From: Asaia bogorensis
GTDB lineage: Bacteria > Pseudomonadota > Alphaproteobacteria > Reyranellales > Reyranellaceae
Assembly: GCA_945889625.1 (NCBI GenBank)
Contig: CAMDCE010000010.1
Coordinates: 10,637-74,636, forward strand
DNA: 64,000 nt
Direction: 5' to 3'
The position numbers and the translations under genes are program-made. How positions within the stretch are numbered: the stretch's first letter is position 1; each line of letters opens with the position of its first letter. This document shows positions 1 through 64,000 of this stretch, piece by piece. A model generated the notes under the pieces. That model saw nothing but the letters and a program-made list of their open reading frames with translations, searched no databases and was not told the DNA's origin.

Positions 1-161
1 ATGTTGCCGATCAGGCTCTTCTTGGTGTCGAGCCGCGCCGAGGAATGGGTGTAGATCAGATCGTCGGCCAGCACCGCCTCCAGGGTGGCGATATCCTTCG
101 CCGCCATCGCGTGCATGCGCTTGCGGTCGAGATCGATGACCGTCTGTCCGTTGCCCGCCAT
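1..161 (-). CDS. nuclear transport factor 2 (DUF4440/SnoaL-like) family protein, 3' end outside window
   Basis: Manual translation from ATG 161: MAGNGQTVIDLDRKRMHAMAAKDIATLEAVLADDLIYTHSSARLDTKKSLIGN; follows the lactonase stop by 8 bp; not in ORF track. Confidence 0.75.
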   Translation of the reverse strand, partial: MAGNGQTVIDLDRKRMHAMAAKDIATLEAVLADDLIYTHSSARLDTKKSLIGN

Positions 162-169
162 GTCGCACC

Positions 170-1081
170 TCAGTTGTAATTGAGCTTCAGGCCCGGCGTC
201 GGCCATTGCATGACGCCGAGTTGGCCCTTGTCCGACAACGTAATGTAGGCCGTCTTCATGTCGGCGCCACCGAAACAGATATTGGTCGGAAAGACGTCGG
301 GCATCTTGACCTCGCGCACGACCGCGCCGGCCGGCGAGAATTCGGTGATCTTGCCTGTGGTCAACGTCACTACGACGATATTGCCATCGGCCAGCACGGC
401 GATGCTGTCGAAGCGCGCGGGCCCGATGACGCCGCCGATCACCTTTCCGCTGTGCGCTGCATGCCCCTTGGGTTTGCGCAACACGCCCGGACCTTCGACG
501 TCGAACGCCACGAGGCTGGCACTCTCGGTGTCGGCGACGTACAGCACCTTGCCGTCGGGCGACAAGGCGCAGCCGTTGGGACTGAGAAACGGGTAAGCCA
601 GGCAAACGATCTTCGATCCGTCCGGCAGCGCATAATAGACACCGCCATGGTCGCGGTGGCGGGGGTAGCGCTTGCCGAGATCGGTGAAGTAGAAGCCGCC
701 CTGCTTGTCGAACACCAGGTCGTTGGGCGCCGACAGCTTGTGGCCGTCGCATTCGATGTAGAGCGTCTTGGCCGCGCCGGTGTTGCGGTCCAGCCGCTGC
801 ACCGAGCCGTGCTTGTAGTCGGGATGCGGCCCCTGCCCCATCGAGACGCCCTCGACGTAGCGGCTGCCGCCGTTGTTGCAGAGATAGAGCGCGCCGTCGG
901 GCCCGACAGCGAGGCCGTTCGGCCCGCCGCCGGCCGCCGAGAACAGCGATACCTTGCCGTCGGGCGTCACGCGCGAGCAGCGGCCGTTGCGGATTTCCGT
1001 CAGGATCACCGATCCGTCGGGCATGACCACCGGGCCTTCGGGAAAGCCGAGACCCGCCGCCAGAATGCGCACATCACTCAT
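170..1081 (-). CDS. SMP-30/gluconolactonase/LRE family protein
   Basis: GLGFPEGP, GGGPNGLA, APNDL and PNGCALSPDG beta-propeller motifs. Confidence 0.9.
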   Translation of the reverse strand: MSDVRILAAGLGFPEGPVVMPDGSVILTEIRNGRCSRVTPDGKVSLFSAAGGGPNGLAVGPDGALYLCNNGGSRYVEGVSMGQGPHPDYKHGSVQRLDRNTGAAKTLYIECDGHKLSAPNDLVFDKQGGFYFTDLGKRYPRHRDHGGVYYALPDGSKIVCLAYPFLSPNGCALSPDGKVLYVADTESASLVAFDVEGPGVLRKPKGHAAHSGKVIGGVIGPARFDSIAVLADGNIVVVTLTTGKITEFSPAGAVVREVKMPDVFPTNICFGGADMKTAYITLSDKGQLGVMQWPTPGLKLNYN

Positions 1082-1190
1082 CGCGTTCCTCCGATTTCAT
1101 TGCCGGCTTGCGGTCATTCTACTGCCAAACCGCCGGCTTTCCATGTAGAGGGCATGGGTCCGACCGCAGCGCGACATCAAAGGAGGAAAC

Positions 1191-1541
1191 ATGCCGATCG
1201 CCACAAAATACCTGTTCATCGTCAGCATGGATGTGACCAAGGAGAAGGAGGCGCTGTTCAACGAGGTCTATGACACCGAGCACGTGCCGCTGCTGTTGAA
1301 GGTGCCGGGCGTCAGGGCGGTCACCCGCTGGAAGACCGAACCCGCCGCCTTCAATCTCGCCGGCGAGCGCAAGCTGCTCGATGGCGGCAGCGAGCCCAAC
1401 TATATGGCGATCTATGAACTCGACAGTCCGGACGTGCTGCTGAGCAAACCGTGGGCCGAGGCAGCGGAAAAAGGCCGCTGGCCGGGCGAGGTCCGTCCCT
1501 TCACCTCGAACCGCCGGCACATCGTCCGCAAGGTGATCTGA
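1191..1541 (+). CDS. dimeric alpha-beta barrel (EthD/DUF4286-like) protein
   Basis: FNEVYDTEHVPLLLKVPGV and YMAIYEL motifs; strong AAGGAGG RBS. Confidence 0.7.
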   Translation: MPIATKYLFIVSMDVTKEKEALFNEVYDTEHVPLLLKVPGVRAVTRWKTEPAAFNLAGERKLLDGGSEPNYMAIYELDSPDVLLSKPWAEAAEKGRWPGEVRPFTSNRRHIVRKVI

Positions 1542-1556
1542 CCGCCGCGGATGGCG

Positions 1557-1584
1557 TTGACGGGCTGCGTCACGCCTTTAACGT
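1557..1584 (+). promoter_or_regulatory. candidate sigma70 promoter for cupin-ferredoxin-LLM operon
   Basis: TTGACG-N16-TAACGT upstream of GGGAGG RBS and ATG 1606. Confidence 0.4.
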
Positions 1585-1605
1585 GCGCGTCCAAGGGGAG
1601 GTCCC

Positions 1606-2196
1606 ATGGCAATCCGAGCTGATGTCGCTGCCCAACGCGCAAAGGCGTGCAAGGCGTTCATGGCGCAGGTGCACGCGACCACGGCGAAAGAAGGCATCAC
1701 CCCTTCGACGCTGCATGCGCTGAAGCTGAAACTGGTGGCCCTGGCCAGGCGTAGGGACCTGTTCCCGCTGGCCGACTTCGCCATGCCGCAGGCGCAGGGC
1801 CGCAGCCATCCCCTGCTGGTCGAAGACAATGACGGGCACGGCCTCTATCTGACCATCAGTCTCCCGGGCAAGGAGGCGGCGCCGCACGACCATGGCATCT
1901 GGTGCGTCAATGCCGCGATCTCGGGGCGGGAGCGGCACGAGTTCTATCGGCGCACCGATGACGGCAGAAAGATCGGAAGCGCCACGGTGGTCAAGGTGGG
2001 CGAGGTGATGGTCGAACCGGGCAGTGGCATGGTGATGGCCGACCATGACATCCACAGCACCGTGGTCGTGGGCGACCGGCCGTCTGTCAGTCTGGCGCTC
2101 TATGGCTACGCCCTGGCGCGGTTCCCCTCCGTCCAGTGGTTCCATCCCGAGTTCACATCGGTGCGCGCGACTGCGTCGCGTCGGCATGCAGCGTGA
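1606..2196 (+). CDS. cysteine/thiol dioxygenase-like cupin (3-His metal site)
   Basis: PHDHG...DHDIHS...LYG pattern typical of CDO-like double-stranded beta-helix proteins. Confidence 0.7.
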   Translation: MAIRADVAAQRAKACKAFMAQVHATTAKEGITPSTLHALKLKLVALARRRDLFPLADFAMPQAQGRSHPLLVEDNDGHGLYLTISLPGKEAAPHDHGIWCVNAAISGRERHEFYRRTDDGRKIGSATVVKVGEVMVEPGSGMVMADHDIHSTVVVGDRPSVSLALYGYALARFPSVQWFHPEFTSVRATASRRHAA

Positions 2197-2203
2197 GGCA
2201 CTG

Positions 2204-2506
2204 ATGGCACGGACGCCGAAGACGTTCCAGGTCACGATCCGCAACAGCGGTCAGACGATCGCCTGCGCCGCCGATCGGACGATCCTGCAGGCGGCAATCG
2301 CCGCCGGAGTCGACTACCCCTACGCTTGTGCCACGGGCAATTGCGCGACCTGCATCTCCAAGCTCGAGGATGGAAAGGTGTCGCTCCTGCCGCACGGCGA
2401 CGCCTGCTTGGGCAAGGCGCAGCAGAAATCAGGCCTGACGCTTGCCTGCCGGGCGCGGCCGCGCAGCGACGTGACGATCAACTGGCTGGCACGCGCCGGG
2501 AGCTAG
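2204..2506 (+). CDS. plant-type [2Fe-2S] ferredoxin, basic
   Basis: C-x4-C-x2-C (CATGNCATC) plus distal LAC; start set at ATG 2204, 7 bp after the cupin stop. Confidence 0.85.
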   Translation: MARTPKTFQVTIRNSGQTIACAADRTILQAAIAAGVDYPYACATGNCATCISKLEDGKVSLLPHGDACLGKAQQKSGLTLACRARPRSDVTINWLARAGS

Positions 2507-2519
2507 CGAAGCGAAGTCC

Positions 2520-3473
2520 ATGCAGATCGGTTTCAACCTGCCGAACTCCGGCCCGCTTTCCGCCGTCGCCGAAATGACGAAGATCGCCACCGAGGGCGAG
2601 GCGATGGGCTTCGACTATCTCACCATGACCGACCACGTCGTGCTGCCCGACACCAAGGTCCCCGGCTATCCCTATTCCGAGAGCGGCGAGTTCTACGAGT
2701 CCGCGCCGACCGAACGGCACGAGCAATTGATCGGCATGGCCTATGTCGCGGCCAAGACCACGCGCATCCGCCTGGTGGCGGCCGTGCTGGTGGTGCCGCA
2801 CCGCCCCGCCGTGCTGGCCGCCAAGATGCTGGCCACCCTCGATGTGCTGAGCGGTGGGCGGCTGGTCGTGGGTGTCGGCGCCGGCTGGCTGAAGACCGAG
2901 TTCGACGCCGTCGTCACGACTCCCTTCGTCGACCGCGGCGCGGTGACCGATGAGTACATCGACGCCTTCCGCGTGCTGTGGACCGAAGCCGCGCCGCGCT
3001 TTGCCGGCCGCTTCACCAACTTCGACGGCATTGTGCTGGAGCCCAAGCCCATCCAGCGGCCCTACCCGCCGATCTGGATCGGCGGCGAGAGCGGTCCCTC
3101 GGTGCGTCGCGCTGCCAGGATCGGCGATGCCTGGTATCCGATCGGCAGCAACAACAAGCACCTGCTCGACACGCTGCCGCGCCTGAAAGCCGGCATCGCC
3201 CGCCTGCGCAAGGCCACCGCCGAGACCGGTCGCGACCCCGCCTCCGTCGGCGTCGCCTATCGCGTGAAGCGTTATGGTGCGGCGGTGCCGCCCGTCGCCT
3301 CGGATGGCGACCGTCGCCTGTTCTCGGGCAGCGAGGCCGACGTTATCGGCGATTTCCGCGCACTGCGCGATGCCGGCGTCACCGCCCTCGACATCGATTT
3401 CGGCCGCCCGACCGCCGCAGCGGCGATCGCCGAAATGCGCCGGTTCAAGGCCGCCGTTATCGAGAAGATCTGA
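2520..3473 (+). CDS. LLM class oxidoreductase (probable F420-dependent, Rv2161c-like)
   Basis: MQIGFNLP, GFDYLTMTDHVV, LDVLSGGRLVVGVGAGW, PKPIQRPYPPIWIGG. Confidence 0.85.
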   Translation: MQIGFNLPNSGPLSAVAEMTKIATEGEAMGFDYLTMTDHVVLPDTKVPGYPYSESGEFYESAPTERHEQLIGMAYVAAKTTRIRLVAAVLVVPHRPAVLAAKMLATLDVLSGGRLVVGVGAGWLKTEFDAVVTTPFVDRGAVTDEYIDAFRVLWTEAAPRFAGRFTNFDGIVLEPKPIQRPYPPIWIGGESGPSVRRAARIGDAWYPIGSNNKHLLDTLPRLKAGIARLRKATAETGRDPASVGVAYRVKRYGAAVPPVASDGDRRLFSGSEADVIGDFRALRDAGVTALDIDFGRPTAAAAIAEMRRFKAAVIEKI

Positions 3474-4761
3474 CGGGGCGTGCCAGTCCGAGATGATCGC
3501 GCAACATCGTGCCTGAGTAGTCGGCGCGAAACAGGCCACGCTCCTGCAGCAGGGGCACCACCAGCTCCACGAAGTCGTCGAACTGGCCGGGGAAGAACGG
3601 CGGCATGACATTGAAGCCGTCGGCGGCGCCCGCACGGAACCAGCGCTCCAGCGTGTCGGCGATCCGCAACGGGGTATCGACCAGCAGCAGGTGACCGCGC
3701 GCCGCCGCCGCTCGATGGAAGAGTTGCCGCAAGGTCAGTTTCTCGCGGCGTGCCATCTGCGCCAGCAGGGCGGCCCGGCTCTTGAGATGCTCGGTCTCCG
3801 GCAGTTCAGGCACAGGCTCATCGAGCGGATAGACCGACATGTCGGCGCCCAGTCGCTCCGACAGGACGGTGAAAGCCTGCGCCGTATCGATGTTGCGATT
3901 GAGCTCGACGAAGATCGCCTGCGCCTCCTGCTCCGTCCGCCCGATCACCGGGAAAACGCCCGGCATGACCAGTGCGCTCGCCGCCGGTCGGCCAAAGTCG
4001 ATCACCTGCGCCCTCACTGCCTTGTAGAAGACCTGCGCCTCCGCCATGTCGTTCTGCGCCGTGAACACCACGTCGGCGATGCGCGCCGCCAGCGCCTGGC
4101 CGGGGCCCGAGGAACCGGCCTGGATCAGCACCGGGTGACCCTGCGGCGATCGCGGCACGTTCAACGCACCCTGGACACTGAAGTACTTCCCCTGAAAATC
4201 CGGCACATGCAGGCTGCCGGGGCGGACAAAGCGTCCGGCTGCCTTGTCGGCGATGAAGGCATCGTCGTCCCAGCTGTCCCAGAGAATCCGGCAGGCCTCG
4301 ACGAATTCCTCGGCCATCGCGTAGCGCTCGGCGTGCGGCGGGTGCTGGCGGCCGAACACGGCGCCCGACTTGGCGTAGGCGGTCGTGACGACGTTCCACC
4401 CTGCCCGCCCTCCCGAGAGATGATCGAGCGAAGCGAAGCCGCGCGCCACGTGATAGGGATCGGCATAGGTCGTCGACGCGGTGGCCGCCAGCCCGAGCCG
4501 CGACGTGCCCATGGCCAGTGCCGAGAGCAAGGTCAGCGGCTCGAATTTGCCGATGGTCGAGGGATGCTCGCCGTAGCCGGTGGCAAAACCGTCACCCAGG
4601 AAGAACATATCGAACTTGCCGCGCTCGGCGGTGGCGGCGATGTGTTTCATCAGCCCAAGATTGGGGCCGCCCGACACGGCATCGGGATGTCGCCAGCCGG
4701 CCACGTGATGGCCCGGCACCTGCACGAAAACGCCGAGACGCATCTGGCCGCGTGGTGTCAC
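3457..4761 (-). CDS. LLM class flavin-dependent monooxygenase, NtaA/DszA/SnaA family
   Basis: AERGKFDMFFLGDG, FEPLTLLSAL, LDHLSGGRAGWNVVT, PVLIQAGSSGPG, ADGFNVMP. Confidence 0.9.
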   Translation of the reverse strand: MTPRGQMRLGVFVQVPGHHVAGWRHPDAVSGGPNLGLMKHIAATAERGKFDMFFLGDGFATGYGEHPSTIGKFEPLTLLSALAMGTSRLGLAATASTTYADPYHVARGFASLDHLSGGRAGWNVVTTAYAKSGAVFGRQHPPHAERYAMAEEFVEACRILWDSWDDDAFIADKAAGRFVRPGSLHVPDFQGKYFSVQGALNVPRSPQGHPVLIQAGSSGPGQALAARIADVVFTAQNDMAEAQVFYKAVRAQVIDFGRPAASALVMPGVFPVIGRTEQEAQAIFVELNRNIDTAQAFTVLSERLGADMSVYPLDEPVPELPETEHLKSRAALLAQMARREKLTLRQLFHRAAAARGHLLLVDTPLRIADTLERWFRAGAADGFNVMPPFFPGQFDDFVELVVPLLQERGLFRADYSGTMLRDHLGLARPVRSSR

Positions 4762-4773
4762 GAGCGTGCCCGC

Positions 4774-6261
4774 CTAGAGAGTCTGCGAACCGCGCCGCCG
4801 GGCAAGACCGAGGCGAAAGATCGACGTCGGACTATGCGGCACGGCATGCGGCAGCATCAGGTCAGGCCCCCAGCCGATATCGAGCATCGACGAACCGGGG
4901 AAGCTGCCGGCGCGGTCGACATAGGCCGGCGTCCTGTCCAGACCGACCGCCGGCCCGACCCGCGTCAACAGACCGATCGGCGACTCCTGATCGACCAGAT
5001 AGCGATCGAGCTCGCTGTCGACGATCGGAACGGCCGCTTCGCGATTGTCGGCATAGCGCGTGCCGAGCATGGCCGTCTTGGCCAGCGCCACGCGGACCCG
5101 CCAACTGCCGCCCTCCTCGGCGCGACGCTGCAGCGCCGCCAAGACGCCGAGCGCGCCCAGGCAGCCCGAGCCGTAGTCGTTGAAGTAGGCAGGGATCAGC
5201 GCCGTCTTTCCAAGCCTGGCGCTGTGCAAGGCCGCCAGTCCGGTGGCGGCCTGCGCCAGCTGCTCCCAGCCACGGCGCTCGGCCCACGGCCCCTGGAAGC
5301 CATAGGCATTGACCTCGACATAGATCAGCCGCGGATTGATCTTGCGCAGGTCCTCCGGGCCGAAGCCGCGGCGGGCAAAGGATCCCGGGCGGAAGCCCTG
5401 CACGAAGACGTCACACTCGCGCACCAGCTCGAGCGCCCGTGCCCGGTCGACCTCGGCGCGCAGATCCATGTAGGTGTTTTTCTTGCCGAACGACGTGTCG
5501 ATGTCGAAGCCGAGAATATGGTCCTGATAGGGATAGCGGCAGTGAATGACGTCGGCGCCGTGCTCGGCCAGCAGCTTGCTGACCGTGGGTCCCGCAACGA
5601 CATGCGTGAAGTCGAGCACGCGCAGCTTCTCCAGCGGCCGGAAAGCGGCCGGCGTGAAGGGCACCGCGGGACCGTCGGCCAGCCGGTCAAGTTCGATCAG
5701 CGGCACGCCGGCCAGCGCCTTGCCCTGGGGATGGGCGTGCCATTCCTCCGGACTGCGCTTGATCGCGGCACAGAGCCCGAGGGCGGCGAGCTCGTCCTCG
5801 AGCGGCTGGGCATCGTATTGCGCTACGCGCTTGGCAATCGCCTCGCGGTCGCTGGGACAGCCGAGGAACCGCAGGATGCCGTCGCGTAGATGTGAGTAGG
5901 CGCCGTTGAAGACGATCTCGCGGCCATCGCGCGTGCGGTAGAAGCCGTTGACCGGCGTGAACACCGCGCTGATGTCGAACTGCCAGCCGCTCTGGAAGAA
6001 ATGCGCGACCTCGTTGAAGAGCAGCGCCGCATGGCGCCGGTCAACCTTGACCTGCTGGGGCCCGAGACCACGGCGCTCGCCAACCCTCGCCACGGCGCTG
6101 CCGATCGCTCCCATCAGCGTGACGGCAAAGTCTGCGGCCTCGACGACGGAATCGATGTAACTCGGGGATTGCTCGACCTCGACCGCGTCCGACGCGGGCT
6201 GAGGCAGGCCCAGCCCCTGGGTGATTTCCGCCAGGATCTTCTTTTGTCGTTCGCTGTACAC
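4774..6261 (-). CDS. CoA transferase family III (CaiB/BaiF)
   Basis: LRVLDFTHVVAGP, LAEHGADV, CDVFVQGFRPG; start uncertain (GTG 6261 or ATG 6303). Confidence 0.85.
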   Translation of the reverse strand: MYSERQKKILAEITQGLGLPQPASDAVEVEQSPSYIDSVVEAADFAVTLMGAIGSAVARVGERRGLGPQQVKVDRRHAALLFNEVAHFFQSGWQFDISAVFTPVNGFYRTRDGREIVFNGAYSHLRDGILRFLGCPSDREAIAKRVAQYDAQPLEDELAALGLCAAIKRSPEEWHAHPQGKALAGVPLIELDRLADGPAVPFTPAAFRPLEKLRVLDFTHVVAGPTVSKLLAEHGADVIHCRYPYQDHILGFDIDTSFGKKNTYMDLRAEVDRARALELVRECDVFVQGFRPGSFARRGFGPEDLRKINPRLIYVEVNAYGFQGPWAERRGWEQLAQAATGLAALHSARLGKTALIPAYFNDYGSGCLGALGVLAALQRRAEEGGSWRVRVALAKTAMLGTRYADNREAAVPIVDSELDRYLVDQESPIGLLTRVGPAVGLDRTPAYVDRAGSFPGSSMLDIGWGPDLMLPHAVPHSPTSIFRLGLARRRGSQTL

Positions 6262-6322
6262 CGTCGCAAAATGAGCCCAACAGGCCCCAATGTCGCGCGT
6301 CATTTTTCCAGAGGAGACGAAG

Positions 6323-7036
6323 ATGGCCGAACCACTTGTCGTCATTACCGGTGCCAGTTCGGGGATCGGGCTTGCCCTTGGCCGGGCGTTCGCCAAGGAC
6401 GGCAACGCGCTGCTGTTGATCGCGCGGCATATGAAGCCGGTGGAAGACCTGTCTGCCGATCGAACAGCCTATGCGGAGGCCGACGTCGCCGACTACCCAG
6501 CACTCGAGCGCGCCATCCGCGGCGCCGAAGCGAAATTCGGCAAGACCGCCTGCCTGATCAACAACGCCGGCCTGGCCGACGCACGGAATTTCAAGGACGT
6601 CGATCCGGCAAGCTACAGCCACGAGATCGACGTCAACCTGAAGGGCGTGCTGAACGGCACCAAGGCGGTGATCGGCGACATGTCGAGCCGCGGTGCCGGC
6701 ACCATCATCAACATCAGCTCGGTCAGCGACCGCAAGACCTCGCCGGTGGCCGTGACCTACACCGCCACCAAGTACGGCGTGCGGGCCATCAGCGAATCGC
6801 TGCGCGAGGCCGAGGGCAGAAACGGCGTGCGCGTGATCAATGTGGCGCCGGGCTACGTCCGCACCAACATCCATGCCGGCATGGGCATCAGTTTCGACGA
6901 ATACCGCAAGGCACTCGGCGATCCCGATTTCCTGACTGCAGAGGAGCTCGCCGATATCGTGCTTTATTGCTGGAAGTTGCCGGCGCGGGTCTGCATCCGG
7001 GACATCGTCGTGGCCCCGACGCGCACGACCTTCTGA
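6323..7036 (+). CDS. short-chain dehydrogenase/reductase
   Basis: ITGASSGIG, NNAG, YTATK (YxxxK); GAGGAG RBS before ATG 6323. Confidence 0.9.
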   Translation: MAEPLVVITGASSGIGLALGRAFAKDGNALLLIARHMKPVEDLSADRTAYAEADVADYPALERAIRGAEAKFGKTACLINNAGLADARNFKDVDPASYSHEIDVNLKGVLNGTKAVIGDMSSRGAGTIINISSVSDRKTSPVAVTYTATKYGVRAISESLREAEGRNGVRVINVAPGYVRTNIHAGMGISFDEYRKALGDPDFLTAEELADIVLYCWKLPARVCIRDIVVAPTRTTF

Positions 7037-7058
7037 ATTCCGAGAGTCTTCGTGCATA

Positions 7059-7976
7059 ATGGTGGTCGACATGACGCCGCCCACCAGCACCAACGCCGTT
7101 GCGATCGAACTCAATGCGGTGCTCGTGGCGCTCACCGCCGATGAGCCGCAGGTGCTGACCCTGGAAGACGGCGCGCTGCTGCCCTCGGGGTCGTTCGAAT
7201 CGGAGCACCCTACCCTGCAGACCGGCGTGCGCGCCTGGGTCGAGCAGCAGACGCACCATCCGCTGGGCTATGTCGAGCAGCTCTACACCTTCGCCGACCG
7301 CAACCGCGGCGCGGCCGAGGGCGGCCGCGTGGTGTCGATCAGCTATCTCGGCCTGACGCGCGAGCGTCTGTCGCGTGGACCGCGCGATCCGGAATGGCGC
7401 AACTGGTACCGTTATTTTCCCTGGGAGGATTGGCGCACCGGCCCTGCCCCGCTGGTCGCCAGGCAAATCCTGCCCCGCCTCAGGAAGTGGGCGAATACGC
7501 GCGATCGCAAGCAGCGTGTTGAAATGAATTTCGGCGACGGCAAGGAGCAGTGGAACGAAGACCTGGTGCTGCAGCGCTACGAGCTGCTCTACGAGGTAGG
7601 CCTGGTCCCCGAAGCTGGCGGATCGGCCGCCGATCCCCTGCTGGGCATGCCGATGCGCCACGACCATCGCCGCATCCTCGCCACCGGCATCGCCCGGCTG
7701 CGCGCCAAGATCAAGTATCGTCCGGTGGTGTTCGAGCTGATGCCGCCGGAATTCACGTTGCTGCAGCTGCAGCGCGCCGTCGAGGCGCTGGCCGGGCGGC
7801 CATTGCACAAGCAGAACTTCCGCCGCCTGATCGACCAGCAGGGCCTGGTCGAGGAAACCGGTGCGATCTCGTCGGAGACCGGCGGCCGCCCGGCCAAGCT
7901 CTATCGCTTTCGCCGCGAGATCGTGCTCGAGCGCGCCGTCGGCGGCAGCAAGCTGCCGTTGTCGCGCTCGGTGTGA
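7059..7976 (+). CDS. nadQ: NadQ/NrtR-type Nudix-related transcriptional regulator of NAD biosynthesis
   Basis: Degenerate Nudix N-terminus (VEQQTHHPLGYVEQLYTFADR), C-terminal wHTH (FTLLQLQ...LHKQNFRR...GGRPAKLYRF); next to nadA, with a matching operator. Confidence 0.85.
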   Translation: MVVDMTPPTSTNAVAIELNAVLVALTADEPQVLTLEDGALLPSGSFESEHPTLQTGVRAWVEQQTHHPLGYVEQLYTFADRNRGAAEGGRVVSISYLGLTRERLSRGPRDPEWRNWYRYFPWEDWRTGPAPLVARQILPRLRKWANTRDRKQRVEMNFGDGKEQWNEDLVLQRYELLYEVGLVPEAGGSAADPLLGMPMRHDHRRILATGIARLRAKIKYRPVVFELMPPEFTLLQLQRAVEALAGRPLHKQNFRRLIDQQGLVEETGAISSETGGRPAKLYRFRREIVLERAVGGSKLPLSRSV

Positions 7977-7982
7977 TCGCTT

Positions 7983-8501
7983 CTATCGGGGGGCGACGCG
8001 TTTCCAGTCGGCGGCAACGAAACCCTGCGCATCGAGCGGCGCTTCCTTGGCGATCGCAGGCTCGGCTCCCCGGCACACCCAATCGTAGGCCAGCATCCGT
8101 GCCGTCCCGGTAACGACCCGCGGGATGACGGCAGAGGCGCTGTTCTGCGGATCCCTGCAGAATTCCCGCATGGCCGGGCTCGGCGTGCGGTCGGTGCCGG
8201 CCCGCATGCAGGACGGCGTCTGGGCATTGCGGCAGACCAGCACTTCGCCGTCCACGCAGCGCCAGGCGATGCCATAGAAGGGCTGCGTTCCGTCGCGAAA
8301 CGCCGTGATCTCCCGCGGGCTGAAGTAGGACGCCAGCATCCCGTCGGGCACGCCGCCGCTAAATCGGGCATCGGGCTCATTGATCGTGCCGACGGCCCGG
8401 CAATAGGCCGAGGGATCGGTGAATTGTTGAGCCTGCGCTACTGCCGACGTCGCGCCGACCAAGGCGGCCAGCGTGGCGACGATGATGATTCTGACCGGCA
8501 T
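7983..8501 (-). CDS. hypothetical secreted protein with Cys pattern
   Basis: Signal peptide (IIIVATLAALVGATSAVAQA); YCRAVGT, WRCVDGEVLVC, MREFC, YDWVC. Confidence 0.7.
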   Translation of the reverse strand: MPVRIIIVATLAALVGATSAVAQAQQFTDPSAYCRAVGTINEPDARFSGGVPDGMLASYFSPREITAFRDGTQPFYGIAWRCVDGEVLVCRNAQTPSCMRAGTDRTPSPAMREFCRDPQNSASAVIPRVVTGTARMLAYDWVCRGAEPAIAKEAPLDAQGFVAADWKRVAPR

Positions 8502-8542
8502 CTTTCGGCCTCCGTGGCCGTCTTGTACCGCGAAAATAGGGG

Positions 8543-8571
8543 TTGACGCCTATTATGCTCACTCTTAGCAT
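8543..8571 (+). promoter_or_regulatory. sigma70 promoter of nadA-nadC
   Basis: TTGACG (8543-8548)-N17-TAGCAT (8566-8571). Confidence 0.7.
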
Positions 8572-8594
8572 AATAGAAATGCTCTTAGTGAGCA
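8551..8594. promoter_or_regulatory. tandem NadQ operators
   Basis: Perfect 9-bp inverted repeat TATTATGCT-N7-AGCATAATA (8551-8575) over the -10, and a second site TGCTC-N5-GAGCA (8580-8594); fits the NadQ-type ttATRCTC-N5-GAGYATaa motif. Confidence 0.8.
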
Positions 8595-8607
8595 GAAGAG
8601 GTGCCAG

Positions 8608-9600
8608 ATGTCCTCCCTCGCTTTCTCCCCCGACCTGATGAGCCGCACCGCGCCACTCTATGAGCGTGTGAAGTCGGTGATCCCCTCGATTGAATGGCCG
8701 GCCTTCGCGGCCGACATCGACGCCATCCTGACGCTGAAGCGCGAGCGCGACGCGGTGATCCTGGCGCACAACTACCAGACGCCGGAGATCTTCCACTGCG
8801 TCGCCGACATCGTGGGCGATAGCCTCGCACTCGCCCGCGAGGCCATGAAGGTCGATGCCAAGGTGATCGTGCTGGCCGGCGTCCATTTCATGGCCGAGAC
8901 GGCAAAGCTCCTCAATCCGGCCAAGCACGTGCTGATCCCCGACCTCAGGGCCGGCTGCTCGCTCGCCGCCTCGATCACCGCCGCCGATGTGCGCCTGTTG
9001 CGCCAGCGTTACCCTGGCGTGCCGATTGTCACCTACGTCAATACGTCGGCGGCGGTGAAGGCAGAGAGCGACATCTGCTGCACCTCGGGCAACGCCAGGA
9101 AGATCGTTGAAAGTCTCGGGGTCCCGAAGGTTATCATGCTGCCCGACGAGTATCTGGCGCAGAACATCGCCCGCGAGACCGGCGTCGAGATCGTCACCTG
9201 GGCGGGACACTGCGAGGTCCACGAGCGCTTCTCCGCCGCCGACGTCCGCCAGTTGCGCGCCGGCCATCCCGGCATCGTGGTGCTGGCCCATCCGGAGTGT
9301 CCGCCCGAAGTGGTGGCCGAGGCCGACTTCGCCGGCTCGACCGCGGCGATGATCGACTATGTCGGCACCCAGCACCCGGCGCGGGTCGTGCTCATGACCG
9401 AATGCTCGATGAGCGACAATGTCGCCGTCCAGCATCCCGAAACGGAGTTCATTCGGCCGTGCAATCTCTGCCCCCACATGAAGCGCATCACCCTGCCCAG
9501 GATCCGGCGTGCGCTGGAAACGATGGAGCACGAGGTGACGATCGACCCGACCGTCGCCGGACCGGCGCGACGGGCGGTCGAACGCATGCTGGCGATCTGA
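8608..9600 (+). CDS. nadA: quinolinate synthase
   Basis: [39 protein letters not shown]. Confidence 0.97.
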
Positions 9601-9607
9601 GCGCATC

Positions 9608-10462
9608 ATGACTGTCCCCTCCCTCCCAACCGTCATGCTCGAACCGCTGGTCCGCGCAGCGCTTCTGGAAGACCTCGGCCGCGGCGGCGACGTCACCACC
9701 GACGCCGTCGTGCCGGCACAGGCGCGCGCCGAAACCGCGCTGGTCGCACGCCAGCCTGGCGTGGTGGCCGGGCTCGACCTCGCCTGCCTCGCCTTTCGCC
9801 TGGTCGAGCCGGCGATCGAGATCAGGATCGAACGCCCGGACGGCACGCGGCTGGCGCCGGGCGACCGGGTCGCCACCATCGAGGGCCCGGCGCGCGGCGT
9901 GTTGACGGCCGAGCGCGTGGCCTTGAACTTCCTTGGCCATCTCAGCGGCGTCGCCAGCGCCACGGCGACGCTGGTCGAAGCGGTGAAGGGCCACAAGGCG
10001 CGCATCTGCTGCACGCGCAAGACCATGCCCGGCTTGCGCGCCGTCCAGAAATACGCAGTCCGCGTCGGCGGCGGCGCCAATCACCGGCTGGGGCTCGACG
10101 ATGCCGTGCTGATCAAGGACAACCACGTTGCCGCGGCCGGCGGCATCAAGGCGGCGATCCTGGCGGCACGCTCGAGTGTCGGCCATCTGGTGAAGATTGA
10201 GGTCGAAGTCGACACGCTGGCGCAGCTCTCCGAAGCGCTGGCCGTCGGCATCGATGCGGTCCTGCTCGACAATATGAAGCCCGACGAACTCGCCAAGGCC
10301 GTCCGCATGATCGACGGCCGCGCCATTGCCGAAGCCTCCGGCCGCATCACGCCCAAGACGGCACCGGCCATTGCCGCGAGCGGCGTCGATCTGATCTCGG
10401 CCGGCTGGCTGACCCACAGCGCCAGTGTCCTCGATATCGGCCTGGACTGGCGCGGGAACTAG
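9608..10462 (+). CDS. nadC: nicotinate-nucleotide diphosphorylase (carboxylating)
   Basis: ALLEDLG...GDVTT, TAERVALNFL, CTRKT, HRLGLDDAVLIKDNH, LLDNM. Confidence 0.97.
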   Translation: MTVPSLPTVMLEPLVRAALLEDLGRGGDVTTDAVVPAQARAETALVARQPGVVAGLDLACLAFRLVEPAIEIRIERPDGTRLAPGDRVATIEGPARGVLTAERVALNFLGHLSGVASATATLVEAVKGHKARICCTRKTMPGLRAVQKYAVRVGGGANHRLGLDDAVLIKDNHVAAAGGIKAAILAARSSVGHLVKIEVEVDTLAQLSEALAVGIDAVLLDNMKPDELAKAVRMIDGRAIAEASGRITPKTAPAIAASGVDLISAGWLTHSASVLDIGLDWRGN

Positions 10463-11943
10463 GGAAATACCGGGTCGCCGTAGGGATAGAACTTCTTCAG
10501 GTTGACGTTCTTGTAGGGCAGCCCTTCGAGCCGCACCGTGCCGAGGAACGGCTCGACAGGCTCGACCAGCAGGATGGTCTTGGCAAATCCTGAATCGTCG
10601 AAGCCACGCCGGAAGTGGACCCGCGACTTGATAGCGATCACCTTGAACGAGGCGACGTCGAAGCCGAGCGCGTTCAACGGCAGGGGCTCCTGGACCTGCA
10701 CGAGGTGGCGGCTCAGCACCAGCACGTTGTTGCGACCGAACTTCACCACGACACAGAGCTGGCCGTAGCCCTCGACGGCGTTCATCACGATGCCCTTGAT
10801 GCGCACCGGCTGGCCGGCCGATTCGTCGACCACGCCGCCCACGTCGTAGTCAAAGGCGTCGCCCGCCTTCGTGCCCTTGGCCTTCAAGGCGTCGCTGAGC
10901 CTGGCGTCGGCGATGGTGGCAAACAGCACGCCCTCGAGTTCCTGCTCGATCACCTCCTTGAGGATCCACGTGGCGGAGCCGGAGCGGTCGCTATGGTCGG
11001 CCAGCACGACTGGCGTCGCGCCGCGTGCCACGGCCTGCTTGGCGAGCGTCACGCCCTCGGGAATCAGATGGACCTTGCCCGCCTTGACCAGCGCCTCGCG
11101 CTGCCGCCACGCCCAACCGGCCATGTCATCGGCGACCTTGCGCGCCAGCTCGAGCTTGCCGTTGCTCATCGCCTGGATGGTCATGCCGGCGTCGGGCACA
11201 TCGGCGAAGGGAAAGCTGAAAAAGACATTCACGTAGACGTCGGGCTCGCGCGCCTCCCAGGTGAGTGCGCGCTGCACCAGGTCCATCCACGGCGAGGCGC
11301 CGGTCCATTGCACGACGGTCGGCGTGATGATCGGCAGCTTCACCGTGACGGTGGCGGGCTTGTAGTCGCCGCGGATCGCCCGCACCAGCATGCGCGCCGC
11401 GCGCTCGCCCTGGAGGTACATGTCGTAGTGCGGGAAATATTTCACGCAGAAGGCCATGTCGGCGGCGGCGAGGAATTCCTCGTCCTCGTTGCCGTGCGGA
11501 TCGAAGGTGCCGACGATAAAGGCGCCGCGTCCCACCACCTCGCGCACCCGCCGTGCGATGTCGGCCTCAGGCCTGGCCACGCCGCGCACGCCCATGGCGC
11601 CGTGCAGGCTGAGATAGACACCGTCCCATTTACCGCCGGCCTTGAGCTCGGCGATCATCTTGCCGAGAAAGCTCTCATAGGCCTCCTCGGCGATCCAGCC
11701 GGAAGCCGTGCCGGTCTTGGGCCACAGCGGCGATTCGATGCCGACCAGCTCGACCCCGTCATGCTCGCGCGCCACCTTCACGAAGCCGCCCATGTAGAAC
11801 TTGGGATCGTGCGCCAGCAACGCCTCGCCCTTGGCCGGCGAGCCCTCATAGAGAAAGTCCTCGAGCGTGGTGTCGTTCTTGAGGAACGTCACGGTCTCGT
11901 GGGAGAAATGCAGGACGGCAATGCGGATCGGCTGGCGGCTCAT
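10459..11943 (-). CDS. M81 family metallopeptidase (MlrC-like)
   Basis: RIAVLHFSHET, DGVYLSLHGAM, DPHGN, KYFPHYD, IAIKSRVHFR. Confidence 0.88.
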   Translation of the reverse strand: MSRQPIRIAVLHFSHETVTFLKNDTTLEDFLYEGSPAKGEALLAHDPKFYMGGFVKVAREHDGVELVGIESPLWPKTGTASGWIAEEAYESFLGKMIAELKAGGKWDGVYLSLHGAMGVRGVARPEADIARRVREVVGRGAFIVGTFDPHGNEDEEFLAAADMAFCVKYFPHYDMYLQGERAARMLVRAIRGDYKPATVTVKLPIITPTVVQWTGASPWMDLVQRALTWEAREPDVYVNVFFSFPFADVPDAGMTIQAMSNGKLELARKVADDMAGWAWRQREALVKAGKVHLIPEGVTLAKQAVARGATPVVLADHSDRSGSATWILKEVIEQELEGVLFATIADARLSDALKAKGTKAGDAFDYDVGGVVDESAGQPVRIKGIVMNAVEGYGQLCVVVKFGRNNVLVLSRHLVQVQEPLPLNALGFDVASFKVIAIKSRVHFRRGFDDSGFAKTILLVEPVEPFLGTVRLEGLPYKNVNLKKFYPYGDPVFP

Positions 11944-11970
11944 CCGACCGTTTTACTAGGGAGGCGACAA

Positions 11971-13077
11971 ATGGCAAATCGCGTCATCGACGCCGACGGC
12001 CACATCTGCGAGCCGCCCGCGGTGTGGAACGACTATATCGAGAAGCGCTACCGCGCCGATGCGATTCGCGTGGAGCGCGACAGCGACGGCCGCGACTGGA
12101 TCTCGGTCAATGGCGCGATGCGGCGTAATCTGCGTCCGGCGGCCGCTTGCGTGCCGTGGGGCATGGACGATCCCAACAACGTGCCGAGCTGGGGAGACAT
12201 CCTGCCCGGCTCCTACGACGGCGGGGCGCGCGCCACCGTGCTGGAAGAGGAAGGGATCGAGCGCTCGCTGCTCTATCCCTCGCTCTATCTCATCGCCGGC
12301 GACATCGAGGATCCCGCGGTCGCTGCCGCCGCCTGCCGCGGCTACAACGAATGGATCTCCGACATGTGCCGCGACGGGCGTGGCAAGCTTCAGGCGGTCG
12401 GTATCGTGCCCTTGCAGAACGTCGAGGCCGCGACCCGCGAGGTCGAGCACATCGCCAAACTCGGCCTGAAGGGCGTCTGCTTCCGGCCCGAGCGCTACAA
12501 GGGGCTGGCGCTTTACGATGACGCGCTGAAGCCGTTCTGGGAGCGCGTCGCAGGCAACGGCCTGTTCGCCGCCGTCCACGGCAGCTTCGGCGCTCTGATG
12601 CCGAGCTTCGCCACCGGCCGTTACGACAACCTGTTCTTCAGCCACATGATCTGCCATCCCTTCGAGCAGATGGCGGCGATGCTCGACATCGTCGCCGGCG
12701 GCGTGCTCGAGCGGCATCCGAGGCTGCGCGTCGCTTTTCTCGAGTCAGGCCTGGGCTGGCTCGAATACTGGCTCGACCGGCTGGACGGCCATTTCAACTC
12801 GATGGGCCAGCACGTGCCGTGGCTGAAGCGCAGGCCGACCGAGCTGTTCCGCGAACAGTGCTTCATCTCCATCGAGTCGGACGAGGCGCACCGCCTGCCG
12901 CGACTCAAGGAGATGGGGATCGAACACTGCGTGTTCTGGGGCGCCGATTACCCCCACTACGACTGCACGTACCCCGGCGCGGTAACGGAACTGGAGAAGA
13001 ACCTGGCGCCGATCGAGCCCGCACTGGCCGATGGCGTGCGTTGGCGGACGGCCGAACGGTTTCTCGGATTGAAGTGA
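11971..13077 (+). CDS. amidohydrolase family (amidohydro_2) protein
   Basis: VIDADGHICEP, YNEWISD, VHG, AFLESGLGW, WGADYPHYD; GGGAGG RBS before ATG 11971. Confidence 0.88.
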   Translation: MANRVIDADGHICEPPAVWNDYIEKRYRADAIRVERDSDGRDWISVNGAMRRNLRPAAACVPWGMDDPNNVPSWGDILPGSYDGGARATVLEEEGIERSLLYPSLYLIAGDIEDPAVAAAACRGYNEWISDMCRDGRGKLQAVGIVPLQNVEAATREVEHIAKLGLKGVCFRPERYKGLALYDDALKPFWERVAGNGLFAAVHGSFGALMPSFATGRYDNLFFSHMICHPFEQMAAMLDIVAGGVLERHPRLRVAFLESGLGWLEYWLDRLDGHFNSMGQHVPWLKRRPTELFREQCFISIESDEAHRLPRLKEMGIEHCVFWGADYPHYDCTYPGAVTELEKNLAPIEPALADGVRWRTAERFLGLK

Positions 13078-13103
13078 AGCGCTTGCGGGCATTCGAATGC
13101 GGC

Positions 13104-13555
13104 TTAGTTGCCGACCGAGCAGCTCTTGTGCATCTCGCCGCAGACCCGCATCACCGCCGCGATTACGCGCGATGTCGTGGGCGTCTCGTGGGGTCCGGCC
13201 GTGCCGGCGACATAGAGCTGCGAGACCTCGTCGCTCAGCGCCACCACGTGGAGGGTGGCGGTGCGATCGCCCTCGGCGACCTGAAGCCGGTGCTGAGCGG
13301 CATCGACCATGATCATGTGGAGCGCGGTGTTCTTGCGCGCGTGATCGAGCGCCACGGCGAAGACCTTGGCGGCCGGCGCCTCGAGAATGACCGAGGCGAA
13401 GTCATAGCCAGGACGGTTGCCCTGCTGGCCCTCGGCCATGTGATGAATGCGGCCGGCAGCCTTGCGCGCGAGGAAGACCCACTGCGCCTCGGCCGATGCC
13501 AGCGGCAGGACGGTCAGCAGCAGGATACCGACGAGCGCGATTTTGGTTTTCACGA

Positions 13556-13559
<4 letters not shown>
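13104..13559 (-). CDS. hypothetical secreted protein
   Basis: Signal peptide ending AEA-Q; coupled to the hbd stop (ATGA overlap). Confidence 0.7.
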
Positions 13560-14428
<869 letters not shown>

Positions 14429-14466
14429 GATGGGTACCCCTAAATCTTCCCGTGTGTCGGGTTACG

Positions 14467-15402
14467 CTACTTTTTCCCGACCGCGGCGGTCAGCTCGGGG
14501 ACGATCTGGAAGAGATCTCCGACGATGCCGTAGTCGGCAACCTGGAAGATCGGCGCTTCCTCGTCCTTGTTGATCGCCACGATGGTCTTGCTGTCCTTCA
14601 TGCCGGCGAGATGCTGGATGGCGCCGGAGATGCCGATGGCGATGTAGAGATCGGGCGCCACCACCTTGCCGGTCTGGCCGACCTGGTAGTCGTTCGGCAC
14701 GTAGCCGGCATCGACCGCGGCGCGACTGGCGCCCAGGCCCGCACCGAGCTTGTCGGCCAGCGCTTCCAGGATCTTGAAGTTCTCGCCGCTCGCCAGTCCG
14801 CGGCCGCCCGACACGACGATCTTGGCCGAGGTGAGTTCCGGCCGCTCGCTCTTGGAGAGCTCGGCGCCGACGTAGGACGACAGGCCCTTGGCGCCCTCGC
14901 CGCCGATCTGCTCGATCGCCGCGGCTCCGCTGCCGGTAGCTGCCTTGAAGTTGGTCGGGCGGATGGTGACGATCTTGATCTTGTCGCCGCTCTGCACGGT
15001 GGCCATGGCGTTTCCGGCGTAGATCGGCCGAACGAAGGTGTCGGGCGAGACGACCTTGATCGCCTCGGAGACCTGGCCGACGTCGAGCAGGGCTGCCACT
15101 CGCGGCGCCACGTTCTTGCCGACCGAATCGGCTGCCATGACGACGTGGCTATAGTTGGCGGCAAGCTTGACGACGAGTGGCGCGATGTCCTCGGCCACCC
15201 AGTTGGCATAGGCCGCGTCCTCGGCCTGCAGCACCTTGGCGACGCCCGGAATGGCGGCGGCAGCCTTGGCGGCCTCGCCGCATTCCTTGCCGGCCACCAG
15301 CACGGTGACGTCGGAGCCCATCTGGCCCGCGGCGGCCACGGCGTTGGCGACATTGGCGCGAACGGTCTTGCCGTCATGCGCGGCGACAACGAGAACGGCC
15401 AT
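14467..15402 (-). CDS. etfA: electron transfer flavoprotein alpha subunit
   Basis: [43 protein letters not shown]. Confidence 0.97.
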
Positions 15403-15403
15403 G

Positions 15404-16153
15404 TCAGATCACTCCCGCTTCGTTCTTCAGCTTGTCGACCAGCTCGGCCACCGTCTTGACCTTGATGCCGGACTTGCGCTTGGGCGGCTCCTCGACCTTG
15501 AGCGTCTTGAGCCGCGGCGCGACGTCGACGCCCAGCGCGTCGGGCGCCAGCACTTCGATCGGCTTCTTCTTGGCCTTCATGATGTTGGGCAGCGAAGCGT
15601 AGCGCGGCTCGTTCAGCCTGAGATCGGTGGTGATCACCGCCGGCAGCTTGATCTTGATGTTCTCGAGACCGCCATCGACCTCGCGCTTGACCTCGGCCGA
15701 ACCGTCGGCGACGTGCAGCTTGTTGGCGAAGGTGCCCTGCGACCAGCCGAGCAGGGCGGCCAGCATCTGGCCGGTCTGGTTGGAATCGTCGTCGATCGCC
15801 TGCTTGCCGACGATCACCATGCCGGGCTGCTCCTTGTCGACCACCGCCTTCATCAACTTGGCGACGGCGAGGGGCTGCAGTTCGGCGTCGGTCTGGACCA
15901 GGACGCCGCGGTCGGCGCCCATGGCGAGGGCCGTGCGGATGGTCTCCTGGCACTGCGCGACGCCGGCGGAAAAGACGATGACCTCGGTCGCGATCCCCTT
16001 CTCTCTCATGCGGATCGCCTCTTCCACGGCGATCTCATCGAACGGGTTCATCGACATCTTGACGTTGGCCGTCTCGACGCCCGTGTTGTCGGCCTTGACG
16101 CGGATCTTGACGTTGTAGTCGATGACCCGCTTGACCCCGACGAGCACTTTCAT
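15404..16153 (-). CDS. etfB: electron transfer flavoprotein beta subunit
   Basis: [52 protein letters not shown]; start at ATG 16153. Confidence 0.97.
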
Positions 16154-16208
16154 CGCGTTTACGCCTATGGTGAGTTGCGCCGGGTCCCGGCCCGACGAAG
16201 GGGTTTTC

Positions 16209-16257
16209 GTGTAGGGGCGTTCAGCCGACCATGTCAAGGCTATGGCGCACTGCACAA
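16209..16257 (-). promoter_or_regulatory. etfB promoter with adjacent PhaR-type box
   Basis: Minus strand TTGACA (16237-16232)-N17-CTACAC; CGCACTGCACAA at 16246-16257 is an 11/12 match to TGCRNYGCASMA. Confidence 0.6.
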
Positions 16258-16323
16258 AATCGCAGGGCGAACGAATTTACATATATTTTTCAACATTGTA
16301 GGCGGACGTTCTCCCAAAACACC

Positions 16324-16396
16324 GTGTCATCCCGAGCGACGCGAGGGACCTTTCGCGGCGCCAATCAAGGGTCCCTCGCTTCGCTCGGGATGGCAC
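16324..16396. repeat. REP-like inverted repeat, TGTCATCC(C/T)GAGCG family (copy A)
   Basis: GTGTCATCCCGAGCGACGCGAGGGACC...GGTCCCTCGCTTCGCTCGGGATGGCAC. Confidence 0.85.
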
Positions 16397-16422
16397 TCTG
16401 GTCTGATCAACAACGAACCCTC

Positions 16423-17013
16423 CTAACGCGCTCCGCCAGGAACCCAGAGCACATCCGACGCGCCGTTGTCGTTGAGGCGACGGGAGAGCACGAACAGGTG
16501 ATCGGACAGGCGATTGATGTATTTGATCGCCTCGGCGTTGACCGGCTGCCTGGCGGCGAGCGCCGTCATGCGCCGCTCGGCCCGGCGCGCCACGGTGCGC
16601 GCCAGATGCAGCAAGGCCGCCGCCTCGCCGCCGCCTGGCAAGATGAACGACGTGAGCGGCTTCAGCTCGCCGTTCATGCCGTCGATCTCGTGTTCCAGCC
16701 GCTCGACCTGCGACGGTACGATGCGTAGCGCCGTCGTGCCCTTCCGGCTCTTGCCTTCCATCGTGCAGAGATCGGCACCGAGATCGAACAGGTCGTTCTG
16801 GATGCGGGCCAGCATGGCGTCTGCCGCGGCCAGCCGTGCGTTCTTCTTGCTGCCGGCGATGGCGGTGCGCGCCAGGCCCACGACCGCGTTGGCTTCGTCG
16901 ACGGTACCGTAGGCTTCGACCCGCAGATCGTGCTTGGCGACCCGCTCGCCACGACCGAGCGAAGTTTTGCCCTTGTCTCCGCCCCTCGTGTAGATGCGGG
17001 TCAGCTTGACCAT
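16423..17013 (-). CDS. PduO-type cob(I)alamin adenosyltransferase
   Basis: MVKLTRIYTRGGDKG, YGTVDEAN, IQNDLFDLGADL, FILPGG, RRAER, YINRLSD. Confidence 0.93.
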   Translation of the reverse strand: MVKLTRIYTRGGDKGKTSLGRGERVAKHDLRVEAYGTVDEANAVVGLARTAIAGSKKNARLAAADAMLARIQNDLFDLGADLCTMEGKSRKGTTALRIVPSQVERLEHEIDGMNGELKPLTSFILPGGGEAAALLHLARTVARRAERRMTALAARQPVNAEAIKYINRLSDHLFVLSRRLNDNGASDVLWVPGGAR

Positions 17014-17018
17014 CGGCT

Positions 17019-17231
17019 TTAGCCCCGGCTTGCGAGATACCACAGAAGAATGAGGATGATGGTGAGGAACTGCAGGCGCACGCGCCACCACATCATGCGG
17101 TTGCTGCCGCGCGCCCGCTCGACGCTGTCGGCGGGGCCGCGCGCCATGCCGATGAGGCCGGCAAACAGCACGCCGAGCGTGGCGAGACCCGACACGATCA
17201 CCAGGACGAACAGGATGCTCTCGAGCTTCAT
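17019..17231 (-). CDS. twin-transmembrane-helix small protein (HIG1 domain)
   Basis: Two hydrophobic helices with SNRMMWWRVRLQ; usual position upstream of pduO-etf. Confidence 0.8.
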   Translation of the reverse strand: MKLESILFVLVIVSGLATLGVLFAGLIGMARGPADSVERARGSNRMMWWRVRLQFLTIILILLWYLASRG

Positions 17232-17240
17232 GGGCTCCTC

Positions 17241-18662
17241 CTATCCTTCATTGTGCCGGCCGGCACCAGTCCGCGCGGCCGCCCACGGCCGGTTCGCGCG
17301 CGACGCCGCGGCGCCGGTCGCGGCCTTGAAGATCGCCTCGGCGGTCTGCTCGCCCGACCACAGGGCTGCGTGCACCGTGCCATATTCGACCGGCTCGGTC
17401 GCCTCGCCGGCAAAAAAGACACGGCCGCCGAGCGGCCGGGCATGGATCTCGCGGTCTTCCGGAGCGCTGCCGACGCCGGGATAGGAATAGCCACCGAGCG
17501 ACCATGGATCGGAGAGCCAGCGTGGAAACAGCATCGCTTCGGGTTCGGGGATGTCGTCACCGAACATCTTGCGCAGCGACGCCATCGCCACCTCCCTGAC
17601 CTCGGCATCGCTCGCCGAACGGTCGAGACGCGCGGCGGTCGCTCCGTTGGAAAAGCTCAGCAGGATCGGCAACCCGGTCTCGCCGAGATGGCTCACCCAG
17701 GTGTTGAAGGTGCCGCGCCGGTCCGGCGCGTCGGGCAGGCGGCCGAACCATTTCGGATGCTCCGGCCAGAAGCGGCGCGGAAAGCGCAGGTAGATCTTGC
17801 CCAGCACCCCCGCGCCATAGCCCAGGCGGCCGATCGCGATCCGCTGATCCTCGGGCGGCAGTGGATCGAGCGTCGGCAGGCCGGCGCGCAGCAGACCGAG
17901 CGGCACGGTGATCAGCGCGCGGTCGGCCTCGATCGTCTCGCCGCCTTGCAGGATCGCGCGGACGCCCGAGCCGCTCCAGGCCAGCCGCTGCACCGCCGCT
18001 GCGAACCGCACCTCGAGACCTCGCGCGGCATCCTCGAGCAGCGGATGGAAGCCGCCTTTCGGCTGGGCGTTGCGCTCCAACCCTTCGCTGGGAAACCATT
18101 CCTCGACCGACACGGCATCGTAGGGTGCGCCCTGCACGCCTTCGCTCATCTCGACGAAGGTCGCGATCACGAGCTTGTCGACTTCCGGCAGCCACGCGGC
18201 GCGGAGCAGCGGATCGACGGCCTGTTTGACCGAGATCGAGCGCGGCCCGTTGACCGCGGTCATGGCCTTGCTCTTCCAGCTCGCCCATTCGATGGCGGTC
18301 TTGAAGGCGGCGCGTCCCAGCACGGCGCGTTTGCGTTGGCCCTCGCGCGTCGGTGCCGTCGCACGCTTGTCGATCAGCAGGCGGTCGCCCCGGTTCTCGA
18401 CCAGAGCGACGCCGAGCTTGTCGCACCACAAAGTCAACGGATTGCCCTCGACGCCGTGCACCCACGAACCGCCGAGATCGAGCGGTGCGCCGAGCGAATC
18501 GTCGGTCCAGGTGCGGCCGCCCAAGCGGTTGCGCGCTTCCAGCACTGTCACCGCGAACCCGCTGTCATGCAGCAGCCGCGCCGCCACCAGGCCCGCCATG
18601 CCGGCGCCGACCACGATCACCCGTTCGGGCTTCGCCGCGCCCATCGACCACGAGCCGGTCAT
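17241..18662 (-). CDS. flavin monoamine oxidase family FAD-dependent oxidoreductase
   Basis: VIVVGAGMAGL, LEARNRLGGR, DLGGSWVHG, FFAGEAT, GTVHAALWSG; ATG overlaps the HAD stop. Confidence 0.9.
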   Translation of the reverse strand: MTGSWSMGAAKPERVIVVGAGMAGLVAARLLHDSGFAVTVLEARNRLGGRTWTDDSLGAPLDLGGSWVHGVEGNPLTLWCDKLGVALVENRGDRLLIDKRATAPTREGQRKRAVLGRAAFKTAIEWASWKSKAMTAVNGPRSISVKQAVDPLLRAAWLPEVDKLVIATFVEMSEGVQGAPYDAVSVEEWFPSEGLERNAQPKGGFHPLLEDAARGLEVRFAAAVQRLAWSGSGVRAILQGGETIEADRALITVPLGLLRAGLPTLDPLPPEDQRIAIGRLGYGAGVLGKIYLRFPRRFWPEHPKWFGRLPDAPDRRGTFNTWVSHLGETGLPILLSFSNGATAARLDRSASDAEVREVAMASLRKMFGDDIPEPEAMLFPRWLSDPWSLGGYSYPGVGSAPEDREIHARPLGGRVFFAGEATEPVEYGTVHAALWSGEQTAEAIFKAATGAAASRANRPWAAARTGAGRHNEG

Positions 18663-19306
18663 TGCAGTACCAGCTCGGGAAGCTGTTTCATGTCGTTGAA
18701 CAGAAATCCGCCGGCCGCGCCCAGCCCGTCGCGGTCGGCATAAGGCGCGCCGGCATAAGCCAGCACCCGCATGCCGGCGGCGCGCGCGGCCTGGACCCCG
18801 GGCACGGAGTCCTCGACGACCACGCAGTCGAAGGGCTGCACGTTCATGGATATCGCCGCGTAAAGAAAAAGATCGGGGAACGGCTTGCCGCGCGGCACCT
18901 GGCTCGAACTGTAGATGCGGCCGCCGAACAGGTCCCACAGGCCGGTGAGGCCCAGGGTGAAACGCATCTTCTCCGGCGCGCCCGAGCTTGCCACGCATGT
19001 ATCGGCCCCCGCCGCCTGCACAGCCAGGATCGCGTCCCTGACGCCCGCAATGGGCTGAAGCGGCGCGTCGCGAAAGCTCTGATAGGTACGGGCCTGCATC
19101 TTCTCGAGGAAATCAGTCGGCAGTTTGCGGCCGAGTTCGGCCTCGCAAATCTCGACAGCGGACTTGAGCGAGCGGCCCATCAAGCGGCGCATCGTCTCCT
19201 CGACGCTCCAGTCGAGTCCCTGCGCCTCGAGCGCACCCGAAAAGCTGGTGTTGGCGAGTGGCTCGCTGTCGACCAGCACGCCGTCGCAATCGAAGATGAC
19301 CAACAA
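18659..19306 (-). CDS. HAD family phosphatase
   Basis: IFDCDGVLVDSE motif I, GKPFPDLF, VVEDSVPGV; probable TTG start after GAGG. Confidence 0.88.
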   Translation of the reverse strand: MLVIFDCDGVLVDSEPLANTSFSGALEAQGLDWSVEETMRRLMGRSLKSAVEICEAELGRKLPTDFLEKMQARTYQSFRDAPLQPIAGVRDAILAVQAAGADTCVASSGAPEKMRFTLGLTGLWDLFGGRIYSSSQVPRGKPFPDLFLYAAISMNVQPFDCVVVEDSVPGVQAARAAGMRVLAYAGAPYADRDGLGAAGGFLFNDMKQLPELVLQ

Positions 19307-19318
19307 GATAAAAACCTC

Positions 19319-19400
19319 TGTCATCCTGAGCGCAGCAAAGGATCTCACGCTCGTCAAGGACTCGACTTAACTAATGCTAGGTCCTTCGCTACGCTCGAGG
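19319..19400. repeat. REP-like inverted repeat (copy B)
   Basis: TGTCATCCTGAGCGCAGCAAAGGATCT...AGGTCCTTCGCTACGCTC; right arm degenerate. Confidence 0.8.
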
Positions 19401-19432
19401 CGGAGACTACTCCGCCGCCGACGACAACAAAC

Positions 19433-20317
19433 TCAGTAAGGCTTGTCACCCGCCACGGTGACTCTGTTTCCGCTCCTGGTATGCGGCCAGTAATCCCACA
19501 TGGCGCGGTGCTGGACGCAGCGGTTGTCCCAGAAGGCGATGGAATTCTCGCGCCAGCGGAAGCGGCACTGGAACAGCGGGTTCTCGATGTGCTCGTAGAG
19601 ATAGCGCAGGATGCCGTCGCTCTCGTCGCGCGGCACGCCGACCAGGCCACGGGTGAAGCCGCGATTGACATAGAGCGCCTTCTTGCCGGTCACCGGATGG
19701 GTGCGGATCACCGGATGCTCGGCGCGCGGGTACTTTTCCTTCTCGGCGACGCCGAAATTCTTGTAGAGGCCGCGATAGACCGACTCGCCGTCGTGGATGG
19801 CGGTCATGCCTTCGAGATAGGTCTTCATGCGGTCCGACAGCGACTCGTAGGCAGCGTACATCGAGGCGAACAGCGTGTCGCCGCCCTTGGGCGGGCAGGT
19901 CTTGATATAGAGGATGCTGCCCATCGGCGGCTCGGTATCGCAGCTCACGTCGGTATGCCAGCCCTCGCCATTGGCGCGGGGGCTGTCCTTGTCGGCATGA
20001 ATGATCATCAGCTCCGGCCGGCCGGGCTCGTGCGGCGCGGCGGGATGGACATGCAGCTCGCCGAACAGCCGGCCGAAGGCCACGTGCTGGTCAGGCGTAA
20101 TGTGCTGGTCGCGGAAGAAGATCACCGAATTTTCAGCCAGCGCGCGATGGATCTCGTCCTGCTGGCGGTTGGAGAGCGGCTGCCTGAGGTCGATGCCGGC
20201 GATCTCCGCGCCGATGATCGGCGTCAGCTTGTCGACAGCGATGGTCTCGTAGGGCGCGCTGTCGTCGCCGGTGTGGCGATAGCGGGGGCCTGAATTGCCG
20301 CGCAGGGATCCTTGCAT
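19433..20317 (-). CDS. TauD/TfdA family Fe(II)/2-oxoglutarate dioxygenase
   Basis: LTPIIGAEI, WHTD (HxD), GGDTLFA, HPVIRTHP, WDNRCVQH. Confidence 0.92.
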   Translation of the reverse strand: MQGSLRGNSGPRYRHTGDDSAPYETIAVDKLTPIIGAEIAGIDLRQPLSNRQQDEIHRALAENSVIFFRDQHITPDQHVAFGRLFGELHVHPAAPHEPGRPELMIIHADKDSPRANGEGWHTDVSCDTEPPMGSILYIKTCPPKGGDTLFASMYAAYESLSDRMKTYLEGMTAIHDGESVYRGLYKNFGVAEKEKYPRAEHPVIRTHPVTGKKALYVNRGFTRGLVGVPRDESDGILRYLYEHIENPLFQCRFRWRENSIAFWDNRCVQHRAMWDYWPHTRSGNRVTVAGDKPY

Positions 20318-20380
20318 GGCTGTCTCCTATTCGACCTTCATATTGGCTCAGCGGACCGCTTGCTTCCAGCCCGCCCATGA

Positions 20381-20482
20381 TCATTCGTCAGCGAACGGAT
20401 CGTCATCGTCGTCCTGCGGCGGGTCGTTGCGGCGGCCAAGTGGACGGCCGGGGCCGCCGGGTTCGCTTTTCTTGAAAGTCAA
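20381..20482 (-). pseudogene. DUF5681-like remnant / 33-aa small ORF
   Basis: TTG after GGAG gives MTFKKSEPGGPGRPLGRRNDPPQDDDDDPFADE; resembles the FKxGxxGxPxGRPxG motif of DUF5681. Confidence 0.45.
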
Positions 20483-20758
20483 TTCGACGTCTCCCCGAGG
20501 GGCCCGCTGTTAAACAAACACAAAAAAAACAGCGGACGGCTCCGCGAGGGATGCGGCCGGGGTATGCGACGTGGTCCAGGAGATGTGTTCCATGAGCCAA
20601 ACCTACACCTGGCGACCTCGGATCGACGACTATGGTCCTTACCGAATTCGCTCGCCGTACCGCTTCGCAACTGCGGGCAAGGCGTTGGAACGCTCCACCA
20701 AGGTGCTTCGGCGCGGGCAACGATCTTGTTGCCGGACCGGCACGCCGCCCCCTTTCCG

Positions 20759-21667
20759 TCAGCCGAACGCGGCGAAGACTTCCTCGATCGCCTTCATCTG
20801 GTTGCCGGCGGCCGAAGACGGCACCAGGATCGGCGTGTGCACACCTGCCGCGCGCCAGGCGGCGACGCCTTCACGCACGCGTCCCGCCGGCCCGAACAGT
20901 GTGTTTTCGGCGAGCCATTTGTCGCTCAGATACTTCGGCACGTCGTCGCGACGGCCCTCGGCAATGGCCTTTTCGATCAAGTCCATTTCCTCGACGTAGC
21001 CCGCCTCTTTCCAATAGTTTCGATAGTTCGGCAGGAACGTGTAGTTGGTGAGCGTCTTTCGGTTCACCGCCCGCGCGGCCTCGACATCGTCGTTGATGCA
21101 GGTCGGGATCATGTTGCCAATGAAGAAGTCCGGAGTGTTCCGCTTGGCCGCGGGCAGCGCGGCCAGCGACTCCGCCATGTGCGACAGGCAGACGTTGGCG
21201 AAGATCACGCCCTCGGCCAGCTCGCCCGACAGCGCCACCATCTTCTTGCGCAGCGCCGCAACCAGGATCGGCGGCAGGGGACCGAACCCGGTCTCGGCGC
21301 GGAGCTTCTCGATGAAGGCGCGCGTGTCGGCCAACGGCTTGCCCGGCGTGACGCCCATGCGCACATAGGACGGGCCGTGCGCAATGCCGATGCCGAGGCG
21401 AAACCGTCCGCCCGAGACCTCGTGCATCATCGCAGCGCTCTGCGCGAAATCGACGATGGTACGCTGGTAGATCGGCGCGATGGCGGTGCCAAACGTGACC
21501 GAGGCGGTGTTCCACGACAGCGCCTCGCAGGTCGACATGCCGCCGGTCGGGCTCGGCACGTAGATCCCGGCGAAGCCGCGCCGCTCGGCCTCCTGCGCCA
21601 ACTCGATGGTGTGGCGGCGGCGGCCGGGCATGGCGATCAGGCACAAGGCGGGAAGTGGTTCGGACAT
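20759..21667 (-). CDS. LLM class flavin-dependent oxidoreductase
   Basis: AQEAERRGF, FGTAIAPIY, SGGRFRLGIG, PPILVAALRKKM; start ATG 21667. Confidence 0.88.
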   Translation of the reverse strand: MSEPLPALCLIAMPGRRRHTIELAQEAERRGFAGIYVPSPTGGMSTCEALSWNTASVTFGTAIAPIYQRTIVDFAQSAAMMHEVSGGRFRLGIGIAHGPSYVRMGVTPGKPLADTRAFIEKLRAETGFGPLPPILVAALRKKMVALSGELAEGVIFANVCLSHMAESLAALPAAKRNTPDFFIGNMIPTCINDDVEAARAVNRKTLTNYTFLPNYRNYWKEAGYVEEMDLIEKAIAEGRRDDVPKYLSDKWLAENTLFGPAGRVREGVAAWRAAGVHTPILVPSSAAGNQMKAIEEVFAAFG

Positions 21668-21698
21668 CGGGATGTTTCCTTCGGAAGGCCGGAGACAA

Positions 21699-21844
21699 CT
21701 AGAGCATATTCCGTCCGACTGAGGCGCGTAAACGCGCCGCGATCGGCTGGACGGAATATGCCCTACCAATTATGACGGACTGGCCAATGCGTTTCCGATC
21801 GGATGGAACCGCACGCGGTTCTATCCGATCGGAAGCCGCTCTAG
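21699..21844 (+). mobile_element. 146-bp miniature inverted-repeat element, CTAGAGC...GCTCTAG (Bru-RS-like), copy E1
   Basis: Terminal inverted repeat; two internal hairpins; colinear homolog at 29247-29391. Confidence 0.75.
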
Positions 21845-22341
21845 CGTGGCGCGAACTTGTAGCGGAAGGTGCAGCTCGGCGCGCCCTGCATGATCGTCTG
21901 GGCGCGGTCGAGGCTGACCTCGCCCTCGCCGGTCGCCGCGATGTCGAAATCGGCCTGGCAGATCAGCAGCGCACCGAGCTCGGGTTCGCCCAGCGAACGG
22001 AAGAAATCGGCGAAGCGGCAGCGCGTCACGTCCATGTCGAGCGCCTCCTTGTCCTGGCGCAGGACCTTGACCTCGACCTCCCTGCCCGAGACCTCGCCCC
22101 AGACGTCCTGGATGGTCGCCCATTTGCGCCGCGGGCTACCCTCGATGCCGTCGCCGATGGCGGCGAACAGCTGCTTGGACCAGTCGCGCAGGGCCTGCTT
22201 GACGATGGCGTCGGCCTTGTCCCTTCCCACCTCGGCCCGCAGCGCGTGAAGCACCGGCACCAGGACCTGGGCCTGCATCCGCGTCTTGTCGAGGAGGGAT
22301 ACCTCGGGGTCCACCAGATAGTCGTCGATGACGCTGGTCAT
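21841..22341 (-). CDS. L-2-amino-thiazoline-4-carboxylate hydrolase-like (ATC_hydrolase) protein
   Basis: DVTRCRFADFF...LGALLICQADF...RAQTIMQGAPSCTFRY. Confidence 0.8.
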   Translation of the reverse strand: MTSVIDDYLVDPEVSLLDKTRMQAQVLVPVLHALRAEVGRDKADAIVKQALRDWSKQLFAAIGDGIEGSPRRKWATIQDVWGEVSGREVEVKVLRQDKEALDMDVTRCRFADFFRSLGEPELGALLICQADFDIAATGEGEVSLDRAQTIMQGAPSCTFRYKFAPR

Positions 22342-22424
22342 TCTTTTCTCTCGGGCAATCGGCCGCTAGGCGACAGCAGATGCTGTGCTAAGATTATCGC
22401 AATAAATAGGAATGGGAGGAAACG

Positions 22425-23636
22425 ATGCAATACATGAAGGCCGCCGTTGCGGCGTTGCTATCCTGCTGCCTGCTCGGCGGCACGGCGCAGGCCCAGAACA
22501 ACGCCGTGAAGATCGGCGTGCTCGACGACATGGCCGGCCTCTACGCCGACAACACCGGCCCGGGCGACGTCGCCTCGGTCAAGTTCGCCATCGCCGACTT
22601 CGGCGGCTCGGTGCTGGGCAAGCCGATCGAGCTGGTGACCGCCGATTTCCAGAACAAGGTCGATGTCGGCGCCGGCATCGCCAAGCGCTGGTACGACGAA
22701 GAGAACGTCGACATGATCCTCGGCATTCCCAACTCGGCGCTGGCGCTGGCGCTCGTGAGGGTGGCCGAGGAGAAGAACCGCATCGTCATGCCGACCGCGG
22801 CGGCGACATCGGAGCTGACTGGCAAGTCCTGCAGCTCGCACAGCGTCCATTGGATCTACGACACCTACGGCCAGGGCAAGACCATCGTCAATGCGCTGAG
22901 CAAGATGGGCGGCGATACCTGGTTCTTCATCACCGTGGACTACGCCTTCGGCCTGGCGGTCGAAGCCGATGCCACCGCCTTCATCAAGGCGGCAGGCGGC
23001 AAGGTGCTGGGCTCGGTCCGCCATCCGCTGAACACGGCCGACTTCTCCTCCTATGTCCTGCAGGCACAGGCCTCCAAGGCAAAGGGGCTGATGTTCGCCA
23101 ATGGCGGCGGCGACATCATCAACGGCATCAAGCAGGCCTCCGAGTTCGGCCTCATGAAGCAGGGCATGCGGGTCAGCGCACCGCTGGCGCAGTTCCCCGA
23201 CCTTCACGGCATCGGGCTGAAGATCGCCCAGGGTACGATGATCTCGAGCCCGTTCTACTACGACATGACTCCGGAGGCGCGCACCTTCACCGACCGCTTC
23301 ACTAAGGAGAGGGGCCGGCCGCCCTCCTTCATCCAGGCCGGAACCTACGGCGCCGCGCTACACTACCTGAAGGCCGTACAGGCCGCCGGCACCGACGAGG
23401 CCAAGGCCGTGATGGCCCAGATGAAGAAGCTGCCGATCAACGACTTCATGACCAAGAACGGCAGCGTTCGCGCCGACGGCCGCGTCATCCGCGACATGTA
23501 CCTCATGCAGGCCAAGACGCCCGAGGAGTCGAAGGGCGGCTGGGATCTGGTGAAGATGGTCGCCACGGTGCCGGGCAAGGACGCCTTCCGGCCGATGGAA
23601 GACGGCGGCTGCCCGCTGGTCGCCAAGAAGCAGTAG
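22425..23636 (+). CDS. ABC transporter substrate-binding protein (branched-chain amino acid/periplasmic binding protein type 1 family)
   Basis: Signal peptide; KIGVLDDMAGLYAD, ADFQNKVD, ITVDYAFG, RADGRVIRDMY. Confidence 0.9.
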   Translation: MQYMKAAVAALLSCCLLGGTAQAQNNAVKIGVLDDMAGLYADNTGPGDVASVKFAIADFGGSVLGKPIELVTADFQNKVDVGAGIAKRWYDEENVDMILGIPNSALALALVRVAEEKNRIVMPTAAATSELTGKSCSSHSVHWIYDTYGQGKTIVNALSKMGGDTWFFITVDYAFGLAVEADATAFIKAAGGKVLGSVRHPLNTADFSSYVLQAQASKAKGLMFANGGGDIINGIKQASEFGLMKQGMRVSAPLAQFPDLHGIGLKIAQGTMISSPFYYDMTPEARTFTDRFTKERGRPPSFIQAGTYGAALHYLKAVQAAGTDEAKAVMAQMKKLPINDFMTKNGSVRADGRVIRDMYLMQAKTPEESKGGWDLVKMVATVPGKDAFRPMEDGGCPLVAKKQ

Positions 23637-23672
23637 TTCCCGGTTCCGGTTGCTGCTCGCTTCAAATGACGG

Positions 23673-23755
23673 TGTCAGCCCGAGTCGCGCGGGGTAGCCC
23701 GCACGCCTAAGCGAGGGATCTTTACTGCGGCCTGAAGGATCCCTCGGCTGCGCCC
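23673..23755. repeat. degenerate REP-like repeat (copy D)
   Basis: TGTCAGCCCGAG...GCGAGGGATCTT (23711-23722) / AAGGATCCCTCG (23735-23746). Confidence 0.55.
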
Positions 23756-23770
23756 TTGAAGATGTTGCGG

Positions 23771-23927
23771 CTAAAGCGCGATGACTTTCACTCGAGCGGA
23801 TGGGCTTTGCCCATCCTCTATCGCGCCGTCGGCCGGGCTCGTGCACCGCTCAGGCGCGATGGCCAACCATCGCGCTACAGCTGCGGGAGCCGGGTCGACG
23901 GCTGAAGCAAAAGGCATCGCGCTGTAG
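23771..23927. mobile_element. 157-bp CTAnAGCGCGATG-ended miniature element with an internal REP hairpin
   Basis: CTAAAGCGCGATG...CATCGCGCTGTAG (12/13 inverted match); inner GGATGGGC-TTT-GCCCATCC (23798-23816). Confidence 0.6.
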
Positions 23928-23979
23928 CTCACCGCATCATCGCAACCAAGCACGACTGGAGATCAGTCCGGAGGAACAG

Positions 23980-24549
23980 ATGAATGGCCGGCCGCCGCGA
24001 ATAGCGCCGCTCAAGCGTGAGGACGCCGCACCGCAGGTTGAGGTGATGTACAGGCGCATGGATGCGATGGGCAATCCGCCCCCCAACATGCACCTGACAT
24101 TTGGCAAGAACGCCGGCCTCTACGAAAAATGGCTTCCCTTTGCGACATACATCATTCCCGCTTCATCGCTCGGGCACAGGGATCGCCAGATCCTGATTCT
24201 GAGAAGCGCGTTCAGGTGGCGTTGCGGATACGTCTGGTCGCAGCACGTCGAAATATCCAAGTACTTTGCCGCGCTTTCGGGCGACGAAATCGCCGCGCTC
24301 TGCAGCGACGGCGCAGATGAGCTTTGGTCTCGTGAAGAGCGCGCCTTGATCGCAGCCGTCGACGAAACAAGGGCGGCTGGAGAAATTTCCGACCCGGTCT
24401 GGAGCGTCCTGGCGGGCCGCTACGGCGAGGACCAATTGCTCGATCTCGTCTTTACGATCGGCCAGTATTCGTTGATCTCGACGGCGCTCAGAAGCCTGAG
24501 GGTGCAACTCGATGCCGGGCTGAGCTTGCCGAGCTGGGCGGCAACCTGA
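23980..24549 (+). CDS. carboxymuconolactone decarboxylase/AhpD-like protein
   Basis: MNGRPPRIAPL, RDRQILILR...CGYVWSQH, EDQLLDLVFTIGQY; GGAGG RBS. Confidence 0.8.
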   Translation: MNGRPPRIAPLKREDAAPQVEVMYRRMDAMGNPPPNMHLTFGKNAGLYEKWLPFATYIIPASSLGHRDRQILILRSAFRWRCGYVWSQHVEISKYFAALSGDEIAALCSDGADELWSREERALIAAVDETRAAGEISDPVWSVLAGRYGEDQLLDLVFTIGQYSLISTALRSLRVQLDAGLSLPSWAAT

Positions 24550-24609
24550 ACCAGACGTCAGGTCCCGCCTGGTTCCGGTCCTCGATCAGGCCGCGGCAGA
24601 TTGTCGACA

Positions 24610-25899
24610 TCAGTCGTCGAGCGCATCTTCGAGAGTGCGCAGGCCCGGCCGCTTGGCCGAGACCAGCACCGCCATGTTGCCGGGCTTGTGCTGGTTCTTC
24701 CACATCTTGGTGTGGGCCTTGGGAATGTCGGCCCAGTCGAAGACCTCGCTCATGCAGGGATCGATGCGGCGCTCGATCACCAGCTGGTTGGCCTGGCTCG
24801 CCTGCAGCAGGTTGGCGAAGTGGCTGCCCTGGATGCGCTTCTGGCGCATCCACACGAAGCGCGCGTCCATAGTGAGGTTGTAGCCGGTGGTGCCGGCGCA
24901 GAACACCACCATGCCGCCGCGCTTTACGATGTTGCACGACACCGGGAAGGTCTGCTCGCCGGGATGCTCGAAGACGAAATCGACGTCGTTGCCCTTGCCG
25001 GTGATCTCCCAGATGGCGGCGCCGAACTTGCGCACCTTCTTCATGTACTCGGCGTAGGTCTTCTGGTCGTCGACGTCGGGCAGCTGGCCCCAGCACTCGA
25101 AGTCGTTGCGGTTGACGACCCCCTTGGCGCCGAGCGACATCACGAAGTCCTTCTTCGACGGATCGGAAATGACGCCGATGGCGTTGGCGCCCGCCGTGGC
25201 GATGAGCTGGACGGCCATCGAACCGATGCCGCCCGCCGCACCCCACACCAGCACGTTGTGGCCGGGCCGCAGGATGTGCGGGCGGTGGCCGAACAGCATG
25301 CGATAGGCGGTGGCGAGTGTCAGCGTGTACGACGCGCTCTCCTCCCATGTGAGATGCTGGGCGCGCTTCATCAATTGGCGCGCCTGGACCTTGCAGAATT
25401 GCGCGAAGCTGCCGTCTGGCGTCTCGTAGCCCCAGATGCGCTGGCTGGTTGAGAACATCGGATCGCCGCCGTTGCACTCCTCGTCGTCGCCGTCGTCCTG
25501 GTTACAGTGGACCACAACCTCGTCGCCGACCTTCCAGCGCTTCACCTTGGCGCCGATCGCCCAGACGATGCCGGCGGCGTCGGAACCCGCGATGTGGAAC
25601 GGCTGCTTGTGCACGTCGAAGGGGCTGATCGGCAGGCCAAGCCCCGCCCAGACGCCGTTGTAGTTGACGCCGGCCGCCATCACGAGGACCAGCACCTCGT
25701 CCTCGCCGATCGCATGGGTCGGCACGACCTCGAGCTGCATGGACTGTTCGGGCGGACCGTGACGGTCGCGCCGGATGACCCAGGCATACATGTTCTTCGG
25801 CACGTGCCCGAGCGGCGGAATTTCGCCGACCTCGTACAGATCCTTCTTCGGCTGATTGGCCGTCGGATGCGGACGCGCCGCGAAAGCGACAACGGACAT
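24610..25899 (-). CDS. ccr: crotonyl-CoA carboxylase/reductase
   Basis: KKDLYEVGEIPPLGHVPK, MAAGVNYNGVWA, QRIWGYETPDGSFAQF, FEHPG, RIQGSHFA. Confidence 0.96.
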   Translation of the reverse strand: MSVVAFAARPHPTANQPKKDLYEVGEIPPLGHVPKNMYAWVIRRDRHGPPEQSMQLEVVPTHAIGEDEVLVLVMAAGVNYNGVWAGLGLPISPFDVHKQPFHIAGSDAAGIVWAIGAKVKRWKVGDEVVVHCNQDDGDDEECNGGDPMFSTSQRIWGYETPDGSFAQFCKVQARQLMKRAQHLTWEESASYTLTLATAYRMLFGHRPHILRPGHNVLVWGAAGGIGSMAVQLIATAGANAIGVISDPSKKDFVMSLGAKGVVNRNDFECWGQLPDVDDQKTYAEYMKKVRKFGAAIWEITGKGNDVDFVFEHPGEQTFPVSCNIVKRGGMVVFCAGTTGYNLTMDARFVWMRQKRIQGSHFANLLQASQANQLVIERRIDPCMSEVFDWADIPKAHTKMWKNQHKPGNMAVLVSAKRPGLRTLEDALDD

Positions 25900-25912
25900 G
25901 GGCAAAGCCTCC

Positions 25913-25960
25913 TGCAATGCAGCGAAACTATTGCTGCGAGAGCGAGAGTGCAATGCACAA
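25913..25960 (-). promoter_or_regulatory. ccr promoter flanked by two PhaR-type boxes
   Basis: Minus strand TTGCAC (25953-25948)-N17-TAGTTT (25930-25925); TGCAATGCACAA (25949-25960, perfect) and TGCAATGCAGCG (25913-25924, 11/12). Confidence 0.65.
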
Positions 25961-26064
25961 AATACGAATCGGAACGAATGATGCAGGGGAAAAACAATAA
26001 AATTACCCGCGACCTGCGAAAGTCCCACATTGCACGCCTGTTTGAACCGGGGCACCTTCGCCCC

Positions 26065-26084
26065 AGGTAAACGCTCGTTTACCT
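26065..26084. promoter_or_regulatory. palindromic operator candidate
   Basis: AGGTAAACG-CT-CGTTTACCT, a perfect 9-bp inverted repeat 30 bp before ATG 26115. Confidence 0.55.
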
Positions 26085-26114
26085 AAAGCGGTGCGAGTCC
26101 AGGGAGGACGCAGC

Positions 26115-27389
26115 ATGAAGCTCATGTGGTTTCACTTGATGCCGTACACGGAGCTTCCTGACGACTTCAACAAGAAGCATCCCTCGGTGTGGGTCGACAT
26201 CCATTCGTCGCTGTTCGACCCACGCCGGGCGCACCACATGTACAACGACTTCATGGATGAGCTCGAATACGCAGCCGAGGTCGGCTTCGACGCGGTCTGC
26301 GTGAACGAGCACCATTCCAACGGCTACGGGCTGATGCCCTCGCCCAACCTGATTGCCGCGTCGCTCGCCCGTCGCACCACCGACACCGCGCTCTGCGTCA
26401 TGGGCAATTCGCTGGCGCTCTACAATCCGCCGACGCGCGTCGCCGAAGAATTCGCCATGATCGACTGCATCTCGGGTGGCCGGCTGATTGCCGGCTTCCC
26501 GGTCGGCTCGCCGATGGACACCTGCTACGCCTACGGCCAGAACCCCAGCAGTTTGCGCGAGCGCTATCTCGAAGCCCATGACCTCGTGAAAAGGGCGTGG
26601 ACCGAGAAGGACACCTTCGCCTTCTCCGGCCGCTTCAACCAGCAACGCTACGTCAACATCTGGCCACGGCCGATCCAGAACGATCCGCATCCACCGATCT
26701 GGATCCCGGGCGGCGGCTCGATCGAGACATGGCGGTGGTGCGCGGAGATGGACTACGTCTACTGCTACCTCTCCTACTACGGCTACAAGGCCGGTCTGAC
26801 GACGATGAACGGCTTCTGGAACGAGATGGCCAAGCTCGGCAAGGACCGCAATCCCTATCGCGCGGGCTTCCTGCAGTTCGTCGGCGTCGCCGAAAGCCGC
26901 CAGCAGGCGCTCGACCTCTATAGCGAGCCGGCGGAGTATTTCTACGGCCGCTGCCTGCACGTCGATCCGCGCTTCGCCCTGCCGCCCGGCTACACCACCG
27001 AGGCCACGCAGCGCGCCGGCATCGAGGGCATGATGACCAAGGCGGCCAACCTCGCCAATCCCGCGACCAAGGCGGCACTGAAGGCCACCAACATGAAGGA
27101 CATCGTCGACGGCGGTTACGTCATCATCGGCTCGCCCGACGAAGTCGCCGAGCAGGTCCGCCACGTGGCGACGAGTCTCAACGTCGGCCATCTCATGCTG
27201 CTGCTGCAGTTCGGCAACATGAGCAAGGACACCACCAAGTACAACACTCGCCTGTTCGCCGAGAAGGTGATGCCCAAGGTCAAGGACCTGTTCGGCGACT
27301 GGGAAGACAAGTGGTGGCCCAAACCCATGGCCAAGGGCCAGCGCGCCTCGGTCCCGGCCTTCCGCCCGCACGCCGCCGCCGCGGAGTAA
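26115..27389 (+). CDS. LLM class flavin-dependent oxidoreductase
   Basis: GFDAVCVNEHHSNGYGLMPSPN, PTRVAEEFAMIDCISGGRLIAG, PPIWIPG; GGGAGG RBS. Confidence 0.9.
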   Translation: MKLMWFHLMPYTELPDDFNKKHPSVWVDIHSSLFDPRRAHHMYNDFMDELEYAAEVGFDAVCVNEHHSNGYGLMPSPNLIAASLARRTTDTALCVMGNSLALYNPPTRVAEEFAMIDCISGGRLIAGFPVGSPMDTCYAYGQNPSSLRERYLEAHDLVKRAWTEKDTFAFSGRFNQQRYVNIWPRPIQNDPHPPIWIPGGGSIETWRWCAEMDYVYCYLSYYGYKAGLTTMNGFWNEMAKLGKDRNPYRAGFLQFVGVAESRQQALDLYSEPAEYFYGRCLHVDPRFALPPGYTTEATQRAGIEGMMTKAANLANPATKAALKATNMKDIVDGGYVIIGSPDEVAEQVRHVATSLNVGHLMLLLQFGNMSKDTTKYNTRLFAEKVMPKVKDLFGDWEDKWWPKPMAKGQRASVPAFRPHAAAAE

Positions 27390-27393
27390 TCCC

Positions 27394-28185
27394 TTGCCCG
27401 ATCATTTGTCTGGTCCGAAGACCACAACCGTCGAGGTCAACGGTTTTGCCTGCCGCGTCTGGACCAAAGGCCAAGGACCCAAGCTCGGCTTTCTCGCCGG
27501 GTTGGGCGGCCTGCCACGCTGGCTGCCCTTCCTCGACGAACTGGCAAAGACACGCACCGTGATCGCGCCGTCGCTGCCCGGCTATCCCGGCGGCAGCGGC
27601 CATGCCGTGCTCGACAGCCATCTCGACTGGGTGCTGGCGGTGCGCCAGCTGATCGACAAGGCAGGCCTCAGCGGCGCCGATCTCGTCGGCGCCTCGGTGG
27701 GCGGCGCGTTCGCCGCCGAAATGGCGGCAATCTTCCCCGGCCAGGTCGCCAGGCTGGTGCTGATCGCGCCATTCGGTCTGTTCGACGAGGCCGAGCCCGC
27801 CGCCGATCCGTGGGCCCAGCGCAAGGACAAGGTCGCCGGCCTGATGTGCGCCGACGGCGGCCACTGGGAGGCGATGGTAGCCGTACCCGAGGGCGCCAAT
27901 TCGGTCGAATGGCCAATCGAGATGACGCGCGCCTCGGAGGCCGCCGCCCGCGCCTTCTGGCCGCTCGGCAACACCAAGCTTGAAAAGCGCCTCGGCCTGA
28001 TTGCAGCGCCCACCCTCATCCTGTGGGGCGACCGCGATGCCGTGCTGCCGCCGAGCTATGCCAGGAAGTTCGCCGCCGCCATCACCGGTACGGCGCAGGT
28101 CGAAACGATCGCGGGCGCCGGCCATCTGGCCTATCTCGACCGGCCAGAATCAGTGGCCAGGGCCGTCCTCGCTCATCTGACCTGA
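27394..28185 (+). CDS. alpha/beta fold hydrolase
   Basis: GASVG nucleophile elbow, WGDRD, AGHL; TTG start 4 bp after the LLM stop. Confidence 0.88.
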   Translation: MPDHLSGPKTTTVEVNGFACRVWTKGQGPKLGFLAGLGGLPRWLPFLDELAKTRTVIAPSLPGYPGGSGHAVLDSHLDWVLAVRQLIDKAGLSGADLVGASVGGAFAAEMAAIFPGQVARLVLIAPFGLFDEAEPAADPWAQRKDKVAGLMCADGGHWEAMVAVPEGANSVEWPIEMTRASEAAARAFWPLGNTKLEKRLGLIAAPTLILWGDRDAVLPPSYARKFAAAITGTAQVETIAGAGHLAYLDRPESVARAVLAHLT

Positions 28186-28282
28186 GAAATCCGCCGATCC
28201 TTCGAGGTTGCCGATGGATGTTGCAAGGCCGAGCCGGATCGCTATTGTCCGGCGCGTCAGAATTTCACGAGGGTACAGGCCG

Positions 28283-28885
28283 ATGACACTCCGTTCGATC
28301 AAGTGCGCCGCAGGCTTTTCGATGTTCGCGGCAATGCTGGCAGTGGGCATCAGCCTGCCTGTGCAGTCGTCGTCGGCACAGGGGGCCGCCGTCCAGGCGG
28401 TGCCGCGGGCGGGCGTTTCCTTCGCCAATACGGTGACGGTTCGCGCCAAGGTCGAGTCGATCGACGTCGAAACTCGCACGATGGCCTTCACCACGCAGGC
28501 CGGGCGGCTGGTCAGCCTTGCCGTGGCCGACAGTGTGCGCAATCTCGACAACATCCAGGACGATGCCCTCGTCGATGTTACCTACAACGAAGTCGTCACA
28601 CTCCTGAACCTGCGCCAGAAGGGCCCGGGCTCGCAAACCGCGCGCAAGGAGTCGGCCAGTCCGACCATGACCGACATCGAAGCGGGACGATTTACGCTGA
28701 CCGTGACGGCCGTCGATCTCGCCGCCAACAAGGTGTCGGTCATCGATGGCCGCGGCGGTGCGGTGCAGACCTACTCGGCGAACTCGATCGCCAAGCAGGA
28801 CATGCTGAAGAAGATCAAGGTTGGCGACGTGGTGATCGGGCTGACGACGCCGCTCACCGTCACGGCGATCTCGCCCGTCAAGTAG
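28283..28885 (+). CDS. hypothetical secreted protein with two beta-barrel-like repeats
   Basis: Signal peptide; KVESIDVETRT / TVTAVDLAANK and NIQDDALV / KIKVGDVV internal repeat. Confidence 0.65.
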   Translation: MTLRSIKCAAGFSMFAAMLAVGISLPVQSSSAQGAAVQAVPRAGVSFANTVTVRAKVESIDVETRTMAFTTQAGRLVSLAVADSVRNLDNIQDDALVDVTYNEVVTLLNLRQKGPGSQTARKESASPTMTDIEAGRFTLTVTAVDLAANKVSVIDGRGGAVQTYSANSIAKQDMLKKIKVGDVVIGLTTPLTVTAISPVK

Positions 28886-28928
28886 CCGCTCAGGCGCGTC
28901 GGCCGCTTTTGCCCTCCGGGCAAAACGG

Positions 28929-29216
28929 CTACTTGATCTCCACGTCCTCCCAGAAGCCGATCCAGTGATCGACCGCCTTCATCTTGGGTTGCGGCGCCAG
29001 GTAGGACCACGCCGCCCGCGGGCTGCGCGCATCGCCTTCGATGACGTCGTAGAACTGCACGCCGTGCGGGCACTTGAGATCGTTCTCGGTCTTCGGCGTC
29101 AGCTTGAGCAGGTCCATGCGCACGGTGTCGCGCGGAAAATAGACATAGCCGCCGACCTCGAGGGTCTTGTCGCTCCTGGCGATCACCTGGCCGTGCCAGG
29201 TTGCGGTGTGAGTCAT
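28929..29216 (-). CDS. DUF427 domain protein
   Basis: ATWHGQVIARSD, YVYFPRDTV, AAWSYLAP, WIGFW. Confidence 0.85.
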   Translation of the reverse strand: MTHTATWHGQVIARSDKTLEVGGYVYFPRDTVRMDLLKLTPKTENDLKCPHGVQFYDVIEGDARSPRAAWSYLAPQPKMKAVDHWIGFWEDVEIK

Positions 29217-29246
29217 CGATAGGGTCCTCCGAGCTGCCGGTCGAGC

Positions 29247-29391
29247 CTATAGCGGCTTCCGCTCAGATGGAACCGCGTCGCGGTTCCATCTGAGCGGAAA
29301 TGCGTTGCGGCAAGCGTCTCTTTTGTCGGCATAGTCCGTCCGGCTGATCGCGGCGCACTTACGCGCCCTAGCCGGACGGACCATGCTCTAA
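29247..29391 (-). mobile_element. 145-bp miniature inverted-repeat element, copy E2
   Basis: Reverse complement TTAGAGCATGGTCCGTCC...GGAAGCCGCTATAG is colinear with 21699-21844. Confidence 0.75.
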
Positions 29392-29861
29392 GCAATTGGC
29401 TGACGTTTCGCCAGAAAGCGCTCGAGCTTGTCAAACGAGCCGGTCCAGCCGGCGTTGTGGTTGTCCCTGCTGGGCGTGTCGGCAAACGGCCCGTGAATCA
29501 GGGTCAACTCGGTCTTGTCGCCGAGCGCGCGCAACTCGATGCGCACCGTCGTTTCGTGGCCGCGCGGCCTGGCATAGTCGCCATCGGCATGATGGGCCCA
29601 GGTGAAGACCAGCCGCTCGGGCCGCTTGACCTCGACATACTTGCCCGACGAGGCGAAGACACGGCCGCCGTCGTGATGGCCGCCTACCCGCCAGGCGCCG
29701 CCCGGCCGCACGTCGATCTCGCACACCGTCACCTCCACACCGGGCGGGCATATCCACTGAACGTACAGGTCCTGCTTCGCCCAGGCATCGAACACGCGCT
29801 CGCGCGGCGCGTCGAATACACGAACGAGGCGCAGCGTCTTGGTATCGAGGACAGTATCCAT
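29388..29861 (-). CDS. SRPBCC/AHSA1 domain protein
   Basis: LRLVRVFDAPRERVFDAW, DVRPGGAWR, ERLVFTW, GWTGSFDKL; start ATG 29861. Confidence 0.9.
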   Translation of the reverse strand: MDTVLDTKTLRLVRVFDAPRERVFDAWAKQDLYVQWICPPGVEVTVCEIDVRPGGAWRVGGHHDGGRVFASSGKYVEVKRPERLVFTWAHHADGDYARPRGHETTVRIELRALGDKTELTLIHGPFADTPSRDNHNAGWTGSFDKLERFLAKRQPIA

Positions 29862-29872
29862 GGCAGCCTCCT

Positions 29873-30574
29873 TCAGTAGCGATCGTGCCGGCGCACCCAG
29901 GCCATCGGGTGCTTGGGATCCTCGTCGCGGCCCTTCGAGGTCATGTCGAGCAGGTGATAGGCGCCATTCAGCACGTCCAGCCCGCGGGCATAGGTCGAGT
30001 AGGTGCGGTGGATCGCGCCGTCGTCGCCACCCCCGCTCAATTTCCGGAAGGCGCTGAGGCCGGGCGCTTCCTGGCCGTAGGGCTTCATGGTGTCGATGTT
30101 GTACTTGGCGCCCTGCTCGTTCGGCTGGAACGACACGGCGTAGTCGAAATTGAAATCGTTGCCGAGCGACGACACCCAGCGGACGTTCCAGCCCATGCGC
30201 TTGCGGTAGGCCTCGAGCCTGGCGATCGGCGCGCGCGAGATCAGCACGAAGGCCGTATCGCGCTGTGCGAGATGGACGTCGACACCGTTGAAATTGTCGG
30301 TCCAGAACGAGCAGCTCGGGCAGCCCTCGTTCCAGTCCGGACCGAACATGAAATGCTGGACGATGAGCTGGCTCTTGCCGGCGAACAGGTCGGAGAGCGT
30401 GGCTTTGCCCTCCGGCGTTTCGAAGACGTAGCTTTTTGCGACCTTCTCCCACGGCAGCTCGCGCCGCTCGCGGGCCAGTTGGTCGCGCTGGCGCGTGAAC
30501 TCCTTCTCCTTGGCGAGATGGGCCTTCGCCGCCTTCATCCACTCTTCGTGCGATACGATGCGAGGTGTCGTCAT
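29873..30574 (-). CDS. DUF899 family thioredoxin-like protein
   Basis: EKEFTRQRDQLARERRELPW, HFMFGPDW..GCPSCS, YSTYARG, LLDMTSKGRDE. Confidence 0.9.
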   Translation of the reverse strand: MTTPRIVSHEEWMKAAKAHLAKEKEFTRQRDQLARERRELPWEKVAKSYVFETPEGKATLSDLFAGKSQLIVQHFMFGPDWNEGCPSCSFWTDNFNGVDVHLAQRDTAFVLISRAPIARLEAYRKRMGWNVRWVSSLGNDFNFDYAVSFQPNEQGAKYNIDTMKPYGQEAPGLSAFRKLSGGGDDGAIHRTYSTYARGLDVLNGAYHLLDMTSKGRDEDPKHPMAWVRRHDRY

Positions 30575-31059
30575 GTTGACCTCCTGAGAAAGTCACCGAG
30601 CTTGTCGAACGACTCGGTCCAGCCGTGGTTGTGTGCGTCGTGATGCTGCTGATCGTCGAACACGGCCTGGGTGAAGACCATTTCGGTGCGCTGACCGACC
30701 GGCTTGAACTGGATGGTGACGATGGTCTCGGGACCGCGCGGCGAGGCGAAGTCATCCTTCTCGTGCCACGCGAAGGTGTAAACCAGGCGCCGCGGCGGCT
30801 CGATCTCGAGATATTTTCCCGACACGGTCGGCCGTACGAGGTCTGGGGTGCTGTGCCCTGGAATGTCTCTGCCCTCGCCCATCAGCCGCCAGACACCGCC
30901 GACCCGGGCGTCGATCTCGCACATCACGGTCTTCATGCCGACCGGACCGAACCAGGCGCCGAACTGCTCGGGATCGGTCCAGGCGGCGAACACGCGCTCC
31001 GGCGTGGCGTCGAACGTGCGCGTCATGCGCAGGATGAGACCGCTGGCGGATTCAGCCAC
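30571..31059 (-). CDS. SRPBCC/AHSA1 domain protein
   Basis: LRMTRTFDATPERVFAAWTDP, DARVGGVWR, GWTESFDKL; GTG start. Confidence 0.9.
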   Translation of the reverse strand: MAESASGLILRMTRTFDATPERVFAAWTDPEQFGAWFGPVGMKTVMCEIDARVGGVWRLMGEGRDIPGHSTPDLVRPTVSGKYLEIEPPRRLVYTFAWHEKDDFASPRGPETIVTIQFKPVGQRTEMVFTQAVFDDQQHHDAHNHGWTESFDKLGDFLRRST

Positions 31060-31420
31060 GGCGTTTCCCCTTCTTCGGCTTGATGGGTGGTGCTGCGGGC
31101 GCGTCGGGCGCCGTGCGCTTCAGGAACGCATCGAGCTTGTCGAACTGCTGCTCCCAGAAACGGCGGTAGAATTCAATCCAGTCGGCCGCCGCCCGCATGC
31201 CCTCGCCGCGCAGTTCGCAGCGCCGCCACTGCGCCTCGGTGTGGCGCTCGATCAGGCCGGCATCGGTCAGCACCCTGAGATGGCGCGACACCGCCGGTAG
31301 CGACATGTCGAACGGCAGGGCGAGCTCGCCCACGGTGGCGTCGCCCGAGGCGAGCCGCGCCAGGATGGCCCGGCGGGTCGGGTCGGCCAGGGCCGAGAAG
31401 GTTTGCGAGAGTGAATCCAT
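31052..31420 (-). CDS. ArsR/SmtB family transcriptional regulator
   Basis: FSALADPTRRAIL, MSLPAVSRHLRVL..AGLI, YRRFWEQQFDKL. Confidence 0.92.
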   Translation of the reverse strand: MDSLSQTFSALADPTRRAILARLASGDATVGELALPFDMSLPAVSRHLRVLTDAGLIERHTEAQWRRCELRGEGMRAAADWIEFYRRFWEQQFDKLDAFLKRTAPDAPAAPPIKPKKGKRRG

Positions 31421-31460
31421 ATTTAACGGATAGGTTAAATACACCTCATGCTACTGTCAA
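31420..31460 (-). promoter_or_regulatory. sigma70 promoter with overlapping ArsR-type operator
   Basis: TTGACA (31460-31455)-N17-TAACCT (31437-31432); palindrome TATTTAAC-N6-GTTAAATA (31420-31441). Confidence 0.75.
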
Positions 31461-31484
31461 CCCGCAAAAACCGAGGGGCTGAGA

Positions 31485-31796
31485 ATGTTGGTGGTGCTCG
31501 CCGAAGCACGCTTCGACCCGGCGCAGACCGAAAGAGTGCGGGCGGTGGCGCGACCGATGATCCGGGCCTCGCGCGCCGAGCCGGGCTGCGCCAGCTATGA
31601 CTACGCCTTCGACCTGCTCGAGCCCGACCTGATGCGCGTGCGCGAACTGTGGAAGGACGAGCGGGCGCTGAAGGACCACTTCGCCACGCCGCATATGGCG
31701 GTCTTCCTCAAGGGCCTGCGCGATCTCGCGCCGAAGTCCGTGACCGTGAAATGTTACGAGCTGGGGCCCGAGCGGAAGATGCCCAACGCCTCCTAG
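31485..31796 (+). CDS. putative quinol monooxygenase (ABM domain)
   Basis: SRAEPGCASY, RELWKD..ALKDHFATPH. Confidence 0.88.
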   Translation: MLVVLAEARFDPAQTERVRAVARPMIRASRAEPGCASYDYAFDLLEPDLMRVRELWKDERALKDHFATPHMAVFLKGLRDLAPKSVTVKCYELGPERKMPNAS

Positions 31797-31811
31797 CTGG
31801 GTGAGGTTACC

Positions 31812-31979
31812 ATGATGAAGCTCTCAGCCCTCATGGCTACCCTGCTTGCCATCGCGGCAGGCTGCGCCTCGTGCGCGAACGCGCCGGGTGCGGATGGTCG
31901 ATATGCCACCCACGACAGGGGCGCCGGGAACCGGGAAGGCGGGCGCGGTTTGCCTGCAACACCGTATGTGCCGCGCTAG
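31812..31979 (+). CDS. small putative lipoprotein (55 aa)
   Basis: GAGG RBS; MMKLSALMATLLAIAAGC with lipobox-like AAGC; absent from ORF track. Confidence 0.55.
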   Translation: MMKLSALMATLLAIAAGCASCANAPGADGRYATHDRGAGNREGGRGLPATPYVPR

Positions 31980-32185
31980 CGAAGGATGCCCACCGCGGCC
32001 TGGGACGTCTCCTCATAGGCTGAGCATGCCGAGCGGCGGATACGCGCGGGATACTGCGGGGTAGGGGCGGAGTCGAACCACCGGCGAATCTTCTTGAAAA
32101 GGAATATTCAGAGTTACATCGTCGGCCTCGGCAGCGAACAAAGAAAGCGTGGCAACGACCACGACCGAAGTGGAGGAACAACACC

Positions 32186-33151
32186 ATGCGCAGGCTGCGA
32201 CGCCGGGATTTTCTCGGCTCTCTTGCCGTAACCGCCGGATGGCCGGCGGTAACCCGGGCCCAGTCCTCATATCCTTCCAAGCCGATCCGGATCGTTCATG
32301 GTTACGGCCCCGGTTCCAATCCCGACATCATCGCGCGTGTGATCTCGCCAAGCCTCATGAGCACGCTGGGCCAATCCGTGATCGTCGAACCCAAGCCGGG
32401 TGCCGGCGAGCGGATCGCCGCGCAATACCTGATGAACCAGCCATCCGACGGCTACACGCTGTACCTGATCACGGGCGGCGCGAACGTCATCAGCGCGACG
32501 GACCCCCAGGTGACCTTCAGTACGCTGAAGGACTTCTCCTATATCTCGACAATCACGCTCTTTCCGTTCGCCCTGTTCGTTGGAGAAAAATCGCCCATCC
32601 GGACGCTGAAGGACCTGATGGCGGCCGCCCGGGAGCGCCCTGGCAAGCTGAACTATGGGCATGCCGGCACCGGCAACACGCTGCACCTCGCCATCGAATT
32701 GCTGAAGGCCAGGACCGGCATCGAGATGGAAGCGGTGGCCTACAAGGACCAGGCACAATTGATCTCTGACGTCATGAGCGGTCGTCTCGATATGTCCGTG
32801 AGCACATTCACCAACTTCCACAGCGCCCTCATCGGCCGGCAGGCGCGGGCCATCGCGGTCACCTCGCTGCAACGCTGGCCGCTCAATCCCGACATCCCGC
32901 CGGCAGCCGACGACGTCCCCGGCTACGAGGTCGTCTCATGGCTGGGCCTCGCCGCGCCGGCCGGTTTGCCGCGGGACGTCTCTGAAAAGCTCGCCGAGGC
33001 CGTGAAGGTCGCGGTGGCGCTGCCTGAAATTCAGACCCGGTTGCGCGACATGGGCAACGAGGCGCGCGCCAGCACGCCCGAGCAGTTCCGTGCGCGGGTC
33101 GTGGCCGACTACGACAAGTGGAAGCCGCTCGCCAAGATCGTCTACCCCTGA
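32186..33151 (+). CDS. Bug/TctC tripartite tricarboxylate transporter substrate-binding protein, Tat signal
   Basis: RRRDFL, YPSKPIRIVHGYGPG, LNYGHAGTG, SWLGLAAPAGLP. Confidence 0.92.
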   Translation: MRRLRRRDFLGSLAVTAGWPAVTRAQSSYPSKPIRIVHGYGPGSNPDIIARVISPSLMSTLGQSVIVEPKPGAGERIAAQYLMNQPSDGYTLYLITGGANVISATDPQVTFSTLKDFSYISTITLFPFALFVGEKSPIRTLKDLMAAARERPGKLNYGHAGTGNTLHLAIELLKARTGIEMEAVAYKDQAQLISDVMSGRLDMSVSTFTNFHSALIGRQARAIAVTSLQRWPLNPDIPPAADDVPGYEVVSWLGLAAPAGLPRDVSEKLAEAVKVAVALPEIQTRLRDMGNEARASTPEQFRARVVADYDKWKPLAKIVYP

Positions 33152-33206
33152 TTGTCGACAGCAATGGCTCGCCCGCGAATCGAAAAGCTTCCAAGCGGGC
33201 TGCCGG

Positions 33207-34337
33207 ATGATCAAGGCTGAAGCGCGCGCATTGGAGGAGTACCGCCGCGCGCGCGTGCCGCTGTACAATGACCAGAAGCTCAAGCTCGGTGTCTTCGGCA
33301 TCAATTGCAGCTACGGACTCAACATCTCACACGCCCCCACCACCTATAAGGTGACCTGGGAACACACGTCCGAGATCGTCAAGCGTGCCGATGCCATGGG
33401 CTTCGAGCTGGCCCTGCCGGTGGCGCGCTGGCGCGGTTTCGGCGGCACGACCGACTTCAACGGCGAATCGTTCGAAACCTACACCTGGGCGGCGGGGCTC
33501 GCCCAGGCGACCAAGAACATCATGGTTGTCGCGACCTCGCACGTGCCGACGGTGCATCCCATCGTTGCCGCAAAGCAGGCAACAACTATCGACCATATCT
33601 CCAATGGCCGCTTTGCCCTCAACCTCGTGATGGGCTGGTTCACGCCGGAGATGGAGATGTTCCAGGGTGCCCAGCGGGCACACGACGATCGCTACCGTTA
33701 CGGCGCCGAGTGGCTGACCATCGTCAAGCGCCTGTGGACGGACGAGGAGCCGTTCGATTTCGAGTCGGCGCATTTCCAGATCAGGCAGGCACAGGCCCAT
33801 CCGAAGCCGATCCAGAAACCCTATCCGGTCCTGATCAACGCCGGCCATTCACCGGCTGCCACGAATTTCTCCGCCCGTGAGGTCGATTTCAGTTTCGTGG
33901 GCTTCGACAGCGTCGAATCGGTCAAGGCAGTGGCCGCCCGGGTGCGCGGGATGGCCCGCGCGGAGTATCAGCGCGATATCGGCGTGTGCACCTCGGCTCT
34001 TGTCGTTTGCAGGGAGACCGAGGCCGAGGCGCGCCGGGTCTATCGCAGCATCATCGAGCAAGGCGACTGGGTGGCCGCCGACAATCTCATGAAGGTGCTG
34101 GGCATCGAGAGCCAATCGTTCAACGACCGCATCCAGAAGTATCGCGAGCGCCTGGTCGCGGGCTGGGGCACCAATCCCATCATCGGCACACCCGAGCAGG
34201 TCACCGCTCAGCTCGCCGAGGTCTCGGCGGCAGGCATCGATGGCGTGGTGTTCGGCTTCCTCGACTACAACGAGGAGCTCAAATATTTCGACAGCGCGGT
34301 GATGCCGCTGCTGCGCCAGGCGGGGCTTCGGAAGTAG
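33207..34337 (+). CDS. LLM class flavin-dependent monooxygenase (RutA/SsuD-like)
   Basis: LKLGVFG, LPVARWRGFGG, TIDHISNGRFALNLV, PKPIQKPYPVLINAG. Confidence 0.88.
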   Translation: MIKAEARALEEYRRARVPLYNDQKLKLGVFGINCSYGLNISHAPTTYKVTWEHTSEIVKRADAMGFELALPVARWRGFGGTTDFNGESFETYTWAAGLAQATKNIMVVATSHVPTVHPIVAAKQATTIDHISNGRFALNLVMGWFTPEMEMFQGAQRAHDDRYRYGAEWLTIVKRLWTDEEPFDFESAHFQIRQAQAHPKPIQKPYPVLINAGHSPAATNFSAREVDFSFVGFDSVESVKAVAARVRGMARAEYQRDIGVCTSALVVCRETEAEARRVYRSIIEQGDWVAADNLMKVLGIESQSFNDRIQKYRERLVAGWGTNPIIGTPEQVTAQLAEVSAAGIDGVVFGFLDYNEELKYFDSAVMPLLRQAGLRK

Positions 34338-34399
34338 AGCGGCAGCGCAAGCGTGGTGCCGTCGGGATCACAGCCGAACGGTGCCCGACACTCACCTGC

Positions 34400-35731
34400 C
34401 TAGCCGCGCTTCCAGGTCGTGCCCTTGGGCCCGTCCTCGAGGATCACGCCCTTGGCCTTGAGATCGTCGCGGATGCGGTCGGATTCCTTGAAGTCCTTCG
34501 CCTGGCGCGCCGCCTGACGGGCGGCGATCGCGGCGTCGATCTCGGCGTCGGTCGGCCCCGACGCTCCTTCCGGCCTCCAGCGGAACCACGCTTCGGCATC
34601 CTGCTGCAGGAGGCCGAGCGCATTGGCGCCGGCGCACAGCGCCGCCGGATCGGCAAGCTGATGAATGGCGCCGATTGCCATCGGGGTGTTGAGGTCGTCG
34701 GACAGCGCGTCTTCGACGGACTCCGGAACCGCGCCACCAGCCTTGGTATTCCTGCCGCGCAGCGCACCGTACCAGCGGTCGAGCGTCGCCTTGGCGTTGG
34801 TCAACCCCTCGTGCGTGAAGTCGAGCGGCTGGCGGTAGTGCGCCGAGAGCAGCAGCAGGCGGATCGCCTCGCCGGGGAACTGGTCGAGCAGCTCGTGCAC
34901 GGTGAAAAAATTGCCGAGCGACTTGCTCATCTTCTCGCCGGAGATGTTGAGGAAGCCGTTGTGCATCCAGTACTTCGCCATCAGCGGGTGGCCGAAAGCG
35001 CTGCGGCTCTGCGCGATCTCGTTCTCGTGGTGGGGGAAAATGAGGTCGAGCCCGCCGGCGTGGATGTCGAAGGTCTCGCCGAGCAGCGCGCCGCTCATCG
35101 CCGAGCACTCGATGTGCCAACCCGGCCGGCCGCGGCCCCACGGGCTCGCCCAACCAGGCTGCGCCGGCGTCGAGGGCTTCCACAGCACGAAGTCGGCCGG
35201 GTCCTTCTTGTAGGGCGCCACCTCGACGCGGGCCCCGGCGATCAGCTCGTCGCGCGAGCGCCGCGACAAGCGGCCGTAGTCGGCCATGCTGGGCACGCTG
35301 AACAGCACATGGCCTTCGGCGGCATAGGCATGGCCGTTGTCGACCAGGCGGCCGATCAGCGCGACCATCTTGTCGACATACCGGGTGGCGCGCGGCTCGC
35401 CGTCGGGTGACAAGGCACCCAGCTTCAGCATGTCGCTCTGGTAGGCGCTCGCCGTACGGTCGGTCAGAGCGTCGATGCTCTCCTTGTTGGCCGCGGCGCG
35501 CACGATGATGCGGTCATCGATGTCGGTGATGTTGCGCACGTAGGTGACGCGCGGATAACGCCGCTTGAGGAGCCGATAAAGCGTGTCGAACGCCACGACG
35601 GGCCGCGCATTGCCGATATGGACATAGTCGTAGACCGTCGGGCCGCAGACATAGAGGCGCACATGGGCCGCATCGAGCGGCACGAACGGCTCTTTCTCGC
35701 GCGACAGCGTATTGTAGATGACGAGGGACAT
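34400..35731 (-). CDS. cysS: cysteine--tRNA ligase
   Basis: YVCGPTVYD, HIGN, GRPGWHIECS, FPHHENE, KMSKS. Confidence 0.98.
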   Translation of the reverse strand: MSLVIYNTLSREKEPFVPLDAAHVRLYVCGPTVYDYVHIGNARPVVAFDTLYRLLKRRYPRVTYVRNITDIDDRIIVRAAANKESIDALTDRTASAYQSDMLKLGALSPDGEPRATRYVDKMVALIGRLVDNGHAYAAEGHVLFSVPSMADYGRLSRRSRDELIAGARVEVAPYKKDPADFVLWKPSTPAQPGWASPWGRGRPGWHIECSAMSGALLGETFDIHAGGLDLIFPHHENEIAQSRSAFGHPLMAKYWMHNGFLNISGEKMSKSLGNFFTVHELLDQFPGEAIRLLLLSAHYRQPLDFTHEGLTNAKATLDRWYGALRGRNTKAGGAVPESVEDALSDDLNTPMAIGAIHQLADPAALCAGANALGLLQQDAEAWFRWRPEGASGPTDAEIDAAIAARQAARQAKDFKESDRIRDDLKAKGVILEDGPKGTTWKRG

Positions 35732-35746
35732 CGCCCTTCTCCCGAA

Positions 35747-35800
35747 TCACATGCAGACGAAGACTGACCGGCCCGAAACGGACCTCAGACCTCGATACAT
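35747..35800 (-). other. candidate Cys-containing leader peptide (MYRGLRSVSGRSVFVCM)
   Basis: 17-aa uORF ending 15 bp before the cysS ATG, TGC as penultimate codon. Confidence 0.35.
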
Positions 35801-35889
35801 CGCGCGACGACCGCGCCCGGGAGAAGAAAGAACAACATACCTCAAGTTAACCGATGCGTTCCTGCTACGCAAATGAGCTGCGAGAGCAA

Positions 35890-36006
35890 GACCCCCTCCG
35901 CCCCCGATTACAGGGCCACCTCCCCCGAAGACGGGGGAGGAGAATGAATCTCTTCCTCCCCCGTCTTCGGGGGAGGTGGCGCCGTCATACGGCGACGGAG
36001 GGGGTC
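35890..36006. repeat. nested palindromic REP-like element
   Basis: Perfect 27-bp inverted repeat (35915-35941 / 35954-35980), each arm itself a CCTCCCCCG/CGGGGGAGG hairpin; outer GACCCCCTCCG/CGGAGGGGGTC repeat. Confidence 0.85.
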
Positions 36007-36012
36007 ATGGCC

Positions 36013-37347
36013 TTAGGCCGACTGCCCCTTCAATCGTGCTTCGGCCTTGGCCCTGCCGATCAGCGGCAGGAGCTTGGCCATCTCCGGGCCGGTCTCGCGC
36101 GCCGTAAGCGCAAGGCGCAGCGGATGGAACAGCGCCTTGCCTTTCCGGCCGAGCCCCGACGTCCAGGTCTTCCACGTCGCCTCGTCCCACGGCTCGGGCG
36201 GAAGCCTGGCAGCGGCATCGGCCAAGAACTCGGCATCCTCGATCTTGGGCGAGACGGACCCCCGCATGACTTCGGCCCAGATCTTCGCGTCGTCGAGCTT
36301 TTCGAGATTGCCGCGCACGGCGAGCCAGAAAGCCTCGCCGGGATCGTCGGCAAGACGGCTCCGCACGGCGGCATAGGGCATGGCGTGCAGGGTTCGGGCG
36401 CTGAGATGTGCCAGTTCCTCCTCCGAGAAGCGCGCCGCCGCGCGGCCGACCCGGGCGAAGTCGACGGTCGCGAGGAGCGCGTCGAACGAGGCCACCGGCT
36501 CGACCGGATCGGCGGTGCCGAGGCGGGCAAGGAGAGCCGCAATGGCGAGCGCCTCGATGCCACGCTCGCGCAACTCGCCGATCGACAGCGAACCGGCACG
36601 CTTGCTCAAGCCGCCGCCCGACGCGTCGACCAGCAGCGGCAGATGGGCGAACGCCGGCACGTCGGCGTCGAGGGCGCCGAACATCTGGATCTGCGCGCCG
36701 GTGTTGGTGACGTGATCCTCGCCGCGAATGACGTGCGTGATGCGGAAGTCGATGTCGTCGACCACCGAGGTGAAGCTGTAGAGACAGGAGCCGTCGGCGC
36801 GCACCAGCACGGGATCGCTCTGGCTCGCCTCGTCGACATGCTGGGCGCCCCGCACCAGGTCGTCCCAGCGTACCTGCTCCGAGGCGAGCTTGAAGCGCCA
36901 GTGAGGCCTGCGGCCCTCGGCCTCGAGCCTTGCCCGCTGGGCGGAATCAAGTTTCAGCGCGGCGCGATCGTAGACCGGCGGGCGGCCCTGGGCGAGCAGG
37001 CGCTTGCGCCGGAACTCGAGTTCCTCCGGCGTCTCGTAGCAGGGATAGAGGCGGCCGGCGGCGACCAGCCGGTCCCGCGCCGCATCGTAGTGGCTGAGCC
37101 GGTCGGACTGGCGCTCCTTCAGGGTCCAGTCGAGGCCCAGCCACAGGAGATCGCGCTCGATCGCGGCCTCGTATTCGGGCTTGCTGCGGCTGCGGTCGGT
37201 GTCGTCCAACCGCAGGATGAAGCTGCCGCCGTGCCGGCGGGCAAACAGCCAGTTGAACAACGCTGCCCTAATATTGCCGACATGCAGCAGCCCAGTGGGG
37301 CTCGGCGCGAAACGGACTACAGGTGGCGGTTCGGCAGGGCTGGCCAT
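36013..37347 (-). CDS. gltX: glutamate--tRNA ligase
   Basis: [45 protein letters not shown]. Confidence 0.95.
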
Positions 37348-37465
37348 GACCGGCGACTTGTGGCGGCGGGCCGTTGGCGGGTCAAGCGGGCTCCGCTAGT
37401 GTCATACTGGGGACCGCCATCGAATTGTTCAGTGAAACGCTGAAATGAGCACAGGGAGCAGTAGA

Positions 37466-38440
37466 ATGAAACGCCGCCATCTTCTTGCCGCCGGCCTCGG
37501 CACGCTCGCCACACCGGCGATCGTGCGTGCGCAACCTAAATATCCGGATCGCACGGTCCGCTTCGTCGTGCCGTTTCCGGCAGGAGGCCCCACAGATGTC
37601 ATCGGCCGAATGGTGGCCGACAAATTGTCGTCGCTGATCGGGCAGACCGTGATCGTCGACAACAAGTCCGGTGCGGCCGGCGCGATCGGCGCCATGGATG
37701 TCAAGAACGCCAAGCCGGACGGCTACACGCTTCTGGTCGCGACCTCGTCCACGCATGCCATCAATCCGACCGCGTTCGTCAAGCCACCCTACGATCCGAT
37801 CAAGGATTTCACGCCGATCTCGTCGATCTGCACCAATCCGGCGGTGCTCGTGACGCATCCCTCGATGCCGCCGACGGTGCAGGGCCTGATCGAGCTCATG
37901 AAGAAGAACCCGGGCAAGTATTCGTACGGATCGTCCGGCATCGGCAGCATTCTTCACCTTGCCGCTGAGTACTTCAAAAAGGAAGTCGGCGGCCTGGACG
38001 TGGTGCACGTGCCCTACAAGGGCTCGACGCCCGCCCTGCAGGATCTGCTGGCCGGCAACGTCGTCTGGATGTTCGAGACTTTCGGCGGGACCCTGCAGCA
38101 TCATCGTGCCGGCAAGTTGCGAATCCTGGGATTTGCCAACGCCACGCGCGCCGCGATCGCGCCGGAGATCCCGACGATGTCGGAGGCCGGCGTGAAGGGA
38201 TACGAAGCCTATACCTTCAATCTCATCCTCGGGCCCGCCGGACTGCCTCAGCCGATCGTCGATACGATCGACCAGGCCTCACGCAAGCTCATGGCCGACG
38301 AGAGCGTCATCAAGTTCCTGAAAGACATTGCCGCCGTCCCGGCAACCGACACCTCGCCCGAGCGCACGGCGCGGTTCATCAAGGGCGAGCTCGCCAAGTG
38401 GGCGCCGATTATCCGCGCCGCCGACGTCAAGATCGAATAG
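37466..38440 (+). CDS. Bug/TctC substrate-binding protein, Tat signal
   Basis: MKRRHLL, YPDRTVRFVVPFPAGG, PDGYTLL, HVPYKGS, PEIPTMSEAG. Confidence 0.92.
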   Translation: MKRRHLLAAGLGTLATPAIVRAQPKYPDRTVRFVVPFPAGGPTDVIGRMVADKLSSLIGQTVIVDNKSGAAGAIGAMDVKNAKPDGYTLLVATSSTHAINPTAFVKPPYDPIKDFTPISSICTNPAVLVTHPSMPPTVQGLIELMKKNPGKYSYGSSGIGSILHLAAEYFKKEVGGLDVVHVPYKGSTPALQDLLAGNVVWMFETFGGTLQHHRAGKLRILGFANATRAAIAPEIPTMSEAGVKGYEAYTFNLILGPAGLPQPIVDTIDQASRKLMADESVIKFLKDIAAVPATDTSPERTARFIKGELAKWAPIIRAADVKIE

Positions 38441-38496
38441 CGCTAACCGGCGCGTAACGCGCGTCGGAATCGAATAGTCCAGTCGGCTCGCAATGA

Positions 38497-38874
38497 TCAG
38501 CGCGGCGCCATGGGAGACGCCGCGCCCGGGCCGGAGCCTACGCCGGCACCGGCACCTTCACTGGGCGCCGCGATCGAACCAGGCGCAGGGGCGCCGGTGC
38601 TGCTGATGTAGTAACCGGCCACCGCGTTGGAGGTCGCCTTGAGTTCCTTGTCCATCTTGGCCGGCACGTCGACCATGCCGATACGCTCGCCGCGCTTGTT
38701 GAGACGATAGCCTTCGGCGTCCAGAACATAGTTCTCGTTGTCGACGCGAAGGCCGTCCGCCGCCGTGCGATAGGACGGCGGTATCGTGACCAGCTTGTAT
38801 TCGGGCACCGGCTGATTGCACCCGGCGATCGCCACACAAATCGAGGTCAGGACGATCACGCGGGTCGCAGCCAT
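38497..38874 (-). CDS. hypothetical lipoprotein
   Basis: Hydrophobic leader with IAGC lipobox; LDAEGYRLNKRGERI motif. Confidence 0.7.
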   Translation of the reverse strand: MAATRVIVLTSICVAIAGCNQPVPEYKLVTIPPSYRTAADGLRVDNENYVLDAEGYRLNKRGERIGMVDVPAKMDKELKATSNAVAGYYISSTGAPAPGSIAAPSEGAGAGVGSGPGAASPMAPR

Positions 38875-38883
38875 TCAATCCCC

Positions 38884-39298
38884 CTAGGGTTTGGTCGACT
38901 GCGGGCTGATGATGTTGCCGCGGGCGTCGATCCGGTTTCCCTGCCCATCATAGCGGAAACCATACTCGTCGCGGAAGGCCTGAACGCCGGCCGGCGGCGG
39001 GGGCGGCACCGGCGGGACATAGGCCGGCGTCGGGTAGGTGACGGTGGTGACTGCATAATAGCCGACGGGGGCCGGGCCATAGGCCGCCTCCTCGCGCCAG
39101 CGCCGGGCATCGGCCTCGCGGCCGACGCAGCCATCGAAGCGGGCGGTGCCGGGGGTCAGACCGTACGAATAGCAGGCGTCGCGGGCGTCGGCGACGAGCC
39201 GGTCAGAGGGCCAGGCACGACGGCCTGGGTCGTCGACTTATATGAGCAGGCGCCGGCGCTGAGGCCGAGCGCCTGGCGCGCGCTGGGAGCGCGCGGTC
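38884..39298 (-). pseudogene. frameshifted lipoprotein gene (start lost)
   Basis: ALGLSAGACSYKSTTQAVV in one frame; SDRLVADARDACYSYG...YDGQGNRIDARGNIISPQSTKP* in another; no ATG. Confidence 0.55.
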
Positions 39299-39304
39299 CG
39301 ATGA

Positions 39305-39727
39305 CTACTTCCTGGTCATGCCGTCCTTGATCTCTTCGAAGCTTTGGCTCATCCGCTCGTGGATGATCTGGGCCGCCTCGCCGCCCGACTTCTGCACCAG
39401 CTCGGCAAGGTCGCGGGTGTTGGCGATCGCAGCCTCCATCGCCTTCTTGGCGAACTCGGCCTGCTTGGCGAGCATGTCCTGCGGCGCGCCCGTCGGCTTG
39501 TAGTCCTGCGCCATCGCGGTGATGTCCTTGACGGTCGCCTCGAAGATCTCGCGCTGCTTGTTGGCGACCGCCGTGGCGCCGGCGGCCATCGCCTGCCACG
39601 AGCGCGACATCGCATCGAGATTCTTCTGATGGTGCTCCATGATCCTAGTCATGTCGAAGGACGGGACCTTGAGCTGCTCGCCGAGTTTCTGGAACATGTC
39701 CATGAAGTTCTGGGGTGCATCGGCCAT
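39305..39727 (-). CDS. phasin family protein
   Basis: VPSFDM..IMEHHQKNLDAM, KQAEFAKKAMEAAIANTRDLAELVQKS. Confidence 0.85.
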   Translation of the reverse strand: MADAPQNFMDMFQKLGEQLKVPSFDMTRIMEHHQKNLDAMSRSWQAMAAGATAVANKQREIFEATVKDITAMAQDYKPTGAPQDMLAKQAEFAKKAMEAAIANTRDLAELVQKSGGEAAQIIHERMSQSFEEIKDGMTRK

Positions 39728-39743
39728 GGGTACCTCCTGTCTG

Positions 39744-41024
39744 TCAGAAGCGGAGCTTCAACCCCTGCTCCAGCGCGTGCAAGGCCAATCCGGCCAGCCC
39801 GCCGATCATGGCACCATTGAAACGGATATATTGCAGATCCGCTCCGACGGTGAGCTCGATGCGGCCGATCAGCATGTCGATGTCCCAGGATTTTACCTGG
39901 TCGGCAATGAAGCGGCCGACACCGCTCTTCTGGCTCTGCACGAAATCACCCAGCACGCGGACCATGCCGCGGTTGATCTCGGTGCGGATTGCGGCATCGC
40001 GCGACAGTTGCCCTCCGATATCGACCAGCATGGCCTCGAGCTGGCGGCGGATCTGGGAATCCTCGGCCGCAGCATCGCGCTCGAGGAACGAGCGCAGGCT
40101 GTCCCAGGCACCTTCTGCAAGTGCCACGATTTCCGGCCGCGCTAGCAGGTCGTGTTTCAGCGCCTGCGCGCGGCGCGCAAAATCCTTGGATGTCCGCAGG
40201 CGCTCGATGAAGCCTGTCACGAAACCGTCAAACTCGCGGCGCAGCGGATGCGCGGGATCGCCGCGTGCCTCCTCGATGAAAGCCGTCGCCGAGGCCACGA
40301 TCTTGCGCAGGAGATAGGCGTCGGAGCGAAACACGTTGAATAGCGCCGGCAGCTCCTTGCGGATCTTCTCGCGCAACGCGTCGAGTGCCTCCTGGTTGGT
40401 GAGCAGCTTCTCCAAGGCGCCGAGAAGCTCGTTCAGCAGGCGCTGGTGCCGGCCCTTCTCGATGACCGCCGTCAAAAGACCGGCTGCCAGCGGCGCCAGC
40501 TCGACGCGTTCCAGCTCGGCCTTGATCCGCTGGCCGATGAAAGAGCGCAGACCGGACTGGTCGATCGCCGTCAGGGTCTGGGGCAGGAGCTTCAGCACGA
40601 AATCCGCCAGCGCCGCACTACGGTCGCGGTCGGACAGCCAGTCGGCCATCAGGGCGGCGAAATCGACCTCGCCGAGTTTCTTGTCGACCGCCTCGGGCGC
40701 GAGGAAATTGGTTTCGACGAAGGTGCCGAGATTGTCGGCAATGCGCTGGTGGTTGCGCGGAATGATGGCGGTGTGCGGGATCGGCAGGCCGAGCGGGCGG
40801 CGGAACAGCGCTACCACGGCGTACCAGTCGGCCAGGCCGCCCACGGTCGCCGCTGCCGCGAAGGACGCCACGTAACCCCAGCCCCAGTGCATCGGTTCGA
40901 AATGACGCGCCACCACGAACAGGCTCGCCGTGGCGACCAGCACCAGGGTCGCCGCCAGCTTGATACGGCGGAGCGCACGGGCGCGATCCGCATCGCGGGT
41001 CTCGTGGGGAGAAGCGTCGTCCAT
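39744..41024 (-). CDS. DUF445 family membrane protein
   Basis: VGGLADWYAVVALFRRPLGLPIPHTAII; DLQYIRFNGAMIGGLAG. Confidence 0.92.
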   Translation of the reverse strand: MDDASPHETRDADRARALRRIKLAATLVLVATASLFVVARHFEPMHWGWGYVASFAAAATVGGLADWYAVVALFRRPLGLPIPHTAIIPRNHQRIADNLGTFVETNFLAPEAVDKKLGEVDFAALMADWLSDRDRSAALADFVLKLLPQTLTAIDQSGLRSFIGQRIKAELERVELAPLAAGLLTAVIEKGRHQRLLNELLGALEKLLTNQEALDALREKIRKELPALFNVFRSDAYLLRKIVASATAFIEEARGDPAHPLRREFDGFVTGFIERLRTSKDFARRAQALKHDLLARPEIVALAEGAWDSLRSFLERDAAAEDSQIRRQLEAMLVDIGGQLSRDAAIRTEINRGMVRVLGDFVQSQKSGVGRFIADQVKSWDIDMLIGRIELTVGADLQYIRFNGAMIGGLAGLALHALEQGLKLRF

Positions 41025-41068
41025 TCTGTCGTATATAGTCAGCCCAACGGACTTTTGCGGGGGAAATC

Positions 41069-41959
41069 ATGAAGGTCGGATTTATCGGTGTCGGCAACAT
41101 GGGCGGCCCGATGTGCCGCAACATCATCAAGAAGAGCAATCACGCCGTGACCGTGTTCGACCTGAACCCGGCGGCGGTGAAGACCTGCACCGATCTCGGC
41201 GGCACGGCCGCCAAATCGATCGCCGAGGTGACCAAGGGTGCCGACGTGGTGATGACCTCATTGCCGATGCCCAAGGACGTCGAGGCAGTGACCCTGGGCG
41301 ACAACGGCATCCTGGCCAACATCGCCAAGGGCCAGACCTACATCGACCTGTCGACCAACGCTCCCTCGATGGTGAAGAAGATCGGCGCCGCCATGTCCGC
41401 CAAGGGCATTGCCATGCTCGACGCGCCGGTGAGCGGCGGCACGGTCGGCGCCGAGGCCGCGACCATCGCCATCATGGTGGGCGGCGACAAGAAGGTGTTC
41501 GACGATGCCCTTCCCGTGCTGCAGTCGTTCAGCGCCAACGTCATCCACATGGGGGCGCTGGGCAACGGCACGGTGGCCAAGCTGGTGAACAACATGTTGT
41601 CGTTCTGCAACATGGCGGCGCTCTCCGAAGGCATGATGCTCGGCACCACCTATGGACTCGACCCCGACAAGCTGCTGCACGTGATCTCCACCTCCAGCGG
41701 CAACTCCAACGCGATCAGGAACTTCACGCAACGCGCCCTTGTCGGCCACTACTCGCCGCCGTCGTTCGCGCTCGACCTCGCCTACAAGGATCTGCATCTG
41801 GCGCTCGAGCTGGGCGACGAGCTGGGTGTGCCGCTGCAGCAAGGCGCCTCGACCCACAACCTGCAGCGCCTGGCCAAGGGCATGGGCTGGGGGCCGGACG
41901 ACAGTTCCTCTGTCCTGCGCGTCTACGAGACCATGCTGAGGCGCAAGGTCAAGGGGTGA
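41069..41959 (+). CDS. NAD(P)-dependent beta-hydroxyacid dehydrogenase (3-hydroxyisobutyrate dehydrogenase family)
   Basis: GFIGVGNMG, LDAPVSGG, KLVNN, FALDLAYKD. Confidence 0.9.
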   Translation: MKVGFIGVGNMGGPMCRNIIKKSNHAVTVFDLNPAAVKTCTDLGGTAAKSIAEVTKGADVVMTSLPMPKDVEAVTLGDNGILANIAKGQTYIDLSTNAPSMVKKIGAAMSAKGIAMLDAPVSGGTVGAEAATIAIMVGGDKKVFDDALPVLQSFSANVIHMGALGNGTVAKLVNNMLSFCNMAALSEGMMLGTTYGLDPDKLLHVISTSSGNSNAIRNFTQRALVGHYSPPSFALDLAYKDLHLALELGDELGVPLQQGASTHNLQRLAKGMGWGPDDSSSVLRVYETMLRRKVKG

Positions 41960-42534
41960 TCCTGCGCCGCGCGCTGCTCGCGGCGTCGGCCGGCCTGCCG
42001 CTGGCGGCGGCACGCGGCGAGACGGAAGGCGTGTGGCGGGCATTGCGCGCCGGCGGCCATGTCGCGCTGATGCGCCATGCCCTGGCGCCGGGAACCTATG
42101 ATCCGCCAGGCTTCAAGCTCGATGACTGCGCCACCCAGCGCAACCTCTCGGCCGAGGGCCGCACCCAGGCGAGCCGGGCGGGCGACTTGTTTCACCGCAA
42201 TGGCATTGCTGCCGCGCGCGTGTTCGCGAGCCAGTGGTGCCGCTGCCTGGAGACCGCGACCTTGCTCGCGCTCGGCGACGTCACGCAGCAGGCGCTGCTC
42301 AACTTTCACCAGGGAAGCCGTACGGGTCCGGGATCTGCCAGCGATCCCGCGCGGGTCGAGGCCTTGCGCGCCTGGCTCTCCCGGCTGGACCTGGTACAGC
42401 CTCATGTGCTGATCACCCATGGCGCGGTGATCGCGGCGCAGTTCGGCGCCTACGCCGATTCAGGCGAGATCATTGTCGCGCGCCGCAGCGGTGACGGCGC
42501 GCTGACGGTCGCAGGCCGAGTTCCGACGGCCTAG
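41956..42534 (+). CDS. histidine phosphatase family protein, probable Tat signal
   Basis: LRRALL leader; LMRHA, CATQRNLS, SQWCRCLETA, LITHG; GTGA overlap. Confidence 0.85.
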   Translation: MILRRALLAASAGLPLAAARGETEGVWRALRAGGHVALMRHALAPGTYDPPGFKLDDCATQRNLSAEGRTQASRAGDLFHRNGIAAARVFASQWCRCLETATLLALGDVTQQALLNFHQGSRTGPGSASDPARVEALRAWLSRLDLVQPHVLITHGAVIAAQFGAYADSGEIIVARRSGDGALTVAGRVPTA

Positions 42535-42549
42535 AGCTCACATTGGGGA

Positions 42550-42639
42550 GTGCGATCCAGCCCACTGCCGACGCACGGCCGCCTCGAGTTCGTCCCGATC
42601 ACCGAGCGGCCGGATTATTCCTGGCCCGGCGGCAAGCGT
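42550..42639 (+). pseudogene. N-terminal remnant of a polysaccharide-deacetylase (PuuE-like) gene
   Basis: LPTHGRLEFVPITERPDYSWPGGKR, then similarity is lost. Confidence 0.55.
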
Positions 42640-42761
42640 GGTTGCCCCATTTGGCCAGCGCTTCGGCGCTGTCGGTCTGCACCCACACGACCCGCTCTCG
42701 GATCGACGGGGGCACAACGCATTCGTGCATCGACCAAGCGCCTCAACTGCCCGGCGATCCG

Positions 42762-43364
42762 TCAATCCGCATCGAGATGCCGGGCAATCAGCGGTGCGAC
42801 GACATCAGGCATCGCCGAGGCAAGATCGTGGTCGCCCCCTGCCACGACGAGGAGTTGGGCATTCGGCAGACGGGCCTCGAGATGCATTCCCACGGCGAGC
42901 GGACTGACGGCGTCTGAGTCGCCCCAGATCAGCAGCGTCGGCTGGGCGATGCGCTCGACGGGCAGTTCCGACGCCGCGGCGGTTGCGGTGATCCATTCGG
43001 CCGCCTCGGGAAACGACTTGCGATAGTCGGGCCGCCAGTCGGCGGCGCCGAGCCGCGCCATGTCCACGCCGGCCGATGTGACCGTAAGCACCAGCCGGCG
43101 CACGAGGGCGGGCTGGGCCAGCGCCAGCCGCGCGGCAATGATGCCACCCATCGATTGCGCCACCAGGTCGACAGGGCCGTCGATCCTCGCCGCCGCGAGT
43201 CGCACCAGATCGTCGATGCCCTTGATCGCCGGGTCGTGCGGTTGATGGCCGAGTCCGGGCCAGCCGAAATAGTGCTTCGACCATTCGGCGGGCAGCCGCG
43301 ATCCGACGGGCTTCCAGAAATCCGGCGAGGCGCCAGCGCCGGGGAGGAACAGGACCCTGCGCAT
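42762..43364 (-). CDS. alpha/beta fold hydrolase
   Basis: FLPGAG, AQSMGG, WGDSD, GGDHD. Confidence 0.85.
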   Translation of the reverse strand: MRRVLFLPGAGASPDFWKPVGSRLPAEWSKHYFGWPGLGHQPHDPAIKGIDDLVRLAAARIDGPVDLVAQSMGGIIAARLALAQPALVRRLVLTVTSAGVDMARLGAADWRPDYRKSFPEAAEWITATAAASELPVERIAQPTLLIWGDSDAVSPLAVGMHLEARLPNAQLLVVAGGDHDLASAMPDVVAPLIARHLDAD

Positions 43365-43367
43365 GGC

Positions 43368-44030
43368 TCAGGCCAGCCGCGTGAGGAAATCAGGCAATTT
43401 GCGTCCCTGCGACAGCAGGTAACGTGCCATCGCGCCTGCGACTGCAGCGACCGCAGAGCGCGCACTCATGCGGTCGCGCCACTGCCGCAGACGTGGATGC
43501 GCGTCGGTCAAGGGCGCGCCCATGCGCTCGCCGAAGAACTGCGCCATGTAGAAGGCGATGTCGGCGTAGCAGTAGCTGCCGGCCAGCCATTGCTGTGCAC
43601 CGAGCGTGCGCTCCATCTCGTCATAGAAGCGGCCCGCCGCGGCGCGCGCCTCGACGGCAGCCGGATCGTCGGGCGTGGCCTGCAAGCCCATCAGCCGGAC
43701 GACGTGCGGGAAATAGATCTCGTCGGATTTGTGCTCCAACAGCCGAGCCCGGGCTTTCGCCTTCACGCCGGCTGGCCACAGCGCCGGCTCGGGCTTCAGG
43801 GTCTCGAGATACTCGAAGATCTGCGTCGAATCGAAGAGCTCGACGCCCTCGTCGATCAGCACCGGCACCTGGCACTTGGGATTGATGCGCAGCACCTCGG
43901 GATGCTTGGGCTGATAGAGCGTCTTCATCTCGAACGGCACCATGACCAGATCGAAATAGACGCCCTTCTCGCGGGCGGCGATCTCGGCCTTGGCGCCGAA
44001 CATGCTGAGCGGACCTGAGTAAAGTTTCAC
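43368..44030 (-). CDS. glutathione S-transferase
   Basis: KLYSG..SMF, INPKCQVPVL, DSTQIFEYL, YADIAF; GTG start. Confidence 0.9.
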   Translation of the reverse strand: MKLYSGPLSMFGAKAEIAAREKGVYFDLVMVPFEMKTLYQPKHPEVLRINPKCQVPVLIDEGVELFDSTQIFEYLETLKPEPALWPAGVKAKARARLLEHKSDEIYFPHVVRLMGLQATPDDPAAVEARAAAGRFYDEMERTLGAQQWLAGSYCYADIAFYMAQFFGERMGAPLTDAHPRLRQWRDRMSARSAVAAVAGAMARYLLSQGRKLPDFLTRLA

Positions 44031-44087
44031 ATCGGTGACGCTAACACGGGCTTGCCGGCAACGGCACGCGACCTAAGCTAGGTCTCC

Positions 44088-45218
44088 ATGGCAAGACTTC
44101 TCATGCTTCTGTTCGCCGCCACCTTCGCCCTTCCCACCGGAGCCGAAGCCTGCGATCCGCCACAGGAGATCGGTGACGGCTGGAGCATCGCCGCTCCAGA
44201 CGATGTCGGCCTCGACGGCGCCAGGCTTTGCGAGCTCGAAGCGTTCCTTGGCGCCTGGCCCAAGCGCAACATCCATGCCGTTGTCGTCGTGCGACGGGGC
44301 AAGCTGGTCTTCGAACGCTATTTCGCGGGCCAAGACGAACGCTGGGTGCTGTCATCGGGCTTGACGCAGTTCTCGCCGACCGAAAAGCACGACATCCGCT
44401 CGATCTCCAAGAGCGTGACCTCACTGTTGGTCGGCATCACACTGGGCGAGGGCAAGTTTCCGCCGCTCGATTCACCGGTGGTCGATTCCTTTCCGGAATA
44501 TGCCGACCTGCGCACAGCCGAGAAGGCGCGCATCACCTTCCGTCATCTTCTGACCATGTCGCACGGCCTGGTGTGGGACGAGAACGTTGCCTGGAACGAT
44601 TATAGGAACACCGAACGGCTGATGTTCGAAGCCAGGGATCCCTATCGCTACGTACTGGAACAACCGGTCGCCTTGCCGCCCGGCGTGCTGTTCAACTACA
44701 GCGGCGGCGCCACGACCCTGCTCGCCGGCGCGCTGATGAAGGCGACGGGGCGCAAGATCGACGACTACGCCAGGGAAAAGCTGTTCACGCCGCTTGGCAT
44801 CACCGACTTCGAATGGCTGAATTTCGCCGGCAGCAGCGAGATCGCCGCGTTCGGCGGGCTACGCCTGCGCCCGCGTGATCTTGCCAAGATCGGCCAGCTC
44901 ATGGCCGGCGACGGGCTGTGGAACGGCAAGCGTGTGCTGCCCGAGGGCTGGGTCGCAGAATCGACCAAGCCGCGGCTCAACACTGAAGCGCCTCTTTGGT
45001 TTTACTACGGCTATCAATGGTGGCTCGGTCGCTCGCTGTTGCGCGGCCGGGATCTCACCTGGACCGCCGGCTTCGGCAATGGCGGGCAACGTCTCTTCGT
45101 GGTCCCCGAACTGGACCTCGTTGTTGCAATCAACGCCACCCACTACGGCAGCCCGCTTCAGGGCATCATCCCGATCGCGATCCTCAATCGCCTCGTCCTG
45201 CCGGCGGTGAAGGACTGA
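44088..45218 (+). CDS. secreted serine hydrolase, beta-lactamase class C-like family
   Basis: Signal peptide; SISK (SxxK), FNYSG, GYQWW, GFGNGGQ. Confidence 0.9.
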   Translation: MARLLMLLFAATFALPTGAEACDPPQEIGDGWSIAAPDDVGLDGARLCELEAFLGAWPKRNIHAVVVVRRGKLVFERYFAGQDERWVLSSGLTQFSPTEKHDIRSISKSVTSLLVGITLGEGKFPPLDSPVVDSFPEYADLRTAEKARITFRHLLTMSHGLVWDENVAWNDYRNTERLMFEARDPYRYVLEQPVALPPGVLFNYSGGATTLLAGALMKATGRKIDDYAREKLFTPLGITDFEWLNFAGSSEIAAFGGLRLRPRDLAKIGQLMAGDGLWNGKRVLPEGWVAESTKPRLNTEAPLWFYYGYQWWLGRSLLRGRDLTWTAGFGNGGQRLFVVPELDLVVAINATHYGSPLQGIIPIAILNRLVLPAVKD

Positions 45219-45227
45219 TCTTCCCGC

Positions 45228-46499
45228 CTACATCGTCACGAGCATCGCGATCGAGGCGGCGGCCATCATCGCCGTCGTGGCCCAGCCGACCACGCGTTGG
45301 CCCAGGGTGGCGACGAAGTCGCCCATCTGCGCGCGGCGCGAGGCCACGATCATCATTGCCGCCATGATCGGCACGGTGATGACGCCGTTCAGAACGGCGC
45401 TCCAGATCAGCGCCTTGATCGGATCGAGCGGCGAGAGGTCGACAGCGAGGCCAAGCAGGATGGCAAGAGCGATAATGCCGTAAAAAGCCTTGGCGTGCCG
45501 TGGCGGAGTCTCAAGCCCGGTCCGCCAGCCTCTCGCCTCGCCGATAGCATAGGCGGCCGAGCCTGCCAGGATGGGGACGGCGAGGAGGCCGGTGCCGACG
45601 ATACCCAGGCTGAACAGCAGAAAGGCCAAGTCGCCGGCGATCGGCTTCAGCGCCGCCGCCGCCTGCGCCGACGTCTGGATGTCGGTCTGCCCCGCCGCGT
45701 TCAGCGTCGCCGCGGTGGTCAGGACAATAAAGAAGCCGACCAGATTGCACAGTCCCATGCCGACCCAGGTCTCCCAGGCGATACGACGGAGTTCATGCGG
45801 CGCCTGTTCAGGCCGGTCGATCAGGGGACCAGCCTCCGTATCGGCCTCCTCGTCCTCGACCTCCTGCGAACTCTGCCAGAAGAACAGATAGGGGCTGATG
45901 GTCGTGCCGAAGATGGCGACGATCATGGTGAGCGCATCGCCGGTCAACTCGAAGCGCGGCACGACGGCACCAACTGCAACCGCGCGCCAGTCGATGTGCA
46001 CGGTGAATACCACGCCGACATAGGCAAACAGCGAGAAGGTCAGCCACTTCAGGATCCCGACATAGCGGTGATAGGGGATGAACACGACGGCCAGCAGCGA
46101 GAAGAGTGCAAAACCGACCGTGAAGAAGTGCTGCCCGCCGCCGACTACCAGACCCGCCGCGGCGCCCATCGCGGCGAGGTCGGCACCGATGTTGACAGTG
46201 TTGGCGACAAACAGCAGCACCACCAGAATCGAGACGACAGATTTGGGAAACACCTGGCTCATGTTGGCCGCAAGCCCATGGCCGGTGACGCGGCCGATGC
46301 GCGCGCTCACCGATTGCACGGTCGCAACCAGCGGCCAGGTGAGCACCACGGTCCACAGCAGTCCGAAGCCGAACTGCGCACCTGCCTGCGAATGGGTGGC
46401 GATACCGCCGGGATCGTCGTCGGCAGCGCCGGTGATCACGCCCGGGCCGAGCCGATTGAAGAGGCCTCGCAGGTGGAGTCGTTGGCCGACGTGGCTCAC
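45228..46499 (-). CDS. NRAMP-related divalent metal transporter
   Basis: LGPGVITGAADDDPGGIAT, GTTISPYLFFWQ, many TM helices; GTG start overlaps the phosphodiesterase stop. Confidence 0.88.
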   Translation of the reverse strand: MSHVGQRLHLRGLFNRLGPGVITGAADDDPGGIATHSQAGAQFGFGLLWTVVLTWPLVATVQSVSARIGRVTGHGLAANMSQVFPKSVVSILVVLLFVANTVNIGADLAAMGAAAGLVVGGGQHFFTVGFALFSLLAVVFIPYHRYVGILKWLTFSLFAYVGVVFTVHIDWRAVAVGAVVPRFELTGDALTMIVAIFGTTISPYLFFWQSSQEVEDEEADTEAGPLIDRPEQAPHELRRIAWETWVGMGLCNLVGFFIVLTTAATLNAAGQTDIQTSAQAAAALKPIAGDLAFLLFSLGIVGTGLLAVPILAGSAAYAIGEARGWRTGLETPPRHAKAFYGIIALAILLGLAVDLSPLDPIKALIWSAVLNGVITVPIMAAMMIVASRRAQMGDFVATLGQRVVGWATTAMMAAASIAMLVTM

Positions 46500-47299
46500 T
46501 TGGCCAATGTGCGGAACGGCTGGGGTCCGTCGAACGCGCCGACATAGCTTATGTGGGTGACCAGGCCTACTCCGGGCCGCCATTGATGCAGGGCCATGCC
46601 TGGCGGCTCCATCATCATCGAGAGCGGCGCGCCGGGATGCAGGTCGAGCGTCGCCTGATGGGCCGTGCTGGGCGCGATCGAGGCCATGGTGCCGGCCCAG
46701 CGCACCTGGATCGGGCGATGGACATGGCCGCACAGCACGCGCTCGACATTGCCGTGTTGGCGGACAAGTTCAGCCAATCGCTCCTCGCCTTCGTTCAGCC
46801 GCGAATTGTCGAACGCCGAGATGCCGCACTCGAACGGCGGATGATGCATGAAGAGAACGGTCGGCCGATCGCCTTCGCCGAGCCGCGCCTCGAGCCAATC
46901 GAGCCGCTCGCTGCAGAGCGCGCCGTGCGGCTTGCCGTCGACCAGCGTGTCGAGCGCGATCAGCCGCACCGGCAATCCCTCGATGGCGTACTGCAGGAAA
47001 CCGTTCGGCAGGTAGGCATGATCGGGAAAGGCCTGGCGCATCGCATCGCGCGCATCGTGATTGCCCGGGATGAAATGAACCGGCATCCCGAGCGGCGCCA
47101 GGAGCTTGCGCAGATGGGCATATTCCTCCGGCAGGCCGCGATCGACCAGGTCGCCGGTCGCGAGAACGATGTCGGGCCGCGGATCGAGCGCATTCAGGTG
47201 CGCGACGGCCCGCGTCAGATAGGCCGGCGTGTCGATGCGCCCATAGAGCAGCTTGCCCTCGGCCCTGATGTGCATGTCGGTGATCTGGGCGATCAGCAT
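46496..47299 (-). CDS. CpdA/GpdQ-like metallophosphoesterase
   Basis: QITDMH, TGDLVD, PGNHD, FMHHPP, CGHVH. Confidence 0.92.
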   Translation of the reverse strand: MLIAQITDMHIRAEGKLLYGRIDTPAYLTRAVAHLNALDPRPDIVLATGDLVDRGLPEEYAHLRKLLAPLGMPVHFIPGNHDARDAMRQAFPDHAYLPNGFLQYAIEGLPVRLIALDTLVDGKPHGALCSERLDWLEARLGEGDRPTVLFMHHPPFECGISAFDNSRLNEGEERLAELVRQHGNVERVLCGHVHRPIQVRWAGTMASIAPSTAHQATLDLHPGAPLSMMMEPPGMALHQWRPGVGLVTHISYVGAFDGPQPFRTLAK

Positions 47300-47302
47300 G
47301 GT

Positions 47303-48958
47303 CTACCCTCGAAAGCCGTTGACGATGGGATACCGCCGTTCCTTGCTGATCAGCCGCGAGGTGATCTTGACGCCCGGCGGCGCCTGGCGGCGCTTGTATT
47401 CCGCGCCTTCGAGCAGGCGCCAGACGCGATTGACGGTGGCGAGGTCGTGGCCCTCCTTCGCCAGATCCTCGGCCGCGAGGTCGCGCTCGATCAGGCCCTT
47501 CAGGATGGCGTCGAGCACGGGATAGGGCGGCAGCGAATCCTCGTCCTTCTGGTCGGCCCGCAACTCGGCCGACGGCGGCTTGGCGATGATGCGCTCGGGG
47601 ATCACCCTGCCCTTCGGCCCCATCGCACCCTCGGGCAGGTGGGCGTTGCGCCAGCGGCAAAGCTCGAACACGGTCGTCTTGTAGACGTCCTTCAATACGT
47701 TGAAGCCGCCGCACATGTCGCCATAGAGCGTGGCATAGCCCACCGCCATCTCCGACTTGTTGCCGGTGGTCACCACCATGCCGCCCAGCTTGTTGGATAC
47801 CGCCATCAGCGTGACGCCGCGGGCGCGGCTCTGGATGTTTTCCTCGGTGACGTCCTCTTTGCGATTGCCGAACAAGGGCAACGTCATCTTGCGGAAAGCC
47901 TCCATCGCGGGCTCGATCGACACGATGTCGTACTTGATGCCGATCGCCTGGGCGCAGGCCTTGGCATCCTCCAGCGAATGCGCGCTGGTGTAGGGCGAGG
48001 GCATCATCAGCGTGTGCACGCGAGCGGGGCCCAGCGCGTCGGCGGCGACGGCGGCGGTGAGCGCGGAATCGACACCGCCCGACAGGCCGATCACGACCGA
48101 GGGGAAGCCGGTCTTGTTCACATAGTCGCGCAGGCCCAGCATCATCGCCTGGTAGATCGATTCGATGTCGCTCAGCTCGGGCGCGATCCTGCCCGGCAGG
48201 CACTCCCAGCCCTTCTGGCCGCGGCGGAACTCGACGGTCACCACCTCCTCTCGGAACGAGGCGAGCTTGGCTTTCAGCTGGCGGTCGGCGCCCAGCGCGA
48301 ACGAGCCGCCGTCATAGACCACCTCGTCCTGTCCGCCGACCTGGTTGAGATAAACCAGGGGCAGGCCGCTCTCGACAACGCGGCTGACGCCCAGTTGCAC
48401 ACGCTGGTCGAACTTGCCGACCTCGTAGGGCGAGGCGTTGGGCACCAGCAGGATCTCGCCACCGGTCTCGGAGATGCACTCCACGACATCGGGCGTCCAC
48501 ACGTCCTCGCAGATCGGCACGCCGATGCGCACGCCCTTGAACACCAGCGGCCCCGGCATCGGGCCGGGCGCGAAGACGCGCTTGTCGTCGAACACGCCGT
48601 AGTTCGGCAGGTCGACCTTGTAGCGCTTGCCGATGATCTCGCCGCTGTCGAGGCAGATGATGGCGTTGTAGAGCTTGCCGTCCTCATGCCACGGCGTGGC
48701 GACGAACAGCGCCGGCCCGCCGTCGCGCGTGTCGGCGCGCAGCGCCTCGACCGCTTCATGACAGCGTTTCACGAAGGCGGGTTTCAGTACCAGGTCTTCG
48801 GGGAAGTATCCCGCCAGCACGAGCTCGGCCGTCAGCACCAGGTCGGCGCCCTGCTTCTTCGCCTCGGCGCGCGCCGCCCGCACCTTGGCGAGATTGCCGG
48901 CGACGTCGCCGACCTTGGGATTGAGCTGGGCGAGCGCGACCTTGAGGCTGTCGGTCAT
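47303..48958 (-). CDS. nadE: glutamine-dependent NAD+ synthetase
   Basis: Nitrilase domain (AEL..GY, KVDLPNYGVFD, ICEDVW) plus SGGVDS, ENIQSR, TGNKSE, PPSAEL. Confidence 0.96.
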   Translation of the reverse strand: MTDSLKVALAQLNPKVGDVAGNLAKVRAARAEAKKQGADLVLTAELVLAGYFPEDLVLKPAFVKRCHEAVEALRADTRDGGPALFVATPWHEDGKLYNAIICLDSGEIIGKRYKVDLPNYGVFDDKRVFAPGPMPGPLVFKGVRIGVPICEDVWTPDVVECISETGGEILLVPNASPYEVGKFDQRVQLGVSRVVESGLPLVYLNQVGGQDEVVYDGGSFALGADRQLKAKLASFREEVVTVEFRRGQKGWECLPGRIAPELSDIESIYQAMMLGLRDYVNKTGFPSVVIGLSGGVDSALTAAVAADALGPARVHTLMMPSPYTSAHSLEDAKACAQAIGIKYDIVSIEPAMEAFRKMTLPLFGNRKEDVTEENIQSRARGVTLMAVSNKLGGMVVTTGNKSEMAVGYATLYGDMCGGFNVLKDVYKTTVFELCRWRNAHLPEGAMGPKGRVIPERIIAKPPSAELRADQKDEDSLPPYPVLDAILKGLIERDLAAEDLAKEGHDLATVNRVWRLLEGAEYKRRQAPPGVKITSRLISKERRYPIVNGFRG

Positions 48959-48960
48959 GT

Positions 48961-49347
48961 CTAGGCTTTGGCCGCAGTCACCTCGATCTCGACCAGCATG
49001 GCGGGGTCGGCGAGGCCCTGAACGATCAGCAGGGTCGAGGCGGTATACGGCGCGGCGAGGTATTTGTCGCGCACCGCGCGGTTGGCCACGATGAAGCGGC
49101 TGTCGGTCAGGAACGAGGTCATCTTGACGATGTCGCCATAGCCCATGTCGGCGGCTTTCAGCACCTCGCCGATATTCTTCCAGACCTGCTCGCACTGCGC
49201 CTCAATACCGTCCGCCAGCTTGCCGTTGCCGTCGAGGCCGACCTGGCCCGATACGAAGAGGACGCGCGCGCCCGGCGGGACCTCGCAACCCAAGGCATAC
49301 TTGCCGGCGAGCGTGACGCTCTTGGGGTTATGGAACTTGTTGGCCAT
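48961..49347 (-). CDS. RidA family protein
   Basis: YALG, LFVSGQVG, QCEQVWKNI, ASTLLIVQGL...LVEIE. Confidence 0.88.
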   Translation of the reverse strand: MANKFHNPKSVTLAGKYALGCEVPPGARVLFVSGQVGLDGNGKLADGIEAQCEQVWKNIGEVLKAADMGYGDIVKMTSFLTDSRFIVANRAVRDKYLAAPYTASTLLIVQGLADPAMLVEIEVTAAKA

Positions 49348-49394
49348 CCTAGGGTCTCCCATGTAAGGAGGCGCACGGTTTCAGGTTGGATGGG

Positions 49395-50813
49395 ATGACG
49401 TCAAGCGCCCAAATCAAGGACAGGACAGTGCACATCGTGGGCGGCGGCCTCGCAGGCGCTGAGGCGGCGTGGCAGCTCGCGTCCTCCGGCGTGGCCGTGG
49501 TGCTGCACGAGATGCGGCCGGTGCGCGGGACGGAGGCTCATCTCACCGACTCGCTCGCCGAACTGGTCTGCTCGAACTCCTTCCGCTCCGACGATGCCCA
49601 GAACAATGCCGTCGGCCTGCTGCACGAGGAGATGCGCCGCGCCGGCTCGCTGATCCTGCGCGCCGCCGACGCCCACAAGCTGCCGGCGGGCGGGGCGCTG
49701 GCCGTCGACCGCCACGGCTTCTCCGCCGCCGTGCAGGAGGCGCTGCTCGGCCATCCGCTGGTCGAGCTCAGGCGCGAGGAGGTGGCCGGCCTGCCGCCCG
49801 ATGACTGGCAGAGCGTCATCATCGCCACCGGCCCTCTCACCTCGCCCGCTCTCGCCGAGGCGATCCGCAAGACGAGCGGCGAGGAGTCTCTGGCCTTCTT
49901 CGATGCGATAGCGCCGATCGTGCATCTCGACAGCATCGATCGCACGGTCGCCTGGAAGCAGTCGCGCTACGACAAGGAAGGTCCCGGCGGCGGAGTTGCC
50001 GACTACTTCAATTGCCCGCTCGACAAGGAGCAGTACGACGCCTTCGTCGCGGACCTGCTCTCCGGCGACAAGACCGAGTTCAAGGAGTGGGAACACAACA
50101 CGCCCTACTTCCAGGGCTGCCAGCCGATCGAGGTGATCGCCGCCAGCGGACCGCAGAGCCTGCGCTTCGGGCCGATGAAGCCCGTGGGCCTGCGCGACCC
50201 GCGCACCGGTACGCGGCCGTGGGCGGTGGTGCAGCTGCGCCAGGACAATGCCCTGGGCACGCTGTGGAACATCGTGGGCTTCCAGACCAAGCTGAAGCAC
50301 GCCGAGCAAGTGCGCCTGTTCCGCACCATCCCGGGCCTGGAGAAGGCCGAGTTCGCGCGCCTGGGCGGGCTTCATCGCAACACCTTCCTCAACAGTCCGA
50401 GCCTGCTCGATCCCACCTTGCGGCTGAAAACCATGCCGAGGATTCGCTTCGCCGGGCAGATCACCGGTTGCGAGGGCTATGTCGAAAGCGCCGCCGTCGG
50501 CCTGATGACCGGCCGCTTCACCGCCGCCGAGCAGCACGGAATGGCGCCCAGCCCGCCGCCGCTGACCACGGCGATGGGCGCGCTGCTCGGCCACATCACC
50601 GGCGGCGCCGACGCGGCGACCTTCCAGCCGATGAACGTCAACTTCGGCCTGTTCCCGCCGATTGACGGGACGTTCCGCGGCAAGGAACGCAAGCAGGCGC
50701 TCAGCGCGCGGGCGTTACGCGATTTCGACGCCTGGCTCGGCGGTTCTTGTCATCCTGAGCGCAGCGAAGGATCTCATCGAACGATCGAAGGGCAACTTGT
50801 GGGACTGGCGTGA
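49395..50813 (+). CDS. trmFO: tRNA (uracil-54)-methyltransferase TrmFO, C-terminus extended into a REP
   Basis: [57 protein letters not shown]. Confidence 0.96.
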
Positions 50814-50839
50814 GGTCCTTCGCTGCGCTCAGGACGACA
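50748..50839. repeat. REP-like inverted repeat (copy C) overlapping the trmFO 3' end
   Basis: TGTCATCCTGAGCGCAGCGAAGGATCTCA / TGAGGTCCTTCGCTGCGCTCAGGACGACA. Confidence 0.88.
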
Positions 50840-50904
50840 GTGGGCTGATGGTCCCATGAGATAAGCTTGCGCGCAGCCAGCCGGACGCGTGCTACCTAAC
50901 CCCC

Positions 50905-52254
50905 ATGACTCCCGCCGAACGCCGGCAGATGATGCTGAGCGGGCCGATCGTGGCCACCATCCTGACCTTGGCCGCCCCCAATGTGCTGAACGTGGCGATG
51001 CAAAGCCTGGTCAGCATCGCCGACGGCTGGTTCGTCGGCCAGCTCGGCACGGTGGAACTCGCGGCGCTGGCGCTGGTCTTCCCGACGCAGATGGCGCTGG
51101 GCCAGATGTCGGCCGGCGCCATGGGCGGCGGCATCTCCTCCTCGGTGGCGCGCGCGCTGGGTTCGGGCAACCGCGCGGCGGCTGAAGCGGCGGCGGCCCA
51201 TGCGCTGGCCATCGCCCTCGGCATGGCGGTCCTGTTCGCCATCGTGTTCGTGGGCTTCGGCCGCCGGATCTACGGCGCGCTGGGCGGTAGCGGCCGCGCG
51301 CTCGATGGCGCGGAGGCCTTCGCCACGATCCTGTTCTGCGGCTGCGTCGCGCACTGGGTGGCCAATTCGATGGCCTCGGTGCTGCGCGGCACCGGCGACA
51401 TGAAGACTCCCGGCTATGCGCTGGTCGTCACCGCCCTCCTGCAGATCCCGCTGACCGGCGCACTGACCCTGGGCTGGTTCGGCCTGCCCCAGCTCGGCAT
51501 CCGCGGACCGGCGGCCGCGGCGGTGATCTGCTTTGCGCTGGCCGCGGTCTGGATGGCGTCGCGGCTCATGGGACCCAACGCGGCACTCCGACTCCACTGG
51601 CCGAAGGGTGGTTTTCGCTGGGCCTCGTTCCGCGACATCCTCAAGGTCGGGCTGATCGCCTGCCTCGTGGTGATCCTGACCAATGGCACGGTGCTGCTAA
51701 TCACCGGCCTGGTCGGCCGCGCCGGCGACGCCGCGATCGCGGGCTACGGTATCGGCAGCCGGCTGGAATACATGCTGGTGCCGATCAGCTTCGGCATCGG
51801 CGCCACCCTGACGGCGCTGGTCGGCACCAACATCGGCGCCAGGCAACATGCCCGCGCCCAGCGCCTGGCCTGGGTCGGCGCGCTGATGGCCGGCGGCATC
51901 GCCGCGGCCATCGGCATCGTGGTCGCGATCTGGCCCGACCTGTGGCTGGGCCTCTTCACACAAGATCCCGGCGCGCTCGCCTCGGGCCGCACTTACTTGA
52001 ACATCGTCGGTCCCGTGTACGGCTTCTTCGGTCTGGCCATGGCGCTCTACTTCGCCTCGCAGGGCACCGGCGAGATGATGTGGCCGGTGGCGGCCAACGT
52101 GAGCCGCATCGTCATCGCCGTGTGCGGCAGCCTGTTCGCACTTGATGTCATGGGCTGGGGCACGCCCGGGCTGTTCACTTTCGTGGCCTTGGGCATCGTA
52201 TCGTTCTCGGCTGTGCTAGCCTTCTCGACGACGCGGCCGGCCTGGCGCGGCTGA
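50905..52254 (+). CDS. MATE family efflux transporter
   Basis: LAAPN, ADGWFVGQLG, LRGTGD, VGTNIGA; about 12 TM helices. Confidence 0.9.
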   Translation: MTPAERRQMMLSGPIVATILTLAAPNVLNVAMQSLVSIADGWFVGQLGTVELAALALVFPTQMALGQMSAGAMGGGISSSVARALGSGNRAAAEAAAAHALAIALGMAVLFAIVFVGFGRRIYGALGGSGRALDGAEAFATILFCGCVAHWVANSMASVLRGTGDMKTPGYALVVTALLQIPLTGALTLGWFGLPQLGIRGPAAAAVICFALAAVWMASRLMGPNAALRLHWPKGGFRWASFRDILKVGLIACLVVILTNGTVLLITGLVGRAGDAAIAGYGIGSRLEYMLVPISFGIGATLTALVGTNIGARQHARAQRLAWVGALMAGGIAAAIGIVVAIWPDLWLGLFTQDPGALASGRTYLNIVGPVYGFFGLAMALYFASQGTGEMMWPVAANVSRIVIAVCGSLFALDVMGWGTPGLFTFVALGIVSFSAVLAFSTTRPAWRG

Positions 52255-52270
52255 CAACAGGAGATTGACG

Positions 52271-53404
52271 ATGAGCGACACGGCACTGGAGCTTCGCTCC
52301 CTGATCAAGAAGAGCGGCGACCTCGAACTGTCGCTGGCCAAGGTCGCCATTCCCGAGCCGGGGCCCGACCAGGTCGTGGTCAAGGTCGAGGCGACGCCGA
52401 TCAATCCGTCGGACCTGGGCTTGCTCCTCGGTCCCGCCGACGCGGCGACCTTCAAGTCCTCCGGCAGCGGCGATAGCACCGTGGTGACGGCCAAGGTGCC
52501 GCAGGCGGCGCTGCCCATGCTCGCAGCACGGCTCGACAAGGCGATGCCGGTCGGCAACGAGGGCGCGGGCACGGTGGTCAAGGCCGGTTCCTCGGAGGCG
52601 GCACAGGCGCTCAAGGGCAAGACGGTGTCGATGGTCGGCGGCGCGATGTACACGCAGTACCGCCTGCTGAAGGCCAGCGACTGCCAGCCGTTGCCGGCCG
52701 GCACCAGCGCGGCCGAGGGCGCCTCGTGGTTCGTCAATCCGCTGACCGCACTGGGCATGACCGAAACCATGAAGCGCGAGGGCCACAAGGCCTTGGTCCA
52801 CACTGCGGCGGCCTCGAACCTCGGCCAGATGCTGAACAAGATCTGCCTCAAGGACGGCATCGGCCTGGTCAACATCGTGCGCAGTGCCGAGCAGACCAAG
52901 CTCCTCAAGGGCATCGGCGCCAAGCACGTGGTCGACTCGACCGCGCCGACCTTCACCGACGACCTCACCCAGGCGCTGGTCGAGACCGGCGCCACCATCG
53001 CTTTCGACGCCATCGGCGGCGGCAAGCTCGCGAGCCAGATCCTCACCGCCATGGAAGTCGCGATCAACAAGAGCGCCAAGGAGTACAGCCGCTACGGCTC
53101 CTCCGTGCACAAGCAGGTCTATCTCTACGGCAGCCTCAACACCGGGCCTGTCGAGCTGACACGCAACTACGGCATGATGTGGGGCGTCGGCGGCTGGCTG
53201 CTGACGCCGTTCCTCCAGAAGATCGGCCGGCCCGGCCAGGCGCCGCTGCGCGAGCGCGTGGTCGCCGAGCTCAAGACCACCTTCGCCAGCCACTACACCA
53301 AGGTGGTGTCGCTGCCCGAGGCGCTGCAGCTTCCGAACATCGCCGCCTACGGCAAGCGCGCGACGGGCGAGAAGTTCCTGATCAATCCGAACAAGGGGGC
53401 CTGA
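52271..53404 (+). CDS. MDR-superfamily (Zn-independent) NADH oxidoreductase
   Basis: EATPINPSDLG, PVGNEGAG, FVNPLTA, HTAAASNLGQM, ATGEKFLINP. Confidence 0.88.
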   Translation: MSDTALELRSLIKKSGDLELSLAKVAIPEPGPDQVVVKVEATPINPSDLGLLLGPADAATFKSSGSGDSTVVTAKVPQAALPMLAARLDKAMPVGNEGAGTVVKAGSSEAAQALKGKTVSMVGGAMYTQYRLLKASDCQPLPAGTSAAEGASWFVNPLTALGMTETMKREGHKALVHTAAASNLGQMLNKICLKDGIGLVNIVRSAEQTKLLKGIGAKHVVDSTAPTFTDDLTQALVETGATIAFDAIGGGKLASQILTAMEVAINKSAKEYSRYGSSVHKQVYLYGSLNTGPVELTRNYGMMWGVGGWLLTPFLQKIGRPGQAPLRERVVAELKTTFASHYTKVVSLPEALQLPNIAAYGKRATGEKFLINPNKGA

Positions 53405-53409
53405 CCCCC

Positions 53410-54777
53410 TCAACCATCGCGCATGTTGGCGGCCAGTCTGGAGAGCGGGCGAACATCCTCGAGCGCTTCCAGACGATCCACCGCATCCATCAGCCGCGCG
53501 GCCGTGTCGACGGGCATCTCCGTGGCCGAGAAGTCCAGACAGCGGTGGAATTTGGCGAGATGCTGACTCGGTGTCAGGGGACGGGCCGGGTTTGCCAGCA
53601 TTGTCTCACAGGACCAGTTGAGTTCCCTGCCGCTCTTGAGAGTTACGACGACACTTTGCGGCGCCAGGGCGTTCGCGTCGGGGTTGGAATCGGGGCGTGT
53701 CTCGACACGAGCCGCCAATCGATGGGTTTCAGAATCCGTGAGCGCATCGCCGCGAAAATCGGCCAGATCGAGCGCTCCATTCCTGAGAACCTTCGCGACG
53801 GCATAGGCCATGCACAGCCGCGCGTATGACGCGCCGGAACTGGGAAGCAGCGGCCGGCCAACCAGGCGCACGATCAAGGGCGGAGCATTGACCTCGATAT
53901 GCCCGACATCCACGGCCTTGAAGCCATGCTGCGTTTGAAGCGACATGACGCCTTCGATACCGCCATGGGTGGCGCGACCCGCAGGAAATGGCTTGTGACT
54001 GAATTCCGCAATTCGCCACTCGCGGCCAAGACTCTCCAGGATCGGCTCGAGGGCAAAGTCACCCTCGAACAAGCTCAGGTATCCATACGGCCCCTCGAAC
54101 ACCGAAGCTGCCGGGCTGAAACCAAGCGTTGCCAGCTCGCAGGATTGCACGGCCGCGCGAGCGTTGAATGCAAGCTGCGCGGGCAACATCGGGCTGCCCT
54201 CCGCATGCGCCTGCATCGTGCCGCTGGCCTGCGCCAACTGCCAGGCAAACGCCGCTTCGAGCGTCGGCTTGTCCAGACCCAGCACGCGCGCGGCCGCCGC
54301 CACGGCGCCGAACCCTCCGGCCGTGCCGGGGCGAAAAAAGCGAAATCCGGCGCGGCTGGCCATGCCCAGCCCCGCAGCGACGTCCACACCGACAGCGATC
54401 GCCGCGATCAGCTCGGCGCCACTCACGCCGCCGCGCATTTCGGCTGCCGCCAACGCCGCGGGCAGAGCCGTCGCCATGGCGTGCACGACCGCGCCCTCAT
54501 GAAGGCAGTCGAACTCCTGATTATGCATCTGCCAGGCATTGATGAAGGCGGCAGCCGGCGCCGACAAGCGCACGGCGCGGCCCCACGCAGGCACCAGCGG
54601 GTCGCCCCACCCCGAGGCAACGCGCAGAAGCCCCGCCCCGCCTTCGACCGATGAGCCGGCAATGCCGACACCAAGACTATCCAGAACGAATACCTTGACG
54701 CTCTGAACCGCTGCCGCCGGCAGATCGGTGAATTGCGTGCCAAGCGCATGTGCAGCGAAGCGTGCGGCAGCAGTCAT
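53410..54777 (-). CDS. MmgE/PrpD family protein
   Basis: VLDSLGVGIAG, HNQEFDCLH..AVVH, HKPFPAGRATH; start ATG 54777. Confidence 0.88.
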   Translation of the reverse strand: MTAAARFAAHALGTQFTDLPAAAVQSVKVFVLDSLGVGIAGSSVEGGAGLLRVASGWGDPLVPAWGRAVRLSAPAAAFINAWQMHNQEFDCLHEGAVVHAMATALPAALAAAEMRGGVSGAELIAAIAVGVDVAAGLGMASRAGFRFFRPGTAGGFGAVAAAARVLGLDKPTLEAAFAWQLAQASGTMQAHAEGSPMLPAQLAFNARAAVQSCELATLGFSPAASVFEGPYGYLSLFEGDFALEPILESLGREWRIAEFSHKPFPAGRATHGGIEGVMSLQTQHGFKAVDVGHIEVNAPPLIVRLVGRPLLPSSGASYARLCMAYAVAKVLRNGALDLADFRGDALTDSETHRLAARVETRPDSNPDANALAPQSVVVTLKSGRELNWSCETMLANPARPLTPSQHLAKFHRCLDFSATEMPVDTAARLMDAVDRLEALEDVRPLSRLAANMRDG

Positions 54778-54815
54778 GCCTAAGGACCTCATTCCGCCGG
54801 GCCTGGCGAAGCCGC

Positions 54816-55319
54816 CTATTCCATATTGGGCTTTTCGCCCCGGACCATGTCGAGATGGATCGTTTTTCCGCCTGAGTAGTACAAGGAGATGACCCGAGCG
54901 CCGAGATAGGCCGCAAGAAACGCCGCTGCTGCGCCAAGAACGCCGAATTTGCCCGACGGGCGCGACATCAGATCGGAGGTTATTACTCGAGCCACTGCCA
55001 ACAGCAGAAGCAGCGCCGCCGCGCCTACGCCGTCCCAGGTGCGGCGCACGCGCATCAGATTGCGTTCGAAATCCCTGTTGACCTTCACTATCCCCCCCGC
55101 GCCCAGACCCAGCGCAAGGCCTGCCACGATAGCCACGGCCCACAGTTCGAAGCGCTTGCCCGGCGACACGAACAGCAACAGCCCCGCCACGACGATCGCC
55201 AGCGTGGGCGCCATCGCCCATTCGAAGCGGGCGACAGCCTTTTCGCTGAGCTCATGGCGCATCGACCACAGGGTGACGGCAGCCAGCAGCACGGCCGCGA
55301 GGTGGAGGAGCATCTTCAT
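54816..55319 (-). CDS. small membrane protein (DUF1453/CcdC-like)
   Basis: 4-5 hydrophobic segments; family call tentative. Confidence 0.6.
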   Translation of the reverse strand: MKMLLHLAAVLLAAVTLWSMRHELSEKAVARFEWAMAPTLAIVVAGLLLFVSPGKRFELWAVAIVAGLALGLGAGGIVKVNRDFERNLMRVRRTWDGVGAAALLLLLAVARVITSDLMSRPSGKFGVLGAAAAFLAAYLGARVISLYYSGGKTIHLDMVRGEKPNME

Positions 55320-55502
55320 TGGGCCTGATCTTCCGTTCTCACGGGTTCCGCTGCAACGGAATTCAGCGATGACCCTCACCTCTTCGAGCAGCGAAAGACC
55401 GGGAAAGGTCAGCCCGCGCCATCCCTTGCCATAAGGCGTGGGCGCTGGTCTTCTTCGCCATTGGCGAAGGTCCAGCGCTCTCAGCAAGGGAAAGCATACA
55501 CA

Positions 55503-57134
55503 ATGCTTGACGACTCCACCTATGACTACATCGTCGTCGGTGCGGGGTCGGCGGGGGCCGTGGTCGCAAGCCGGCTGACCGAGAGCGGCGCGTACCGCGT
55601 GCTGCTGCTGGAAGCGGGAACCCAAGGCTCGAACTTTTTCTGGTCGCGTGTGCCGGTCGGCGTCGCCAAGATGATCGACGATCCGGCCGTCAACTGGTGC
55701 TACTCGTCGGAGCCGGACGAGGGCTCGGGCGGGCGGCGCATCGAGGTTCCGCGCGGCAAGATGCTGGGCGGCTCGAGCTCAATCAACGGCATGGTCTTCA
55801 TCCGCGGTCAGGCCCAGGACTATGATCACTGGGCGCAGCTCGGCAACCGCGGCTGGAGCTACCAGGACGTACTTCCGATCTTCAAGCGGATGGAACGTTT
55901 CGACGGCGGCTCGGACGAGTTTCGCGGCCGCGACGGCGTGCTGCGCGTCACCCACACGCCGCGCCACAAGGTGCCGCTCCTGGAGAAGATGATCGCGGCG
56001 GCGGAACAAATCGGGCTGCCCTTCAACCCCGACCAGAATGGTGCCACGCAGGAAGGCATCGGCATGTCGCAGGTGACGATCGCCAAGGGTCGCCGCCAGA
56101 GCACGGCCTACTGCTATCTCGACCCGGCCCGCTCGCGGCCGAACCTCGTGATCGACCGTGGCGCGATGGCCGGAACGCTGATCCTGGAAGGCAAGCGGTG
56201 CGTCGGCGTTCGCTATTCCGTCGGCGGCGTACAGCGCCATGCCAGGGCCGGCCGCGAAGTCATCGTCTCGGGCGGCTCGATCAACTCGCCGAAGCTTCTC
56301 GAGCTTTCCGGCATCGGCCAGGCCGACCGGCTGCGCTCGCTCGGCATCACGCCGGTGCACGAGCTGCGCGGCGTCGGCGAGAACCTGCGCGACCACTACT
56401 CGCCCCGCGTGAAGTTCGCCATCAAGGAGAAGAACCTCACCTTCAACGACAACGCCCGCGGCTGGCGGCTGGCGCGTGAGGCGCTGAAGTACGCGCTGCT
56501 TCGCCAAGGGTTCCTGGCCTCGACATCGGTGCCGATCCGCATGTACTTCCGCACCCGCGTAGGGCTCGAGACGCCGGATGCGACGGTTTCGATCGCGCCC
56601 TTCCTGTACGAGATGGTCGGCCACGAGCGGCGCGTCTCGAAGCAGAAGGGCATCACCATGAACGTGAACGTGCTGCGCTCCGAAAGCACGGGCTCGATCC
56701 ACATCAAGTCTTCCGATCCTGCCGAGTCGCCGGCGATCCGCTTCAATTTCCTGTCGACCGAGCACGATCGGTCCGGCGTGCTGGCCGCCATCCGCAAGGG
56801 GCGCGAGCTGATGGCGACGTCACCGCTGAAAGAGGTCACGGGAGAGGAAATCGCGCCGGGCGCACACCTGCAGAAGGACGACGAGCTGCTCGATTGGGTG
56901 AGAAAGAACGCCGAGACGACCTACCATCCGATCGGCACCTGCAAGATGGGCGCGGATGACCTGGCCGTGGTCGATTCCGAGCTGCGCGTCCGCGGCATCC
57001 AGGGCCTGCGCGTCGCGGACGCCTCGATCATGCCGACACTGACCAGCGGCAACACCAATGCGCCGACCATCATGATCGGCGAGAAGTGCGCCGAACTGGT
57101 GCTGGCTGCCGCGACGAAGCGCCAGGCGGCGTAG
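55503..57134 (+). CDS. GMC family oxidoreductase (choline dehydrogenase-like)
   Basis: YDYIVVGAGSAG, PRGKMLGGSSSINGM, VGENLRDH, YHPIGTC, GNTNAPTIMIGEK. Confidence 0.93.
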   Translation: MLDDSTYDYIVVGAGSAGAVVASRLTESGAYRVLLLEAGTQGSNFFWSRVPVGVAKMIDDPAVNWCYSSEPDEGSGGRRIEVPRGKMLGGSSSINGMVFIRGQAQDYDHWAQLGNRGWSYQDVLPIFKRMERFDGGSDEFRGRDGVLRVTHTPRHKVPLLEKMIAAAEQIGLPFNPDQNGATQEGIGMSQVTIAKGRRQSTAYCYLDPARSRPNLVIDRGAMAGTLILEGKRCVGVRYSVGGVQRHARAGREVIVSGGSINSPKLLELSGIGQADRLRSLGITPVHELRGVGENLRDHYSPRVKFAIKEKNLTFNDNARGWRLAREALKYALLRQGFLASTSVPIRMYFRTRVGLETPDATVSIAPFLYEMVGHERRVSKQKGITMNVNVLRSESTGSIHIKSSDPAESPAIRFNFLSTEHDRSGVLAAIRKGRELMATSPLKEVTGEEIAPGAHLQKDDELLDWVRKNAETTYHPIGTCKMGADDLAVVDSELRVRGIQGLRVADASIMPTLTSGNTNAPTIMIGEKCAELVLAAATKRQAA

Positions 57135-57149
57135 CATGCATGGTCGCCA

Positions 57150-57926
57150 TCAGCGGTTCCGCCTTTCACTTCGCAACGTCGGCAAGCCGACGCCGACGGC
57201 GTCGAAGCCTCCGTCCACCGCCAGCTCCTGTCCGGTGATGTAGGCGGCCTGTTCGCTGCACAGGAAACAGATCGCATTGGCCAGCTCCGACTCCAGGCCA
57301 TAGCGGTCGAGCGGGATATGGTCGTGGTAGTCGGCGCGGATTGCCGGGGTGTGCACCGCCTTGGCCATGGCGGTATCGACCGGCCCCGGCGCCACCGCAT
57401 TGACACGGATGCCGTACTGGGCGAGTTCGGCCGCCTGCTGCTTGGTCAGATGCGCCAGCCCCGCCTTGCTGGTCCCGTAGGCGACGCGCAGCGTCGAGGC
57501 CCGCAGGCCCGAGATCGAGGTGATGTTGACGATGGCGCCGCCGCCCTGGTCACGCATGATCGGCGCCACCGCCTGGGTCATCAGGAAGGCACCGGTAAGA
57601 TTGACCGCGAGCACGCGCTGCCAATCCTCCAGCGTCACCTCGAGCATCGGCTTGAACAGCGCGATACCGGCATTGTTGACCAGCGCATCGATGCGGCCGA
57701 ACTGCCGCTGCGCCTGCTGCACGGCGGCCTGAACCGCCGCCGGGTCGGAGACATCGGCCTCGAGCGCCAGGGTGGCATCCGCGCGGTCCAGGGCATTCAC
57801 TGCCGAGCGCAGCGTGTCGCCCAGGATATCCAGCATCGCCACCTGCCAGCCGTCGGCCAGGAAGCGGGTCGCCGCCGCGAGCCCGATGCCGCGCGCCGCG
57901 CCGGTGACGAGGGCGACCTTTTTCAC
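57150..57926 (-). CDS. short-chain dehydrogenase/reductase
   Basis: VTGAARGIG, NNAG, YGTSK, NAVAPG; GTG start. Confidence 0.9.
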   Translation of the reverse strand: MKKVALVTGAARGIGLAAATRFLADGWQVAMLDILGDTLRSAVNALDRADATLALEADVSDPAAVQAAVQQAQRQFGRIDALVNNAGIALFKPMLEVTLEDWQRVLAVNLTGAFLMTQAVAPIMRDQGGGAIVNITSISGLRASTLRVAYGTSKAGLAHLTKQQAAELAQYGIRVNAVAPGPVDTAMAKAVHTPAIRADYHDHIPLDRYGLESELANAICFLCSEQAAYITGQELAVDGGFDAVGVGLPTLRSERRNR

Positions 57927-57928
57927 CG

Positions 57929-58717
57929 CTATCGCCCGCGGAAGCTGGGTTTGCGGCGCGCTCTCCAGGCCTCGTGCGCCTCGGCCTTGTCCTCGCTCAT
58001 CTCGAGCACCATGAACCGGTAGGAATCGACCAGCGAGGCGTCGGCGATGTTGGGGATGTCCTGGCCGCGGTTCATCGACTCCTTGACCATGCGCACGGCG
58101 AGCGGCGGGAGTCCCGCGATGTGGTCGGCGATCGCCAGCGCCTGCTTCATCAGCTGATCGTGCGGCACCAGCCACTGGGCGAGCCCGATGCGATGGGCCT
58201 CGTCGGCCTTGAGCGGGAAGCCCATGGCCACCCGCATCGCCGATCCCTTGCCGATAATCCGGGCGAGCCGCGTCGCGCCGCCGTAATTCGGCAGGATGCC
58301 GAGCGCCACCTGCGGCAATCGCCACTCCGCCCGCTCCGACGCCACGATCAGGTCGCAGCAGAAGGTAATGATGCAGCCGATGCCGATGGCATAGCCGTTG
58401 ACGGCCGCGATCACCGGCTTGGGGAAGTCGCTCACCAGGTTGGAGGGGAAATTGCGCGCGCGGCCCACCCGCTTGATGAAGGCCTCGGCCGAGCGGGTGT
58501 TGTGGGTGTTGGGATCGCGGAGATTGGCGCCGGCGGAGAAGGCGCCGCCGGCCTCGTCGCCGGTCAGGATGACGGAGCGCACCTCGTCGTCATCGGCCGC
58601 CGCGTCGAGGTGACGGATCAGCCCGTCGGCATAGTCCTGCCCCCAGCAGTTGCGGGCGTCCGGACGGCTGAGCGTCAGGATGCCGGTATGGCCCTGCTTT
58701 TTGTAGAGAAGCGGCAT
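57929..58717 (-). CDS. enoyl-CoA hydratase/isomerase family protein
   Basis: LSRPDARN, FSAGANL, KPVIAAVNGYAIG, PQVALGILP. Confidence 0.9.
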   Translation of the reverse strand: MPLLYKKQGHTGILTLSRPDARNCWGQDYADGLIRHLDAAADDDEVRSVILTGDEAGGAFSAGANLRDPNTHNTRSAEAFIKRVGRARNFPSNLVSDFPKPVIAAVNGYAIGIGCIITFCCDLIVASERAEWRLPQVALGILPNYGGATRLARIIGKGSAMRVAMGFPLKADEAHRIGLAQWLVPHDQLMKQALAIADHIAGLPPLAVRMVKESMNRGQDIPNIADASLVDSYRFMVLEMSEDKAEAHEAWRARRKPSFRGR

Positions 58718-58745
58718 AGGTTCCTCCTCGCCTGGTGGCTCGGCT

Positions 58746-59594
58746 CTAGTGGCTCGGCTTGGTGGAGAACGGCGTCAGTTGCAGTTCGTGCGTCCAGCAG
58801 GACCGGTCCTGCGTGTGGAGATAGAAGAACGCCTCGGCAATCTTCATCGGGTTGATGATGATGTCCGGATTGTTGTGCGCCCTCGGCAGCGCCCGCGTGC
58901 CCGGCGAATCGATCAGCCCATCGATCACGATGTTGGCGACGTGGATGCCATGTTCCGAGTATTCCTCGGTCAGGACCTGGGCCACCGTGCGCATCATCAC
59001 CCGGGGATAGTAAAGCGATTCGCCGGTATTGCGCTTGGTGCCGCGCAGCGACTTGGCGTTGTTCGAGAAGAAGAACGAGCCCGAGCCGCGCTGGCGCATG
59101 GCAGGCAGCACTTCCCTGGCCACCAGGAACGGCCCGCGGGTCGCGATCGCGTGGGCAACGTCGAACATCTCCACCGGGATATGCTCGAGCAGTTCCTTGC
59201 CCGGCGGCAGATCGCGGCCCTCGAGGTAGCCGGCATTGTAGATCAGGACTTCGGGCTCGCCGGCTTGGGCGCGAATGGTGGCGAACGCCGTCGCGATCGA
59301 TTTCTCCGACGAAAGATCGAGCTCGACGGTCATGCAGGAATTGCCCTGCTGCTTGATCGCCGCCTCGAGCGCCGCCGCGTTCGAGGCGGTGCGAGTCGTC
59401 AGCACCGTGAAGAAGCCCTCTTTCGCGAACTTCTGCGCCAACGCGCCGCCGACACCCCAGCGAGCCCCGACCGGCGTCGAACTGTCATCGAGCGCCTTGC
59501 CGTGCGCGAGCTTGGTGTTGCGGCCGTCGGACTGCCACTTGGAGGTGGCGCCGATGATGACGGCGACCGGTCTGGACTTTGTGTTCTGGGTCAT
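58746..59594 (-). CDS. atypical SDR oxidoreductase
   Basis: GVGGALAQKFA, LIYNAGY, HGIHVANIVIDG, WTHELQLTP. Confidence 0.8.
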   Translation of the reverse strand: MTQNTKSRPVAVIIGATSKWQSDGRNTKLAHGKALDDSSTPVGARWGVGGALAQKFAKEGFFTVLTTRTASNAAALEAAIKQQGNSCMTVELDLSSEKSIATAFATIRAQAGEPEVLIYNAGYLEGRDLPPGKELLEHIPVEMFDVAHAIATRGPFLVAREVLPAMRQRGSGSFFFSNNAKSLRGTKRNTGESLYYPRVMMRTVAQVLTEEYSEHGIHVANIVIDGLIDSPGTRALPRAHNNPDIIINPMKIAEAFFYLHTQDRSCWTHELQLTPFSTKPSH

Positions 59595-59607
59595 AGGAGT
59601 GCTCCTC

Positions 59608-61238
59608 TTAAGCTTGGCCCAGCCGGGGCTGATGGAACCCGTACGGCGGATAATCCTTGGCGATGTCCGACACGACTTCGATCAGCGCCGGCGCGTCGCT
59701 GGCCAGCGCCTCGCGGAGCGCGCCGCGCAGGCCGTCCGCGGTCTCGACCCGCCAGGCGCCGACGCCGAAGGAACGGGCGTAGGCCTGGAAGTCCGGGTTG
59801 GTCAGGACCGCGCCGGAATGGCGGCCCTCGTAGAGCCGCTGCTGGTCGCGCAGCACGTTGCCGTAAGAGGCGTTGTTCACCACCACCGTCACCAGGTTGA
59901 TGCCGAACTGCTTGGCGGTGGCGAGATCAGAGCCGCCGAACAGGAAGCCGCCGTCGCCGGCGACCGACACCACCGGCCGGTCGGGATTGGCGACCTTGAC
60001 GCCCAGCGCCGTCGGAAAGCCGTAGCCCAGCGTGCCGGAGAAGCCCGACGAGACCAGGCGGCGCGGCTGGTGAACGGGATAGCCGTACCAGATCATGTAG
60101 CCGAGCTGCGTCACCTCATCGACCACGATGCCATCGTCGGGCAGCACCTCGCGCAGCACCTTCATGAAGGAGTATTGCGGGTCGGCCTTCTCGACCGCCG
60201 CCTGCGCCGCCGCCCGGGCCGCGGTCACTGCGCCGCGCCACGCCGGATCGTCCTTGCGCTTGACCAGGGCGGCGAGCGCGCGCGTGCCGTCAGCGGCATC
60301 GGCCACGATCGCCACATCGACGGAAAGCCTGCGATGCTCGATCGGGTCGATGTCGATGCGCGCCGTCTTCAGCCCCGCCGGCGCCGGCGCCGGCGCCCAG
60401 CGCGCGAGCGGCACGTCGAGCCGCGTGCCGATGCCGATCAGCAGGTCGGTCCTGTCCCACAGCTCGAAGCCGCCCACCGTGTTCAGCGACAGCGGGTGGC
60501 GCGAATCGACCACGCCCTTGCCCATGCGGAACGACACGACGGGTGCTCCGATCTTCTCGGCCAGCGCCAGGATCTCGGGTCCGGCATCGACCGCGCCGCC
60601 GCCGATCCAGATCATCGGCGCCTTCGCACCGTCGACCAGCTTGGCGAGTGCGGCGACCTTGTCGGGATCGGGCACGGGATTGCCGTGCTTGCCCAGCGGG
60701 TCGATCGGCGTGACATCGGCGGCCGCGGAAAACATGTCCCACGGCATCTCGACCGCGACCGGACCGGGACGGCCCGAGGTCATCGCCTGGAATGCGCGCG
60801 CCATGACCTGGGCGCCTCGGTCGGATGCTCGATGCGCTCGGCGAACTTCAGCAGCGTCTTCAGGGTGGCGAGCTGGTCGGGCATCTCATGGAGCTGGCCG
60901 CGCCCGCGGCCGATCATGGCGCTCGGCACCTGGCCGGTGATGCACATGATGGGGGCGTTGACGCCCCATGCCGTGGTGAGCGCGCCCATGGTGTTCATCA
61001 CCCCGGGGCCGGGCACCACCGTGAAGGCCGACGGCTTGCCCGACGACTGGGCATAGCCCAAGGCCATGTAGGCGGTGGTCTGCTCGTGCCGCGCGTTGAT
61101 CACCTTCAGCCGGTTGGCGTTGCGGGCGAAGGCATCGAACAGGCCGTACATCTGCACGCCCGGCAGGCCGAAGATCGTGTCGACGCCGTGGCGCAGCAGG
61201 GAATCGACGATGGCGTCGCCACCGGTCATGCGAGGCAT
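59608..61238 (-). pseudogene. thiamine-pyrophosphate-dependent enzyme (acetolactate synthase-like), split by a 1-bp frameshift
   Basis: N part 60780-61238 (FGLPG, ARHEQ, VPGPG) and C part 59608-60804 (RPGPV, GTLGYG, GDGGF...NN); adding one base in the G run at 60810-60812 joins them. Confidence 0.85.
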
Positions 61239-61268
61239 GGATTTGTTTCCTCTCTCTTCGTGTGACGC

Positions 61269-61826
61269 TCAGTCCTTGCAGCGCACCGGATAGGTGAGCA
61301 CGAGGCGGTCCGTCGGGTAGGTCTTCGCCGGGTCGAAGCAGCCGACCGAATAGTCGAGCGCGTTGAAGGTCTCGCCGGGTTTCGCCCGCGGATGGCCGCG
61401 CGGCACGGCGGAGACCTCCATATGGACGATGGCGCAGGCGCGGATCAGCCGGCAGTCGGCGGCGTTGCCGCTGTCGCCCAGGGTGCCGATGACATCGCCG
61501 CGCTTGACCGTCATGCCGGGCTGAACCCTCACCGTCTGGAAATGGCAGTAGATCGTGTATCGACTGAAGTCACGATGGAACAGCGCCACCGTATTGCCGC
61601 ACGTCGCGGGATTGGCGCCCATGTGGGCCACGACGTCGCCATCGGCCGGCGCGATGACGTCGTCGCCGAACTTGCCGCTGAAGTCGACACCGGAATGGGG
61701 CGCCAGCGAGTTCGGAAGCGTGCCGCAACAGGTCCGATACGATTCGTAGGTCGACACGATCTGTGCCTTCTGCGCCCACGCCGGGAACGTCAGGGCCATC
61801 AGGCAAACCAACAATGCGCTTCTCAC
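61269..61826 (-). CDS. secreted M23 family peptidase-like protein, Cys-rich
   Basis: Signal peptide; HSGVD, APADGDV, TIYCH, VKRGDVIG.LGDSG; HxH appears as IVH. Confidence 0.75.
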   Translation of the reverse strand: MRSALLVCLMALTFPAWAQKAQIVSTYESYRTCCGTLPNSLAPHSGVDFSGKFGDDVIAPADGDVVAHMGANPATCGNTVALFHRDFSRYTIYCHFQTVRVQPGMTVKRGDVIGTLGDSGNAADCRLIRACAIVHMEVSAVPRGHPRAKPGETFNALDYSVGCFDPAKTYPTDRLVLTYPVRCKD

Positions 61827-61847
61827 GCGATCCCCCCAATTCTTGAA

Positions 61848-62723
61848 CTAGCTCTTGGCCGCGAGCTTGTCCTCGGTCCTCAAGTCGAAGTCGCTGGCGT
61901 CATGGCGTTCATGCAGCTGGGCCTTGGGATCGCCCTGCAGGCGGTTGACGATGCGCCCGCGCTTGACCGCCGGACGCTCGCCGATCAGGTCGGCCCAGCG
62001 CTGGACGTTCTTGTAGTCCTGGACCGACAGGAACTCGCCGGCGCCGTACAGCAATCCCTTGGCCAGGCCGCCGTACCACGGCCACACCGCGATATCGGCG
62101 ATGGTGTAATCGTCGCCGGCAAGATATTTGCTCTCAGCCAGCCGCCGGTCGAGGACGTCGAGCTGGCGCTTGGTTTCCATCGCGAAGCGGTCGATGGCGT
62201 ATTCGAACTTCGCCGGGGCGTAGGCATAGAAATGGCCGAAGCCGCCACCGAGGTAAGGAGCACTTCCCATCTGCCAGAACAGCCACGACAGGCATTCGGC
62301 GCGCTCGGTGCCACCCTTTGGCAGGAAGGCGCCGAACTTTTCGGCGAGGTAGAGCAGCATCGCGCCCGACTCGAACACGCGGATAGGGGCCGGCCCGCTG
62401 CGGTCGACCAGGGCCGGGATCTTGGAATTGGGGTTGGCCGCCACGAAGCCGCTGCCGAACTGCTCGCCCTGGCCGATCCGGATCGGCCAGGCATCGTACT
62501 CCGCACCGGCGTGGCCAAGCGCCAGCAGCTCCTCGAGCATGATGGTGACCTTCTGGCCGTTCGGCGTTCCCAGCGAATAGAGCTGCAGCGGATGACGGCC
62601 GACCGGCAGCTCTTTGTCATGCGTGGGGCCGGCGATCGGGCGGTTGATGTTGGCAAAGCGGCCGCCGTTCGCCTTGTTCCAGGCCCAGACCTTGGGCGGG
62701 GTGTAATCGGATGAGCTGCTCAT
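61848..62723 (-). CDS. yghU: glutathione-dependent disulfide-bond oxidoreductase
   Basis: YTPPKVW, NINRPIAG, LYSLGTPNGQKV, NPNSKIPAL, LHERHDASDF. Confidence 0.92.
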   Translation of the reverse strand: MSSSSDYTPPKVWAWNKANGGRFANINRPIAGPTHDKELPVGRHPLQLYSLGTPNGQKVTIMLEELLALGHAGAEYDAWPIRIGQGEQFGSGFVAANPNSKIPALVDRSGPAPIRVFESGAMLLYLAEKFGAFLPKGGTERAECLSWLFWQMGSAPYLGGGFGHFYAYAPAKFEYAIDRFAMETKRQLDVLDRRLAESKYLAGDDYTIADIAVWPWYGGLAKGLLYGAGEFLSVQDYKNVQRWADLIGERPAVKRGRIVNRLQGDPKAQLHERHDASDFDLRTEDKLAAKS

Positions 62724-62815
62724 TCTCCAAATCCTCTGTTGGCGCCTTCGTTGTGGCGGCCAGTCTACACAACCCTGCGCTCTGCTACAGTCCACGGACC
62801 CCGGGGAGACCCTGC

Positions 62816-63250
62816 ATGATATCGCCTCGCGAGCGTCACTTCGTTGATACGCGACGGATCGGTCATCTGGCGACCGCCGACCGAAACGCGGCGCCGCATG
62901 TCGTTCCGGTCTGCTTCGGCCTGCTGGACGACAAGGTCTACATCACCATCGACGGGAAGCCGAAGCAGGATCGCGGCCGGCCGCTGAAGCGGCTGCGCAA
63001 CATCGCCGACAATCGCCAAGTGGCCATCGTGTTCGACCGCTATGACGAAGACTGGCAGCGCCTCGCCTGGGTCATGCTGCACGGACGGGCGGAGATCCTC
63101 GCCGCCGGCAGCGAGCACGACCGGGCACAGGCGCTGCTGCGATCGCGTTACCGACAGCTCGACGCCATGCAGATCGGCGAGCTTCCCGTCATCGCCATCC
63201 ATATCGAGCGCGTCGCAAGCTGGGGCGCTCTCGGCGCCAAGGAAGCTTGA
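62816..63250 (+). CDS. PPOX-class (split-barrel) probable F420-dependent enzyme, Rv0121-like
   Basis: HLATAD...PHVVPVCF, IDGKPK..RPLKRLRNI, DRYDEDWQRLAWV, LRSRYRQ. Confidence 0.85.
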   Translation: MISPRERHFVDTRRIGHLATADRNAAPHVVPVCFGLLDDKVYITIDGKPKQDRGRPLKRLRNIADNRQVAIVFDRYDEDWQRLAWVMLHGRAEILAAGSEHDRAQALLRSRYRQLDAMQIGELPVIAIHIERVASWGALGAKEA

Positions 63251-63294
63251 CCCCCTCCGTCGCCTAAGAGTCATCACCTTCCCCCGTCTGCGGG
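63249..63294. repeat. partial copy of the gltX-cysS REP element
   Basis: GACCCCCTCCGTCGCC is the exact reverse complement of 35991-36006. Confidence 0.65.
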
Positions 63295-63644
63295 CTAGCG
63301 TTTGGCGCTCTTGCGCCAAATCGCGCGGGTGTCGGCGTCTGACGCCGACCTTGCGCCTTCACAGGCGCCGGGGGGTCATGGTTCCCATCGCTTCCCACGC
63401 CCGCGGGAAGCATCCGACGCCGACCGCGCCGCGTTTTCCCGCACTCCTTCCCATAATTCGCGCCACACCCCCTGCCCTGCGCAAAAAAAAGCGCCTCGCG
63501 AGGAATCGCAGATGGACCAGCAGCGGCGGGCACGAACGGCAATCCTCATGAATCTCATGAATCTCATGAGGCTCCCGAGACGGCGTCGGTGTCACCAGAC
63601 CTCGCAGGGCGCGATCGCCGGGCATTGCGGTTCGAGCTTTCTCT

Positions 63645-63689
63645 GTTCGCATTATGTTCTTGCCTATATCGCAATCTCGCATTATGGTC
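63645..63689 (+). promoter_or_regulatory. alphaproteobacterial LexA (SOS) box plus sigma70 promoter
   Basis: GTTC-GCATTAT-GTTC (63645-63659); TTGCCT (63660-63665)-N17-TATGGT (63683-63688); degenerate second box 63675-63689. Confidence 0.7.
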
Positions 63690-63695
63690 AACCGC

Positions 63696-64000
63696 ATGTC
63701 CACCGAGACCCAAGACCCGCCGCCGATGCCGCGTTCCCTCTCCGCCCCGGAGCTGCTCGCGGCCGACTCCCTGCCGCCGCGCGCGGCGATCCTCGATCCG
63801 ATCCTGTCGCGCAAGAGCCTGGCACTGCTCTACGGTCCGCGCGGCCTGGGCAAGACCTTCGCCGCACTCGGCATCGCCTGGGCCGCCGCCTCGGGCGGCA
63901 GCTTCCTCGGCTGGCGCGCGTCGCGGCCGCACCGCGTCTGCTACATCGACGGCGAGATGGCCGCGGCCGACATCCGCCAGCGGCTTGGCCTGTTCGGCGC
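63696..64000 (+). CDS. RecA-superfamily AAA ATPase (AAA_25/RepA-helicase-like), runs off window
   Basis: Manual translation MSTETQDPPP...LALLYGPRGLGKTF (Walker A)...RVCYIDGEM; missed by ORF track. Confidence 0.85.
   Translation, partial: MSTETQDPPPMPRSLSAPELLAADSLPPRAAILDPILSRKSLALLYGPRGLGKTFAALGIAWAAASGGSFLGWRASRPHRVCYIDGEMAAADIRQRLGLFG

Follow-up and report, generated by a model that had tools for sequence, protein, structure and literature searches.

A thiol-dioxygenase-like cupin and a small [2Fe-2S] ferredoxin form a conserved two-gene unit in Reyranellaceae and Acetobacteraceae

A gene for a 3-His cupin and the gene for a plant-type [2Fe-2S] ferredoxin that directly follows it form a real unit, in which the ferredoxin is a dedicated and apparently undescribed partner of the cupin. 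We found the pair in a window of 64,000 nucleotides, which is the whole stretch of DNA analyzed here. The features considered are as follows, the first and last being neighbors and not core parts of the unit.

1191..1541, + strand: small EthD-like (dimeric alpha/beta barrel) protein; neighbor, non-core
1606..2196, + strand: MSDO-like 3-His cupin, 196 aa; core part 1 of the unit
2204..2506, + strand: plant-type [2Fe-2S] ferredoxin, 100 aa; core part 2 of the unit
2520..3473, + strand: LLM-class oxidoreductase of the TIGR03619 (F420-type) family, 317 aa; neighbor, non-core

The first-pass annotation of this DNA had placed the cupin, ferredoxin, and LLM genes 7 and 13 bp apart behind one candidate promoter. 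The open reading frames are as it claimed, with 7 bp between cupin and ferredoxin, 13 bp between ferredoxin and LLM, and a GAGG preceding the ferredoxin ATG. The promoter could not be confirmed, as a sigma-70 scan of positions 1000-3800 gave no site on the + strand. The EthD-like gene, which has AGGAGG as a strong ribosome-binding site, ends 64 bp 5' of the cupin gene in the same orientation, and the two may share a transcript. Its product matches the TIGR02118 EthD model weakly (E 7e-4, under the cut-off), and its place upstream of the cupin is kept only at loci L006, L007, L023, and L081.

The pairing of cupin and ferredoxin is strict. At 59 of 59 loci in Reyranellaceae and Acetobacteraceae the ferredoxin gene lies directly downstream of the cupin gene, and in the 58 complete loci the gap between them runs from -4 to +12 nt, many of the junctions being ATGA overlaps; the gene calling in this neighborhood survey was crude and GC3-based, and missed some genes. 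Among 41 related genomes, ferredoxin orthologs (at least 71% identity) occur in seven, exactly those that carry a cupin ortholog, and at adjacent coordinates. The best ferredoxin matches in the other 34 reach no more than 44% identity and lie within reductase-sized open frames. Cupin and ferredoxin also diverge in step, their distance matrices being correlated (Mantel r 0.78; 0 of 999 permutations), and natural fusions with the cupin at the N terminus and the ferredoxin at the C terminus are found in at least four lineages (carried by L077 and P0394-P0399), with mutual identities of 56-65% and differing linkers. Around homologs of the mercaptosuccinate dioxygenase (MSDO) type, sampled at 29-43% identity and outside MSDO's own locus, a ferredoxin was found within 1.5-3 kb at 0 of 33 loci. 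Conservation of the pair in other genomes had been proposed as a check on the idea of an undescribed ferredoxin partner for a 3-His cupin, and the idea comes through it well, with the pair kept at every locus and fused in some lineages. Our literature search found no account of a ferredoxin paired with a cysteine dioxygenase or other thiol dioxygenase. We are highly confident that the partnership is real. Because the pairing is strict and sometimes takes the form of a fusion, the cupin probably depends on an electron donor.

In regard to the cupin itself, sequence and predicted fold point the same way. Its nearest solved relative by phmmer against the PDB is MSDO (8VNI, E 6e-24), which a profile of the cupin family recovers at 2.3e-71 among matches that are thiol dioxygenases only. 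An AF2 model of the cupin (pLDDT 96, pTM 0.90), when searched with Foldseek, comes closest to 8VNI (TM 0.88), followed by 3MDO (0.75-0.78) and CDO (about 0.68), and the matches listed are thiol dioxygenases throughout, with ADO and ergothioneine dioxygenase among them. The predicted iron ligands H94, H96, and H150 align with H93/H95/H149 of MSDO and are invariant across 59 orthologs and 97 wider sequences. With homology, fold, and invariant triad in agreement, the earlier description of a thiol-dioxygenase-like 3-His cupin stands, and by these measures the protein is a thiol-dioxygenase homolog. It has no Pfam or NCBIfam match at E <= 0.01, CDO_I included, and the CDO_I annotation appears on only 18-33% of members in the Atlas clusters nearest to it.

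Residue conservation further marks the cupin as a member of a distinct new subfamily, delimited in the alignment by the invariant 3-His triad and Tyr166 together with Cys100, Asn102, and Ala164. Cys100, Tyr166, and Tyr168 are invariant in the 59 orthologs, and R66, H68, K89, N102, A164, and R172 are each conserved in at least 93% of them. Tyr166 occupies the position of the second-sphere tyrosine of known enzymes (CDO Tyr157, MSDO Tyr165). Position 100 is Cys in the subfamily but Ala in 129 of 147 representatives of the broader family, position 102 is Asn as against Ile or Val, and position 164 is Ala in 56 of 59 orthologs as against His in 134 of 141 broader representatives. Asn102 is predicted to lie in the O2 pocket and Cys100 at the site of a Cys-Tyr cross-link. 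In the alignment, Cys100 falls on Cys95 of a cross-linked Pseudomonas MDO engineered with the G95C change (4WVZ), and the MSDO paper equates the position of Cys100 with the cross-link Cys of CDO.

The ferredoxin matches Pfam Fer2 (3.5e-15) and contains the cluster motif C42-x4-C47-x2-C50-x31-C82, with Cys21 as a fifth conserved cysteine. It had been put forward as a basic, XylT-like ferredoxin, a description that survives only in part. The protein in the window is indeed basic (12 K/R against 6 D/E; pI 9.27), but basicity is not conserved, the pI of its orthologs spanning 4.8-9.8. In a test of charge complementarity between the two proteins, ferredoxin and cupin pI correlate positively (rho 0.62), and the basicity is thus a lineage trait. 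The likeness to XylT extends only to the general plant-type fold. Our clade comparison consists of pairwise and HMM scores, in which the ferredoxin family HMM gives 30.2 bits for XylT, 40.9 for the XylT-like protein of pNL1, and 32.5 for YfaE, against 105.8 and 93 bits for the N-terminal domains of Fdx-FNR reductases. BLASTP aligns the ferredoxin with XylT over 18 residues only, and on these scores we reject membership in the XylT clade. The match to the NCBIfam YfaE model is weak as well (30 bits, where the cut-off is 75).

The closeness to reductase domains bears on a second check proposed at the outset, namely whether the ferredoxin is a truncated reductase N-domain. We reject this candidate too. 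The orthologs are free-standing proteins of 95-106 aa in which the four cluster cysteines are invariant, the open reading frame stops at about 100 aa in 58 of 58 complete loci with unrelated genes next, and no FAD/NAD(P)-binding domain or remnant of one follows the ferredoxin in any of these loci. The same size is seen in 218 database proteins. The pairing is therefore not refuted on this ground.

The wider surroundings of the pair vary. No universal third gene was found beside it across the surveyed loci, where neighbors include TauD, an ApbA-like reductase, a DsbA-like protein, a sulfotransferase, MarR/MFS/HlyD, TPR, DUF6165, and ABM proteins, and a 2-hydroxyacid dehydrogenase. Nor was an NAD(P)H:ferredoxin reductase linked to the pair in any surveyed context. 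These neighbors have a loose organosulfur flavor and do not make up a pathway. We considered a route in which a sulfinate is activated with CoA and then desulfinated, for which 3-sulfinopropionate in Advenella reportedly provides a precedent. At L064, L069, and L076 the genes flanking the pair include those for an acyl-CoA dehydrogenase and a family III CoA-transferase, and the window has a CoA-transferase gene as well. The route is not supported, since such neighbors occur in few loci and the acyl-CoA dehydrogenase resembles the heteromeric, steroid-type FadE and sits beside a MaoC-like hydratase.

The products of 1606-2196 and 2204-2506 would together make a two-component iron enzyme, which in some other lineages is a single polypeptide. 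The mononuclear 3-His iron of the cupin probably oxidizes a small anionic thiol with O2, and the ferredoxin would hand single electrons directly to this iron, resetting adventitiously oxidized, inactive Fe(III) to active Fe(II) much as XylT and YfaE do for their clients. Repair of the cupin iron is the most likely role, and we favor it tentatively. It is also the conservative reading, because thiol dioxygenases turn over without external electrons (MSDO preprint; also established knowledge). A need for repair may arise because the second sphere has been remodeled, with a His lost at Ala164 and Cys100 and Asn102 gained. Tightly linked maintenance ferredoxins have precedent in the overlapping genes xylT-xylE and yfaE-nrdB. 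A general cellular reductase has been proposed as the electron source for XylT, and a donor charged in this way fits the lack of a linked reductase or universal third gene at the surveyed loci. Several observations nevertheless weigh against repair. The ferredoxin falls outside the clades of both XylT and YfaE (30 and 32.5 bits, as against 106 and 93), and complete linkage with 1:1 fusions is less usual for a catalytic repair factor than for a stoichiometric electron donor. The invariant Cys100, Asn102, and Ala164 could equally signal a changed, electron-consuming reaction. Moreover, an AF2 model of the natural fusion P0398 (pTM 0.73) has a confident cupin domain but a ferredoxin domain of low confidence (pLDDT 46-84), and so offers no interface or distance to back direct transfer.

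Alternatively, the cupin may be a ferredoxin-dependent oxygenase, in which ferredoxin electrons are used at each turnover in place of self-sufficient four-electron thiol dioxygenation. At its 3-His iron such an enzyme might monooxygenate its substrate, cleave a C-S bond, or carry out some other reaction that depends on O2; the relay from Rieske cluster to mononuclear iron in Rieske oxygenases would be an analog. This idea draws on much of the evidence set out above: the pairing is obligate and has given rise to single-polypeptide fusions in several lineages, ordinary MSDO-like homologs show no ferredoxin at the sampled loci, the sequences most closely related to the ferredoxin belong to electron-transfer domains of MmoC/DmpP/XylA-like oxygenase reductases, and the invariant changes at positions 100, 102, and 164 are predicted to sit in the O2 and substrate pocket. 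Against it, the linked NAD(P)H:ferredoxin reductase that is usual in dedicated oxygenase chains is missing from the surveyed contexts, and all solved relatives of the cupin are self-sufficient dioxygenases. Thiol dioxygenases of the ADO/PCO type, furthermore, lack the Ser-His-Tyr motif and are still dioxygenases, which also counts against it. We regard dependence on the ferredoxin at every turnover as possible, although we would not lean toward it. In its fullest form, the proposal would make the pair and its fusions a class of 3-His cupin oxygenase that depends on ferredoxin and has so far gone unrecognized. Self-sufficient thiol dioxygenases would have given rise to it through second-sphere changes (Ala164 in place of His, Asn102, and Cys100, the last possibly cross-linked to Tyr166), and [2Fe-2S] electrons would enter every cycle and enable non-sulfinate chemistry on an organosulfur substrate; this reading we consider rather doubtful.

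The ferredoxin might instead serve cofactor biogenesis or metal handling, by supplying an electron for a one-time Cys100-Tyr166 cross-link or by assisting iron loading or reduction. The invariance of both residues, with Cys100 at the cross-link position of CDO and of G95C MDO, is consistent with this notion, but one would not expect a maturation factor that acts only once to remain fused 1:1 with its client. It likewise counts against biogenesis that CDO makes its cross-link autocatalytically, given Fe(II), O2, and substrate, without help from a partner. We judge this role improbable.

Still less probable is a three-gene catabolic unit of cupin, ferredoxin, and LLM enzyme, in which the ferredoxin might serve the LLM enzyme. 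The tight spacing in the window and the same gene order at six of six orthologous loci of the same genus speak for such a unit, and the first-pass annotation had grouped the LLM enzyme with the pair. The gene product matches Bac_luciferase and TIGR03619 (241.6 bits for the latter, over the cut-off). Yet an LLM gene follows the pair at only 7 of 59 loci, is missing at L024 and L025 despite cupins that are 85-88% identical, and is replaced elsewhere by an MFS transporter, ApbA-like reductase, sulfotransferase, or opposite-strand gene; its linkage is limited to the closest Reyranella relatives. The genome also contains 67 LLM matches, with 12 TIGR03619 paralogs over the cut-off, and LLM enzymes use flavin or F420, not ferredoxin. 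The neighborhood counts largely refute the three-gene unit, and the LLM gene lies outside the cupin-ferredoxin unit. Finally, the genes might be unrelated and adjacent by chance, or the ferredoxin might be what is left of a decayed reductase; this reading draws on the sequence closeness to reductase N-domains and is refuted by the universal adjacency, co-occurrence, co-divergence, and fusions of the pair and by the uniform size and invariant cysteines of the ferredoxin.

CDO, ADO/PCO, 3MDO, and MSDO are self-sufficient enzymes for which Fe(II), O2, and thiol suffice. Strict ferredoxin pairing within a thiol-dioxygenase subfamily may thus represent either an in vivo answer to the known drift toward inactive Fe(III) or electron-consuming chemistry on a CDO scaffold. 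To our knowledge, bacterial CDO and MDO homologs are generally without the Cys-Tyr cofactor arrangement, and from its residues this subfamily would seem to be a naturally occurring bacterial example. The natural fusions provide a ready single protein for spectroscopy, and cultured carriers of the module apparently exist in Acidisphaera sp. S103 (L072) and Vineibacter terrae (P0055, P0321). Reyranellaceae and Acetobacteraceae of soil, peat, and fresh water commonly carry the module, which may therefore be an uncounted step of environmental organosulfur turnover.

The closest relatives of the ferredoxin are the N-domains of Fdx-FNR oxygenase reductases (MmoC, DmpP, XylA, BenC; Microvirga WP_099515605), at 41-106 bits and 40-51% identity, whereas the partner of the cupin has no FAD/NAD domain and ends at about 100 aa. 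YfaE of the E. coli class Ia ribonucleotide reductase is likewise a small [2Fe-2S] ferredoxin encoded directly 3' of its client, yfaE overlapping nrdB, and has a maintenance role in keeping the NrdB iron cofactor reduced; it belongs to another clade, is acidic (pI 5.0), and serves a diiron client. XylT, according to PMC3318906, restores the Fe(II) state of catechol 2,3-dioxygenase by reducing its Fe(III), a function for which that paper cites Polissi and Harayama 1993 and Hugo et al. 1998. It too is a small, free-standing plant-type [2Fe-2S] ferredoxin coupled to the gene of a non-heme Fe(II) dioxygenase, mildly basic (pI 8.6), and on pWW0 xylT and xylE overlap by 4 bp and are translationally coupled. 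XylT differs in its clade, in a gene order reversed relative to cupin-ferredoxin, and in its client, a vicinal-oxygen-chelate extradiol dioxygenase with a 2-His-1-Glu site as opposed to a 3-His cupin. We know of no obligate linkage or client fusion for XylT, unlike the ferredoxin described here.

On the side of the cupin, the 3-His cupin fold is shared by mammalian CDO, where Cys93 and Tyr157 form the cofactor, and by the engineered G95C variant of 3MDO (TM about 0.68 and 0.78). The subfamily naturally pairs a Cys in the cross-link site with a conserved Tyr, as a candidate cross-link. The position of the CDO substrate residue Arg60 is not conserved as such in the subfamily, and CDO works without a protein partner. 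MSDO of Variovorax paradoxus is equal in length, combines its cupin with an N-terminal helical pair in the same way, and shares the 3-His site, Lys88/Lys89, and Tyr165/Tyr166 (MSDO/cupin numbering). Identity is only about 28-40%, however, and the MSDO residues that bind substrate, Gln64, Arg66, and Asn82, the first two being binders of the distal carboxylate, are replaced by Arg66, His68, and Thr83 in the cupin, while in the second sphere Ser(Gly)162/Ala164 stand in for His161/His163, Cys100 for Ala99, and Asn102 for Ile101. The Gln64/Arg66 and His161/His163 replacements led us not to class the cupin as an MSDO ortholog. In the broader MSDO-like family, the cupin is often fused to a rhodanese in place of the ferredoxin.

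A cupin gene in the window is followed by a gene for a [2Fe-2S] ferredoxin, which very probably is a dedicated partner of the cupin, the two proteins functioning together. The GC content of the window is ~66%, and the genes around the pair are arranged as follows.

1191-1541, + strand, EthD-like gene
1606-2196, + strand, cupin, 196 aa
2204-2506, + strand, ferredoxin, 100 aa
2520-3473, + strand, luciferase-like (LLM) gene, 317 aa
upstream of these four genes, - strand, SMP-30/gluconolactonase-like gene
3457-4761, - strand, downstream, NtaA/DmoA-type LLM, an FMN monooxygenase (526 bits to TIGR03860)
4774-6405, - strand, downstream, family III CoA-transferase (Pfam match)

The four + strand genes are separated by 64, 7 and 13 bp, the last two gaps being those reported in the first-pass annotation; the single promoter it had proposed was not recovered, as a consensus scan gave no + strand site in 1000-3800. 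The NtaA/DmoA-family gene converges on the LLM gene, their 3' ends overlapping by 17 bp (3457-3473). The CoA-transferase occupies a 543-aa open frame, also present in locus L023, in which the Pfam match starts at residue 258 and spans only profile positions 1-201/366, and its upstream stretch overlaps a + strand SDR gene (~6290-7036); this CoA-transferase may be truncated or divergent. Farther along, at 7059-10462, a regulator of the NrtR/NadQ type (winged-helix domain, 83.7 bits) precedes a small - strand gene, after which come nadA and, directly behind it, nadC.

Conservation of the pair in other genomes was borne out by a survey of 60 loci on contigs from one genome per species (Reyranella, Rhodopila, Acidisphaera, and other Acetobacteraceae; cupin identity 56-89%), in which gene calls are crude and many loci come from MAGs with possibly unreliable taxonomic labels. 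In 59/59 loci having downstream DNA, the gene next to the cupin on its downstream side encodes a ferredoxin orthologue (55-94% identity), and the gaps of -4 to +12 nt indicate translational coupling. Cupin orthologues occur in 7/41 related genomes, and ferredoxin orthologues (>=71% identity) occur at adjacent coordinates in exactly those 7, the remaining 34 having only ferredoxin matches of <=44% identity within reductase-sized frames. The two proteins also co-diverge, their distance matrices being correlated (Mantel r 0.78). For more distant MSDO-like homologues (29-43% identity; MSDO, mercaptosuccinate dioxygenase), 33 loci were sampled; none has a ferredoxin within 1.5-3 kb, and rhodanese-domain fusions are frequent in that group.

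The two genes form a single open frame at locus L077, and the protein database contains cupin(N)-ferredoxin(C) fusions from at least four lineages (56-65% mutual identity, different linkers), one of them named by JGI as a ferredoxin/double-stranded beta-helix enzyme. With genes that nearly abut, one stop-loss mutation or assembly error could yield a fusion; most are probably real, because several of their clusters have multiple members and distinct in-frame linkers. An AF2 model of one natural fusion (pTM 0.73) is confident in the cupin domain, with the ferredoxin domain at low confidence (pLDDT 46-84).

The cupin has no match in Pfam or NCBIfam. Against the PDB, phmmer finds MSDO of Variovorax paradoxus (8VNI, 6e-24) and 3-mercaptopropionate dioxygenases (3MDO, ~1e-5), and the family profile finds 8VNI (2.3e-71) followed only by 3MDO and cysteine dioxygenase (CDO) entries. 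Foldseek with a confident AlphaFold model (pLDDT 96) ranks 8VNI (TM 0.88) above 3MDO (0.75-0.78) and CDO (~0.68), and the iron-binding histidines H94, H96 and H150 and the second-sphere Tyr166 are unvarying across homologues. These searches and residues place the cupin firmly, by predicted fold and metal site, in the thiol-dioxygenase superfamily. Compared with MSDO, its substrate and second-sphere residues are altered.

Active-site residues of MSDO (roles from the 2026 MSDO preprint) and their counterparts in the cupin-PDB alignment
MSDO Gln64: cupin Arg66
MSDO Arg66: cupin His68
MSDO Asn82: cupin Thr83
MSDO Ala99: cupin Cys100
MSDO Ile101: cupin Asn102
MSDO His161: cupin Ser162 (Gly in most orthologues)
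MSDO His163: cupin Ala164

Across 59 cupin orthologues, C100, Y166 and Y168 are unvarying and R66, H68, K89, N102, A164 and R172 are each retained in >=93%; in the broader MSDO-like family (~147 representatives), Ala occupies position 100 in 129, His occupies position 164 in 134/141, and position 102 is Ile/Val. In the engineered, cross-linked G95C variant of Pseudomonas 3MDO (4WVZ), Cys95 is the residue aligned with Cys100, and the preprint equates the matching MSDO position to the CDO cross-link cysteine; a natural Cys-Tyr cofactor in this subfamily is therefore plausible. The genome of the window also encodes a distant cupin paralogue (C19:9720-10067, - strand, locus L021; counterparts L012-L020 in related genomes) with 28-33% identity and the ordinary Ala/His at positions 100/164. 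Nearly all genomes of the genus have it, as part of an open frame of 680-790 aa; in its database relatives the cupin is followed by one to four rhodanese domains, and further relatives show fusion to an M28 peptidase or aminotransferase.

The ferredoxin is of the plant type (Pfam Fer2, 3.5e-15), its best PDB matches are chloroplast-type ferredoxins, and its ligands C42, C47, C50 and C82 are unvarying, with a fifth cysteine, Cys21, in 98% of orthologues. It is not a truncated reductase N-domain, a possibility raised in the first-pass annotation, because its length is 95-106 aa throughout. The reported charge (12 K/R against 6 D/E) is correct and the protein is indeed basic here (pI 9.27), but basicity does not mark the family: orthologues span pI 4.8-9.8, with 48/58 above 7.5, and the value tracks that of the partner cupin.

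Scores of related domains against the ferredoxin family HMM
Microvirga reductase N-domain: 106 bits
Ciceribacter reductase N-domain: 93 bits
pNL1 reductase N-domain: 61 bits
XylA: 52 bits
XylZ (BenC): 41 bits
XylT-like ferredoxin of pNL1: 41 bits
YfaE: 32.5 bits
XylT of pWW0: 30 bits

Judged from these bits and BLASTP, the nearest relatives by sequence are N-terminal domains of Fdx-FNR reductases. The suggested kinship with XylT fails, as the ferredoxin lies outside the XylT clade and BLASTP aligns only 18 residues; XylT-like working would hold by analogy at most. The nearest annotated reductases (~340 aa; L083:4998-6017, Microvirga ossetica plasmid; L085:4989-6023, Ciceribacter plasmid) sit in clusters with copper or heavy-metal P-type ATPase, CueR and glutaredoxin genes and no adjoining oxygenase, and may be metal reductases.

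We infer that the ferredoxin passes electrons to the cupin iron. The thiol dioxygenases known so far require no external electrons, and the conservative reading is therefore repair, in which the ferredoxin would reduce cupin Fe(III) back to Fe(II); we favor this tentatively, at slightly under even chances. Somewhat less probable is a co-substrate role, in which the cupin would be a ferredoxin-dependent oxygenase with changed chemistry. That the linkage is obligate and 1:1, that fusions exist, that the ferredoxin has a reductase-like ancestry and that the pocket is remodelled suits this role about as well as it suits repair. A service of the ferredoxin in cofactor maturation of the cupin is improbable.

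Still less likely is a three-gene unit including the LLM gene, as first proposed. The LLM gene follows the pair in 6/6 orthologous same-genus loci, but in only 7/59 wider loci, and is missing from L024 and L025 despite cupins 85-88% identical. The genome has 67 LLM matches (12 above the TIGR03619 cut-off) and a CofD gene of F420 biosynthesis (291 bits, above cut-off), so an adjoining LLM gene is unremarkable. CofD lies in a cluster of TIGR03619-type LLM genes (C14:75000-91000; loci L108-L111, L116), and the organism is an unusually LLM-rich, apparently F420-using alphaproteobacterium. Other neighbors of the pair vary (TauD, ApbA-like reductase, DsbA-like, sulfotransferase, MFS/MarR/HlyD, TPR, DUF6165, ABM, CoA-transferase with ACAD); they have a loose organosulfur flavor, but the surveyed neighborhoods share no constant pathway and lack a linked ferredoxin reductase. 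A route by CoA activation and desulfination of the cupin product was considered, and neighboring genes do not support it. In Rhodopila-type genomes (L056:6842-10088; also Acetobacteraceae L058 and L061), a conserved block has a large TPR protein and DUF6165 before the pair and sulfotransferase, DsbA-like, solute-binding and globin-domain proteins after it. Chance adjacency of cupin and ferredoxin is hardly credible beside 59/59 linkage.

The literature searched contains no account of a ferredoxin accompanying a thiol or cysteine dioxygenase, and the only names that these proteins carry in databases are 'predicted metal-dependent enzyme', 'cysteine dioxygenase' or '2Fe-2S cluster-binding protein'. 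The protein is a 3-His cupin with a thiol-dioxygenase fold and a subfamily-specific pocket, and a [2Fe-2S] ferredoxin is strictly inherited together with it and in some lineages fused to it; the cupin would represent a new subfamily of thiol dioxygenases for which a ferredoxin is an obligate partner. For repair of the cupin iron there are two precedents, both translationally coupled as is the pair: XylT, which returns Fe(III) to Fe(II) in the catechol 2,3-dioxygenase XylE, and YfaE, the maintenance ferredoxin of NrdB.

What the first reader, a model, noticed from the sequence alone, without database searches (positions are those of the whole stretch)
63645..64000. SOS-boxed, probably leaderless RepA/AAA_25-like ATPase gene missed by the ORF track
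Seen: a perfect GTTC-N7-GTTC abuts a TTGCCT-N17-TATGGT promoter. A duplicated spacer (TCGCATTATG twice) forms a second degenerate box over the -10. The ATG is 7 nt after the -10 with no RBS. The protein has Walker A GPRGLGKT and YIDGEM. Known: GTTC-N7-GTTC is the alphaproteobacterial LexA site, and this ATPase family includes plasmid and phage RepA-type helicases, not RecA or ImuA. Inference: either a DNA-damage-inducible integrated element or a domesticated helicase that is an undescribed SOS regulon member.
Basis: partly seen in the sequence, partly recalled or inferred. Interest (0 to 1): 0.7.

Follow-up and report, generated by a model that had tools for sequence, protein, structure and literature searches.

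The report
SOS-boxed phage-type helicase gene cassette
The window ends in the first gene of an uncharacterised, probably phage-derived three-gene cassette of Alphaproteobacteria, a RepA/RadA-like ATPase fused to a DNA-binding domain; about a quarter of its relatives (10 of 36 promoters) also carry the LexA DNA-damage operator, so damage-induced expression is likely but untested.

Summary
It is a perfect GTTC-N7-GTTC abutting TTGCCT-N17-TATGGT, an ATG 7 nt after the -10 with no SD, a 13-nt duplicated unit, and an AAA_25 N-terminus with Walker A.

In this window alone the box is no better than chance (2 hits, 1.57 expected). Across 36 unique promoters of homologues at 55% identity or more, 10 carry a perfect box. 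Dinucleotide shuffles give a mean of 0.18 and a maximum of 3 in 3000. It is also the top dyad in an unbiased enumeration. The boxes sit at three repression-competent positions. None of 80 more distant phage relatives has one.

The nearest relatives (71-84% identity) mostly lack the box and carry other paired palindromic operators. LexA control is therefore recurrent, not universal.

Full-length homologues are about 300 aa (AAA_25 plus a C-terminal HTH). They fold like RSF1010 RepA and RadA. Two small unknown ORFs usually follow. A five-copy iteron array that co-varies with the HTH helix lies upstream.

No integrase was found. Flanking genes vary. Phage relatives at about 40% identity sit next to integrases.

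Best reading: a LexA-repressed, leaderless replication-initiator/helicase module of a cryptic mobile element. It is an uncharacterised variant of a known theme, and no expression or binding data exist.

The parts
63381..63455 (.). Iteron and hairpin array. TTCCCA at 63382, TTCCCAC at 63392 paired with an inverted GGGAA at 63405 (hairpin 63390-63411), a conserved core GCATCCGACGCCGACC, then TTCCC at 63436 and TTCCCA at 63448.
   Evidence: The same layout ([+ + -], about 45 nt, [+ +]) is seen upstream of homologues at -250 to -70. The 7-mer differs between loci (TTCCCAC or GTCTCAC) in step with the HTH recognition helix. The hairpin is repeat I9.
63474..63620 (.). Lineage-specific insert between the iterons and the promoter. 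It is flanked by inverted repeats (63474-63503 and 63600-63620) and holds three 9-nt tandem units, CTCATGAAT, at 63545-63574.
   Evidence: In relatives the iterons run directly into the promoter, so this segment is extra here.
63645..63659 (+). Perfect alphaproteobacterial-type LexA box, GTTC-GCATTAT-GTTC. Its 3' end abuts the -35 hexamer.
   Evidence: The same placement occurs in L027 (GTTCactgattGTTC|TTGACG). Family-level enrichment is shown. The motif identity is taken from PMC9578287 and PMC3323433.
63647..63659 (+). First copy of the 13-nt direct repeat TCGCATTATGTTC. It overlaps the LexA box.
   Evidence: family D4.
63677..63689 (+). Second copy, TCGCATTATGGTC, overlapping the -10. As a LexA box it matches only 5 of 8 core positions. 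It may be an operator for another regulator.
   Evidence: family D4. Relatives have paired non-LexA operators (TGCG-N5-7-CGCA) at the equivalent two positions.
63660..63665 (+). -35 hexamer TTGCCT.
   Evidence: It is positionally homologous to TTGACA, TTGCAT, TTGAAT and TTGACG of relatives when these are aligned on the ATG. The consensus scan does not call it.
63660..63674 (.). Palindrome TTGC-CTATATC-GCAA, spanning the -35 and part of the spacer.
   Evidence: L001 has ATTGC-ATATATA-GCAAT at the same position.
63683..63688 (+). -10 hexamer TATGGT.
63696..64000 (+). 5' part (101 codons) of the AAA_25-HTH gene, cut by the window end. The ATG lies at the predicted transcription start, giving a leaderless layout.
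   Evidence: The distance from the -10 to the ATG is 5-7 nt, without an SD, in at least 12 relatives.
63834..63857 (+). Walker A / P-loop, GPRGLGKT.
   Evidence: It is invariant in 52 full-length homologues.
63942..63959 (+). YIDGEM strand with the conserved Asp-Gly-Glu. The Glu is the presumed catalytic glutamate of RepA/DnaB-type ATPases; this is an inference.
   Evidence: D79 and G80 are invariant and E81 nearly invariant in alignment A2.

Best explanation
The window ends in the first gene of a compact cassette found in many Alphaproteobacteria.

The cassette has four elements, in order:
- An upstream array of five short iterons.
- An AT-rich sigma-70-type promoter whose -10 lies 5-7 nt before the ATG, which would make the mRNA leaderless.
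- A gene of about 300 aa for a RecA-fold, RepA/RadA-like P-loop ATPase fused to a C-terminal helix-turn-helix.
- Usually two small translationally coupled ORFs of unknown fold.

In this window a perfect LexA operator (GTTC-N7-GTTC) sits flush against the -35. Proposed mechanism: LexA bound there blocks RNA polymerase from the -35 and upstream region. DNA damage leads to RecA-stimulated LexA self-cleavage. The ATPase is then made, binds the iterons through its HTH, and acts there as an initiator and helicase.

The module most likely descends from a temperate-phage or satellite replication module. It now persists without an integrase, as a cryptic or defective mobile element.

Shown here: the sequence features, the family and fold, family-wide enrichment of the box, recurrence of the leaderless layout, and iteron/HTH co-variation.

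Inferred: LexA binding, damage induction, the true start codon, iteron binding by the HTH, and helicase or replication activity.
For: Box:
- It is the top-ranked dyad of all 4-N(4-10)-4 dyads in homologue promoters, present in 10 of 31 loci against 1 background hit in 150 kb.
- Ten of 36 unique promoters carry it. Dinucleotide shuffles give a mean of 0.18 and a maximum of 3 in 3000.
- It occurs at three positions, each able to repress. It abuts the -35 in the window and L027. It starts right after the -10 with the ATG inside the spacer in L005, L049 and L029. It lies over the SD and the +1 region in L002, L006, L012 and L020.
- The spacers vary while the GAAC/GTTC tetramers are kept.
- Box carriers are scattered in the tree.
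- None of 80 IMG/VR relatives has an alpha-, gamma- or Gram-positive-type box.

Hosts:
- Named genome hits are Alphaproteobacteria: Enhydrobacter, Rhodospirillales and Caulobacteraceae.
- The one Acidobacteria bin fits. PMC3323433 cites Mazon 2006, whose title reports lateral acquisition of the alphaproteobacterial lexA by Acidobacterium.

Protein:
- AAA_25 in the window fragment.
- Full-length homologues carry AAA_25 plus HTH_23/HTH_29.
- Walker A, Walker B (DN), HHANK and RG motifs are invariant.
- The AlphaFold model has pLDDT 80. Best PDB matches are RadA 8rxc and RSF1010 RepA 1nlf/1g8y (TM 0.58 on the query, 0.66-0.69 on the target). Viral matches are primase-helicases.

Iterons:
- They occur only upstream of the gene, in a fixed layout.
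- The TTCCCAC type goes with HTH helix S-K-[ST]-K-[AS]-Y-R-L. The GTCTCAC type goes with S-R-A-[ST]-[AG]-Y-R-L. L013 and L017/L018 have related N-terminal regions but differ in both iteron and helix.

Mobile origin:
- The same AAA_25+HTH architecture, at about 40% identity, lies next to P4-type integrases and phage morphogenesis genes in IMG/VR (L103, L109).
- Chromosomal flanks differ between loci.
- In run X3 of the source study, one contig keeps the left flank up to 63337. It then carries a different 291-nt intergenic stretch and an allele with 33 differences in 195 nt.
Against: - Most of the closest relatives (71-84% identity) have no LexA box.
- The box alone is not significant in the window.
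- The promoter is a weak consensus match and the scan does not call it.
- No integrase, att-like flanking repeat or second iteron cluster was found around any alphaproteobacterial locus.
- No primase or other replication partner was found. ORF2 and ORF3 have no Pfam, PHROG or PADLOC hit, and the ORF2 model has no structural match.
- DnaA-box-like sites occur in only 4 loci.
- There is only one partial hit in 72,556 plasmids.
- The host's LexA type and the downstream genes of this window could not be checked.
- No transcript or binding data exist.
Confidence: 0.55

Rival explanations
1. The cassette is a domesticated chromosomal SOS-regulon member. The RecA-fold ATPase-HTH protein would act in damage tolerance or repair, or as a damage-responsive transcription factor. 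It would bind the iterons only for autoregulation, and the cassette would no longer be part of any mobile element.
For: - No integrase or att repeats were found, and housekeeping genes lie within about 1 kb on both sides.
- Proteins are 60-90% identical across hosts from different orders, and the catalytic motifs are intact.
- There is partial synteny. A hisS-like gene lies nearby in both L092 and L101, and an ABC transporter with a lipoprotein lies upstream in L003, L014 and L024.
- The top structural hit is the repair helicase RadA.
Against: - Only 10 of 36 promoters keep the box. The rest use at least two other operator types, a pattern typical of phage immunity-region diversity.
- Flanks differ widely between loci.
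- A co-occurring strain has the same left flank but a swapped promoter and a divergent allele (33 differences in 195 nt).
- Frameshifted copies exist on long contigs (P0013, P0018).
- Phage homologues share the same architecture.
Confidence: 0.25
2. In this window the GTTC-N7-GTTC is fortuitous. It would be one copy of a duplicated 13-nt operator (TCGCATTATGKTC, twice, 30 nt apart) bound by a cassette-specific or other repressor. LexA would play no role here.
For: - The bare motif is at chance level in the window.
- The two 13-nt copies occupy the same two positions (just upstream of the -35, and in the spacer/-10) as the paired TGCG-N5-7-CGCA operators of the nearest relatives.
- An inverted near-copy lies at 63451-63460 (repeats I13 and I19).
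- The nearest relatives lack LexA boxes.
Against: - Given a 10-of-36 family frequency against 0.18 expected, a perfect box at a promoter of this family is unlikely to be chance.
- L027 has a box at exactly the same position without any duplication.
- The second copy has lost three of the eight core bases. That fits one true LexA box plus a diverged duplicate.
Confidence: 0.15
3. The three-gene cassette is an anti-phage or abortive-infection module, or the anchor of a defence island. It would be switched on by DNA damage or infection rather than serving as a replication module.
For: - A type II CBASS operon (CD-NTase, Cap15, E1/E2, JAB) lies directly downstream in L093.
- A Cas9 gene lies directly downstream in L024.
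- There is a weak PADLOC hit to mad8, E 4.4e-6, limited to the P-loop region.
- The two partner proteins are unknown.
Against: - Only 2 of about 20 long loci show defence neighbours.
- There is no significant PADLOC family hit for any of the three proteins beyond the P-loop.
- No nuclease or other effector domain was found.
- Iterons plus a helicase-like ATPase fit replication better.
Confidence: 0.08

Closest known systems
RSF1010 (IncQ) RepA hexameric replicative helicase (Pfam AAA_25; PDB 1g8y, 1nlf, 1olo)
   Same: Same Pfam family. It has a RecA-fold core of similar size. Walker A, Walker B, the histidine motif and the arginine motif are conserved in homologues. It is among the best structural matches, with TM 0.66-0.69 on the RepA chain.
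   Different: The protein here has a C-terminal HTH that RepA lacks. It is chromosomal and integrase-less, not plasmid-borne (one partial hit in PLSDB). No RepB primase or RepC iteron-binding partner was found. Sequence identity is only 16-19%.
CTX-phi PrstA control by LexA plus the phage repressor RstR in Vibrio cholerae (Quinones, Kimsey, Waldor and colleagues; recalled from memory, not checked here)
   Same: In both, an integrated element has the promoter of its replication-initiator gene carrying a host LexA site just upstream of the -35, together with element-specific operators. DNA damage would then derepress replication functions.
   Different: The LexA motif is different (a gamma-type palindrome there, an alpha-type direct repeat here). 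RstA is a rolling-circle initiator, not a RecA-fold ATPase. LexA binding is demonstrated for CTX-phi and only inferred here.
Satellite and phage initiator-helicases with a C-terminal origin-specificity domain (SaPI Rep, P4 alpha protein; recalled from memory, not checked here)
   Same: In both, one polypeptide combines a hexameric helicase-type ATPase with a C-terminal DNA-binding domain. Its specificity matches iterons next to the gene. The iterons and the DNA-binding helix co-vary between loci.
   Different: Those proteins are SF3 or primase-helicase fusions. This one is a stand-alone AAA_25 ATPase. No primase domain, integrase or packaging genes were found. The iterons lie upstream of the gene.
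imuA-imuB-dnaE2 LexA-regulated cassette of Proteobacteria (Abella et al. 2004, listed in the references of PMC3323433)
   Same: Both are LexA-boxed multi-gene cassettes, patchily distributed in Proteobacteria, whose first gene encodes a RecA-fold protein.
   Different: No imuB or dnaE2 follows the gene in any homologue locus. The protein has a canonical Walker A and hits AAA_25, so it is not ImuA.
RadA/Sms repair helicase (PDB 8rxc, 5lkm)
   Same: It is the top Foldseek hit for the ATPase core (E 3.4e-11) and has a role in the response to DNA damage.
   Different: The protein here has no N-terminal zinc finger and no C-terminal Lon-like domain. It has an HTH instead. Sequence identity is 13-19%.

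Membership tests
Alphaproteobacterial LexA (SOS) regulon | [quoted passage not shown] | tested here: met
   The box at 63645-63659 abuts the -35 at 63660. The motif definition is taken from PMC9578287 and PMC3323433.
Alphaproteobacterial LexA (SOS) regulon | The box is conserved in promoters of orthologues beyond chance. | tested here: inconclusive
   Ten of 36 unique promoters carry it, against a shuffle mean of 0.18, and it is the top dyad. It is absent from most of the closest relatives, and its position differs between clades. The feature is recurrent, not universal.
Alphaproteobacterial LexA (SOS) regulon | The host encodes a LexA that recognises this motif. | not tested
   No lexA or recA gene was looked for in the window, and the source contig beyond it was not available. 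The host class is inferred from named homologue hosts.
Alphaproteobacterial LexA (SOS) regulon | LexA binding and RecA-dependent induction by DNA damage. | not testable with these tools
   The source is a lake-water metagenome. Only DNA runs hold the sequence.
Pfam AAA_25 (PF13481) | HMM score above the gathering threshold. | tested here: met
   The window fragment scores 59.7 bits against 27. Full-length homologues score 82-91 bits.
RepA-type hexameric replicative helicase | Walker A, Walker B, catalytic Glu, His sensor and Arg finger are all intact. | tested here: met
   Walker A and DGE are visible in the window. The other motifs are invariant in 52 full-length homologues but lie beyond the window end for this copy.
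RepA-type hexameric replicative helicase | Structural similarity to RSF1010 RepA. | tested here: met
   The homologue model (pLDDT 80) matches 1nlf, 1g8y and 1olo at E about 1e-10, with TM 0.58 on the query and 0.66-0.69 on the target. RadA and KaiC score equally well, so the fold does not single out RepA.
RepA-type hexameric replicative helicase | Hexamer formation, DNA-dependent ATPase activity and unwinding. | not testable with these tools
   This needs biochemistry.
ImuA (imuA-imuB-dnaE2 cassette) | imuB and dnaE2 follow the gene, and the RecA-like protein lacks a canonical P-loop. | tested here: not met
   The downstream genes in homologue loci are two small unknown ORFs. A canonical GPRGLGKT is present.
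Leaderless mRNA | The transcription start is at or within a few nt of the start codon, and there is no SD. | tested here: inconclusive
   The -10 ends 7 nt before the ATG and there is no SD. The same 5-7 nt layout occurs in at least 12 relatives. No TSS data exist, and alternative in-frame ATGs are present.
Integrated mobile element (prophage, satellite, ICE or IME) | A recombinase gene and flanking att repeats. | tested here: not met
   No integrase lies within 5-8 kb in any alphaproteobacterial locus. No flanking direct repeats bracket the cassette. Integrases occur only next to the 40%-identity IMG/VR relatives.
Integrated mobile element (prophage, satellite, ICE or IME) | Variable insertion context and replacement independent of the flanks. 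| tested here: met
   Neighbours differ between loci. An X3 contig has the same left flank up to 63337, then a different 291-nt intergenic stretch and an allele with 33 differences in 195 nt.

The most novel reading that the evidence does not exclude
The cassette would be a self-contained, integrase-less 'in situ replicon'. After DNA damage, or phage-induced SOS, LexA cleavage would release the leaderless initiator-helicase. This would fire the adjacent iteron origin while still in the chromosome. The flanking region would be locally over-replicated, including defence cargo such as the CBASS and Cas9 loci seen next to it. That could boost gene dosage or feed the region into transducing or gene-transfer particles.
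Probability: 0.06. Interest if true: 0.8.

Novelty: new variant of a known kind. Interest (0 to 1): 0.5.

Why it matters
Host LexA control of mobile-element replication or induction genes is a known theme, for example in CTX-phi, coliphage 186 and integron integrases. In Alphaproteobacteria, where LexA binds a direct repeat, described SOS regulons are mostly repair, mutagenesis and cell-division genes.

Here a large uncharacterised family shows recurrent, positionally diverse LexA boxes. The family search returned 828 clusters at E<=1e-20. No matching description was found in the literature searches.

The cassette has an unusual make-up:
- a stand-alone AAA_25 ATPase fused to an HTH
- co-varying iterons
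- a leaderless promoter
- two orphan partner proteins
- no recombinase

If the mechanism holds, it would add a damage-inducible replication module to the alphaproteobacterial SOS network. It would also be a compact system for studying operator turnover, that is LexA against element-specific repressors on homologous promoters. If it does not hold, the locus is simply one more cryptic phage remnant.

Tried and rejected
- tRNA and Rfam scans of the whole window found nothing, so no tRNA-linked island and no known RNA explains the conserved upstream region.
- The consensus promoter/terminator scan called no promoter in 63200-64000. The two terminator-like hits just upstream are weak 5-bp stems, and I did not use them.
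- NCBIfam gave only sub-threshold IstB/RFC P-loop hits. A PDB sequence search gave only P-loop-level VCP hits.
- PHROG, PADLOC and Pfam gave nothing for ORF2 or ORF3. The ORF2 AlphaFold model (helical, pLDDT 79) had no PDB match better than E = 1.
- The PLSDB protein search gave one partial hit, on a Nitrobacter plasmid. A plasmid-borne family is therefore rejected.
- I tried to read past the window end through neighbouring window proteins. The enoyl-CoA hydratase returned only 2-kb Logan contigs. Three start-codon guesses for the PNPOx-like and GST genes were not on record.
- A search for a second iteron cluster, terminal inverted repeats or target-site duplications around the cassette found none. 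A transposon-like element is rejected.
- DnaA-box scan: 4 hits in 11.8 kb of upstream sequence against 5 in 219 kb of background. They lie in only 4 loci, two of them sister loci, which is too sparse to call an origin feature.
- CtrA-type TTAA-N7-TTAAC was considered for the GTTAA..TTAAC palindromes. The spacing seen by eye is 9-10 nt, not 7, and I did not pursue it.
- ImuA and RecA identities were rejected (see the membership tests).
- One literature search failed on phrase length. The others found the motif references but nothing on this family.
Full report
**1. Observation**

- GTTCGCATTATGTTC lies at 63645-63659.
- TTGCCT lies at 63660-63665, followed by a 17-nt spacer and TATGGT at 63683-63688.
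- The ATG is at 63696, 7 nt after the -10, with no Shine-Dalgarno sequence.
- The 13-nt unit TCGCATTATG(T/G)TC occurs at 63647-63659 and 63677-63689.
- Translation gives 101 codons with GPRGLGKT and YIDGEM.
- Pfam AAA_25 scores 59.7 bits, E 3.8e-16.
- The ORF is absent from the ORF list only because it runs off the window end.

Four caveats apply.
- The bare motif occurs twice in the window against 1.57 expected. The second copy lies inside an amidohydrolase ORF.
- The promoter matches 8 of 12 consensus positions, and the scan does not call it.
- The 'second box' is TCTC-N7-GGTC, 5 of 8 core positions.
- Other in-frame ATGs exist at 63654 and 63684, and a conserved Met-Pro-Arg lies at 63726.

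**2. Is the box more than chance?**

I collected homologue loci from species-representative genomes, from metagenome contigs and by exact-protein look-ups.

Among loci whose product is at least 55% identical to the window fragment, perfect GTTC-N7-GTTC or GAAC-N7-GAAC boxes lie in the 170 nt before the conserved N-terminus in L002, L005, L006, L012, L020, L027, L029, L041 and L049, as well as in the window.

Three controls support this.
- An unbiased count of every 4-mer-N(4-10)-4-mer dyad ranks GAAC-N7-GAAC first. It occurs in 10 of 31 loci, with a single occurrence in 150 kb of background from the same loci.
- Over 36 unique promoter regions, 10 carry the box. In 3000 dinucleotide-preserving shuffles the mean is 0.18 and the maximum 3.
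- None of 80 more distant relatives from IMG/VR (26-41% identity) has an alpha-, gamma- or Gram-positive-type LexA box upstream.

The motif is the published alphaproteobacterial LexA site (PMC9578287 and PMC3323433).

The boxes fall into position classes.
- Class A is flush against the -35: the window and L027 (GTTCactgattGTTC|TTGACG).
- Class B starts 0-5 nt after the -10, with the start codon inside the spacer (GAACggATGcaGAAC): L005, L049 and L029.
- Class C lies over the SD and the +1 region (GAACgaaAGGAGAAC): L002, L006, L012 and L020.
- L041 has one box further upstream.

Spacers and flanks differ within classes while the tetramers are kept. Carriers are scattered in a neighbour-joining tree of the N-terminal region.

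Most of the closest relatives have no box. These are L101/L102 at 84%, L099/L100 at 80%, and L022, L003, L092 and L001. They carry paired palindromic operators instead. The pairs are of the TGCG-N5-7-CGCA or GTTAA..TTAAC type. One copy sits just upstream of the -35 and the other in the spacer.

LexA control is therefore a recurrent, interchangeable option on homologous promoters. It is not a fixed family trait. In the window, the two 13-nt repeats occupy the same two positions as those operator pairs. The first copy is a perfect LexA box and the second is degenerate.

**3. Leaderless layout**

When aligned on the ATG, the -35 and -10 hexamers of the window, L099, L101, L092, L027, L095, L017, L029, L005, L019, L090, L001 and others fall at the same distances. 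The -10 ends 5-7 nt before the ATG, and there is no SD. This supports a leaderless mRNA as an inference. Only class C promoters have a short leader with an SD. No TSS data exist.

**4. What the gene is**

Full-length homologues are 295-320 aa and carry AAA_25 plus a C-terminal HTH_23/HTH_29.

The family is large and unnamed. The search returned 828 clusters with E<=1e-20, annotated as 'AAA family ATPase', 'hypothetical' or 'RecA-family ATPase'.

In 52 members the Walker A, DGE, Walker B (DN), HHANK and RG motifs are invariant or nearly so.

An AlphaFold model of P0124 (80% identical to the window fragment, mean pLDDT 80) best matches three structures:
- the RadA helicase
- the RSF1010 RepA hexameric helicase (TM 0.58 on the query, 0.66-0.69 on the target)
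- KaiC

Among viral models it matches phage primase-helicases and replicative helicases. It is not ImuA and not RecA.

**5. The unit it belongs to**

In many loci two small genes follow the ATPase gene, with overlapping stop and start codons. ORF2 is about 110-150 aa and ORF3 about 114-160 aa. This includes the closest relatives and box class B. Neither ORF hits Pfam, PHROG or PADLOC. The ORF2 model is a helical hairpin with a long C-terminal helix and has no structural match. Some loci have the ATPase gene alone (L001, L002, L003, L024).

Upstream, at -250 to -70, every close relative has the same array. It consists of two direct 7-mers, an inverted copy forming a hairpin or palindrome, a conserved core of about 45 nt (..tccgatgccgatggcat..gattc), and two more direct copies. 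No second cluster lies elsewhere in the loci.

The 7-mer differs between loci, and the HTH recognition helix changes with it.
- TTCCCAC goes with S-K-[ST]-K-[AS]-Y-R-L.
- GTCTCAC goes with S-R-A-[ST]-[AG]-Y-R-L.
- L013 and L017/L018 have related N-terminal regions but differ in both iteron and helix.

This points to the HTH binding the iterons, as plasmid, satellite and phage initiators do. It is an inference, because the loci are related to one another.

The window has the array at 63381-63455 (TTCCCAC type). It is separated from the promoter by an extra segment of about 150 nt (63474-63620) with inverted ends and three CTCATGAAT tandem units.

**6. Mobile or resident?**

For a mobile origin:
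- Flanking genes differ widely between loci.
- Promoters are mosaic.
- Frameshifted copies exist (P0013 and P0018).
- IMG/VR holds proteins of the same architecture, at about 40% identity over the full length, next to P4-type integrases and phage morphogenesis genes (L103, L109).
- In run X3 of the source study, one contig matches the window up to 63337 with one difference. It then has 291 nt in place of 441. It resumes at 63779-63973 with 33 differences in 195 nt. The cassette, starting just before the iterons, has therefore been exchanged independently of its left flank.

Against:
- No integrase lies within 5-8 kb of any alphaproteobacterial locus.
- No flanking repeats were found.
- There is essentially no plasmid presence.
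- Some synteny exists between related genomes.

I conclude that this is a phage- or satellite-derived replication-type module that now persists without its own recombinase. Whether it is still active or has been domesticated remains open.

**7. Mechanism proposed**

LexA bound at 63645-63659 would hinder RNA polymerase contacts at and upstream of the -35. CTX-phi PrstA works this way, a comparison recalled from memory. In classes B and C, LexA would sit on the start site. Damage-induced LexA cleavage would then allow transcription of a leaderless mRNA. The ATPase-HTH would bind the iterons and act as an initiator/helicase, or as an autoregulator. None of these steps is experimentally shown.

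**8. Limits**

- The window stops at codon 101.
- The source contig beyond it could not be fetched.
- The host taxon and its LexA are inferred from named homologue hosts. These are Enhydrobacter, Rhodospirillales and Caulobacteraceae, all Alphaproteobacteria.
- The one Acidobacteria bin is compatible. PMC3323433 cites Mazon 2006, whose title reports lateral acquisition of the alphaproteobacterial lexA by Acidobacterium.
- No RNA runs contain the sequence.

**9. Verdict**

The feature is real and, at family level, far beyond chance. It is a new variant of a known theme, host LexA gating a mobile-element replication-type gene, in an uncharacterised cassette. Interest is moderate.

Noticed in passing
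window 63278-63350: This is a partial second copy of the hairpin and core part of the iteron region. CTTCCCCCGTCTGCGGG and GCGTCTGACGCCGACC here match 63391-63407 and 63410-63425. Strain variants in the source metagenome diverge from the window at 63328-63374, so this may mark the left edge of the exchangeable cassette.
   Followed up: partly
window 63474-63620: A segment of about 150 nt is absent from relatives. It is bounded by inverted repeats and holds three CTCATGAAT tandem units, each with a GANTC site. It could be a small inserted palindromic element. The 16-nt core is unique in the window.
   Followed up: partly
L024 6380-9862: A Cas9 gene of 1160 aa (HNH_4, RuvC_III and Cas9_a domains) lies directly downstream of the homologous ATPase gene.
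   Followed up: partly
L093 8951-13217: A type II CBASS-like operon lies directly downstream of the homologous ATPase gene. It comprises Prok-JAB, a Cap15-like effector, a DncV-like CD-NTase and an E1/E2-like protein.
   Followed up: no
window 59608-61238 (- strand): A thiamine-pyrophosphate enzyme is split into two overlapping ORFs. The N domain is at 60780-61238 and the M and C domains at 59608-60804. This is a frameshift, a pseudogene or an assembly error.
   Followed up: no
L004, L013, L014, L024, L092, L093, L099: just 5' of the downstream iteron pair: A GATTC (GANTC, the CcrM methylation motif) is conserved next to the iterons in many loci but not in the window. This was seen by eye.
   Followed up: no
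L024 and L004, about 77 nt before the conserved N-terminus: A perfect DnaA-box-like site (TTATCCACA, on the minus strand) in L024 and a one-mismatch site in L004 lie between the iterons and the promoter. Only 4 loci have such a site overall.
   Followed up: partly
P0013 (126-kb contig), P0018 (19-kb contig): These are 146-149-aa versions of the protein that diverge from full-length relatives after about residue 105, which suggests frameshifted copies in some genomes.
   Followed up: no
L095 9773-9840; L101 7816-7841 and 9752-9856: Long perfect-ish palindromes containing CGCGGTCCGGAA / TTCCGGACCGCG and TCATGA lie next to the cassette in two unrelated samples. They look like REP-type repeats.
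   Followed up: no
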